Shown one piece after another: positions 1 through 7,974 of a DNA stretch of 7,974 nt. Location of the stretch: the IMG/VR virus record IMGVR_UViG_2648501437_000023; one strand, given 5' to 3'. This DNA comes from a virus (lineage: Duplodnaviria > Heunggongvirae > Uroviricota > Caudoviricetes). The notes below the pieces were generated by a model that worked only from the letters and a program-made list of their open reading frames with translations, was not told the DNA's origin and did not search any database. The position numbers were made by a program, and so were the translations under genes. Numbering within the stretch: the first letter of the stretch is position 1; the number at the start of each line of letters is the position of its first letter.

Positions 1-1
1 G

Positions 2-73
2 TACCGCAAAATTCTCGCGGACACTGAGCAGGAAAAGCACCTGAAAAAATTACGAGCCATAAAAAGGAAGTAA
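2..73 (+). CDS. 3' end of an upstream ORF truncated by the window edge (product unknown)
   Basis: Frame open from the window start to TAA at 71-73 (…YRKILADTEQEKHLKKLRAIKRK*). Too short to assign; listed only because it abuts the next small ORF in the same orientation. Confidence 0.2.
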   Translation, partial: YRKILADTEQEKHLKKLRAIKRK

Positions 74-76
74 AGA

Positions 77-223
77 ATGAATAAAGCATTTGAACAATGG
101 GTCCACCAGCGTTACGGCAATCGCTATGACCTGACGCGAGATGTTGACGGCTTCTACTGTCGTGAAGTTGTGAAGCGAATGTTTGACGTGTGGTGCCACT
201 GCCGTGGGCTGAGTGTTATGTGA
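77..223 (+). CDS. small hypothetical protein (48 aa), prophage-associated
   Basis: ATG at 77 to TGA at 221-223 (MNKAFEQWVHQRYGNRYDLTRDVDGFYCREVVKRMFDVWCHCRGLSVM). Not in the supplied ORF track (below its length cutoff). Same strand as, and tightly packed against, the downstream xis-like gene. No family recognised. Confidence 0.35.
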   Translation: MNKAFEQWVHQRYGNRYDLTRDVDGFYCREVVKRMFDVWCHCRGLSVM

Positions 224-231
224 GGTGATGT

Positions 232-441
232 ATGGGGCTGGATTGCGTGCCTATATCAACCTACTGCCGCGACGCGGGAGAAACGGTTGATGCCGTTAAC
301 AAACGGATACAAAGAGGAATATGGAAAGAAGGGGTTCATGTATTAAAAGTCGACGGAGTTAAAGAACGCTGGGTCGACTTAATAGAGGTTTCAAAATGGG
401 CAAGAAAGAACAAGGATTATTATCTCTGCCAAGAGGAGTAA
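232..441 (+). CDS. excisionase-like small DNA-binding protein (putative Xis / recombination directionality factor)
   Basis: 69-aa ORF immediately upstream of, and overlapping by 46 nt, a tyrosine integrase on the same strand. GAGGTGA Shine-Dalgarno at 223-229. Size, basic/aromatic composition and position match prophage Xis-like proteins; the family call is from memory, not a search. Confidence 0.5.
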   Translation: MGLDCVPISTYCRDAGETVDAVNKRIQRGIWKEGVHVLKVDGVKERWVDLIEVSKWARKNKDYYLCQEE

Positions 442-1574
442 CTATTCGTAAGCATAAAACTGCTTCAACACTAGTTATCACTTTCACATATAAAGGGGTT
501 CTTTGCAGGGAGCCCCTGTCTCGGCTTGAGGCAAATACACGTGGTATTAAATATGCTGAGCGCCTGCTAGGGGAGATACAAAATCAGATCGCCAGCGGAA
601 CGTTTGAATATGCGAAATATTTCCCCAGTTCCAAAAAACTGGAGTTATTCGGTGTAGTAAAGAAAACCAAAAATATTAAGTCCTATCTTGATGAATACCT
701 GAAAATTTGCATGAACCGCAATCTGTCGCCGTCAACCATTGGCGGTTACGAAAAATGTCTATCAGCACTATCAGAACTACATAAACTACATGTAACAGAA
801 TTGACGCCTGCGGTACTAAAAAATTGGATAGCCAGCCGAAAAACTAAGCTGAAAACAATCAGGAATAACCTGTCATTTCTGCGCAGCGCCATTGATGAGG
901 CTGTAACTGATGGCCTGTTGACTATTAACCCGGTAACTCTTGTCAGCGCCAGCCGGTATCACGTGGTCGACAGTAAACCGAACGCCGACGATTACGAAGT
1001 TGATCCGTTTGCGCCTGCGGAAACCAGTGCCATATATCAGCACTGCAAGTATCAGGAATGGCAGAATCTGTTCCGCTTCGCCTTCAATACAGGGCTACGC
1101 AGCTCTGAGCTATGCGCATTACGTTGGACCGATATCGACTTTATAGGTAATACAGCGCACATACAGGCGGCCAGTGTCGTAGGGGTACTTAAAGGCACCA
1201 AGACAAAAGCCGGTACCCGTAAGGTGGAGCTGAACAGTGAGGCGCTGGCGGCCCTGCAGGCGCAGAAGCAATACACCTTTATGAAAAGTGAGTTCATATT
1301 CAGCGATCCGAAAACGGGAGATCCCTGGACGAACGCCGACGCTATCCGTAAAAAAGCATGGGTGCCGACCCTGAAAAAAGCTGGTGTGCGCTACCGTAAC
1401 CCGTACCAGACGCGCCACACATTCGCCACCAGACACATTAGCCAGGGTGTAAACCTTTTCTGGCTTGCCGGGCAGATGGGGCATAAGGGGCCGGAAATGC
1501 TGTTCCGCAATTACGGTAAATACCTGGCTGAATACGACGGGAAAACCGCAATGGAATCTGGAATGACTCAATAA
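396..1574 (+). CDS. int: tyrosine recombinase (phage integrase family)
   Basis: 392-aa ORF with AGAGG Shine-Dalgarno 7 nt upstream of ATG 396. C-terminal catalytic signature visible in the translation: GLRSSEL (box I Arg), TRHTFATRH, GHKG, and terminal RNYGKY (nucleophile Tyr). N-terminus (LPRGVTIRKHK…FTYKG) resembles the arm-type DNA-binding domain of enterobacterial prophage integrases. Confidence 0.9.
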   Translation: MGKKEQGLLSLPRGVTIRKHKTASTLVITFTYKGVLCREPLSRLEANTRGIKYAERLLGEIQNQIASGTFEYAKYFPSSKKLELFGVVKKTKNIKSYLDEYLKICMNRNLSPSTIGGYEKCLSALSELHKLHVTELTPAVLKNWIASRKTKLKTIRNNLSFLRSAIDEAVTDGLLTINPVTLVSASRYHVVDSKPNADDYEVDPFAPAETSAIYQHCKYQEWQNLFRFAFNTGLRSSELCALRWTDIDFIGNTAHIQAASVVGVLKGTKTKAGTRKVELNSEALAALQAQKQYTFMKSEFIFSDPKTGDPWTNADAIRKKAWVPTLKKAGVRYRNPYQTRHTFATRHISQGVNLFWLAGQMGHKGPEMLFRNYGKYLAEYDGKTAMESGMTQ

Positions 1575-1652
1575 GACGTTTTTCGCCAAATGGCGTAATG
1601 TTCAAGTCCTTGTTATATGAAGGTATTAACGCAGGAGCCATTCAGCAACCTT

Positions 1653-1994
1653 TTAATGGTAGTTAATTTCCCTGTAGTTCTTCTGCATGTATAGAGCAAT
1701 TGCCGCTTCAATTTTCTTCAGCAGATTACTGCTTACATACTGAGGATACTGATCTGCTGGCTTCACAACATAGCGCAATTTTTCTTTGTTCATGGCGATC
1801 TCAGCGAACGGGATCACGTCACCGTCACGAACCTCATTGTTCAATGTCACAATAAACAGCTGACGTGCCGGGGAGACACGATCACTCAGTCTTCTCACGA
1901 AGAACTCGTTTGCTGTGTTTGAGTCAACAAAAGAACTGACGAGTTGAGTCCGACGCTCAATCGTCTGTATCGATCTTCTCGCTACTGTTCTCAT
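1653..1994 (-). CDS. hypothetical protein (113 aa) between int and the att site; possible moron/cargo gene
   Basis: Minus-strand ORF with AGGAG Shine-Dalgarno (plus-strand CTCCT at 2001-2005) 6 nt upstream of its ATG (1992-1994). Convergent with int. No recognisable motifs. Confidence 0.5.
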   Translation of the reverse strand: MRTVARRSIQTIERRTQLVSSFVDSNTANEFFVRRLSDRVSPARQLFIVTLNNEVRDGDVIPFAEIAMNKEKLRYVVKPADQYPQYVSSNLLKKIEAAIALYMQKNYREINYH

Positions 1995-2010
1995 GCTAGT
2001 CTCCTCAACA

Positions 2011-2071
2011 CTTCACTGGCTGTGCAGTGAAGGTACAAAAAGCCACTGATGATAACAGCGTCATCAGTGGC
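2011..2071 (-). terminator. two adjacent perfect hairpins; the second is followed by a T5 run on the minus strand (possible intrinsic terminator or structured leader)
   Basis: Hairpin 1: cttcactg (2011-2018) / cagtgaag (2025-2032), 8-bp stem, 6-nt loop. Hairpin 2: gccactgatga (2042-2052) / tcatcagtggc (2061-2071), 11-bp perfect stem, 8-nt loop; plus-strand AAAAA at 2037-2041 gives TTTTT directly 3' of the hairpin on the minus strand. Sits just upstream of the minus-strand gene 1653-1994. Confidence 0.3.
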
Positions 2072-2323
2072 CCTTGATGGTGATAACCGCAGTTACCTAA
2101 ATAGTATGATATTACCTTACGGGTAATTCTTCAACGATTGCTCTGAATTGAATAGTCTTGAAGTGCTATGAACAGCACAAAACAGCGCTAATCACCGCCC
2201 CAGTGGCGCCTAAACACTTCAAAATGTTGGACAGAATCAGGACGTTAGAGGTACTACAATATGCACGTAAAATGCACGTGAGGTATTTTAAATTAGAAAA
2301 ATCATTAATATTCAATTGGTTAA

Positions 2324-2364
2324 GAATTTTTCGGATACGGGTTCAACTCCCGCCAGCTCCACCA
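2324..2364 (+). other. ssrA: 3'-terminal fragment of tmRNA (ssrA): T-arm, acceptor 3' strand and CCA; att-site remnant, not an intact tmRNA gene
   Basis: tcggatacgggttcaactcccgccagctccacca matches the enterobacterial tmRNA 3' end as I recall it (…TCGGACGCGGGTTCAACTCCCGCCAGCTCCACCA) with two substitutions. The ~320 nt upstream (2000-2320) contains no tmRNA 5' acceptor strand or tag-peptide reading frame, so only the 3' end is present. Confidence 0.7.
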
Positions 2365-2400
2365 CTTTTTAGTTGTTTGAAGTTCAATGAAGTCTACTAA

Positions 2401-2432
2401 GCCCACACAGCACAAGCTCTGCGGGCTTTTTT
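2401..2432 (+). terminator. possible rho-independent terminator downstream of the ssrA 3' fragment
   Basis: Imperfect hairpin gcccacacag (2401-2410) / ctctgcgggc (2417-2426), 8 of 10 positions paired, followed by TTTTTT at 2427-2432. Confidence 0.35.
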
Positions 2433-2489
2433 ACGTCTATTGTCGTCCAGTGAGAATTGCTGAGAACTACGAGTTATGGCACCCTGAAT

Positions 2490-2526
2490 GGGACCCACTA
2501 AGAAGGGTCCAAAAACCGAGGGTCCC
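2490..2526. promoter_or_regulatory. GGGACCC … GGGTCC … GGGTCCC repeat set overlapping the integrase ribosome-binding site
   Basis: GGGACCC at 2490-2496 is the exact reverse complement of GGGTCCC at 2520-2526; a direct GGGTCC copy sits at 2505-2510, each followed by an A-run. The distal copy overlaps the GAGGG Shine-Dalgarno (2518-2522) of the integrase start at 2530. Confidence 0.25.
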
Positions 2527-2529
2527 AAA

Positions 2530-3759
2530 ATGGCAAAAATCGCTAAGAAGCTCACTGACACTGAAATCAAAAGCACCAAGCCAGCCGATAAAGAAATCAA
2601 CTTGTTTGACGGTGATGGTCTGATTCTACGAATCGCTCCTTTGGCGAAAGGAGGCAAGAAAAATTGGTATTTCAGGTATGCAGTACCAGTGAGCAAGAAA
2701 AGAACCAAAATGAGCCTTGGGACATATCCTCACCTTACCCTTGCAAGAGCCAGAGCCTTACGTGATGAATATCTCTCCTTTCTGGCAAATGGTGTTGATC
2801 CCCAAATCCATAACAACGATAAGGCGAAGGCATTAAAGAGTGCTACTGAGCACACTCTCCAAGCCGTAGCGCGGAAATGGTTAGATGAGAAGGTAAAGAC
2901 ATCAGGTATCTCACAAGACCATGCAGCAGACATCTGGCGCAGCTTAGAGAGAAATGTCTTTCCCGGTCTGGGTAATGTCCCTATCAATGAGATCCGACCT
3001 AAGCTCTTAAAACAACACCTTGATCCTATTGAGCAACGAGGCGTATTGGAAACTCTACGCCGTATCATTTCACGTCTGAATGAAATCTTCCGGTGGGCAG
3101 CTACTGAAGAACTTATTGAGTTCAACCCGGCTGACAACCTTGGTCAAAGATTCAGTAAACCAAAAAAGCAAAATATGCCTGCCCTTCCCCCAAGCGAATT
3201 GCCAAGGTTTATGGAATCTTTGACGAATGCGTCAATCCGGTTGGAAACACGTATGCTAATTGAATGGCAATTGTTGACATGGGTTCGTCCGGGTGAAGCC
3301 GTTCGCGCAAGGTGGTCTGATATTGATACAACCAACAGCATTTGGAACATTCCTGCTGATTTCATGAAAATGAAAAAGCTTCACAAAGTTCCTTTGAGTA
3401 AAGAAGCTTTGCGCATCCTTGAATTAATGAAATCAATAAGTGGGCATAGAGAATGGGTTTTCCCCAGCATAAAAGCGCCTCTTAATCATATGCATGAACA
3501 AACAGCCAACGCAGCTATCATCCGAATGGGGTTCGGAGGCGAGCTTGTAGCTCACGGTATGCGTTCTATTGCACGAACAGCGGCAGAGGAGTCTGGTAAA
3601 TTCAGAGCTGAAGTTCTTGAGGCAGCGCTTGCCCACTCGAAAAAAGATGAAATTATCGCAGCATACAATCGTGCAGAATATCTGATAGAGCGACAGAGTT
3701 TGATGCAATGGTGGAGTGATTACGTTCAAGCTCAAAGATCAAATGCTCTGGTAGCCTAA
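2530..3759 (+). CDS. int: P4-type (IntA/CP4-57-like) tyrosine integrase
   Basis: N-terminus MAKIAKKLTDTEIKSTKPADKEINLFDGDGLILRI matches the P4-family arm-binding domain. Catalytic motifs VRPGEAVRARWSDID, AHGMRSIART, LAHS, AYNRAEY. GAGGG Shine-Dalgarno 7 nt upstream of ATG 2530; the track's 2488 start adds 14 residues with no RBS, so 2530 is preferred. Lies about 165 bp downstream of the ssrA 3' fragment, the typical ssrA-int arrangement. Confidence 0.9.
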   Translation: MAKIAKKLTDTEIKSTKPADKEINLFDGDGLILRIAPLAKGGKKNWYFRYAVPVSKKRTKMSLGTYPHLTLARARALRDEYLSFLANGVDPQIHNNDKAKALKSATEHTLQAVARKWLDEKVKTSGISQDHAADIWRSLERNVFPGLGNVPINEIRPKLLKQHLDPIEQRGVLETLRRIISRLNEIFRWAATEELIEFNPADNLGQRFSKPKKQNMPALPPSELPRFMESLTNASIRLETRMLIEWQLLTWVRPGEAVRARWSDIDTTNSIWNIPADFMKMKKLHKVPLSKEALRILELMKSISGHREWVFPSIKAPLNHMHEQTANAAIIRMGFGGELVAHGMRSIARTAAEESGKFRAEVLEAALAHSKKDEIIAAYNRAEYLIERQSLMQWWSDYVQAQRSNALVA

Positions 3760-3797
3760 GTATCAGAATAGCTAATATAATCCTGAAGGTAAAGAAA

Positions 3798-4214
3798 ATG
3801 GAAACCCTATTCAAAGTTTTTGAAAAATTTAGTTCCAGACCACTTTTTTTTATTTTTTTCGGACTCTCACTTTGTGAATTTTTTCAGAAACAATCTGTTC
3901 TGATGAATCCATCAGCAGATAACATCGCGAAATTATTCGCAGCCATGATATTAGTTGTTTTTTTTACTTGGGGATTTGAATGGCTAATCTTCAAGTTCAA
4001 TGTAAACCTTGAACCTCATGATCAAGGCGATATTGGACCAACAATTGGAACGGCTACTTTAGCTGTATACTTAGTTTATGCCTTTCACTTTCTCAGTGAA
4101 AATCCTGAAGCATTAAATTTAAAGTTATTAACTAACTCTGGCTTTATATACAGCACAACTCTATTATTATTCTCATTAGAATGCATGAAGCTTAGAAGAC
4201 TTAAACAAAAATAA
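3798..4214 (+). CDS. small integral membrane protein (138 aa, 3-4 predicted TM helices), function unknown
   Basis: Hydrophobic stretches PLFFIFFGLSLCEFF, IAKLFAAMILVVFFTWGF, IGTATLAVYLVYAFHFL, GFIYSTTLLLFSL. AT-rich like the downstream operon. Weak RBS, so start and expression are uncertain. Confidence 0.45.
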   Translation: METLFKVFEKFSSRPLFFIFFGLSLCEFFQKQSVLMNPSADNIAKLFAAMILVVFFTWGFEWLIFKFNVNLEPHDQGDIGPTIGTATLAVYLVYAFHFLSENPEALNLKLLTNSGFIYSTTLLLFSLECMKLRRLKQK

Positions 4215-4285
4215 ACAACATCATTGTGATGATAAATATAAAATAGGCATGGCGAAAAAAAATCACCACGCCTAAAATATAATAA

Positions 4286-6052
4286 TTATGGTAGCATCAT
4301 TGATACATAATCCACACCAATCCTTGAGCTATACTGAGACGCTATAGCCTGATATCTTTCTGCATAACCAGTTCTCAGTTGAGATTTAAGTTTGAGTCGG
4401 ACAGGAACATTTTGCACGTTGCCATCCATATTACTTAAAAACACGGCAGAAATAATATTTTTTTCTTCGCCATCAACTGTTGTTCCATGATTCAACACCA
4501 CCATATAATCAACAACAGGAAGCGTTTTATCCCCTTCGAAAATAGAGAGATATTTTCTTTGATTTTTATGCATTACATATATATATTTCGAATGTTCAGC
4601 AAATGGCAATGCTTTACTCTGACTGGCGTTAAAAAGCTCCAGAACTTTAATGAGCCTGTGCGGACTTAATCTTACATGGTGAGGGTCGTTACCCTGAGTA
4701 GGAACCAAATCACATGCCGCAGATACACATAAATACCATTTGTTCGACTCTGTATCAAAGAAAATAGTGCCAGTAGAAATATGACCATCTTCAAAATTCT
4801 TTGAAGACAAATTCATATTTAAAGCATGATACATTTCGTGATAAGTATCATTATTTGATGGCAGATCCATTTTTGAAGAGCAATATTGGAGCAATGCAGC
4901 AACTCCGCTGTTAGCGTATTCATTTGAATAGCTATCAAAAACACTTTTGATAAATTCATCCAGCGTATTATTATTTTTAAGTCTTTGATAAAGCTCTTCT
5001 GATAAATTACCAAATACAAAGTCAATATTTCTACATCTAATATCAGGCGAGTCTGATTTTAATATCTCATTTAACCACGCAGCTTGACCGTAATGATCGT
5101 TAGCCAAATGATTTACAAAAGATAAAGCCTCAGCTTCGATTGCATTCTGAATTTCAGATTTTATTAACTGATAATAAGATGGTTTCCATTCAATGAGAGA
5201 ATCATTGAGAGTTTGCCAAATCCTATCTCCATCGTTTTCATGATCATCTTGAACCTTATGAAATAGGGAGACAAAGATATTACCACATTGAATCCATTTT
5301 ACTCCGCTTTCATCACCCCGAATGACATTGCCAGATGTGTTGCTAGAAATAATTGCATTTCTAGACACAGCATATTCTGCAATCATTTTTGCAATGAAGT
5401 TTTTATCCTTTTGTTCCTCCAACACAGCATCATCATGTATTAATCTTTTAATTCTTCTACAAGGCTTACTGTCTTTAATATAGGCTATTGTTTCATCTCT
5501 TGTGAGAGCTTTATTACCATTATCATTTAAGTTCGGTAATACAACGTCTTCCCAATAACTTTGGACATCTTCATTATCGTAGTCAATGATCAAGCTGTTG
5601 ATATCCAGAGCACCTTTGAGAGTCGATGATATCTGCATCCAAACCGTTTCTAAATTCTCTCTAGTATATATTACAATCATATTTAAATGATCGGAGTCTT
5701 TCAAATCTTGTAATAGTTTAAGTGTTTTATCAGGTGCATTATTATCAAGATGATAATCTACAATAATAAGATCTGATTTTCTAATCCGATCCACATCGAA
5801 ATTAACAGAACCATTGTCAACATCACAAATCATATTTTTAGATTGAAAAAAGCTCTCAAGAGTAGCGGCTCGTTTAGATGAGTCAATTTTGTTGTAGTCT
5901 AAATCAACTTCGTTATTCAACGCCCTGATTGATTCAGAATACGTCAGAAAATCGTCATCAATCATGACAACGGAACGAATTGCATTTTCGCAGAAAGTTT
6001 TCTGGACAAGAGAATTATAATTTGCCACTGTCATATTAGAACTCCACTCCAT
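4286..6052 (-). CDS. response-regulator-like protein: N-terminal receiver (REC) domain plus ~450-aa C-terminal domain of unknown function (candidate effector)
   Basis: 588-aa ORF. REC hallmarks: VVMIDDD (acidic pair, D32-D34), DLIIVDYHLDNNAPDKTLKLL (phospho-acceptor Asp D99; codon checked at 5756-5758), NMIVIYT (conserved Thr), STLK (Lys). Rest of the protein shows no HTH or other recognisable output motif. Alternative start at 6034 (MTVANY…) has a GGAG Shine-Dalgarno 7 nt upstream and sits 1 nt after the kinase stop. Confidence 0.8.
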   Translation of the reverse strand: MEWSSNMTVANYNSLVQKTFCENAIRSVVMIDDDFLTYSESIRALNNEVDLDYNKIDSSKRAATLESFFQSKNMICDVDNGSVNFDVDRIRKSDLIIVDYHLDNNAPDKTLKLLQDLKDSDHLNMIVIYTRENLETVWMQISSTLKGALDINSLIIDYDNEDVQSYWEDVVLPNLNDNGNKALTRDETIAYIKDSKPCRRIKRLIHDDAVLEEQKDKNFIAKMIAEYAVSRNAIISSNTSGNVIRGDESGVKWIQCGNIFVSLFHKVQDDHENDGDRIWQTLNDSLIEWKPSYYQLIKSEIQNAIEAEALSFVNHLANDHYGQAAWLNEILKSDSPDIRCRNIDFVFGNLSEELYQRLKNNNTLDEFIKSVFDSYSNEYANSGVAALLQYCSSKMDLPSNNDTYHEMYHALNMNLSSKNFEDGHISTGTIFFDTESNKWYLCVSAACDLVPTQGNDPHHVRLSPHRLIKVLELFNASQSKALPFAEHSKYIYVMHKNQRKYLSIFEGDKTLPVVDYMVVLNHGTTVDGEEKNIISAVFLSNMDGNVQNVPVRLKLKSQLRTGYAERYQAIASQYSSRIGVDYVSMMLP

Positions 6053-7754
6053 TGAACTGGATCACAAAATTAGCGCCATCTTTTATTAAATAGTTATCGC
6101 CTTCATCAGGTTCTGAATACCATATTTTATGATGTGCAACAGCAAGGTTTTCTCGACATAGATACAGACCTACCCCATGTCCATTTGCTCTTTTGCTATA
6201 AAATAGTTCAAATAGTCGCGGGATATCATCGGTATCAATTGCCGGACCAGAATTTGCTATGATAACCAAAGAATTCACAAAACCAATCTTTATGAGCCTA
6301 TTATTTGACAGACTGACCCAATACATTGCATTGTTGATAATATTAGTAAAAACAGGATAGATCCTTGATGGTATATCTGTTATTGCGATTTGCTTAAACT
6401 CTTCACTAAATTCAATAGTTATTCGTTGCCGTTCGAAACGCTCCCCAAAGAACTTCAGGACATAATCCATGATATTTTTTCCAGTTATTCTCTGCCTGGA
6501 TTGATAACCTGATATTTTCAAAGGTGATAAGAAACGTATTTGTTGAGTAAGCGATCTGTGAGCATTTAACGCCAATGAAAAACCAGGGTGTTCTTTTACA
6601 GAAGTAGGAAGAGAGTTTAGTCCTCTGGTTACCATAGAATCCATTTCTTCAAGTTCATGAGATATTATCTCAACACTAATACCTAACTGTGCAAGCGCGT
6701 TTAAACTTTTAGCTTTTTCTTCAAAATATGAGCGTTCTTCTTCAGATAATGAGAATGCTGAATCTAAGTTTATACCTTCAAATAATCTATCGAGACCTTT
6801 TATTATTGATTGATATTTGAAAGTTAGGGTATCAACTGACTCAACATATAAACTATCGAGCAAATTAAACACATTTTCAATTTGTGAATCATTATCTATT
6901 GAATCAACAACTGATATAGTTTTAGCATAATAATCACTTCGATCATCCTTTATTTCATCGGCCCATTTTTTTAAAAGAGAATGTATCTTCTCCTCTATCG
7001 TGTTATTAAACTTAGTTAGTTTAGAATTAATAATACCTTGATTTTTTTCAAGGTGATTTTTCGCTGACAATGAAGGCTCAAGTTTATTTAATTCAGAATC
7101 AAGTTTATTAATTGCTAACTTCATTTGTAGAATATACGCAGAGAACTCATTAAATTTATCTCTGTAGTCTCTATATTTCTCTTCATACATTCCAAGTTTT
7201 GGAGGTTTGATAGGCGTTTTAATTTCACTGCGCAACGCATCTAAGTTTGTAAGATCACTGTCTATAATTTTAAGATAGTTTAAATCTAACGAACCATCAG
7301 TTTTATCAAGCTTAGTTTTCAGCCTTTTAACAGCCTCCAAGGAAGCATCAAGAACTGGTGTCTGATTCTTCAAAGCTTCTGAAAAACTTTTTTGTGTTGA
7401 TTTTCGAGCTTGTTGTTGAGCAGATTTTCTTAACTCTTTTTCACGCTTAACTTGTTCTAAAAGCTCTTTACGGTCATCAGAACGTGAACCAAAAAATCTA
7501 TCAGCAAGTTCAGTTAACAAATTAGATATAATAGTTTTCAGTTCTCTTGCAGCCTGGTTTCTTATGAATCCCTCTCTCCCCGACTTATCTTTCAGCTCTT
7601 TATTACTGGATTGAGTAATTCCAATATAACCAAAAATCCTTCTATTAGACCAATAATATCGCCCTGCATTCCATGAACGTCTTTCTTCTATCTGGAAGAA
7701 ATCATTATCTACTCGACCATAAGGTAATACTCTCAAGCTATCCCTAAAAATCAT
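6036..7754 (-). CDS. soluble histidine-kinase-like protein: ~350-aa coiled-coil-rich N-terminal region, HisKA-like H-box, HATPase_c domain
   Basis: 572-aa ORF. H-box GISVEIISHELEEM (His366; codon checked at 6657-6659). N-box PVFTNIINNAMYW, G1 IANSGPAID, F-box LFELFYSKR, G2 GHGVGL (codons checked at 6165-6182). No hydrophobic TM segments; N-terminal half is K/E/L-rich. Stop overlaps the start of the downstream REC gene. Confidence 0.8.
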   Translation of the reverse strand: MIFRDSLRVLPYGRVDNDFFQIEERRSWNAGRYYWSNRRIFGYIGITQSSNKELKDKSGREGFIRNQAARELKTIISNLLTELADRFFGSRSDDRKELLEQVKREKELRKSAQQQARKSTQKSFSEALKNQTPVLDASLEAVKRLKTKLDKTDGSLDLNYLKIIDSDLTNLDALRSEIKTPIKPPKLGMYEEKYRDYRDKFNEFSAYILQMKLAINKLDSELNKLEPSLSAKNHLEKNQGIINSKLTKFNNTIEEKIHSLLKKWADEIKDDRSDYYAKTISVVDSIDNDSQIENVFNLLDSLYVESVDTLTFKYQSIIKGLDRLFEGINLDSAFSLSEEERSYFEEKAKSLNALAQLGISVEIISHELEEMDSMVTRGLNSLPTSVKEHPGFSLALNAHRSLTQQIRFLSPLKISGYQSRQRITGKNIMDYVLKFFGERFERQRITIEFSEEFKQIAITDIPSRIYPVFTNIINNAMYWVSLSNNRLIKIGFVNSLVIIANSGPAIDTDDIPRLFELFYSKRANGHGVGLYLCRENLAVAHHKIWYSEPDEGDNYLIKDGANFVIQFNGVEF

Positions 7755-7974
7755 TAGTCCTGCATACTTTTTGGCCTTAAGATCAAAGTGGGAATGTTCA
7801 CGTTCAGTATGTGATGTATTTTGTGAAAGGAATTCAAACGTTCCTATCTGAAGCTCAAATGGGCCGACCCCTGCGTGATCCTACCCACGTAATATGGACA
7901 CAGGCCTAAGCGAGGTTCTTGTTTTCAAATTGTTCCGGACTGAGGCCGCCACACCAACTGTGCCGCCGCCACCG

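Follow-up and report, generated by a model that had tools for sequence, protein, structure and literature searches.

According to the Islander paper, an element that integrates into a tDNA cuts it in two and makes good the loss with sequence of its own, and the leftover piece of the original gene shows where the island ends. The paper also allows for tandem arrays, each member of which needs an integrase and a fragment of its own, and of all integration targets it found the tmRNA gene to be the most enriched (PMC4383910). Sakai Sp17 is integrated at this gene, ssrA (PMC8190617), Stx phages are found there in O111 (PMC2323221), and the usual interpretation of the tandem prophages of STEC and EPEC is that they share an att site (PMC8112680). 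CP4-57 of K-12, whose biology has been described together with that of AlpA (PMC5148205), has the genes intA and alpA and the attR remnant psaA.

We analyzed a stretch of 7,974 nucleotides, here called the window, from an IMG/VR virus record (IMGVR_UViG_2648501437_000023), in which a piece of the 3′ end of ssrA lies between two integrase genes. Positions 2324–2369 very probably mark the int-proximal end of a lambdoid prophage inserted by site-specific recombination into the 3′ end of ssrA in E. coli, between the gene and an older island, and contain the 3′ end that this insertion displaced. The locus is like the Islander-type tDNA elements in its split target, regenerated gene, displaced fragment next to an integrase, and stacking, and nothing essential differs; it departs from an Islander tandem array in that the right-hand island has no distal fragment. 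It also occupies the same place as the EHEC and EPEC prophages at ssrA, the PhiR12 phages (PV340549–PV340554) among them, with integrases that are 93–99% identical in DNA across O26, O103, O55, O157, and PhiR12, and it differs from them only in strain details, namely a 742-bp deletion and a mosaic pairing of arm and island. A literature search on PhiR12 returned only unrelated papers.

The arrangement is already known, ordinary, and well documented, and near-identical ones are present in dozens of sequenced genomes. The value of the analysis lies mostly in annotation: the prophage boundary is placed to the base, the “mutated” T-stem is read as phage attP sequence, and the right-hand island as a stranded remnant. 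The locus also illustrates cleanly how, in pathogenic E. coli, ssrA comes to gather foreign DNA: an arriving element would regenerate the gene and move the older ones outward. A 2003 article by Williams, “Traffic at the tmRNA gene,” is also relevant to the elements at this gene.

The orphan 3′ end of ssrA

The plus strand of the window at 2324–2364 reads GAATTTTTCGGATACGGGTTCAACTCCCGCCAGCTCCACCA. The 26-mer GGGTTCAACTCCCGCCAGCTCCACCA occurs once in the window (2339–2364, plus strand), had matches in none of 200 dinucleotide-preserving shuffles, and agrees in every position with the last 26 nt of ssrA in a close relative, which has the gene intact at 363 nt (L002, 16254–16279). With ARAGORN, the window gave neither a tmRNA nor a tRNA; that relative served as a positive control, and there the program detected the full 363-nt tmRNA, with the tag ANDENYALAA. 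The Rfam tmRNA model (RF00023) gave 18.6 bits against a gathering score of 47 (E = 2e-4 over 2273–2364). In this alignment the posterior probability was high only for the T-arm, the acceptor strand, and CCA (the 3′ 45 nt), the 5′ acceptor strand was absent, and 278 model positions were skipped. The combination of a full tRNA-like domain, a tag frame, pseudoknots, and a score above threshold that defines a tmRNA gene was not found here, and an alignment of ssrA with the junctions revealed no ssrA similarity further upstream of the fragment. The earlier note on this DNA had held that only the last ~40 nt of tmRNA are present, and the negative result of ARAGORN and the restriction of the Rfam alignment to the 3′ tRNA-like end agree with it.

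To the left of the perfect match lies an imperfect ssrA-like stretch (2324–2337, plus strand). Where ssrA has GGAATTTCGGACGCGGG, the window has AGAATTTTTCGGATACGGG, that is, CG is replaced by TA at 2336–2337 and two nucleotides, TT, are inserted; A2337 stands opposite C2353, and the T-stem is reduced from five pairs to four. The earlier note had recorded two substitutions in a tmRNA copy, one of them causing the A·C mismatch in the T-stem. Both are there, together with the TT insertion that it did not mention, but their origin is the phage arm and not a mutated tmRNA. An A in place of the G of ssrA stands directly 5′ of CGGG in all five attP contigs (L013–L017) and in all the prophage arms examined, which points to the A·C mismatch as a constant feature of the phage arm at the left edge of homology. 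The substitutions, this mismatch included, belong to the phage attP arm just left of the identity block and do not represent decay of a tmRNA copy.

The expectation value of the Rfam match could be taken to favor a different origin of the fragment, as a decayed duplicate or as a divergent or two-piece tmRNA gene, and not as an att junction. The probability of this is practically nil. The score is far below the gathering score and covers the 3′ 45 nt only, ARAGORN found nothing in the window while it found the real gene in the relative, the flanks switch exactly at the identity block, and the DNA upstream is a phage arm that is present in attP too. The 320 nt upstream, which the earlier note had named as the place where a divergent full-length tmRNA might be encoded, are phage attP arm, with 99.4% identity to the PhiR12 records and counterparts in attP viral contigs; a divergent full-length tmRNA is ruled out by ARAGORN, by Rfam, and by the phage identity of this upstream DNA. 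In the best explanation, an att junction, the orphan fragment would have no tmRNA expression and no role beyond that of an att site.

A partial match to the Rfam model of IsrM, a Salmonella sRNA, was also seen at 2355–2432 (53 bits against a gathering score of 376). It covers only the two ends of the model (1–20 and 274–329), and these ends fall on the ssrA tail and the island terminator. An IsrM gene at this position was ruled out by the low score and the restriction to the model ends. The match suggests that IsrM may lie, in Salmonella, in a homologous att-adjacent region with an insertion of ~250 nt.

The locus in complete genomes

The window matched E. coli chromosomes at 98–100% identity, and at least 80% of it was found in one place in 84 of the 5426 complete genomes, mostly of O26, O103, and related EHEC; the whole window had no exact match in this collection. 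The best overall match was O103:H2 PV16-126, which is 99.9% identical over 1561–7974 of the window and only 93% over 6–1566. The left part (1–2337) was 100% identical to E110019 and 99.4% identical to PhiR12_1 to PhiR12_5. Since the left part matches E110019 and the right part PV16-126, the source strain appears to be a mosaic of a phage-arm variant and an island variant.

In PV16-126, the intact ssrA lies at 3140916–3141278, just after smpB, and the orphan fragment at ~3194010, 52.7 kb from the end of ssrA. Both are on the plus strand and enclose a complete-looking lambdoid prophage, which is the configuration that Islander expects of a displaced fragment. The gene order of the prophage is DinI, espK, espN, nleL, tail, head (capsid), terminase, lysis, Q, replication, cI/cro-like, and then xis and int. 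Beyond the orphan fragment come the island, IS3, a truncated ygaQ, glaH, lhgO, and gabDTP. In this relative, then, a prophage with T3SS effectors is stacked on an island with two-component-like cargo. An intact ssrA had been presumed further to the left, outside the window. In PV16-126, the closest relative with the whole arrangement, it is there, beyond the lambdoid prophage; for the source genome, we infer the same from the relatives.

Each of the two parts also occurs alone. EC93 offers a natural empty site (attB) for the prophage: its intact ssrA runs straight into this island, complete with the same cargo and IS3 and with an integrase of identical protein sequence (WP_001341819.1). The junction of ssrA and island was matched at 99% identity or more in many other genomes. 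In E110019, no island is present: the same end of the prophage borders on bare chromosome, which is what comes after psaA in K-12, and ypjA lies next to that.

The att core and its junctions

Alignment of the copies, which the earlier note had proposed as a way to define the att core, was done across the four att forms and yielded a 32-bp identity block, CGGGTTCAACTCCCGCCAGCTCCACCACTTTT (2338–2369, plus strand), common to attB, attP, and both junctions. The block contains the T-stem and loop, the 3′ acceptor strand, CCA (ending at 2364), and five more nucleotides; once other hosts are included, it is 27 bp long and ends at CCA. The prophage boundary can be described as phage arm up to 2337, shared core at 2338–2369, and island from 2370. 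At the ssrA-proximal junction, the attB sequence is on the left and the phage on the right, and at the junction in the window, the phage is on the left and attB on the right. When attB and the two junctions are aligned with two attP sequences, the switch from one flank to the other falls exactly at the block, which is the standard signature of integrase-mediated insertion. The halves of attB (from EC93) and attP (from L014, L015, and L017) around a shared block are thus arranged as in the junctions described by Islander.

An exact 43-mer of the predicted attP had no match in IMG/VR. A 35-mer that joins the phage-specific A before CGGG to the P′-specific CTTTTGA was found in three IMG/VR viral contigs and two metagenome contigs (L013–L017). 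L014, L015, and L017 each show P arm, block, and P′ arm in one uninterrupted run, with no island. L014 is a 55-kb viral contig whose attP is internal, and L017 has xis-int directly upstream of attP, with 84% identity to the window. These contigs could in principle come from tandem polylysogens instead of free phage. The records of PhiR12_1, PhiR12_5, and phi467 were also considered as sources of attP and were rejected, because their limits are prophage-like, lying either in the core or beyond it in island DNA.

The contigs bear on the idea that prophage and island form a single composite with two integrases and are mobilised together. The records of PhiR12_5 and phi467 do include island DNA beyond the orphan copy, with a CP4-57-type integrase. 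We nevertheless regard such a composite as extremely unlikely: the island stands alone in EC93 and the prophage in E110019, the attP contigs run from the P arm straight into the P′ arm, and the PhiR12_5 record starts in the ssrA core and overshoots into island DNA unlike the variant in the window, which suggests a boundary call in a lysogen.

For a prophage inserted at ssrA, the left junction is predicted to be an intact 363-nt ssrA ending in …GGACGCGGGTTCAACTCCCGCCAGCTCCACCA, followed by CTTTTGATAGGACTGCAA. Excision is predicted to leave an attB in which the 3′ end of ssrA is joined to CTTTTTAGTTGTTTGAAG, and to give an attP that reads …TTCGGATACGGG…CCACCACTTTTGATAGG….

Directly after CCACCA, one and the same phage arm continues into four different downstream sequences: the island of the window (also in PV16-126), a second island variant (PhiR12_5 record), a K-12-type CP4-57 (strain M8), and bare chromosome (E110019). 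From these four joins, strand exchange must be placed inside CGGG…CCACCA (2338–2364), to judge by the alignments. The T-region is a common sub-site of tDNA integration, among the site classes listed by Islander (PMC4383910). Because the block starts at the T-stem, the crossover would probably lie in or near the 7-nt T-loop (2342–2348), which would serve as the overlap region, with the halves of the T-stem as inverted core sites.

Candidate arm-type sites were found on both arms. In the P arm, a tandem doublet, AATATGCACGT/AAAATGCACGT, is repeated with a spacing of 11 bp (2258–2279, plus strand). The motif ATGCACGT occurs exactly twice in the window (2261–2279), with 0.17 occurrences expected, and the doublet is also present at the other end of the prophage, 88–106 bp beyond the core (L002, 16372–16390), and in the attP contigs. 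Its position is kept in the otherwise diverged arms of O26 and O55, as ATGCACT variants. The ATGCAC doublets on the two arms are probably arm-type Int sites.

A related observation concerns O26 11368, in which the doublet is ATGCACT and not ATGCACG and the integrase is ~93% identical in DNA; arm site and integrase may co-vary.

The xis-int module and its spacer

The left part of the window carries the recombination module of a lambdoid prophage. The excisionase gene xis (232–441, plus strand) matched PHROGs phrog_2917, “excisionase” (E = 2.5e-41), and its homologue in strain M8 is annotated as an excisionase; searches of xis against Pfam and NCBIfam gave no match. It overlaps by 46 nt the start of int (396–1574, plus strand), which encodes a lambda-type tyrosine integrase with the Pfam domains Arm-DNA-bind_2 (4e-21) and Phage_integrase (2e-19) and a SAM-like domain, and which belongs to phrog_1. 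The arm-binding, SAM-like, and catalytic signatures (PF12167, PF13102/PF02899, PF00589) were all above their cut-offs, as expected of an arm-binding tyrosine integrase. The DNA identity of int was 100% with E. coli E110019 and 99.4% with the PhiR12 phages. With xis directly upstream of it, int ends 750 nt before the ssrA fragment, and both genes are transcribed toward the fragment. A xis-int module pointing at the fragment from the left, as originally described, is borne out by the domain and PHROGs matches and by the plus-strand orientation, and int is placed where Islander expects an integrase, inside the element and next to the junction.

The module resembles that of lambda in its arm-binding integrase, its overlapping upstream xis, its core block, and the repeated motifs on both arms ~60–105 bp from the core. 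The core of lambda attB and attP has 15 bp. The present one differs in lying inside an RNA gene and in its length of 27–32 bp, and in having a variable cargo slot between int and attP.

The end of int carries the scar of a 742-bp deletion (1561–1566) between GAATGA microhomologies, which was identified with BLAST and by direct comparison with E110019 and PV16-126. The deletion removed most of a cargo gene for a hypothetical protein of 255 aa (compare L008, 10566–11307) and changed the last two codons of int from KK to TQ (…ESGMKK-stop to …ESGMTQ-stop). Every record that matched the spacer between int and att (10 E. coli genomes and the PhiR12 phages) had the extra DNA and hence aligned in two pieces; the deletion appears to be specific to the window. 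The activity of this int/xis pair, with the last two codons of the integrase changed, and likewise the arm sites and the crossover position, are predictions from the DNA.

The spacer between int and att also contains a 113-aa cargo ORF (1653–1994, minus strand) that matched phrog_2594, function not known (E = 9e-26), and is annotated as hypothetical in the relatives. PADLOC gave no defense-system assignment for this ORF.

Across the relatives, the spacer is a variable cargo slot (window 1575–2257; L009 4567–5990; L011 5580–7000). Its cargo is the 113-aa ORF here, the same ORF plus the 255-aa gene in relatives, and a DUF4760 gene instead in the O26 and O55 prophages, while in the metagenome contig L017 the spacer is nearly empty. 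Just upstream of the minus-strand ORF is a perfect 11-bp inverted repeat, GCCACTGATGA…TCATCAGTGGC (2042–2071), which the scan classed as terminator-like on the minus strand.

The island to the right

The left end of the island has a Rho-independent terminator (2399–2432, plus strand), reported by the terminator scan, with a fold energy of −15 kcal/mol (z = −3.9) that none of 200 shuffles equalled. It stands directly after the intact ssrA in prophage-free strains and behind the orphan fragment here, and K-12 has a homologous hairpin after ssrA. A direct repeat, GGGTCCAAAAA/GGGTCCCAAAA (2505–2530, plus strand; two matches with 0.01 expected, and none in 200 shuffles), ends at the start codon of the island integrase and is a possible arm-type or autoregulatory site for that enzyme. 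The repeat at the corresponding position in K-12 CP4-57 is another one, AGGCCCA; differing repeats would fit integrase-specific arm or operator sites.

The integrase gene (2530–3759, plus strand) encodes a P4/CP4-57-type tyrosine integrase with the Pfam domains Arm-DNA-bind_3, Phage_int_M, and Phage_integrase and a match to NCBIfam NF007246 (440.6 bits against a cut-off of 434). The frame is open from 2488, and the RefSeq start is at 2530. The protein is 48% identical to K-12 IntA over its full length, and the distance from the end of CCA to its start is 166 nt, against 204 nt in K-12. The Arm-DNA-bind_3/DUF4102, Phage_int_M, and catalytic domains, in a gene downstream of the tDNA and in the same orientation, are what characterizes P4/CP4-57 integrases. 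The reading of the right side as a P4-type integrase in the standard ssrA-int arrangement is upheld by this position and orientation, which are those of intA in K-12.

The cargo consists of three genes. The first encodes a hypothetical protein of 138 aa (3798–4214, plus strand; phrog_6556, function not known, E = 1e-70) that had no match in Pfam and is identical (WP_000448925.1) in EC93, PV16-126, and O26 11368. The other two form a two-component-like pair on the minus strand (4286–7754), one with HEF_HK and HATPase_c domains (6036–7754; PF19191, PF02518) and the other with Response_reg_2 (4286–6052; PF19192). Domains of the HEF_HK and Response_reg_2 types are two-component-like elements tied to restriction-modification and paraMORC systems (PMC8011034). 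PADLOC assigned no system to the island cargo. The pair is possibly an uncharacterised defense or conflict system beside the integrase.

The HEF_HK and HATPase_c protein has 572 aa, and the Response_reg_2 protein has 588 aa with a long, unassigned C-terminal region.

The island is like CP4-57 in having a P4-type integrase ~170–200 nt downstream of the 3′ end of ssrA and in the same orientation, a homologous terminator hairpin ahead of it, and the same integrase domain architecture. Unlike CP4-57, it is a shorter variant, with an integrase and three cargo genes, no alpA, no psaA-like attR, and an IS3 end in the relatives, and in the window it is separated from the live ssrA by a prophage. We found no alpA-like gene among the ORFs of the window or in the annotated islands of PV16-126, EC93, and O26. 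Nor was there a distal ssrA fragment to the right of the island, either within the window or over 25 kb of PV16-126 (16-mer, up to 3 mismatches); in PV16-126, the search returned the orphan itself and one chance-level match with three mismatches, on the opposite strand inside gabD. At the right end of the island, IS3 adjoins a truncated ygaQ in PV16-126 and EC93. The two features of a mobile island, an AlpA-type excision factor and a distal attR copy, are therefore lacking in the sequences searched. With no distal att copy, no alpA, and an IS3 end in the relatives, the island is a stranded, immobile remnant and not a second complete element, and only the prophage keeps both junctions. As the island has its own integrase (2530–3759) but no fragment of its own, the two elements do not make up an Islander tandem array; the arrangement is one complete prophage stacked on an island remnant.

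In K-12, the degenerate distal copy of CP4-57, psaA, reads CCGCCAGCCCACCA, and its homology to ssrA begins only near the 3′ half of the T-arm. From this starting point, the P4-type integrase probably uses a sub-site further 3′ than that of the lambdoid integrase. The original proposal of two elements stacked at one att site holds as regards the stacking; the site is not literally one, since each integrase probably has its own sub-site within the ssrA 3′ end, and the right-hand element is a remnant.

Order of insertion

In the mechanism that we propose, the phage attP would carry a copy of the 3′ end of ssrA, and recombination within the shared block would restore a wild-type ssrA at the opposite prophage end, which in the relatives is ~53 kb further left. 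The displaced original 3′ end, with all that followed it, would stay at the int end. What had earlier followed ssrA would be the older CP4-57/P4-type island, with its terminator, integrase, and cargo; since the island already stood behind ssrA in this scheme, insertion of the phage would leave the orphan fragment between two integrase genes. Island first and phage second is the simplest history, because the island-only state is widespread with the same truncation and the phage arm is found beside several neighbors.

The same final gene order would arise if the lambdoid phage had come to ssrA first and the P4-type island had later entered the orphan copy at the int end. This copy keeps the full 3′-terminal ssrA sequence used by CP4-57 in K-12 (CCGCCAGCTCCACCA) and could act as a secondary attB. 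We consider the reverse order very unlikely, however. In EC93, which has no prophage at ssrA, the island directly follows the intact gene, and there too its integrase is identical and its right end truncated at the IS3; its junction with ssrA recurs in the many genomes noted above. The same phage arm is found next to other island variants and to bare chromosome, which fits a mobile phage that reached pre-existing, lineage-specific islands. Moreover, a later insertion of the island should have left a second orphan copy at its right end, and none was found there.

Cross-talk between the two elements can be imagined. The stranded P4-type integrase might still be active and recombine the live ssrA with the orphan copy, excising the effector-carrying prophage without the phage Int and Xis, or composite excision might let the phage bring the island cargo, the two-component-like pair, to new hosts; taken jointly, we hold these outcomes to be unlikely. 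Excision of the prophage by the P4-type integrase would be conceivable because both ssrA copies carry its 3′-terminal core in direct orientation.

Other features of related sequences

Two records described as complete phage genomes, PhiR12_5 (PV340554.1; L005, 4680–6258) and phi467 (LN997803.1; L012), do not stop at the orphan ssrA core but take in island DNA of the CP4-57 type, with a truncated or full intA and an IS. This overshoot is most likely an error in placing the prophage boundary in a lysogen, and not packaged DNA, and the records should be used with caution as phage genomes. In O26:H11 11368, the orphan copy (L009, 6068–6100) reads …CCAGCTCCACTTTTTAG and has lost 3 nt of CCACCAC.

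Finally, the sequence that follows the live gene was compared. In a lysogen, ssrA is followed by the P′-arm sequence of the phage (L002, 16393–16432), and the first terminator-like hairpin, CCAGATCTCACGGTCTGG with a run of T, comes ~130 nt after CCA. The distance from CCA to the start of the island terminator in prophage-free strains is ~35 nt. From these distances, the 3′ trailer of the tmRNA precursor would differ between lysogens and non-lysogens.

Follow-up and report, generated by a model that had tools for sequence, protein, structure and literature searches.

Probable remnant of a mobilizable genomic island at the ssrA locus of Escherichia coli, with an IS3-truncated methylase, paraMORC-kinase and receiver operon

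Genes and features of the locus

The sequence analysed here, referred to as the window, is the whole stretch of 7,974 nucleotides. It is Escherichia coli DNA of an O103/O26-like type and runs from the end of a lambdoid prophage through 36 nt of ssrA, a P4-type integrase, a small hydrophobic ORF (TM138), a Response_reg_2 gene (RR) and a HEF_HK/HATPase_c gene (HK) to an IS3 element. Its features are as follows.

1-2328, plus strand: right end of an ssrA-integrated lambdoid prophage (context, outside the island)
232-441: xis-like ORF of the prophage
396-1574: Int1, the prophage integrase (Pfam Arm-DNA-bind_2 and Phage_integrase)
1653-1994, minus strand: 113-aa ORF in the variable int-att 'moron' slot of the prophage
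2329-2364, plus strand: last 36 nt of ssrA (T-arm, acceptor 3' strand), aligned to the intact ssrA of strain L65
2365-2432, plus strand: spacer 3' of ssrA that contains the ssrA terminator hairpin; the identical stretch follows intact ssrA in L65
2530-3759, plus strand: Int2, P4-type tyrosine integrase, 409 aa from the RefSeq start (WP_001341819.1)
3798-4214, plus strand: TM138, 138-aa hydrophobic ORF at the integrase/cargo junction
4244-4274, minus strand: terminator-like hairpin (12-bp stem and T-run) directly past the RR stop, a pattern match from a consensus scan
4286-6034, minus strand: RR, Response_reg_2 protein, 582 aa, intact ORF
6036-7875, minus strand: HK remnant, 5'-truncated histidine-kinase-like gene, codons 376-988 of a 988-aa parent
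6036-7754, minus strand: annotated HK ORF, 572 aa, starting at an internal Met
7876-7974, minus strand: terminal 99 nt of IS3, with inverted repeat and transposase gene end

Prophage genes lie upstream in the RefSeq context of two E. coli loci (L001 and L002), and homology to non-lysogen strains begins only at 2329. The prophage left the segment 2329-2364 as its attR copy, and the P4-type island originally attached here. An intact ssrA within the window was considered and dropped: ARAGORN detected no tmRNA in the window, the Rfam tmRNA match at the ssrA end is partial (18.6 bits), and the alignment shows 36 nt only. The placement of the integrase at ssrA in the initial annotation therefore holds for the integrase, which lies directly 3' of the ssrA end, but not for an intact ssrA gene in the window. 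An IsrM gene at 2365-2432 was likewise rejected: the Rfam score is 53 bits where the gathering score is 376, and the match is confined to the two ends of the model, 253 model positions being absent.

Int2, whose longest ORF begins at 2488, contains Arm-DNA-bind_3 (E 2.2e-22), Phage_int_M and Phage_integrase domains (Pfam) and starts 165 nt after the ssrA 3' end. It is found about 165 nt past intact ssrA in prophage-free strains (L65, 774 and others), and the integrase also follows intact ssrA at loci L003 and L006. A second copy of the ssrA core, sought as a distal att repeat with up to 4 mismatches, was absent from the window and from loci L001, L002 and L010; IS3 and a truncated ygaQ now stand where the island would have its distal part.

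TM138 has one strong hydrophobic segment (aa 42-64) and gave no match in Pfam, NCBIfam or PADLOC. The 52 relatives found are all at least 60% identical, and those bearing a source name are all from Enterobacterales. The gene adjoins RR in islands with different integrases too; it also accompanies Int2-type integrases in islands with Kiwa or Lamassu-like cargo, and is not specific to the kinase/REC pair.

RR, listed as an ORF at 4286-6052 on the minus strand, matches Response_reg_2 (PF19192, E 3.6e-31) and consists of a REC-like receiver with a large helical insertion, a helical bundle and a C-terminal beta domain. The HK remnant matches HEF_HK (PF19191, E 1e-5, 26.3 bits, cutoff 24.1) and HATPase_c (PF02518, E 1.9e-11). 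Its C-terminal part, DHp included, aligns with the ThkA sensor kinase (3a0r), and a PDB sequence search with HK returned generic kinase cores only. The two genes adjoin on the minus strand (HK stop 6036-6038, RR start 6034). None of the conserved REC residues (acidic pair, phospho-acceptor Asp, Thr and Lys) has been lost from the receiver, and the kinase retains its H-box and ATP-binding motifs; His-to-Asp phosphotransfer from HK to RR may take place, as predicted from this residue conservation.

The output half of RR carries no Pfam or NCBIfam domain beyond the receiver, and NCBIfam returned nothing for either RR or the 113-aa prophage ORF. RR has no relative in the PDB by sequence, and Foldseek gave no significant match for its C-terminal domain. 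Comparison of this domain with the CcdB/MazF/Kid fold produced grey-zone scores, with neither sequence similarity nor mappable catalytic residues, and a CcdB/MazF-like fold is treated here as a lead only. An exhaustive phmmer search with the C-terminal 296 aa, intended to reveal domain fusions, returned almost exclusively proteins of the same ~570-640-aa architecture; for this effector half, a set of 1.84 billion proteins contains about 255 matching representative clusters. In PADLOC-DB v2.0.0, RR gave one 15.8-bit match (E 0.0026) to an unrelated candidate TM model.

Composition and distribution of the cargo

The cargo (3798-7860) has a GC content of 33.7% (TM138 32.1%, RR 34.3%, HK remnant 34.3%) and a GC3 of 25-28%. 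The corresponding GC values are 44.8% for Int2 (2530-3759; GC3 41%), 47.6% for Int1 (396-1574), 56% for the IS3 end and 53.8% for the flanking E. coli core genes (glaH to stpA, locus L001); GC3 is 61-70% across the five core genes measured (glaH, lhgO, gabD, gabT and gabP). The drop in GC starts at about 3600-3800, at the end of int2, so that the cargo is indeed more AT-rich than both integrase regions, as had been judged by eye. The right limit of 7860 set at that stage fell near the real junction, IS3 beginning at 7876.

The cargo is carried at an identity of at least 99% by 560 of 5426 complete E. coli genomes (~10%), including O26, O103 and O111 STEC and E. coli W. Because its GC and GC3 are strongly deviant and so few of the complete E. 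coli genomes carry it, the AT-rich cargo is horizontally acquired foreign DNA, in agreement with the initial annotation. It is not a segment conserved in all relatives with host-like composition.

Cargo exchange at the tmRNA site

The tmRNA locus of E. coli has been described as defence hotspot #9 (Hochhauser et al. 2023, PMC10121019). Behind related integrases we found Lamassu LmuA/B/C with PDC-S25 (L014), a Lamassu-like set with Hxs (L012), Kiwa (KwaA/KwaB; L065-L068) and type I R-M (L062). Homology to the window ends at 3725, 3738, 4223 or 4390, island by island, the last breakpoint corresponding to a 105-nt scar of the RR 3' end left behind. Comparison of the ssrA-int locus across strains thus revealed cargo swapped for known defence systems, and supports the view, already put forward in the initial annotation, of a variable slot behind related P4-type integrases that holds such systems in other strains. 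The locus is a clean case of cargo swapping at graded breakpoints behind a single integrase family.

The island shares with hotspot #9 and the K-12 CP4-57 position the same chromosomal site, from ssrA to ygaQ/glaH, where prophage and integrative mobilizable element stand in tandem and defence systems occur as variable cargo. There is no difference in kind; the island in the window is one further, degraded occupant.

The intact three-gene module

Intact copies of the island were found in Klebsiella, Serratia and Salmonella. At locus L003, which reaches the flanking core genes, the order is smpB, ssrA, int, TM138, RR, a 988-aa HK and a DNA methylase, followed further on by a relaxase and two further recombinases. 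The same island lies behind ssrA at L006 and L007, where the flank is a type I secretion/BapA-like cluster, not smpB. In other genomes the module occurs on islands at tRNA-Leu and tRNA-Ser sites.

The loci with enough flank numbered 40 and came from Gamma-, Alpha- and Betaproteobacteria, Planctomycetota and Myxococcota. RR was directly preceded by a full-length HK, including the GHKL part, in all 40; a C5 methylase stood directly upstream of HK in 25 and directly downstream of RR in 15. Methylase, paraMORC-kinase and REC-effector form a three-gene unit, which is compact and rare. The full-length kinase is a soluble fusion of ~990 aa, comprising a paraMORC-type GHKL ATPase, a coiled coil, a His-containing DHp (HEF_HK) and the kinase ATPase. 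Its GHKL part resembles the N-terminus of the BbrUII/HgiDII restriction enzymes (E 1.5e-13), a match that falls below the family cutoff (50 bits against 550 in NCBIfam) and covers only residues 13-138. The methylase is dcm-type and is the sole member of the module to match generic PADLOC models (MTase_II/DruM/DrmMII); full-length HK, its remnant and TM138 all remained without a match in PADLOC-DB v2.0.0, which has no model for HK or RR.

Truncation of the E. coli copy

The HK remnant is 99% identical to residues 376-988 of a 988-aa homologue (P0004), and its frame is open for 42 codons above the annotated Met, as far as IS3. The DNA junction maps to 7875/7876, where IS3 cuts the gene at codon 376; the GHKL (HATPase_c_3) part is absent from the window. 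The C-terminus of the IS3 transposase is visible on translation, RefSeq annotates IS3 at the junction, and a 5'-truncated ygaQ-like amylase pseudogene follows it (RefSeq). IS3 and then truncated ygaQ were present in all four complete cargo-bearing E. coli genomes inspected (L001, L002, L010 and L011). No methylase was found in the window or the surrounding E. coli loci, and the DNA of the methylase and the HK 5' part is absent from all 5426 E. coli genomes. What IS3 has left of a three-gene operon is its 3' end, the kinase/REC pair. The earlier suggestion that the pair is defence cargo is unsupported in that form: the system is incomplete, since its methylase is gone and the kinase lacks the half with the GHKL sensor.

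Given the same scar in 4/4 genomes and the missing DNA in 0/5426, the E. coli copy is most likely an inert remnant, non-functional for defence and surviving as a passenger. ISVsa5 interrupts RR in strain 774, and an IS1-caused deletion was found in CH427. Both the RR ORF and the kinase ORF of 572 codons remain unbroken in most of the 560 genomes; among copies at least 99.8% alike, this may reflect recent origin alone. The substitution counts that bear on decay are very small: comparisons among E. coli copies gave 0 synonymous and 1-3 nonsynonymous differences each in RR and the HK remnant, and comparison with intact copies gave 4 synonymous and 7 nonsynonymous changes in the HK remnant versus 12 and 2 in RR (Fisher p = 0.017). 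The corresponding counts for Int2 were 21-24 and 2-7. Between IS3 and the internal Met a scan gave no consensus promoter, and its matches were no more numerous than in shuffled sequence; transcription of the pair could start from an internal promoter or from one that reads outward from IS3.

Alternatively, RR and HK might be a complete, working two-gene defence or signalling system of the 'group 2' type (HEF_HK and HATPase_c), in which GHKL part and methylase are dispensable. Such a system would be in keeping with the 34 of 222 HEF_HK proteins that have no N-terminal HATPase_c_3 (Bellieny-Rabelo et al., PMC8011034), with two intact ORFs annotated as proteins in RefSeq, with the conserved His and Asp residues and with the retention of the pair in ~10% of complete E. 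coli genomes. However, IS3 cuts within an open frame relative to 99%-identical full-length genes, the GHKL part and methylase are present in 40/40 informative loci elsewhere, and changes within E. coli are exclusively nonsynonymous. Moreover, at least one '572-aa' kinase of another genus (L070) proved to be a frameshift-split full-length gene, so that broken genes, annotated as they stand, may account for most of 'group 2'. We regard a working pair as unlikely. The remnant should not be tallied as a working two-component or defence system, and the RefSeq names 'ATP-binding protein' and 'response regulator receiver domain' mask a truncated pseudogene in ~10% of complete E. coli genomes.

Origin and possible function of the module

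With a probability of roughly 0.8, the region is the decayed remnant of a mobilizable genomic island at the ssrA 3' end, with a P4-type integrase and an IS3-truncated, most likely inert three-gene operon. The P4-type integrase would have inserted the island into the ssrA 3' end, with the operon in the integrase-proximal cargo slot that it fills in intact copies. In E. coli, the methylase would then have been lost in an IS3-associated deletion, along with the half of the kinase gene that encodes the GHKL sensor, the remainder of the island with its relaxase and extra recombinases, and the 5' end of the chromosomal ygaQ. That would leave the integrase, TM138, the receiver gene, still intact, and a kinase gene without its head. 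Residual or re-wired activity of the pair may be conceivable, since the ORFs are mostly intact and the REC residues, H-box and ATP-binding motifs are kept.

In the intact module, the methylase would mark self DNA and the MORC-like GHKL ATPase would sense unmodified or foreign DNA. Sensing would lead to His autophosphorylation and transfer to the receiver Asp, and phosphorylation would free the C-terminal effector, which might target nucleic acids or act as a toxin of the CcdB/MazF kind. A defence role for the intact module is predicted. It is tempting, if tentative, to see in the parent module an uncharacterised class of methylation-guided immunity, in which a MORC-like DNA sensor would signal foreign DNA by His-Asp phosphotransfer, and the receiver-gated effector would bear a novel domain, possibly CcdB/MazF-like; the E. 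coli allele would then be sensor-less, methylase-less and perhaps residually active.

The parent module could instead serve the mobile element as a two-component system for regulation or epigenetic control, for example of island maintenance or transfer, the remnant then being a regulatory leftover. Its place in mobilizable islands beside relaxase genes, the output domain outside any recognised family, the lack of a PADLOC model for HK or RR and the predicted status of the family's defence role are compatible with regulation. However, the module is obligately coupled to a C5 methylase, has a GHKL part similar to GHKL-type restriction enzymes, shares its slot with Kiwa, Lamassu and type I R-M, and moves among unrelated islands. 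Furthermore, published work places the family's genes preferentially near R-M genes and Vsr (PMC8011034), and GHKL-Shedu (VcSduA) is a validated defence system (PMC12137116). A purely regulatory role appears quite improbable. That the cargo is ancestral E. coli DNA, AT-rich through local mutational bias or as an H-NS-silenced native region, would fit the constant position of the cargo, with ssrA on one side and glaH on the other wherever it was inspected in E. coli, but is already contradicted by its distribution, with 99%-identical copies within an integrase- and relaxase-bearing island in Klebsiella, Serratia and Salmonella, the module on islands at tRNA-Leu and tRNA-Ser sites, the site empty or filled with other cargo in other strains, and carriage by just 560 of 5426 E. 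coli genomes.

The useful lead for defence biology is the intact module of Klebsiella, Serratia and Salmonella, which is predicted to couple DNA methylation, a MORC-type ATPase and a phosphorelay.

Comparison with known systems

The pair in the window belongs to the already known 'TCS-like' module, the Response_reg_2/HEF_HK pair described by Bellieny-Rabelo, Pretorius & Moleleki 2021 (PMC8011034), whose study already covered E. coli members, predicted a defence role and reported enrichment near R-M genes and Vsr. On experimental validation of the module in defence, the literature searched offered only predictions: that of 2021 and, in the legend of a DefensePredictor figure, one for HATPase/REC that is itself unvalidated. 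The window shares with the TCS-like elements the same Pfam families (PF19192, and PF19191 with HATPase_c), adjacent and apparently translationally coupled genes, a soluble kinase and the association with C5 methylase/R-M. Unlike the predominant 'group 1' kinase architecture, with its N-terminal HATPase_c_3 (paraMORC GHKL; PMC8011034), the window copy has neither this domain nor a neighbouring methylase, because it was truncated by IS3. Methylases were reported as frequent neighbours (PMC8011034), whereas here one was adjacent in 40/40 informative loci, and the unit therefore has three genes.

The parent module also resembles the paraMORC/MORC GHKL ATPases of R-M systems (Iyer, Abhiman & Aravind 2008, PMC2292703), a group that includes GHKL-Shedu VcSduA (PMC12137116), in the linkage of its GHKL part to a cytosine methylase and in its mobile, defence-type contexts. 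It differs from them in that a histidine-kinase core takes the place of the nuclease as fusion partner of the GHKL part, and the presumed effector sits on another protein, the receiver; the window has lost the GHKL part by deletion.

Detocs, a defensive two-component system, combines an infection-sensing kinase with a receiver-domain protein bearing an effector. It has a stand-alone buffer receiver (DtcB) and a PNP effector, without a methylase partner or a GHKL sensor. No family relationship between the module and Detocs was found; the likeness is one of principle, in the same kinase/receiver-effector logic. In contrast to Detocs, the module has no DtcB-type buffer receiver or PNP effector and uses other receiver and DHp families, and its parent form adds a methylase partner and a GHKL sensor.

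Location and composition of the island

The window is E. coli chromosomal DNA. O103:H2 strain PV16-126 aligns along the whole window with an overall identity of 98.6%, and 91% of the window aligns at about 98% identity to O26:H11 strain 11368 and to numerous further STEC. In RefSeq context it is flanked by a lambdoid prophage on one side and the core genes glaH-lhgO-gabDTP on the other, a position that corresponds to the ssrA/CP4-57 site of K-12.

Features of the window
1-2328: right end of the lambdoid prophage, with an xis-like ORF, the integrase Int1 (domains Arm-DNA-bind_2 and Phage_integrase) and, in a short variable slot, a 113-aa ORF
2329-2364: terminal 36 nt of ssrA
2530-3759: Int2, P4-type integrase
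3798-4214: TM138, hydrophobic 138-aa ORF
4286-6034, minus strand: RR, Response_reg_2 protein
6036-7875, minus strand: HK, HEF_HK/HATPase_c gene
7876-7974: end of an IS3 element

Against the best-matching complete E. coli genome, identity was only 93% over 6-1566 and 99.9% over 1561-7974. The lambdoid integrase gene has a recombination breakpoint at its 3' end (1561-1566), and the source-strain prophage is therefore unlike that of any complete genome in the collection.

The initial annotation described an AT-rich cargo (3798-7860) behind a P4-type integrase at ssrA. The difference in composition is real and large: the cargo has 33.7% GC (GC3 25-28%), compared with 44.8% in Int2, 47.6% in Int1 and 53.8% in the adjoining core genes (GC3 61-70% across the five measured, glaH to gabP). 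The position at ssrA was also correct, but the window holds no full copy of this gene: ARAGORN found no tmRNA in it, and alignment to intact ssrA recovered only the terminal 36 nt, the end of the copy displaced by integration of the lambdoid prophage. In strains lacking this prophage, intact ssrA is directly followed by the same integrase (99.9% identical).

A match to the IsrM sRNA at 2355-2432 (plus strand) was rejected as a gene: Rfam scored it at 53 bits, where the gathering score is 376. Only ~20 positions at the start of the model and ~55 at its end are covered, with 253 missing, and the DNA matched is the ssrA 3' end and its terminator. Salmonella IsrM probably lies at the equivalent ssrA-att/integrase junction.

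A truncated kinase from a three-gene module

RR and HK belong to PF19192 and PF19191, respectively, defined in 2021 by Bellieny-Rabelo et al. as a predicted cytoplasmic 'two-component-system-like' pair whose genes are linked in 91.6% of 644 loci and over-represented in the vicinity of C5 methylases, R-M genes and Vsr, the commonest kinase architecture being HATPase_c_3 + HEF_HK + HATPase_c (PMC8011034). The HK gene in the window is truncated. Upstream of the annotated Met of its 572-aa ORF, 42 further open codons reach the IS3 inverted repeat; the product, these codons included, aligns from residue 376 of 988-aa homologues in Klebsiella, Serratia and Salmonella (99% identical), and nucleotide similarity to the intact gene ends exactly where IS3 begins. 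The 375 lost codons correspond to the HATPase_c_3 (paraMORC GHKL) domain.

Intact copies, 99% identical, lie in an island directly 3' of ssrA. At L003, the locus that extends into the flanking core genes, the order is smpB, ssrA, Int2, TM138, RR, HK (988 aa), a C5 DNA methylase overlapping the HK start, several small ORFs, a relaxase, further ORFs and two more tyrosine recombinases. The intact island is an integrative mobilizable element. When one genome was scanned per species, 46 loci with RR relatives were recovered, 40 of them with enough flank, and in all 40 a full-length HK including the GHKL part immediately precedes the RR gene; a C5 methylase, of the dcm type, lies immediately upstream of HK in 25 and immediately downstream of RR in the other 15. 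These informative loci span Gamma-, Alpha- and Betaproteobacteria, Planctomycetota and Myxococcota. The module occurs in islands at ssrA, tRNA-Leu(CAA) and tRNA-Ser and in an ICE-like element, and its GC is clearly below that of its flanks in low- and mid-GC hosts. In Salmonella (L064, 526-1972 and 7001-13474), a second version of the TM138-RR-HK-methylase block (72-73% identical) lies inside an ICE-like element with TrbI, DUF3438 and DUF2895, where its neighbours are AbiEii and a short integrase of another kind; mobile elements that are unrelated to each other thus exchange the cassette.

The sole locus type in the scanned set without the GHKL part and the methylase is that of E. coli. A 5.6-kb contig labelled as a Bacteroidales MAG (DAIPZW010000118.1) is all but identical to the E. 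coli remnant: its kinase is cut in the same way, and Int2 and the aligned part of TM138 match at 100%, although the full 417 nt of TM138 align with a single gap. It is probably an E. coli contig that was mis-binned.

Kinase breakage also occurs elsewhere. In K. pneumoniae CP141543 (L070 4734-7719), with methylase and RR intact, the kinase is divided between a 314-aa GHKL ORF and one of 572 aa whose start is the internal Met used in E. coli. At least sometimes, then, the 572-aa 'ATP-binding proteins' of other genera are frameshift-split full-length genes, and this split is a hint of recurrent kinase inactivation. The same kind of breakage may account for several 572-aa proteins (P0079-P0088) in Salmonella, Pectobacterium, Yersinia and Morganella.

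Condition of the E. coli copies

Past HK codon 376, the E. coli copies continue into IS3 and then a 5'-truncated ygaQ-like pseudogene, a junction that implies one IS3-associated deletion. This event took away the methylase, the kinase's sensor half, the distal att along with the mobilization backbone, and part of a chromosomal gene; a search for a second ssrA core copy found none remaining. At least 80% of the cargo is present at ≥99% identity in 560 of 5426 complete E. coli genomes. The same IS3 junction was seen in all four inspected complete genomes with the cargo (L001, L002, L010, L011), and DNA of the methylase and HK 5' region was found in none of the 5426. Some copies are eroded further: in strain 774 the RR gene is interrupted by ISVsa5, and an IS1 deletion removed everything beyond TM138 in CH427.

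Among E. coli copies, every difference in RR and the HK remnant is nonsynonymous, with 1-3 such changes and no synonymous one in each comparison. Relative to the intact copies, the HK remnant carries 4 synonymous and 7 nonsynonymous changes, compared with 12 and 2 in RR and 22 and 2 in Int2 (HK versus RR, Fisher p = 0.017), a pattern that suggests relaxed constraint, although the counts are small. The window copy is most likely an inert remnant, since the sensor and the self-marking enzyme are lost, a scan between IS3 and the HK internal Met found no consensus promoter (weak evidence), and the island cannot excise. Its wide persistence would also fit inactivation, because an active restriction-like system without its methylase should be harmful.

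Cargo exchange at the ssrA hotspot

P4-type integrases related to Int2 at the same site are followed by different cargo.

Cargo behind integrases related to Int2 (percentages, identity to Int2)
E. coli 23CRST026, 95%: Lamassu (LmuA/C/B) and PDC-S25 (SIR2), then the same relaxase/recombinase backbone
L065-L068, 82%: TM138, an AAA_13 ATPase and Kiwa (KwaA/KwaB)
XJ6.2, 83%: type I R-M
O157 strain 493/89, 96%: TM138, DUF6119, hxsABCD and a Lamassu-like set
BL21, 80%: a recombinase and two ParB-like genes

Homology to the window stops at graded breakpoints, at 3725 or 3738 (3' end of the integrase gene), 4223 (past TM138) and 4390, the expected trace of repeated cargo replacement. In strain 493/89 (L012 14418-14589, window 4215-4390), it runs past TM138 into the last 105 nt of RR, followed by a frameshifted DUF6119 gene and hxsABCD; this scar shows that the island once had the RR module and that its cargo was later replaced.

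The horizontal origin and hotspot architecture proposed initially hold, with Lamassu, Kiwa and type I R-M behind related integrases. The accompanying view of the kinase/REC pair as defence cargo requires revision, as this pair is the truncated tail of a predicted three-gene methylase-linked module.

No evidence was found that TM138, also proposed as defence cargo, has a defence role of its own. Domain and defence profile searches gave it no family assignment, and its hydrophobicity profile has one strong segment. All 52 relatives are at least 60% identical, and all those with a named source are from Enterobacterales. It is kept beside the integrase where the cargo is Kiwa or Lamassu-like, and in islands with other integrases TM138, RR and HK form one block (72-73% nucleotide identity) starting just upstream of TM138. 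Whether it belongs with the integrase or with the module is thus ambiguous; it may be an accessory gene of the latter that remains as a scar.

The slot between the lambdoid integrase and attR is also variable (window 1438-2328, L001 13611-14731, L002 14049-14957, L013 8508-10396). In the window it holds the 113-aa ORF (1653-1994, minus strand), which has no family match, and no more than the initial 27 codons of a gene that is intact in PV16-126 (255 aa); elsewhere it holds a DUF4760 gene (O26 11368, O157 493/89) or a STAS-like and two hypothetical genes (CH427). This slot is possibly a second small cargo hotspot. In E. coli WS1933D (L063 635-4361), IS100 links a truncated ssrA-side integrase to a 5'-truncated casA of type I-E CRISPR-Cas, which implies that an IS-mediated event deleted or rearranged a large stretch from ssrA to cas.

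Potential function of the intact module

Past its receiver, RR continues into a helical bundle and ends in a beta domain, with invariant residues C436, C441, D442, P445, Q552, R554, Y557, R571, G573 and D575. Foldseek against the PDB gave no significant match, and a sequence search of the PDB found no relative. Exhaustive phmmer with the last 296 residues, run over 1.84 billion proteins, recovered no more than 255 representative clusters, nearly all with RR's own architecture; the C-terminal domain is therefore family-specific. A toxin-like fold is a lead only.

The three-gene module is predicted to act in defence, by a mechanism suggested by its domain content and obligate gene linkage. The methylase would mark self DNA, and the MORC-like GHKL clamp would sense unmodified incoming DNA; this would trigger HEF_HK autophosphorylation on its His, followed by phosphotransfer to the Asp of the receiver, and phosphorylation would unleash the C-terminal effector. 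A literature search for experimental work on the three-gene module found no such paper, and the intact module of other Enterobacterales is the part worth experiment.

The GHKL part has sub-threshold similarity to the N-terminus of the BbrUII/HgiDII restriction enzymes. The hotspot and the gene pair have each been published before; new here are the IS3 truncation common to the inspected E. coli copies, with the missing DNA absent from all 5426 complete genomes, the graded cargo-swap breakpoints, and the methylase as the constant third component in every informative locus.

Follow-up and report, generated by a model that had tools for sequence, protein, structure and literature searches.

The window, the whole stretch of DNA that was analyzed, comprises 7,974 nucleotides of IMG/VR virus record IMGVR_UViG_2648501437_000023 (Caudoviricetes). 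A copy of the 3′ end of ssrA, the tmRNA gene, lies at 2329..2364 on the plus strand and represents the attachment-site core between the neighboring prophage and the island. Prophage matches stop at position 2364 of the window, and from position 2329 the window aligns to position 7131 of locus L001, inside the tmRNA at 6804-7166. Scanning the window for tRNA and tmRNA genes and for Rfam families gave no match, the ssrA fragment being too short for calling. The adjacent gene (2488..3759, plus strand) encodes the P4-type tyrosine integrase of the ssrA-inserted island, as judged by profile matches to Arm-DNA-bind_3, Phage_int_M, and Phage_integrase and by a 440-bit match to NF007246. It is followed by a hypothetical membrane-like ORF of 138 amino acids (3798..4214, plus strand) that is convergent with the receiver gene described below. 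This ORF adjoins the related genes in locus L009 and is missing in locus L002; it is optional island cargo.

Two minus-strand genes fill most of the remaining window. The receiver gene (4286..6034, with the NCBI start at 6034) encodes a Response_reg_2 receiver-domain protein of 582 amino acids; an alternative ATG at 6052 (4286-6052) gives 588. A terminator-like hairpin with a 12-pair stem and a following T run (4244..4274, minus strand) lies directly past its stop codon. The kinase ORF as annotated (6036-7754, 572 amino acids) starts at an internal ATG at 7754 and is either separated from the receiver gene by a 1-base gap (start 6034) or overlaps it by 17 bases (start 6052). The window closes with the terminal ~100 bases of an IS3 element (7876..7974, minus strand), including the inverted repeat ...TGTGTCCATATTACGTGGGTAGGATCA on that strand. 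The first-pass annotation had described two co-directional minus-strand ORFs in AT-rich cargo beside a P4-type integrase, and this layout was recovered, with a GC content of 29-37% in the two-gene region against 40-54% in the flanks. Both genes are real coding sequence, since comparison with an 83%-identical orthologue gave dN/dS values of 0.05 (kinase fragment) and 0.08 (receiver gene), which point to long-term purifying selection on both. Matches in PHROGs were confined to families without assigned function that apparently derive from the same E. coli region.

The receiver core occupies residues 19-175 (5510..5980, minus strand) and matches Pfam Response_reg_2 (PF19192; E = 3.6e-31), its score of 109.1 bits exceeding the cut-off of 27. 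The same match was found in each of 41 aligned homologues; 111 full-length homologues of the protein were collected. The Asp/Asp/Thr/Lys set of a receiver domain, noted earlier from the sequence, corresponds to D26/D27, D93, T124, and K260, all invariant in the 41 homologues; the phospho-acceptor D93 (numbered D99 in the first-pass annotation) is encoded at 5756-5758. In an AlphaFold model of the protein (pLDDT 84.7) the receiver fold appears to close at K260, past a helical insert, and Foldseek gave weak matches of the model to CheY-like and flavodoxin folds. A helical middle follows at residues 268-410.

The protein ends in a conserved β-rich domain without assigned function (residues 390-582; 4289..4867, minus strand). 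This domain of ~190 amino acids has 13 invariant residues and further near-invariant ones, several of them polar; the combined set includes H403, N406, G422, T423, C436, C441, D442, P445, R460, Q552, R554, Y557, R571, G573, and D575. Residues ~180-582 had no match in Pfam, NCBIfam, PADLOC, or the PDB sequences. In a profile search with the C-terminal domain, the best 150 of 649 matches all had the same architecture or were fragments thereof. Nuclease and DNA-binding families (PD-(D/E)xK, HNH, PLD, and wHTH) were rejected as candidates for the receiver protein, with no Pfam match at E ≤ 10 across 41 members, and none was found by NCBIfam or PDB sequence searches or by Foldseek on the whole model. 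The protein thus has no recognized DNA-binding or enzymatic output domain of the kind found in a classical two-component response regulator, as the first-pass annotation had said of DNA-binding outputs.

The kinase ORF contains a DHp-like phosphoacceptor domain, HEF_HK (Pfam PF19191; residues 356-414; 6513..6689, minus strand), with a marginal score of 26.3 bits against a cut-off of 24.1 (E = 1e-5). Its H-box histidine is H366, the residue chosen in the first-pass annotation, encoded at 6657-6659 and followed by an acidic residue (H366-E367); it corresponds to H785 of the intact 991-amino acid protein. A HATPase_c catalytic (CA) domain (PF02518, E = 1.9e-11) spans residues 462-553 (6096..6371, minus strand), with N, G1/F, and G2-type motifs at residues 471, 509, and 525. 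The DHp and CA parts of an orthologue match Thermotoga ThkA (3a0r) with an E-value of 3.3e-5, and the kinase core resembles solved sensor kinases. [quoted passage not shown] H366, the ATP-binding boxes, and the receiver residues D26/D27/D93/T124/K260 provide the sequence prerequisites for a putative His-to-Asp phosphotransfer between the two proteins.

The kinase gene is, however, incomplete. Its reading frame stays open from 7754 to 7875, and the IS3 terminal repeat begins at 7876, the position at which nucleotide homology to the L002 orthologue also ends. The 612 codons past the junction align without gaps to residues 380-991 of this 991-amino acid protein with 88% identity. Because of the open frame up to IS3 and the gap-free alignment, the kinase anatomy given previously, a complete soluble kinase with a ~350-amino acid coiled-coil N terminus, is that of a 5′-truncated gene, whose remnant spans 6036..7875 (minus strand). 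In L001 and L010 the immediate annotated neighbor is an IS3 transposase that runs in the direction of both genes, and the gene beyond IS3 in genomes carrying the remnant is a truncated chromosomal pseudogene. The IS3 end stretch is multi-copy in 3598 E. coli genomes, and the identical IS3/kinase junction is present in 484. An IS3-associated deletion removed a methylase gene, the first 379 kinase codons (the front 38%, covering the GHKL domain completely), the native promoter region, and the remaining island. A search of complete E. coli genomes found none with a close copy of the missing methylase and kinase N-terminal segment. The surviving kinase core would be translatable solely from the internal ATG; no sigma-70-like promoter was found between IS3 and this codon. 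Transcription reading out of the co-oriented IS3 could express both genes.

The lost portion is known from intact relatives. Ten related loci were examined (23-87% identity), and in each the conserved unit is a trio of methylase, kinase, and receiver genes that overlap or abut, without any other conserved neighbor and with kinase and receiver genes always adjacent and co-directional. Gene 1 is predicted to encode a C5 DNA cytosine methylase. Gene 2 encodes a soluble protein of ~990 amino acids with an N-terminal MORC-like GHKL ATPase domain (HATPase_c_3), a long helical middle, and a core of HEF_HK H-box and HATPase_c domains. Gene 3 encodes a protein of ~590 amino acids with the N-terminal Response_reg_2 domain, helical middle, and conserved β-rich C-terminal domain described above. 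The orthologue HATPase_c_3 domain (residues 28-139) has intact ATP-binding motifs; it is missing from the window as a result of the IS3 truncation. In the intact orthologues, the GHKL domain also matches the PADLOC REase_II model PDLC03419 (E = 1.6e-9 and 5e-13). Neither component of a Type II restriction-modification (R-M) system, a methylase and an identifiable endonuclease, is present in the window, where no C5 DNA methylase gene lies beside the pair, and no nuclease fold was found in the kinase-like or the receiver protein. At least 205 complete E. coli genomes carry intact copies, and a divergent intact trio is present in E. coli O55:H7 DEC5E (locus L015, 5697-11772). Apparent divergent E. 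coli copies at 80-95% identity were discarded as spurious 100-base matches. Clustering at 50% identity divides the family into at least 474 protein clusters.

Both domains were defined in a 2021 study of exactly this gene pair (Bellieny-Rabelo, Pretorius & Moleleki 2021, Genome Biol Evol; PMC8011034), which reported 91.6% linkage of the two genes, their enrichment beside C5 methylases and R-M genes, and a majority architecture of HATPase_c_3+HEF_HK+HATPase_c (174 of 222); the C-terminal ~400 residues of the receiver protein lie outside that analysis. The window genes resemble this pair in matching both Pfam models above their cut-offs, in being adjacent and co-directional, and in encoding a soluble kinase-like protein with a C-terminal HATPase_c domain. 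Their orthologues carry the N-terminal HATPase_c_3 domain and upstream C5 methylase that PMC8011034 reports, whereas the window copy has neither, owing to the IS3-associated deletion. HATPase_c_3 is not obligatory for Pfam membership of the pair. The window copy would fit group 2 of PMC8011034 (HEF_HK+HATPase_c), yet it does so by truncation and is not a natural variant.

These comparisons bear on the proposal made in the first-pass annotation, that a soluble kinase and a receiver-effector form an intact, self-contained two-gene operon and a new anti-phage phosphorelay. In its favor, kinase and receiver motifs can be located, the gene pair shows tight linkage and very strong co-occurrence in other genomes, and the island setting beside an integrase, together with the defense-rich neighborhoods of related loci (SIR2-HerA and SIR2_2), is of the expected kind. 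However, IS3 cuts the kinase at codon 380 of 991, as the alignment to the full-length orthologue shows, the native unit has three genes, the first a C5 DNA methylase, no promoter-like site precedes the ATG, and the family already has Pfam entries and a published description. We regard this proposal as extremely improbable. What stands of it is a kinase-like protein and a receiver protein in island cargo; the two-gene unit and the novelty do not, and a defense role is unlikely for this copy.

Prokaryotic MORC/paraMORC GHKL ATPases have been tied to R-M systems (Iyer, Abhiman & Aravind 2008, as cited in PMC8011034). The intact orthologue shares with these proteins the N-terminal HATPase_c_3 domain and operon linkage to a DNA methylase, but it has a complete histidine-kinase core fused C-terminally, and its partner is a receiver protein rather than a recognizable nuclease or helicase. 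A distant relative with a reported function is found in Ambrosia, a cluster of an XRE regulator, the N6 methylase AbrA, the GHKL/kinase AbrB, the receiver AbrC, and the HNH nuclease AbrD; it protects against phage in a manner that needs the GHKL Asn and the receiver Asp, and its authors favor transcriptional control (bioRxiv 10.1101/2025.09.30.679545). Like the intact trio, Ambrosia combines a methylase, a HATPase_c_3/HATPase_c protein, and a receiver protein in one cluster. Homology of AbrB to the intact kinase-like protein covers its N-terminal 399 residues (E = 2e-10 and 1e-5); the N-terminal GHKL domain and an IxRDxxRVxPYG motif are shared. When the Ambrosia components were tested, AbrB alone proved homologous, distantly so, and the remaining components were not matched. 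AbrB has 747 amino acids against ~990 in the intact kinase-like protein, and the methylase of Ambrosia is of the N6 type whereas that of the trio is C5. The HNH nuclease and XRE regulator are absent from the window, and no HNH protein is conserved in the related loci. The analogy is therefore partial, since AbrC is a short (209-amino acid), canonical receiver without detectable sequence similarity to the 582-amino acid receiver protein, and since transcriptional control is the model preferred for Ambrosia.

Detocs consists of the sensor kinase DtcA, the Hpt buffer DtcB, and the receiver-PNP effector DtcC. Its general logic, in which a phosphorelay activates an effector that is joined to a receiver domain and does not act through transcription, may be shared by the trio, but methylase linkage and a MORC-like GHKL domain are features of the trio and not of Detocs. 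No Hpt or PNP domain was found in the window or in related loci, so Detocs was rejected, in agreement with the distinction drawn previously. A PADLOC run, the defense-finder check, gave no significant match to any named phosphorelay system, in a model set that may not include Detocs. MADS, the methylation-associated defense system, was likewise rejected: its methylase is of the N6 type, and its "histidine kinase" is merely a hotspot boundary gene.

What the receiver protein does when phosphorylated admits more than one answer. The family may be a regulator, a cytoplasmic two-component system controlling the expression or activity of neighboring R-M genes, as proposed in PMC8011034 and as the Ambrosia model holds; reporter genes in the Ambrosia cluster are induced upon infection, and the helical middle of the receiver protein (residues 268-410) was covered by whole-protein searches only. 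We nevertheless consider this reading unlikely. No DNA-binding domain was detected by Pfam, NCBIfam, or Foldseek on the whole model, and because the methylase is the sole conserved neighbor in ten loci there is no nuclease gene to regulate. Furthermore, the ~190-amino acid C-terminal domain with its 13 invariant residues resembles an active or binding site more than a generic output domain.

A second answer takes the C-terminal domain to be a MazF/CcdB-type toxin and the trio to be a methylation-gated abortive-infection or addiction module in place of DNA-cutting restriction. Foldseek similarity to the MazF/CcdB fold was not significant, and no sequence or profile similarity was found (hhalign against a five-sequence MazF alignment). 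With roughly double the size of MazF, the domain also differs from MazF/Kid/CcdB in its conserved residues. We consider this identification unlikely. We hold it to be rather improbable that the domain is a new phosphorylation-gated effector, possibly of MazF/CcdB type, in a trio mediating DNA-methylation-gated abortive infection without DNA cutting, and that the E. coli relic at the same time keeps a functional kinase core and toxin expressible via IS3 read-through.

The remnant is widespread. It is present in ~560 of 5426 complete E. coli genomes at ≥99.7% identity, with both ORFs intact in most, and E. coli W and an O103:H2 strain are among the carriers. NCBI annotates the ORFs as normal genes and names the receiver product "response regulator receiver domain". 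These numbers, the retention of the DHp and CA domains and of the whole receiver protein, and the matching orientation of the IS3 transposase would be compatible with a remnant kept or co-opted in a large E. coli lineage as a working pair of kinase core and receiver-effector. However, because identity is so high the event is too recent for conservation to signal selection. The sensor domain, promoter, and partner methylase are gone. In locus L016 the receiver gene is annotated as frameshifted; by alignment, a single base is missing at window position 4458, with loss of invariant C-terminal residues. One further genome has an extra IS inside the locus. Such co-option therefore appears quite unlikely.

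We consider it probable that a three-gene, R-M-linked phosphorelay module on an island at the ssrA site has decayed to leave the locus seen here. In the intact module the methylase would mark host DNA, and the GHKL/MORC-like part of gene 2 may sense unmarked DNA or another sign of invasion. Sensing would lead to autophosphorylation at the H-box histidine (H366 here) and transfer of the phosphate to the receiver aspartate (D93), which could free the C-terminal effector domain to act on nucleic acid or to arrest the cell. With sensor and self-marking enzyme missing from the window, the pair is most likely inert and decaying. Having lost the methylase and the first 38% of the kinase to IS3, the copy has very little chance of being a functional or novel defense system. 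For the intact family a defense role is plausible.

The result for the window mainly corrects a misreading, in that a pseudogene remnant cut by IS3 had the look of a new soluble kinase system, and it cautions that an architecture of HEF_HK+HATPase_c only can arise through truncation. The family merits further work: a C5 methylase is always linked, a recognizable nuclease is lacking, the C-terminal domain of the receiver protein has no confident solved match, and for a distant relative, Ambrosia, phosphorelay-dependent phage protection has been reported. The intact E. coli copies, and not the relic, are the right material for functional study.

The window is located at the ssrA (tmRNA) insertion site of the E. 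coli chromosome, where a lambdoid prophage and an island are tandem insertions. The prophage is represented by its integrase/excisionase end (1 to ~2364), with ORFs at 232-441 and 396-1574 and a best full match to E. coli O103:H2 PV16-126; the ssrA 3' end is repeated at 2329-2364. The island opens with a P4-type integrase (2488-3759), whose 423-aa ORF is intact in the window; in strain 2014C-3307 (L001, 7332-8560) the annotation gives it a frameshift, a case of more piecemeal decay of the immobilized island. A 138-aa membrane-like hydrophobic ORF on the plus strand (3798-4214), with a PHROG of unknown function as its only family match, is convergent with the minus-strand receiver gene (4286-6034 or 4286-6052). 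A terminator-like hairpin (4274-4244) lies 3' of the receiver gene, and the minus-strand kinase gene occupies 6036-7754. GC content across these two genes is 29-37%, compared with 40-54% before them.

Comparison with an orthologue at 83% nucleotide identity gave dN/dS values of 0.05 for the kinase ORF and 0.08 for the receiver gene, and both are therefore true coding sequence. The kinase ORF matched HEF_HK at residues 356-414 (score 26.3 bits, cut-off 24.1) and HATPase_c at residues 462-553 (E = 1.9e-11), and the receiver ORF (4286-6034) matched Response_reg_2 (E = 3.6e-31). These domain calls agree with the first-pass annotation, as does the H-box histidine, H366; its kinase anatomy does not hold, the protein being 5'-truncated. 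The kinase frame is open for 40 codons beyond the ATG, up to 7875, and IS3 starts right there (IS3 end, 7876-7974). The 612 codons from the IS3 junction align gap-free, at 88% identity, with residues 380-991 of the 991-aa protein of L002, a related ssrA island, and nucleotide homology to L002 ends precisely at the IS3 end. The open frame and this alignment show that the stretch read as a soluble kinase's ~350-aa coiled-coil N terminus comes from the middle of a longer protein, from which residues 1-379 have been lost. In the full-length protein, residues 28-139 form an N-terminal HATPase_c_3 (MORC-like GHKL) domain. In the window the H-box reads H366-E-L-E-E; HEF_HK lacks the Thr/Asn at His+4 that is tied to phosphatase activity, which would fit a one-way switch. 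No sigma-70-like promoter was found between IS3 and the kinase ATG. As IS3 has the same orientation as the two genes, read-through into them may occur.

The same three genes were found together in 10 loci from Salmonella, Acinetobacter, other enterobacterial islands, and metagenomes, with receiver proteins 23-87% identical to that of the window. They encode a C5 DNA methylase (PF00145), a GHKL/kinase protein of ~980-1002 aa (two ORFs in 2 of the 10 loci), and a receiver protein of ~580-620 aa. The genes mostly overlap or abut, and no neighbor beyond the trio is conserved across the 10 loci. The L002 trio lies at the smpB-ssrA-integrase site that the window also represents; the 138-aa ORF is missing there and lies next to the trio in L009. 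The split GHKL/kinase genes belong to the unrelated loci L007 (5204-8188) and L014 (4554-6366), so that decay (or assembly error) is not confined to E. coli. The presence of a relaxase and a NikA-like gene on the L007 island suggests that this element is mobilizable. Other defense cargo adjoins intact trios: in L009 (9750-18759) this is a P4-like satellite bearing SIR2-HerA, and in Salmonella (L003/L004, 12732-21752) an ICE bearing SIR2_2 plus a DEAD/ResIII helicase. A divergent, intact trio is present in E. coli O55:H7 DEC5E (L015, NZ_CP038383.1, 5697-12889), comprising a C5 methylase, a 989-aa GHKL/kinase, and a 607-aa receiver (23% identity to the window's); it is followed by an HNH protein annotated "phosphorothioated DNA-binding restriction endonuclease" in an ICE-like context (ArdC). 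The GHKL gene of this locus has a weak (~79% identity) match in at least 205 complete E. coli genomes, of which only L015 was inspected.

Both Pfam models originate in Bellieny-Rabelo et al. 2021 (PMC8011034), who reported 91.6% linkage of the HEF_HK/Response_reg_2 gene pair over 644 regions, HATPase_c_3+HEF_HK+HATPase_c as the dominant architecture, and Response_reg_2 proteins without any further known domain. The pair was enriched beside R-M genes, C5 methylases above all, and a cytoplasmic two-component system regulating R-M was proposed (PMC8011034). The NCBI product name of the E. coli protein is already "response regulator receiver domain"; no experimental test of the family was found in the literature. 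The family is known, and the window copy is a relic. The proposal of a novel, intact two-gene system is not upheld: the kinase is cut by IS3, the native unit is a trio, and the family is already in Pfam and PMC8011034.

Of 5426 complete E. coli genomes, ~560 contain the relic (≥99.7% identity); among them are E. coli W and strains of O103, O111, and O104:H21. The IS3 junction is identical in 484 of these, which points to one ancestral event. In relic-bearing genomes the next feature beyond IS3 is a chromosomal pseudogene, itself truncated; the methylase, the 5' part of the kinase, and the far island end have therefore been deleted. No segment closely resembling the lost one is present in any complete E. 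coli genome. One relic locus (L016, NZ_CP118681.1) lacks a single base at window position 4458. Its receiver gene is annotated as frameshifted/pseudogene, and the ~55 C-terminal residues, with the invariant Q552/R554/Y557/R571/G573/D575, are lost. Six more genomes in a 60-row spread sample share the L016 locus length, the only property compared. L016 and a second locus, L017, have an in-frame 3-base insertion near the receiver 3' end (near 4307 in L017), and in one genome (H90) the locus contains an additional IS3-family element. The PHROGs phrog_7659, 30547, and 8137 match the two proteins end to end, and a 572-position profile among them equals the truncated kinase. Their apparent source is this very E. 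coli region; its position next to a prophage presumably explains why it was catalogued as phage.

The receiver AlphaFold model, from a 41-sequence alignment, was confident (pLDDT 84.7, pTM 0.76). It predicts a receiver fold at residues 1-260 with a helical insert (128-226), which appears closed at K260, a helical region (268-410), and a beta-rich C-terminal domain (411-582). All 41 aligned homologues retain D26/D27, D93, T124, and K260; D93 is the putative phosphoacceptor originally numbered D99. Invariant or near-invariant residues of the C-terminal domain are H403, N406, G422, T423, C436, C441, D442, P445, R460, Q552, R554, Y557, R571, G573, and D575. A profile of residues 390-582 matched 649 representative proteins among 1.84 billion, 474 of them at E ≤ 1e-10; the full-length matches listed share one architecture, and all those scanned were Response_reg_2 positive. 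By sequence, the C-terminal part matched nothing in Pfam, NCBIfam, PADLOC, or the PDB, and no restriction-nuclease fold turned up in its fold and sequence searches. Foldseek returned nothing significant (MazF-mt3 ranked sixth, E = 0.38), and hhalign against an approximate five-sequence MazF alignment gave 0.1% probability; a toxin-like barrel is a lead only.

Among known anti-phage systems, MADS is unrelated to this locus. Ambrosia, validated in Pseudomonas, comprises an XRE regulator, an N6 methylase, the GHKL/kinase AbrB, the receiver AbrC, and an HNH nuclease, and its defense is abolished by AbrB N40A and AbrC D60A (2025 preprint, bioRxiv 10.1101/2025.09.30.679545). AbrB residues 1-399 are homologous to the intact GHKL/kinase (GHKL domain, E = 2e-10), sharing an IxRDxxRVxPYG segment (E = 1e-5) that is still present in the window's fragment. 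AbrC has no similarity to the window's receiver protein. By sequence comparison Ambrosia is thus related through its logic and a single component, and is a distinct system. The intact GHKL domain also matches a PADLOC Type II restriction-enzyme model, which the truncated window copy does not.

Three-gene conservation, domain content, and the truncation and its spread are observed directly. In the intact module, the methylase would mark self DNA and the MORC-like GHKL part would sense invading or unmarked DNA, upon which the kinase core would autophosphorylate H366, D93 would receive the phosphate, and the C-terminal domain would be set free as effector. The initial reading of a phosphorelay to a non-transcriptional output, distinct from Detocs, is partly supported here, without its novelty and intactness. 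The joint loss of methylase and sensor in the window fits an inactivating deletion, tolerated because the restriction side was lost along with the modification side.

Follow-up and report, generated by a model that had tools for sequence, protein, structure and literature searches.

A conserved output module fused to a Response_reg_2 receiver is a candidate phospho-gated effector of a methyltransferase-linked cassette

The C-terminal part of a response-regulator-like protein encoded in the window (the whole stretch of 7,974 nucleotides that we analysed, taken from a viral IMG/VR record) is a genuine conserved domain and not a chance sequence. We propose that this domain, aa 293-588 of the protein, is the output module of the HEF_HK/Response_reg_2 gene pair and that it works as the phospho-gated effector of a cassette similar to restriction-modification (R-M) systems, with an action that is likely toxic or directed at nucleic acids. 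We put the probability of this reading at roughly 0.5. Around this pair a mobile cassette of three to four genes is built, namely a C5 methyltransferase, a paraMORC kinase, the receiver-output gene and, in around half of the cases, Vsr. The copy in the window is most likely an inert relic, that is, an orphaned effector.

Results and discussion

The receiver domain and the extent of the output module

The response-regulator-like gene lies at 4286-6052 on the minus strand. Its open reading frame encodes 588 aa and is supported by the list of reading frames, by RefSeq at identical loci and by 108 full-length homologues. RefSeq starts the identical gene at M7 (position 6034), which gives a protein of 582 aa (WP_000214990.1) labelled as a 'response regulator receiver domain' protein. 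Directly 3' of the stop codon there is a terminator-like hairpin with a 12-bp stem and a T run (4244-4274, minus strand); the consensus scan that located it returned six sites in the region against 1.5 expected, and it is a pattern match only.

Pfam PF19192 (Response_reg_2) is the sole assigned match on the 588-aa protein. It covers aa 25-181 with an E-value of 3.6e-31 and 109.1 bits (cut-off 27). Nevertheless, when Pfam, the invariant columns and the secondary structure of an AlphaFold2 model are taken together, the extended receiver spans aa 12-290 (5183-6019, minus strand). The full-length model was built from a 38-sequence alignment and reached a pLDDT of 85 and a pTM of 0.78. Residues D32, D33, D99, T130 and K266 form the canonical receiver quintet and are invariant in 38 homologues, D32/D33 being the acid pocket and D99 (codon 5756-5758) the phospho-acceptor. 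According to the strands of the model, the two adjacent aspartates end beta1, D99 ends beta3, T130 ends beta4 and K266 comes after beta5. Strands beta1 to beta4 are modelled within aa 27-130, followed by a helical insert at aa 134-232 (5357-5653) between alpha4 and beta5, by beta5 itself at aa 259-265 and by alpha5 at aa 274-289. Judged from the sequence, the phospho-acceptor pocket is intact, and the kinase would be expected to pass its phosphoryl group to D99.

The original prediction described a receiver and, after it, a long stretch without assignment, and this is what we found, as nothing is assigned beyond the receiver. The size given for that region, about 450 aa, has to be reduced. The range 4286-5602 (aa 151-588) still holds around 140 receiver residues, and since the insert, beta5 with K266 and alpha5 belong to the receiver, the unassigned module comprises aa 293-588, around 295 aa, encoded at 4289-5176. 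Neither Pfam, NCBIfam nor PADLOC matched any part of the protein beyond the receiver. A sequence search of the PDB with the C-terminal part, both as a single sequence and as a 22-sequence profile, gave noise and no credible match, and PHROGs returned only unannotated families consisting of the same protein as the query. The region had also been described as free of HTH, GGDEF/EAL and CheB outputs and of nuclease, SIR2, TIR and PNP signatures, and none of these is detectable by Pfam, NCBIfam, PADLOC or PDB sequence searches. The same searches revealed no catalytic motif of known nuclease, RNase or NADase families in the module. Regarding type II endonucleases, no core of the PD-(D/E)xK, HNH, GIY-YIG or PLD kind is recognisable in it; a PD-(D/E)xK site around A446-C447-D448 was considered and discarded, as position 448 varies between D, N and E and there is no match to the RE fold.

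Despite this lack of assigned families, a profile of the C-terminal part found 610 cluster representatives (at 50% identity) among 1.84 billion proteins, ranging from Proteobacteria to Acidobacteria. We also modelled aa 290-588 separately with AlphaFold2 (pLDDT 84). The number of representatives, together with the good scores of the models (pLDDT 84-85, pTM 0.78), is the reason why we consider the module a genuine domain. Among the matches listed, nearly all the proteins are around 560-680 aa long and the module begins near residue 280-330; therefore, it is practically always fused to a receiver of the Response_reg_2 type. The fusion is obligatory from the side of the receiver as well: in the 40 loci that we scored with HMMs, all the receiver genes also match the C-terminal profile, and a search with an alignment of the receiver only, looking for receivers paired with other outputs, found only 14 fragments of the same family. 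As every HMM-scored receiver gene carries the same C-terminal module, the family offers no domain swap from which the output could be read.

The module consists of two subdomains and a tail. Subdomain 1, aa 293-416 (4805-5176, minus strand), is a seven-helix domain that opens with a conserved SEIQNxxE helix and closes with a HALN motif, whose N412 is invariant. Subdomain 2, aa 417-571 (4340-4804, minus strand), is a beta-barrel followed by a C-terminal helix. It shows a TTG428 turn, a helix start with QLR560..YAxR566 and a loop, C442-x4-C447-D448 (4700-4729), which has a low pLDDT and contains the invariant C447. The C-terminal tail, aa 572-588 (4289-4339, minus strand), is conserved in the alignments and is also kept in an E. 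coli paralogue that is only 23% identical; its motif, S-R577-I-G579-V-D581-F/Y (4310-4324), includes the invariant R577. Altogether, P291, N412, G428, C447 and R577 are invariant among 104 representatives with identities down to 20%, and C442, A485, L559, R566, G579 and D581 are conserved in at least 90% of them. The motifs of the module can be written as HALN, TTG, C-x4-C-D-x-V-P-x-Q, QLR-x2-YA-x-R and SRIGVDF. In the full-length model, C447-L450 (CDLV) is the sole internal stretch with a pLDDT below 50, and thus it is probably a mobile, functional loop.

Comparison with the MazF, CcdB and Kid toxins

Foldseek on the predicted structure, which had been proposed as a check of the original prediction, gave no match to PDB or viral structures at E <= 0.001. 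The helical domain (aa 293-416) produced generic structural matches only. For the beta domain the only coherent structural signal came from bona fide toxins, MazF, CcdB and Kid, and this signal is at the level of the fold only: the module is modelled with an SH3-like barrel and a C-terminal helix, as in the MazF/PemK fold.

Such a fold would suit a barrel that is a highly diverged MazF/PemK endoribonuclease or a CcdB-type gyrase poison, where the receiver has taken the place of the antitoxin. The system would then cause abortive infection by RNA cleavage or gyrase poisoning, rather than DNA restriction. We find this quite improbable for several reasons. A Pfam scan of 22 members of the family at E <= 10 gave no family that was matched consistently, and neither PemK_toxin nor CcdB was matched by any member. 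The hhalign comparison of the module with a small MazF/PemK (PF02452) alignment returned a probability of 0.2%, and therefore we do not claim homology to MazF. The catalytic Arg of MazF lies in the beta1-beta2 loop, with a Thr/Ser at the end of beta3. In the module the beta1-beta2 loop has 5 residues (TESNK) and no conserved Arg, the equivalence of residues being approximate as it does not come from a structural alignment; from column 428 to column 442 none is conserved except C442. Conversely, the conserved C447, N412 and R577 of the module have no counterpart in MazF or CcdB. Furthermore, the barrel is embedded in a multidomain protein of 588 aa and carries an extra long hairpin (aa 533-559), no antitoxin gene (MazE, PemI or CcdA) was found beside the receiver gene in the window or in more than 40 loci, and a context of methylase and Vsr points to DNA and not to RNA. 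Thus, in contrast to MazF/PemK/Kid and CcdB, the module lacks sequence or profile similarity to these toxins, the catalytic Arg/Thr motif and an antitoxin gene, and the protein is a member of neither the MazF/PemK nor the CcdB family.

The cassette in other genomes

The gene pair has already been described as the HEF_HK/Response_reg_2 two-component-like pair (Bellieny-Rabelo, Pretorius & Moleleki 2021; Pfam PF19191 and PF19192; PMC8011034). The comparative genomics of that study reported a linkage of 91.6% between the two genes and an enrichment of type II R-M and Vsr genes nearby, and it defined the receiver and DHp domains only, leaving the C-terminal ~295 aa of the receiver protein undescribed (PMC8011034). 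It is this output domain that is newly delimited, modelled and compared here. The protein in the window is a member of the pair: its upstream neighbour carries HEF_HK and HATPase_c, and the linkage of the family to C5 methylase and Vsr that we observed agrees with the earlier description.

We fetched 37 species-level loci and scored their reading frames with our own HMMs; 33 of them have at least 4.3 kb upstream. A full-length kinase of around 970-1010 aa is located directly upstream of the receiver gene in 32 of these 33 loci. The C5 methylase is present in 31, either upstream of the kinase or convergent at the 3' side of the receiver gene, and Vsr in 15. Several loci are tight operons in the order methylase, kinase, receiver and Vsr with overlapping stops and starts, for instance L003. 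The combination of a C5 DNA methylase (PF00145), the kinase and the receiver protein was found in loci from Pantoea, an acidobacterium, Acinetobacter and a metagenome. The kinase of the cassette, 970-995 aa long in these loci, has the architecture HATPase_c_3 - HEF_HK - HATPase_c, which means that a paraMORC/GHKL N-terminal half precedes the kinase core. No further nuclease common to the cassettes is conserved in the loci examined, and many minimal cassettes hold the methylase and no other R-M gene.

The output module could also be read as a non-catalytic regulatory output, in which the helical domain and the SH3-like barrel bind DNA or a partner and the relay controls the linked methylase or neighbouring R-M genes, as an epigenetic or R-M control circuit. 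This seems unlikely to us. In minimal cassettes with the methylase only there is no R gene for the relay to control, and the Pfam scan of the 22 members at E <= 10 detected neither an HTH nor any other DNA-binding family. The structural matches that are coherent, as described above, are to toxins. An invariant Cys (C447) that the models place in a flexible loop, accompanied by an invariant Asn and an invariant Arg in other parts of the module, is more suggestive of an active site. Finally, loss of the methylase coincides with truncation of the kinase.

Regarding this last point, in a Gemmatimonadetes MAG (L029) a DDE_5 transposase lies directly upstream of an 842-aa kinase without the GHKL N-terminus, the methylase is absent and the receiver gene is intact. 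The same pattern is found in the window, as described in the next section. Loss of the methylase and of the kinase N-terminus, with the receiver gene left whole, fits an addiction-like dependence on methylation in which the unphosphorylated effector would be harmless. The co-loss argument comprises two independent cases, the E. coli relic produced by IS3 and the Gemmatimonadetes genome; they are few, and one of them is a MAG. A possible counter-example to the pattern is L033, whose methylase is divided between two reading frames, with intact kinase and receiver genes beside it.

An intact but distant version of the cassette exists in 212 complete E. coli genomes. Megablast with the cassettes of Citrobacter and Pantoea as queries yielded nothing in E. 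coli genomes, and the intact paralogue was detected afterwards by a more distant search mode. Its methylase has 398 aa, its kinase 989 aa and its receiver protein 607 aa, and the latter keeps the motifs at 23% identity to the protein of the window. In E. coli O55:H7 DEC5E the intact cassette (L090, positions 6776-12851) adjoins a phosphorothioate-dependent restriction endonuclease and ArdC.

The locus in the window

The copy in the window is not a complete cassette, as it has neither a methylase nor a full-length kinase. A 5'-truncated gene for the paraMORC-histidine kinase occupies 6036-7875 on the minus strand, as established by Pfam, translation, BLASTP and Pfam on full-length homologues. 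The called reading frame is 6036-7754 (572 aa), overlaps the receiver reading frame and contains the HEF_HK DHp domain (PF19191, 26.3 bits against a cut-off of 24.1) and HATPase_c. However, the frame stays open and homologous until it meets IS3 at 7875, a point equivalent to aa 378 of a 990-aa Pantoea protein. By BLASTP, the remnant is 82% identical to aa 378-989 of this protein, which comes from the Pantoea dispersa locus L002 (intact cassette at 5841-11746). Since the homology begins only at aa 378, the GHKL/paraMORC half (HATPase_c_3) is missing and around 377 first codons are gone. The end of the IS3 element, with its terminal repeat, was recognised in the sequence and by RefSeq annotation at 7876-7974 and truncates the kinase gene; at three loci (L001, L009 and L010) the adjacent RefSeq feature is 'IS3-like element IS3 family transposase'. 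No C5 methylase gene was found in the window or in the identical E. coli loci, including the part upstream of the kinase remnant, which is the place of the methylase in most intact cassettes. Thus, compared with the described HEF_HK/Response_reg_2 pair, the copy in the window differs by the absence of the methylase and of the HATPase_c_3 half of the kinase.

The relic sits on an ssrA-linked island. Its P4-type integrase, given here as context only, is encoded at 2488-3759 on the plus strand (Pfam Arm-DNA-bind_3, Phage_int_M and Phage_integrase; located by ssrA in L009), and the order on the island is the P4-type integrase, a 138-aa membrane protein, the receiver gene, the truncated kinase and IS3. 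The membrane protein (3798-4214) was considered as a component of the system and discarded, as it does not occur outside the E. coli island. The IMG/VR matches are E. coli prophage-border predictions and do not show that the system is carried by phages.

As the sensor half of the kinase has been cut by IS3 and the methylase is absent, phospho-activation probably no longer operates normally in this copy. Whatever the family does elsewhere, the gene in this genome is therefore probably a non-functional leftover without a current role. Of 5,426 complete E. coli genomes, 560 share this relic, fixed at more than 99% identity, and at least one strain (GPEC1040) shows a frameshift in the receiver gene and a stop codon within the kinase. 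Against decay, the great majority of copies keep the reading frame of the receiver gene intact, among them one cluster of homologues with 1,966 sequences of identical length, and the kinase remnant retains the DHp histidine and the ATP-binding domain, so that residual signalling is possible. A leftover in the window is compatible with the phospho-gated effector that we propose for the family and is not opposed to it.

Relation to known systems

The locus resembles several known systems in its logic. Detocs, as Rousset et al. reportedly described it in 2023, consists of the kinase DtcA, the buffer receiver DtcB and the receiver-effector DtcC. Both systems would lead from a cytoplasmic histidine kinase to a receiver fused to an effector that does not bind DNA. 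However, the cassette studied here lacks a gene for a stand-alone buffer receiver and has no PNP or transmembrane effector; furthermore, its kinase uses a paraMORC GHKL ATPase as sensor and it adds a DNA methylase and Vsr. With PADLOC 2.0.0, which may hold no Detocs models, the receiver and the kinase matched only unrelated models below threshold (E-values of 0.0026-0.072).

A second group to compare with are the MORC/paraMORC R-M cassettes, in which the partner of the ATPase is a helicase, an endonuclease (RE-fold or HNH) or a TIR protein (Iyer, Abhiman & Aravind 2008; PMC2292703). In common with them, our cassette has a GHKL-S5 ATPase with cytosine methylases and Vsr on mobile islands, where a nuclease partner would be expected. 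Nevertheless, our cassette has the ATPase joined to the core of a histidine kinase and, as the partner, a receiver whose output is unclassified. The locus is a member of neither Detocs nor the MORC/paraMORC R-M cassettes. Type II R-M systems with a C5 methylase and Vsr show the same gene order on a mobile island, with the R position between M and V. In our case, however, the R position is held by two large proteins that form a putative phosphorelay, and no endonuclease motif was found.

Proposed mechanism

Taking the context and the fold into account, the following mechanism can be proposed. The methylase would mark the DNA of the host itself, and the MutL/MORC-like ATPase half of the kinase would monitor DNA and, when triggered, drive autophosphorylation of the HEF_HK histidine. 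D99 of the receiver would then accept the phosphoryl group from the kinase. Unphosphorylated, the receiver would keep the output module silent, and phosphorylation would release it. The released helical domain and the MazF/CcdB-shaped barrel with its invariant Cys, Asn and Arg would be a toxic or nucleic-acid-targeting effector, so that the output module would take the role of 'R' in a system of the R-M kind.

A more specific version is that the cassette is a new type of R-M or defence system, in which a phosphorelay stands between the recognition of self and non-self and the attack: the ATPase-kinase would sense DNA without the cognate 5-methylcytosine mark, and the relay would arm a Cys-dependent effector of a new type, shaped like MazF/CcdB and directed at nucleic acids. 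We offer this version tentatively.

In this light, the original prediction that the region after the receiver is a phospho-activated effector is plausible, and both the fold, which is toxin-like, and the R-M-like context strengthen it modestly. The intact phospho-acceptor pocket is in its favour, and the family context, a mobile cassette of C5 methylase, paraMORC kinase, receiver protein and often Vsr, resembles R-M or defence systems. The reservations are that the resemblance to toxins is at the fold level and that the system in the window is a relic.

Conclusions

The cassette is widespread, yet neither its kinase nor its receiver protein has a model in the PADLOC library that we scanned (2023), and the literature that we searched contains no defence phenotype, biochemical result or experimental study for any member. 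An intact E. coli cassette, for example that of O55:H7 DEC5E, is a tractable entry for experiments, and the gene in the window, an intact orphan in a decayed island, is a natural control of an effector without its activator. Should the module prove to be a toxin or nuclease gated by phosphorylation, this would be the first R-M-like system in which a His-Asp phosphorelay licenses the attack, and with its effector the MazF/CcdB fold would gain a new enzymatic use.

Truncated cassettes and split genes

The paraMORC-histidine-kinase gene that accompanies the receiver gene in the window is broken by the end of an IS3 element (7876-7974), with the junction at 7875. The kinase frame stays open as far as the IS3 terminal repeat, and the homology of its product to the full-length Pantoea protein starts at Pantoea residue 378. 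A second case, independent of the window, of a kinase that lacks its N-terminus and adjoins a transposase gene was found in a Gemmatimonadetes MAG (L029, 5905-10026). In this cassette remnant a DDE_5 transposase gene lies immediately upstream of a shortened kinase gene, whose 842-aa product is without the GHKL N-terminus, and the receiver gene is intact. No methylase gene was found in this locus.

Two other cassettes had a split gene next to intact partners. In L025 the receiver gene (7862-9727) was split into ORFs of 339 and 264 aa, while the methylase and kinase genes beside it were intact. In L033 it was the methylase gene that was split into two ORFs (5885-7078), next to intact kinase and receiver genes. 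These splits could be further signs of decay, and each of them may represent either a real pseudogene or an assembly error.

The island around the window gene

Regarding the surroundings of the receiver gene, the final 36 nt of ssrA (tmRNA) were located at window positions 2329-2364, upstream of a P4-type integrase gene (2488-3759), and there is no complete tmRNA within the window. This piece probably represents a copy of the attachment site, left behind by the prophage with the integrase gene at 396-1574. Between the P4-type integrase gene and the receiver gene, a predicted membrane protein of 138 aa is encoded on the plus strand (3798-4214). It matches phrog_6556, a family of unknown function, and is labelled DUF4760 in some RefSeq records; it was found in the E. 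coli island only, the other cassettes all lacking it. A strong terminator-like hairpin on the minus strand (4244-4274), with a 12-bp stem and a T run, is placed 12 nt past the receiver gene stop codon and separates this gene from the convergent 138-aa ORF.

Occurrences in viral contigs and in a MAG

The receiver gene is present in many IMG/VR contigs labelled as viral (L048-L087), and two PHROG families without a known function, phrog_7659 and phrog_30547, also include it. Each of these occurrences stems from a predicted E. coli prophage with borders that extend into the adjoining ssrA island, and therefore these occurrences are no proof that phages carry the gene. The 5.6-kb contig titled 'Bacteroidales bacterium' MAG (L011) matched the E. 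coli relic, the truncated copy in the ssrA-linked island, at 100% identity, integrase included. Its most likely origin is contaminating E. coli DNA that was placed in the bin of a Bacteroidales MAG.

Other cassettes

An intact, distant cassette was found in E. coli O55:H7 DEC5E (NZ_CP038383.1; L090, 6776-12851), encoding a methylase of 398 aa, a kinase of 989 aa and a receiver protein of 607 aa, the last being 23% identical to the window protein. Its neighbours in DEC5E include a 'phosphorothioated DNA-binding restriction endonuclease', ArdC, Fic and IS elements, and cassettes of this type occur in 212 of the 5,426 complete E. coli genomes. In Roseomonas indoligenes (L023), an 841-aa ORF (4479-7004) with no match in Pfam lies between the C5 methylase and kinase genes, and this could be an additional, lineage-specific component of the cassette.

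Follow-up and report, generated by a model that had tools for sequence, protein, structure and literature searches.

An IS3-truncated HEF_HK-family kinase gene in an E. coli island and the helical region that the truncation leaves behind

The region at positions 6660..7754 of the window (the whole stretch of 7,974 nt analyzed here) corresponds to residues 417-781 of a soluble, 988-residue protein of the HEF_HK family that is decapitated in this copy; taken as a whole, this explanation, a deletion together with a transmitter role for the remaining helices, is in our view probable. The truncation of the kinase gene and the internal position of the region are close to certain. The missing kinase 5' end and the missing methyltransferase gene are due to an IS3-associated deletion in the E. 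coli island, and what is left of the kinase is an ordinary truncated remnant of an already known family. HEF_HK/Response_reg_2 proteins, soluble and linked to restriction-modification, were described computationally in 2021 (Bellieny-Rabelo, Pretorius & Moleleki, Genome Biol Evol, PMC8011034), in a paper that gives no account of the middle helical region and says nothing of truncations; no experimental work on the family was found in the literature searched. The features of the window are, in order of position:

2488..3759 (+) P4-type tyrosine integrase of the carrier island (Pfam Arm-DNA-bind_3, Phage_int_M, Phage_integrase)
3798..4214 (+) 138-aa hydrophobic protein, convergent with the receiver gene (PHROG 6556, function unknown)
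4286..6034 (-) Response_reg_2 receiver-like protein, 582 aa, or 588 aa from an earlier ATG (Pfam PF19192, E 3.6e-31)
6036..7875 (-) kinase gene remnant (paraMORC/HEF_HK, 988-codon parent), codons 377-988 plus stop, from translation and alignment
6036..7754 (-) annotated kinase ORF, 572 aa, RefSeq WP_000577254 'ATP-binding protein', from the ORF list and annotation
6039..6494 (-) catalytic ATP-binding (CA) domain, HATPase_c, residues 837-988 (Pfam PF02518, E 2.2e-11)
6513..6686 (-) HEF_HK dimerisation/phospho-acceptor (DHp) domain, residues 773-830 (Pfam PF19191)
6687..7556 (-) helical-bundle rod of seven long amphipathic helices, residues 483-772, from AF2 models and conservation
7557..7874 (-) small alpha/beta segment, residues 377-482, from secondary structure and invariant columns
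7876..7974 (-) end of an IS3 element, terminal 99 bp, end TGATCCTACCCACGTAATATGG..., from sequence reading and E. coli matches

The truncation point of the kinase gene lies at 7875/7876. In translation, the kinase frame is open 5' of the annotated ATG as far as 7874, and an in-frame TAG at 7881-7883, within the IS3 end, shuts it upstream; the region that the preliminary description had called N-terminal is thus internal, the frame continuing upstream until IS3. DNA homology to intact kinase genes ends at 7876, the start of IS3: window positions 2329..7876 align with the intact locus L002 (16673..11127) at 98.96% identity, and the alignment stops there. Orthologues at 99% identity from Klebsiella, Serratia and Salmonella are 988 aa long and carry PF13589 (HATPase_c_3) at the N-terminus. 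Lost here are the first 375-376 codons, comprising the whole ATP-binding GHKL domain, and the upstream C5 cytosine methyltransferase gene. E. coli matches that cover the IS3 end alone number in the thousands, and an 'IS3 family transposase' is annotated beside it. The right edge of the window falls inside the element, a full copy of which (1258 bp, 10977..12234) is present in locus L001, where it is flanked by gcg on one side and gaa on the other, the 3-bp target duplication is absent, and the far flank is a truncated alpha-amylase pseudogene. Upstream of the remnant, the IS3 transposase gene points in the same direction as the kinase gene, and read-through transcription of the remnant could come from IS3. 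The methylase and the 5' part of the kinase gene were found in none of 5,426 complete E. coli genomes, and at least 80% of the remnant-junction query was present in 559 complete E. coli genomes. Since the IS3-associated deletion removed both the GHKL domain and the methyltransferase, the E. coli remnant is most likely a non-functional or deregulated relic rather than a sensor.

The 572-aa ORF is real, as the preliminary description stated, and starts merely at the first internal ATG. This ATG is codon M417 of the full-length protein (the full-length relative P0004 reads MIFRD at 417), Met occupies the position in 13 of 59 diverse representatives, and the stretch separating the ATG from the IS3 end showed no promoter-like site. 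Most E. coli copies keep the 572-codon frame intact, and one 90% cluster comprises 2,075 member sequences. A natural short isoform made from a conserved internal start was rejected because M417 is not conserved; likewise, the '572-aa' genes of Salmonella are not a short isoform, as their frames run uninterrupted for 994-996 codons. Databases contain so many entries of the truncated E. coli form that the same internal start has been assigned to intact Salmonella genes. In PMC8011034, 34 of 222 family members are listed without the N-terminal domain; at least some entries of this kind are start mis-annotations, which may inflate that class. There is a weak sign of relaxed constraint on the remnant, which differs from L002 by five nonsynonymous and four synonymous codon differences, the corresponding ratios being 2:12 for the receiver gene and 2:22 for the integrase gene (Fisher p = 0.007 for the remnant against the pooled neighbors); the signal is weak because all five nonsynonymous differences sit in the fastest-evolving segment.

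Pfam finds HATPase_c_3, HEF_HK and HATPase_c in 40 of 40 diverse family members. The flagged region matches 937 representatives, and in those of about 960-1010 aa its position is invariably about residues 380-790. Full-length relatives carry the invariant Bergerat residues E32, N36, D61, G63, G65 and G104-L111, none of which is encoded in the window, and a profile of the full-length family searched against the PDB matches MutL/PMS2/Hsp90 at the N-terminus and histidine kinases at the C-terminus. The C-terminal core keeps its motifs. The PF19191 match (E 9.7e-06, 26.4 bits, cutoff 24.1) contains the candidate phospho-histidine H782 in the motif SHELEE at 6657-6659, invariant in 59 of 59 representatives, and the CA domain retains the invariant residues of the N box (N887, N891) and the G2 box (G941, G943, G945). 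The combined DHp and CA core matches class I histidine kinases in Foldseek (E 6e-09 to 1e-07) and in PDB profile searches (down to E 1.8e-19). The flagged region as originally delimited, ending at 6660, stops one codon short of the phospho-acceptor, numbered H366 in the ORF and H782 in the full-length protein.

The composition claimed for the region was borne out: the first 365 aa of the ORF (6660..7754) are rich in L, K, S and E (L 11.8%, K 10.1%, S 10.1%, E 8.5%). So was the lack of a hydrophobic segment in a hydropathy scan, where the highest Kyte-Doolittle mean over 19 residues reaches 0.71 within the region and 1.38 across the whole ORF, against a usual threshold of 1.6 for calling a membrane helix. 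Full-length P0004 also peaks at 1.38, and values of at least 1.6 occur in 7 of 262 full-length relatives, at scattered positions that include the inside of the catalytic domain. Together with the prediction of a membrane helix in no HEF_HK family member (PMC8011034), this agrees with the cytoplasmic location proposed earlier. The region is likewise without an assigned domain, both Pfam matches of the ORF (HEF_HK and HATPase_c) lying C-terminal of it and none of 40 diverse family members giving a Pfam match within it. Transmembrane helices, a periplasmic sensor fold and homology to a housekeeping sensor were looked for and none was found; no PAS, GAF, HAMP, Cache or 4HB_MCP sensor profile or fold was recognized in the region, and a PDB sequence search with it gave nothing meaningful (colicin E9 at E 0.1).

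The structure of the region is composite. AF2 predicts it to be about 80% helical (mean pLDDT 80), in keeping with the helical part of the claim of some 350 coiled-coil-rich, heptad-like residues; its first 66 or so residues, by contrast, are conserved alpha/beta. Conservation across the family is highest in residues 417-482 (entropy 0.83 bits; 1.25-2.10 in other parts), with R424, P427, G429, D434, R442, N467, K473, R476, E477, G478 and N482 invariant. We infer that residues 377-482, with 417-482 as a putative S5-fold transducer, close the ATPase module on its C-terminal side; the half of the module that binds ATP is missing from this copy. The bulk of the flagged region is the rod, which shows the highest sequence variability in the protein (2.10 bits) at a length that is constant across the family. 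Its last helix, 746-780, continues straight into DHp helix 1, which carries H782, and its six helix breaks hold conserved Pro/Gly residues, for example TPxKPPK at 596-602. Fold matches of the rod are generic antiparallel bundles (spectrin, STAT, BAG), with no known sensor fold among them. In a profile search of the PDB, the middle region matched apolipoprotein-like amphipathic helices only; the apolipoprotein and designed three-helix-bundle matches were dismissed as compositional. A full-length AF2 model computed from 34 close sequences is poor (pLDDT 60, below 50 at the N-terminus) and served only to place helix boundaries and to match the fold of the kinase core. Because the flagged helices are the least conserved part, are generic and bundle-like, and lie between the ATPase module and the phospho-histidine helix, a role as transmitter or spacer suits them better than one in ligand sensing.

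In intact proteins, residues 417-482 would complete the N-terminal ATPase module, and the rod, residues 483-772, may link autophosphorylation on H782 to the state of the ATPase. Like its MutL/MORC relatives, the ATPase probably dimerises on DNA in an ATP-driven manner; phosphotransfer from H782 to the Response_reg_2 protein would come next, and the output would lie in the C-terminal part of that protein. On balance, we lean slightly towards this transmitter mechanism of the rod. Alternatively, the helices of the region could form a canonical, parallel coiled coil between two chains of a dimer, one long signaling helix continuous with the DHp domain. Histidine kinases are dimers, the last rod helix flows into DHp helix 1, a register-dependent coiled coil would require just such a constant length, and ORF residues 197-238 pass a heptad test against composition-matched shuffles, albeit with a crude, home-made score. 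The rest of the region does not beat the shuffles, though, the family-averaged hydrophobic period of the long helices peaks at 3.6-3.7 rather than 3.5, and the Pro/Gly breaks interrupt the helix six times, so that this arrangement appears unlikely; the AF2 model is a monomer and accommodates an intramolecular bundle and a dimeric coiled coil equally. It is much more doubtful that the variable rod serves in recognition, with a surface shaped by diversifying selection that acts as a decoy or target for phage inhibitors or binds phage proteins directly. The rod is the most variable segment yet strictly conserved in length, it contains all five of the amino-acid changes that separate the window from the Serratia/Klebsiella allele, and the island is mobile with restriction-modification neighbors (PMC8011034). 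A plain structural spacer would also show high variability with a retained amphipathic pattern, however, and between two intact alleles dN of the rod is 0.16 with saturated synonymous sites (dS >1, in the sole estimable segment), from which it follows that the rod is under purifying selection overall.

We consider it highly unlikely that the 572-aa protein functions on its own as a cytoplasmic kinase, its ~350 helical N-terminal residues detecting a cue inside the cell, for instance a phage component, and signaling to the Response_reg_2 protein. Several observations speak for it: the ORF is intact and near-identical across hundreds of E. coli genomes, its DHp and CA motifs are complete, the region has neither a membrane helix nor an assigned domain, the partner gene, also intact, differs from the Serratia/Klebsiella allele by 2 nonsynonymous and 12 synonymous changes, and the reported minority architecture without the N-terminal domain (PMC8011034) suggests that shorter forms might be viable. 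Yet the start is the poorly conserved internal codon described above, with no promoter-like site upstream; the upstream frame is cut by IS3, with the target duplication absent; the first 66 residues make up one, invariant half of a module that has lost its other half; and the helices are the least conserved part, with generic fold matches. A link to phage sensing found no backing in PADLOC-DB v2, where neither the kinase remnant (best the unrelated model PD-T4-6, E 0.028, 11.3 bits) nor the receiver protein (best C3a59, E 0.0026, 15.8 bits) has a significant match, or in experimental papers within the literature searched. PADLOC, NCBIfam and PHROGs gave no functional assignment, and PHROG 8137/7659 re-find the same E. 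coli proteins with function unknown. The place that a sensor would take in intact proteins is filled by the GHKL (paraMORC-type) ATPase, and the sensor idea is unsupported for the E. coli copy. We attach very little probability to a rewired remnant, in which IS3 read-through and initiation at M417 yield a kinase that signals through the intact Response_reg_2 protein while its rod meets an intracellular (e.g., phage) cue; in a weaker version, specificity in intact systems would be set by the rod and not by the GHKL domain.

The receiver gene, annotated 'response regulator receiver domain', begins 1 nt past the kinase stop, and the kinase-receiver gene order is the same in intact islands; about 400 aa at the C-terminus of the receiver protein have no domain assignment, and a PDB sequence search with this protein returned zero matches. 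The 138-aa gene stands beside the receiver gene in every related island examined (L002, L003, L005, L006), and the same integrase occurs in L002, adjoining smpB. The C5 DNA methyltransferase gene of intact islands overlaps the kinase-like gene by 20 nt in L002-L004 and lies upstream of it in L005-L006. The intact unit comprises three genes, encoding a C5 methyltransferase, a GHKL-ATPase/histidine-kinase fusion and a receiver-effector, and could reasonably be proposed as a conflict system linked to methylation. For the window, the analysis corrects an annotation-level illusion, in which the 3' two-thirds of a gene pass for a whole soluble kinase equipped with a novel N-terminal sensor; the Serratia/Klebsiella/Salmonella version, not the E. 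coli remnant, is the proper form for testing the function of the HEF_HK system.

Among known systems, the locus is closest in content to the HEF_HK/Response_reg_2 pairs of PMC8011034, with which it shares a kinase-like gene carrying PF19191 and PF02518, a PF19192 neighbor, gene order, a soluble product and, in intact relatives, an upstream C5 methyltransferase. The E. coli copy differs in lacking the N-terminal HATPase_c_3 and the methyltransferase, and it would score as 'group 2' of that paper, though it is a remnant. The full-length relatives resemble MORC/paraMORC ATPases (Iyer, Abhiman & Aravind 2008, PMC2292703) in their N-terminal GHKL domain with invariant Bergerat-fold motifs, in their profile matches to MutL/PMS2 (E 5e-06) and in adjoining cytosine methylases; the window kinase, unlike these, has no GHKL domain, and none of the paraMORC1-5 families has a C-terminal histidine-kinase core (PMC2292703). 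Soluble class I histidine kinases (ThkA, HK853, the CpxA cytoplasmic core, NtrB) share the DHp and CA core and the His-Glu phospho-acceptor motif, whereas the HEF_HK input is a GHKL ATPase plus a rod of ~290 residues instead of PAS/GAF/HAMP/Cache, and the partner is a divergent receiver without a DNA-binding output domain. The methylation-associated defence system (MADS) was considered and found unrelated, as the sole 'histidine kinase' in the MADS paper is an island boundary gene. In Shedu of the VcSduA/paraMORC3 type (Nat Microbiol 2025, PMC12137116), as in intact HEF_HK proteins, a GHKL ATPase is N-terminal; there, a middle clamp-like domain is proposed to control the C-terminal effector, a DUF4263 nuclease on the same chain, and defence was shown experimentally. 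The output of the HEF_HK system is instead a kinase core plus a separate receiver protein. Detocs is a two-component-like anti-phage system in which a cytoplasmic histidine-kinase-like sensor phosphorylates a receiver-effector during infection. The HEF_HK system shares with it the idea of a cytoplasmic kinase-like sensor paired with a receiver-effector and differs from it in domain content and in its methyltransferase linkage.

The minus-strand ORF at window 6036..7754 encodes 572 aa, with the HEF_HK phospho-acceptor and HATPase_c catalytic domains assigned by Pfam to its C-terminal third. The preliminary description treated its first 365 residues (6660..7754) as the K/E/L-rich N-terminal region of a kinase, free of membrane helices and without an assigned domain. 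The composition (L 11.8%, K 10.1%, S 10.1%, E 8.5%) bears this out; the 19-residue Kyte-Doolittle mean reaches a maximum of 0.71 in this region and 1.38 across the ORF, hence no membrane-spanning segment is present, and Pfam detected no domain in the first 365 residues. These sequence features are real, but the interpretation was built on a false premise about the protein start: upstream of the ATG the translated frame stays open for 40 further sense codons (...AGVGPFELQIGTFEF...KKYAGL-MIFRD...) and is closed by an in-frame TAG, which falls within the terminal inverted repeat of IS3; this element occupies window 7876..7974.

A protein search identified relatives of 988-991 aa in Klebsiella, Serratia and Salmonella; their identity to the translated stretch is 99% over its entire length, and they have an additional HATPase_c_3 (PF13589) domain at the N-terminus. 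The DNA of L002, an intact smpB/ssrA-linked island, shares 98.96% identity with window 2329..7876, and this match ends exactly at the IS3 end; therefore, 1,126 nt (375-376 codons) are missing from the 5' end of the window gene, and the Met annotated as its start corresponds to residue 417 of the full protein. Likewise absent is a C5 cytosine methyltransferase gene, which in intact islands shares 20 nt with the beginning of the kinase-like gene. The window gene is a truncated member of a family that has been described but is experimentally uncharacterised. At least 80% of a remnant-plus-junction query was present in 559 of 5,426 complete E. coli genomes, and the methylase and 5' part of this allele in none of them.

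In L001, a complete genome holding the full 1,258-bp IS3 copy (10977-12234), the element is flanked by gcg and gaa, and thus no 3-bp target duplication is present. A truncated gene adjoins it on either side: the kinase remnant on one, a 5'-truncated alpha-amylase pseudogene beside glaH-lhgO-gabDTP on the other. The missing duplication together with truncated genes on both sides is what an IS3-associated deletion leaves behind, as opposed to a simple insertion, and indicates that the deletion took away the remainder of the island, with the methylase and the relaxase region present in L002. We speculate that loss of the methylase and the ATP-binding half of the input module in one deletion would be expected if methylase loss alone were harmful.

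Whether a 572-aa form occurs naturally was considered separately. The position of M417 is Met in 13 of 59 diverse representatives, and no sigma-70-like site was found in the stretch from the IS3 end to the ATG. Entries of 572 aa exist for several other species and at first seemed to be independent support; this was rejected in two Salmonella enterica assemblies (L005, 3993-6980; L006, 2247-5234), where the frame is uninterrupted over 994-996 codons and the annotated start alone is internal, at the M417 equivalent, leaving about 1.25 kb 'empty' after the methylase gene. These starts were probably propagated from the very abundant truncated E. coli cluster.

When the 365-aa region was searched against 1.84 billion representatives, 937 relatives were found, and in those of about 960-1010 aa its position is invariably near residues 380-790. 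Across 59 such proteins aligned with one another (25-52% identity), the following residues are invariant:

GHKL motifs: E32, N36, D61, G63, G65, G104-L111
Segment 417-482: R424, P427, G429, D434, R442, N467, K473, R476, E477, G478, N482
Segment 483-771: none
Phospho-acceptor domain (DHp): Q772, G774, E778, H782
Catalytic domain (CA) boxes: N887, N891, G941, G943, G945

Residues 417-482 are the most conserved stretch of the protein (column entropy 0.83 bits) and 483-772 the least conserved (2.10 bits), the latter being of fixed length, given a gap fraction of 0.00. AlphaFold2 modeling (131-sequence alignment, mean pLDDT 80) predicted a small alpha/beta piece at 377-481 and seven helices (482-504, 509-567, 574-593, 604-638, 643-700, 705-741, 746-780), the last continuing into the H782 helix; a poorer-quality full-length model gave the same boundaries. 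A home-made heptad score exceeded shuffles only around ORF residues 197-238, and the hydrophobic periodicity of the long helices, averaged over the family, has its maximum at 3.6-3.7 residues, not 3.5. The family profile matched PDB histidine kinases in its C-terminal part (E 1.8e-19) and MutL/PMS2 and Hsp90 in its N-terminal part (E 5e-06 and weaker); matches in the middle were limited to apolipoproteins and designed three-helix bundles, which we read as amphipathic-helix composition. Taken together, 'helical-bundle rod' appears a better description of the predicted helices than 'coiled-coil-rich', at the monomer level.

The kinase core with its invariant His is present, and the receiver-like partner gene starts 1 nt past the kinase stop. 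Intact relatives have the N-terminal GHKL domain and the overlapping methyltransferase gene. We hypothesize that the GHKL domain and the conserved 300-482 segment could form a MutL/MORC-like ATPase closing on DNA, whose state would be passed by the fixed-length rod to the DHp, controlling autophosphorylation on H782. The phosphoryl group would then move to the Response_reg_2 protein and switch on its C-terminal part, while the methyltransferase would mark self DNA. The remnant, deprived of the methyltransferase and of the ATP-binding half of its input module, cannot operate by this proposed mechanism. Compared with the Serratia/Klebsiella allele, the remnant has 5 nonsynonymous and 4 synonymous codon differences; the corresponding counts are 2:12 for the receiver gene and 2:22 for the integrase (remnant versus pooled neighbours, Fisher p = 0.007). 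This hint at relaxed constraint is weak, since the rod, which evolves fast, contains all five nonsynonymous changes. When two intact alleles are compared, dN in the rod is 0.16 and synonymous sites are saturated; the rod is thus under purifying, not diversifying, selection overall.

The roughly 400 aa following the receiver domain (window 4286-5490), presumed to be the output or effector of the system, had no sequence match in Pfam, NCBIfam, PADLOC or PDB. The gene at window 3798-4214 (plus strand) is convergent with the receiver gene, and its 138-aa product has several hydrophobic segments. It occupies the same place in every related island examined (L002, L003, L005, L006), among them the Salmonella allele of 83% identity, and may be either one more component of the system or an independent passenger. 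G+C is 29-37% over about 3750-7750 (the 138-aa, receiver and kinase genes) whereas the integrase modules to the left have 42-54%, consistent with a foreign origin of this cargo. Sub-threshold Rfam matches at 2273-2432 (tmRNA 3' end, 18.6 bits, E 2e-4; IsrM, 53 bits) fall where homology to L002 starts (window 2329), and this segment is probably what is left of an ssrA-derived attachment site separating two integrated elements in tandem. The second, unrelated integration module (window 232-1994) comprises:

Excisionase-like ORF of 69 aa and, overlapping it, a lambda-type integrase of 392 aa (Arm-DNA-bind_2)
Minus-strand ORF of 113 aa without a family match

Window 1-2500, which spans this module, the attachment region and the integrase start, was present over at least 80% of its length in only 10 of 5,426 complete E. 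coli genomes.

A literature search found no experimental study of the HEF_HK/Response_reg_2 system, PADLOC has no model for it, and MADS proved unrelated. The definition of both Pfam families goes back to Bellieny-Rabelo et al. 2021 (PMC8011034), where the helical middle region is not described and truncations are not mentioned; start-site propagation may inflate the 'no N-terminal domain' class of that survey. The intact system in other genomes merits experimental work. In the survey, Response_reg_2 proteins adjoin HEF_HK proteins in 91.6% of 644 regions, no family member has a predicted membrane helix, and HATPase_c_3 + HEF_HK + HATPase_c is the commonest architecture (174/222); C5 methylases are often upstream, and restriction-modification genes are enriched nearby (PMC8011034). 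Its authors proposed paraMORC ATPases as the ancestry of the family and suggested that the sensor position is held by the N-terminal GHKL domain (PMC8011034).

Follow-up and report, generated by a model that had tools for sequence, protein, structure and literature searches.

What does the kinase-like open reading frame at the right-hand edge of this phage-associated DNA represent: a gene with its own start, or the remainder of a longer one? In the window (the whole 7,974-nucleotide stretch analysed here), the kinase frame on the minus strand remains open for 42 codons upstream of the ATG at 7754-7752, from 7880 to the ATG, and is closed by a TAG at 7883-7881. As the initial annotation had reported, none of the 42 upstream codons is ATG, GTG or TTG, and the start at 7754 is preceded by a weak ribosome binding site. 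The single near-cognate codon is an ATA, and the sole Shine-Dalgarno-like element is an AGGA located 3 nt 5′ of the ATG (gcAGGActaATG). The ORF listing also places the start of the kinase ORF at 7754 (6036-7754, 572 aa). Taken alone, 42 open codons in a row would be no more than mildly improbable by chance. The features of the locus are collected in Table 1.

Table 1. Features of the window and the evidence for each (positions in the window; loci and proteins are identified in the text).
Feature	Position	Strand	Evidence
Prophage-type integrase	396-1574		Window gene order
3′ end of ssrA (tmRNA), left attachment repeat of the island	2339..2364	+	Rfam tmRNA local 3′-end match
Island tyrosine integrase, P4-type architecture	2488..3759	+	Pfam Arm-DNA-bind_3, Phage_int_M, Phage_integrase
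138-aa conserved island gene, no assigned function	3798..4214	+	
Partner gene, Response_reg_2 (receiver-like), 588 aa (582 from the annotated start); overlaps the kinase-like stop	4286..6052	-	Pfam
Annotated 572-aa 'ATP-binding protein', corresponding to residues 417-988 of the ancestral protein	6036..7754	-	99% identity to P0004
Ancestral 988-aa gene, codons 377-416, in frame, no start	7755..7875	-	40/40 identical to P0004 377-416
Breakpoint, last native base (third base of codon 376) / first IS3 IRR base	7875..7876	.	DNA and protein alignments
Right end (IRR) of insertion sequence IS3	7876..7974	-	100% identical to L001 (E. coli E2865) 9277-9375

Used as a protein query, the 614-codon open frame matched, at 99% identity, proteins of 988 aa (P0003-P0013) from Serratia liquefaciens, Klebsiella and Salmonella. 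The protein alignment placed window positions 7874-6039 on residues 377-988 of one of these proteins (P0004; 99% identity), with the alanine codon at 7874-7872 corresponding to residue 377. The N-termini of the homologues do extend beyond the MIFRDSL with which the annotated protein begins, reaching 376 residues further than the last native codon of the window. The 42-codon stretch is significant because its sequence is identical at 40 of 40 positions to residues 377-416 of the full-length homologues. At the DNA level the window is identical to the intact gene of locus L002 up to 7875 and unrelated past that base. The AGGA bases before the ATG belong to codons for A-G-L in the intact gene, so that the apparent ribosome binding site would be plain coding sequence there. 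The stretch 7755-7875 would now be either an untranslated leader or dead coding sequence. The annotated gene starting at 7754 thus appears to be the tail of a broken gene whose first 375 codons are gone. The earlier suggestion, that an insertion or rearrangement had cost the kinase gene its native 5′ end and promoter, is borne out by the 988-aa homologues, by IS3 sequence from 7876 and by ygaQ sequence beyond IS3.

The initial annotation had placed an abrupt switch from AT-rich to GC-rich sequence at ~7861. The change in composition is real (GC 0.34 over 6036-7875, 0.67 over 7855-7875 and 0.56 over 7876-7974; all values of a 200-nt profile from ~3800 to 7800 lie at 0.27-0.40), but the position is wrong: the junction lies 15 nt further right, at 7875/7876. 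The first 15 GC-rich bases past 7861 (gggccgacccctgcg) are native gene, codons 377-381, and the GC-rich string quoted in support of the switch (ggccgccacaccaactgtgccgccgccaccg) maps to 7944-7974. Similarly, where two minus-strand frames had been described as open to the window edge, all three stay open, over 15-30 codons inward of the edge, and the one that matters is the C-terminus of IS3 orfB, ending at a TAG at 7908-7906.

Pfam models place HATPase_c_3 (PF13589) at residues 28-137 of the full-length 988-aa protein, HEF_HK at 772-830 and HATPase_c at 878-969. The intact protein is a soluble GHKL protein in which an N-terminal HATPase_c_3 domain of MORC-like type is followed by a middle domain rich in beta structure, a coiled coil, the HEF_HK H-box and a C-terminal HATPase_c. 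The part surviving at 6036-7754 holds the remainder of the middle domain, long helices, the HEF_HK (DHp) H-box and the HATPase_c at the C-terminus; Pfam detects HATPase_c (PF02518, E 2e-11) and HEF_HK (PF19191, 26.4 bits, cutoff 24.1). HATPase_c_3 is absent from the window ORF even with the 42 upstream codons added. The H-box is retained as SHELEE, the residues S781-H782-E783-L784-E785 being invariant in 37 homologues.

The HEF_HK / Response_reg_2 two-component-like family has been defined purely by comparative genomics and associated with C5 methylases as well as paraMORC ATPases (Bellieny-Rabelo et al. 2021, PMC8011034; Iyer et al. 2008, PMC2292703); our literature search found no experimental or biochemical work on it, including on autophosphorylation or phosphotransfer to the receiver Asp. 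The remnant shares with this family (PMC8011034) the HEF_HK and HATPase_c domains and the overlapping Response_reg_2 neighbour. Intact orthologues have the architecture of 'group 1' of that survey (HATPase_c_3+HEF_HK+HATPase_c; PMC8011034), with a C5 methylase immediately upstream, and judging from its alignment the window copy would be a truncated member of this group. Without HATPase_c_3 and the methylase, the E. coli copy mimics the published 'group 2' (PMC8011034), yet it is a fragment.

Could the 572-aa protein instead be a natural short form, a genuine 'group 2' HEF_HK+HATPase_c protein with its own start at 7754 and a merely coincidental open frame upstream? Among 222 published HEF_HK proteins, 34 lack HATPase_c_3 (PMC8011034), several species have proteins annotated as exactly 572 aa (P0079-P0088, ~83% identity), and RefSeq presents the E. 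coli ORF as an intact CDS. Against this stand the perfect match of the 40 upstream codons to the 988-aa proteins and the position of the start itself: Met417, encoded by ATG 7754, is internal and invariant in 21 full-length homologues (61-99% identity). In an AlphaFold model of the 988-aa protein, which is poor overall (pLDDT 60, pTM 0.34; blocks of residues 331-420 at pLDDT 61-85) and is used for local secondary structure only, a beta-rich domain spans ~309-462, Met417 falls in a predicted strand at 415-420, and the break at 376 lies between strands 360-367 and 382-388. Prediction of sigma-70-like promoters and of terminators over 7500-7974 on both strands returned none, so that the ATG has no promoter-like site to go with an AGGA that is coding in the intact gene.

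Homologues annotated as starting at the equivalent methionine, which the initial annotation named as evidence against a truncation, do exist, and the single one examined, from K. pneumoniae, is the downstream half of an otherwise complete gene broken by a frameshift. In this genome (L006, CP141543.1, 4734-7719) an 83%-identical orthologue is split near residue 307 by a frameshift into a 314-aa HATPase_c_3 ORF and a 572-aa ORF beginning at the same internal methionine, with the C5 methylase preceding. The shared methionine would be merely the first ATG past a lesion. The other 572-aa entries (P0079-P0088) may be similar fragments that inflate the 'group 2' class of PMC8011034. With these observations, a natural short form with its own start is very improbable.

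Proceeding with the 572-aa ORF as the tail of a longer gene, we turned to the sequence on the other side of the breakpoint. The right-hand end had been proposed for a search against insertion sequences, and megablast with 7600-7974 against 5426 complete E. coli genomes (the set used for all megablast searches here) returned 100% matches annotated 'ATP-binding protein' next to 'IS3-like element IS3 family transposase'. By similarity, 7876-7974 can be assigned to the IRR end of IS3. The imperfect terminal inverted repeat of ~39 nt occupies 7876-7914, and the TAG at 7883-7881 that closes the 42-codon stretch falls within it; the last 22 codons of orfB (InsF) occupy 7974-7909. The window stops inside the element, so that just its final 99 nt, including the IRR only, are present. 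The transposase lies on the minus strand and reads toward the kinase-like gene.

The OrfAB transposase of IS3, a textbook element, is produced by a programmed -1 frameshift. Complete genomes sharing the junction carry an element of 1258 bp with orfA and orfB and an annotated programmed frameshift. The copy in E. coli E2865 (L001, 9277-10534; annotated IS3-like) measures exactly 1258 bp from the base equivalent to window 7876, begins TGATCCTACCCA and finishes TGGGTAAGATCA (ends of the form TGATC(C/T)TACCCA...), and is identical to K-12 IS3B at 1256 of 1258 bases (2 differences). Window 7876-7914 reads TGATCCTACCCACG... and the opposite end of the E2865 element, as its reverse complement, TGATCTTACCCAGC...; ~28 of 39 positions are common to both ends in E2865, and the element begins with 5′-TG and finishes with CA-3′. 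K-12 IS3A shares with the window both its end sequence, ...GGGTAGGATCA, and its orfB stop. The junction element therefore matches the IS3 of E. coli (IS3 family, IS3 group; K-12 IS3A-E) in terminal sequence (TGATCCTACCCACGTAATATGG...), orfB C-terminus and stop. The junction copy carries an internal stop in E2865 (one of the two differences from IS3B) and is annotated as intact in AMSHJX01 and 120899.

The 99-base IS3 end was found in 3598 of the 5426 E. coli genomes, at a median of 3 places per genome, and the window edge is probably an assembly break inside this multi-copy element. Such a break is also what a chimeric contig end, assembled from a collapsed repeat, would leave. However, junction-spanning matches were obtained in 483 complete, mostly long-read genomes (~9% of 5426) with consistent flanking genes, which leaves an assembly artefact scarcely credible. 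The 3′ remnant as a whole is present in 561 of the 5426 genomes. None of the junction-bearing genomes retains the 5′ part, and megablast with the methylase and the 5′ 1.1 kb of the gene gave no match, and hence no intact gene, in any of the 5426.

The far (IRL) end of IS3 distinguishes an insertion from a deletion. In E2865 (L001) and in two genomes from other continents and hosts with the same gene order (L011 and L012), it adjoins a 5′-truncated chromosomal ygaQ at ~nt 1146 of 2253. In E2865 this ygaQ is a pseudogene annotated 'alpha amylase C-terminal domain-containing protein, missing N-terminus' and is followed by glaH-lhgO-gabDTP. Where ygaQ is full length (L008, 2253 nt), the sequence found after IS3 starts ~1146 nt into the gene, and tRNA-Ile and ypjA lie upstream. 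For the source strain itself, the ygaQ far side is taken from the complete genomes with the identical junction. A 3-bp target duplication is absent in E2865, the flanks being gcg next to the kinase remnant and aga next to ygaQ. K-12 IS3B has a GAT/GAT duplication around it; IS3A, whose left end is itself trimmed, was set aside in favour of IS3B and IS3C for this comparison. The missing duplication is weak evidence alone because K-12 IS3C also lacks a perfect one, and we place more weight on the two unrelated truncated flanks.

A simple IS3 insertion would leave the 5′ part of the gene, the methylase and the rest of the island just past the window. The window does end in IS3, so the far side is not directly seen there, and genes are often hit by IS3, as yaiT is in K-12. 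Yet truncated ygaQ, then glaH, occupies the far side in the three complete genomes examined that have this same junction, the 5′ segment and methylase occur nowhere among complete E. coli genomes, and the flanks lack the 3-bp duplication. For the complete genomes a simple insertion is already contradicted, and for the window it is highly unlikely. The junction copy differs from such an insertion in lacking the duplication and in lying between two unrelated truncated genes; the absent duplication together with the truncated ygaQ on the far side argues for an IS3-associated deletion. Absence of target duplications has been described for IS3-family insertions with deletions in experimental evolution (PMC11708052). 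Adjacent deletions by IS150, an IS3-family element, in the E. coli long-term evolution experiment likewise show unduplicated, unrelated flanks and multi-kilobase loss on one side (PMC11708052). Unlike those deletions, the present one is a natural, fixed event in ~9% of complete E. coli genomes, and its precursor was not found.

The sequence comparisons show directly what the two partners are, where exactly they are joined, that the 5′ part is missing from every complete E. coli genome, and that IS3 adjoins ygaQ in complete genomes. On this basis it is very probable that the junction results from an IS3-associated deletion and that the kinase-like ORF is what remains, at the 3′ end (codons 377-988), of a 988-aa GHKL gene; the shared junction points to a single origin of this deletion. 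The deletion would have left IS3 lying between codon 376 and ~nt 1146 of chromosomal ygaQ, joined to both. The gene would have been stripped of its promoter and of 375 codons, the N-terminal ATPase domain among them, and beyond the gene the C5 methylase, the relaxase, the distal integrases, the right-hand att site of the island and the chromosome up to ygaQ would have been lost. The 42 open codons would then be leftover coding sequence, closed by a stop in the IS3 terminal repeat, and ATG 7754 would be internal Met417, picked by gene callers only as the first start codon left. The event may have been an adjacent deletion from one inserted IS3 or recombination between two directly oriented IS3 copies. 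A synthetic junction query representing IS3 inserted in an otherwise intact ygaQ matched 0 of 5426 genomes, and no precursor state was found. In one genome (L005, E. coli O103:H2 CEC12044, NZ_AP038983.1, 3960-3990) IS3 is gone and the kinase remnant is joined directly to ygaQ, a secondary deletion having removed the whole of IS3 with 2 bp to its left and 20 bp to its right.

What the deletion cost the island can be seen at intact loci, where the order is integrase, 138-aa gene, Response_reg_2, the 988-aa gene, C5 methylase, further genes and relaxase. Beyond codon 376 these loci contain the rest of the gene, the overlapping C5 methylase (PF00145, E 7e-59), small ORFs, the relaxase and more recombinases. 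The methylase lies immediately upstream of the gene in intact loci L002-L004 and in K. pneumoniae L006, and the island integrase gene adjoins smpB/ssrA in L002 and L003 as well; the intact copies are an ssrA-integrated mobilisable island. From left to right, the window retains a prophage-type integrase, the 3′ end of ssrA, the P4-type integrase, the 138-aa gene, Response_reg_2 and the kinase-like remnant. Of the two expected neighbours, Response_reg_2 overlaps the remnant, and the methylase is found neither in the window nor in any complete E. coli genome.

The alternative raised initially, that an island boundary lies near 7861, also holds in a restricted sense: the IS3/ygaQ junction is the right edge of what remains of the ssrA island, a secondary edge and not the native one. 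The 3′-terminal 26-mer of ssrA occurs only once in the window, with no second copy at up to 3 mismatches, including in 7755-7974, and no direct repeat linking the two ends of the island was found. A tRNA or tmRNA attachment site at the right edge was considered and rejected, ARAGORN finding no tRNA or tmRNA gene in the window and the sole tmRNA-like sequence lying at 2339-2364; across 7755-7974 there was no match to any Rfam family either.

The lost N-terminal GHKL domain (P0004 residues 13-138) matches the N-terminus of the NCBIfam model NF050001, BbrUII/HgiDII family restriction enzyme (E 1.5e-13), a match at the domain level only and far below the family cutoff; the relation to BbrUII/HgiDII-family restriction enzymes is accordingly one of domains. 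Together with the C5 methylase overlapping the gene start, this match would point to a restriction-modification-like role for the intact cassette. PADLOC models gave no meaningful match to the full-length protein, the Response_reg_2 protein or the 138-aa protein, and the last had no match in Pfam or NCBIfam.

An IS3-truncated kinase-like gene is an ordinary event that would not surprise a specialist. The main value of the result lies in annotation. The 572-aa 'ATP-binding protein' (WP_000577251 and variants) heads clusters with ~2000 member sequences, and RefSeq gives it as an intact CDS in several hundred complete E. coli genomes. WP_000577251 and its variants are 5′-truncated fragments for which a pseudogene flag is warranted. 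Caution is also due for the survey of HEF_HK architectures (PMC8011034), in which at least some 'group 2' proteins may be IS-truncated or frameshifted fragments. The locus further documents an ssrA island locked in place in E. coli by loss of its distal att site, relaxase and methylase.

Is the remnant dead, or has it been salvaged? Between the remnant and the intact copy there are 5 nonsynonymous and 4 synonymous codon differences, compared with 4 nonsynonymous and 34 synonymous for three neighbouring genes together (Fisher p = 0.007) and 2 nonsynonymous and 12 synonymous for the Response_reg_2 gene alone (p = 0.066). The five nonsynonymous states differ from those of nearly all 99%-identical full-length proteins, one protein sharing D at one site. 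This excess, which rests on 9 differences with all five nonsynonymous ones at variable positions, weakly suggests relaxed constraint on the remnant. Further decay is seen in individual genomes: IS1 has inserted in one (H21), another has a shorter remnant (H60), and L005 has the IS3-spanning deletion together with a Response_reg_2 gene cut by another IS3-family element. The remnant ORF and Response_reg_2 are nevertheless both intact, at an identity of at least 99%, in ~560 genomes. Because all copies share at least 99% identity, intact ORFs are expected without selection; the ~560 intact copies are compatible with recent common descent and, less probably, with retained function. We infer that the remnant is non-functional. 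A 453-aa 'partial' Response_reg_2 cluster (P0129, 1605 members) was considered as a sign of widespread decay and rejected, as 560 complete genomes contain the gene's 3′ end; these partials are probably contig-end fragments.

The opposite reading is that the remnant, with its DHp and catalytic domains relieved of the regulatory ATPase at the N-terminus, is read through from IS3 and would phosphorylate Response_reg_2, forming a constitutive orphan signalling or defence module. IS3 orfAB does read toward the remnant, with no terminator predicted between the orfB stop (7906) and ATG 7754; the H-box (SHELEE) and HATPase_c are intact, both ORFs survive in the ~560 genomes, and Response_reg_2 itself shows a ratio of 2 nonsynonymous to 12 synonymous. 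On the other hand, the product would, in the predicted structure, start inside a folded domain, its ribosome binding site is poor, and no promoter is recognisable between the orfB stop and the ATG; nor did the prediction over 7500-7974 support an outward promoter within the IS3 IRR. The 5:4 ratio of the remnant is raised relative to its neighbours, some genomes (H21, H60, L005) show further decay, and divergence is so low that selection is not needed to explain the intact ORFs. Such a salvaged module is therefore unlikely. At least as doubtful is the broader proposal of a disarming event, in which a restriction-modification-like conflict system would have lost both its C5 methylase and its N-terminal ATPase 'head' in one deletion. 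The kinase core and receiver-effector pair, transcribed from IS3, would then have been kept, as a module either constitutive or rewired, in ~10% of E. coli.

At the left end of the island (2339-2364, examined in the context 2150-2432), ssrA is reduced to its final ~26-35 nt, and after these comes a terminator-like hairpin that matches both ends of Rfam IsrM at 53 bits, against a gathering score of 376. The position of the ssrA fragment between two integrases suggests two elements in tandem at ssrA, separated by an internal att repeat. The interval between the integrases is ~0.9 kb in the window (1574-2488) and ~1.7 kb in E2865 (L001, 2241-3931), where it holds a DUF4760 gene (909 bp) apparently absent from the window; the segment between the two elements is therefore variable among strains.
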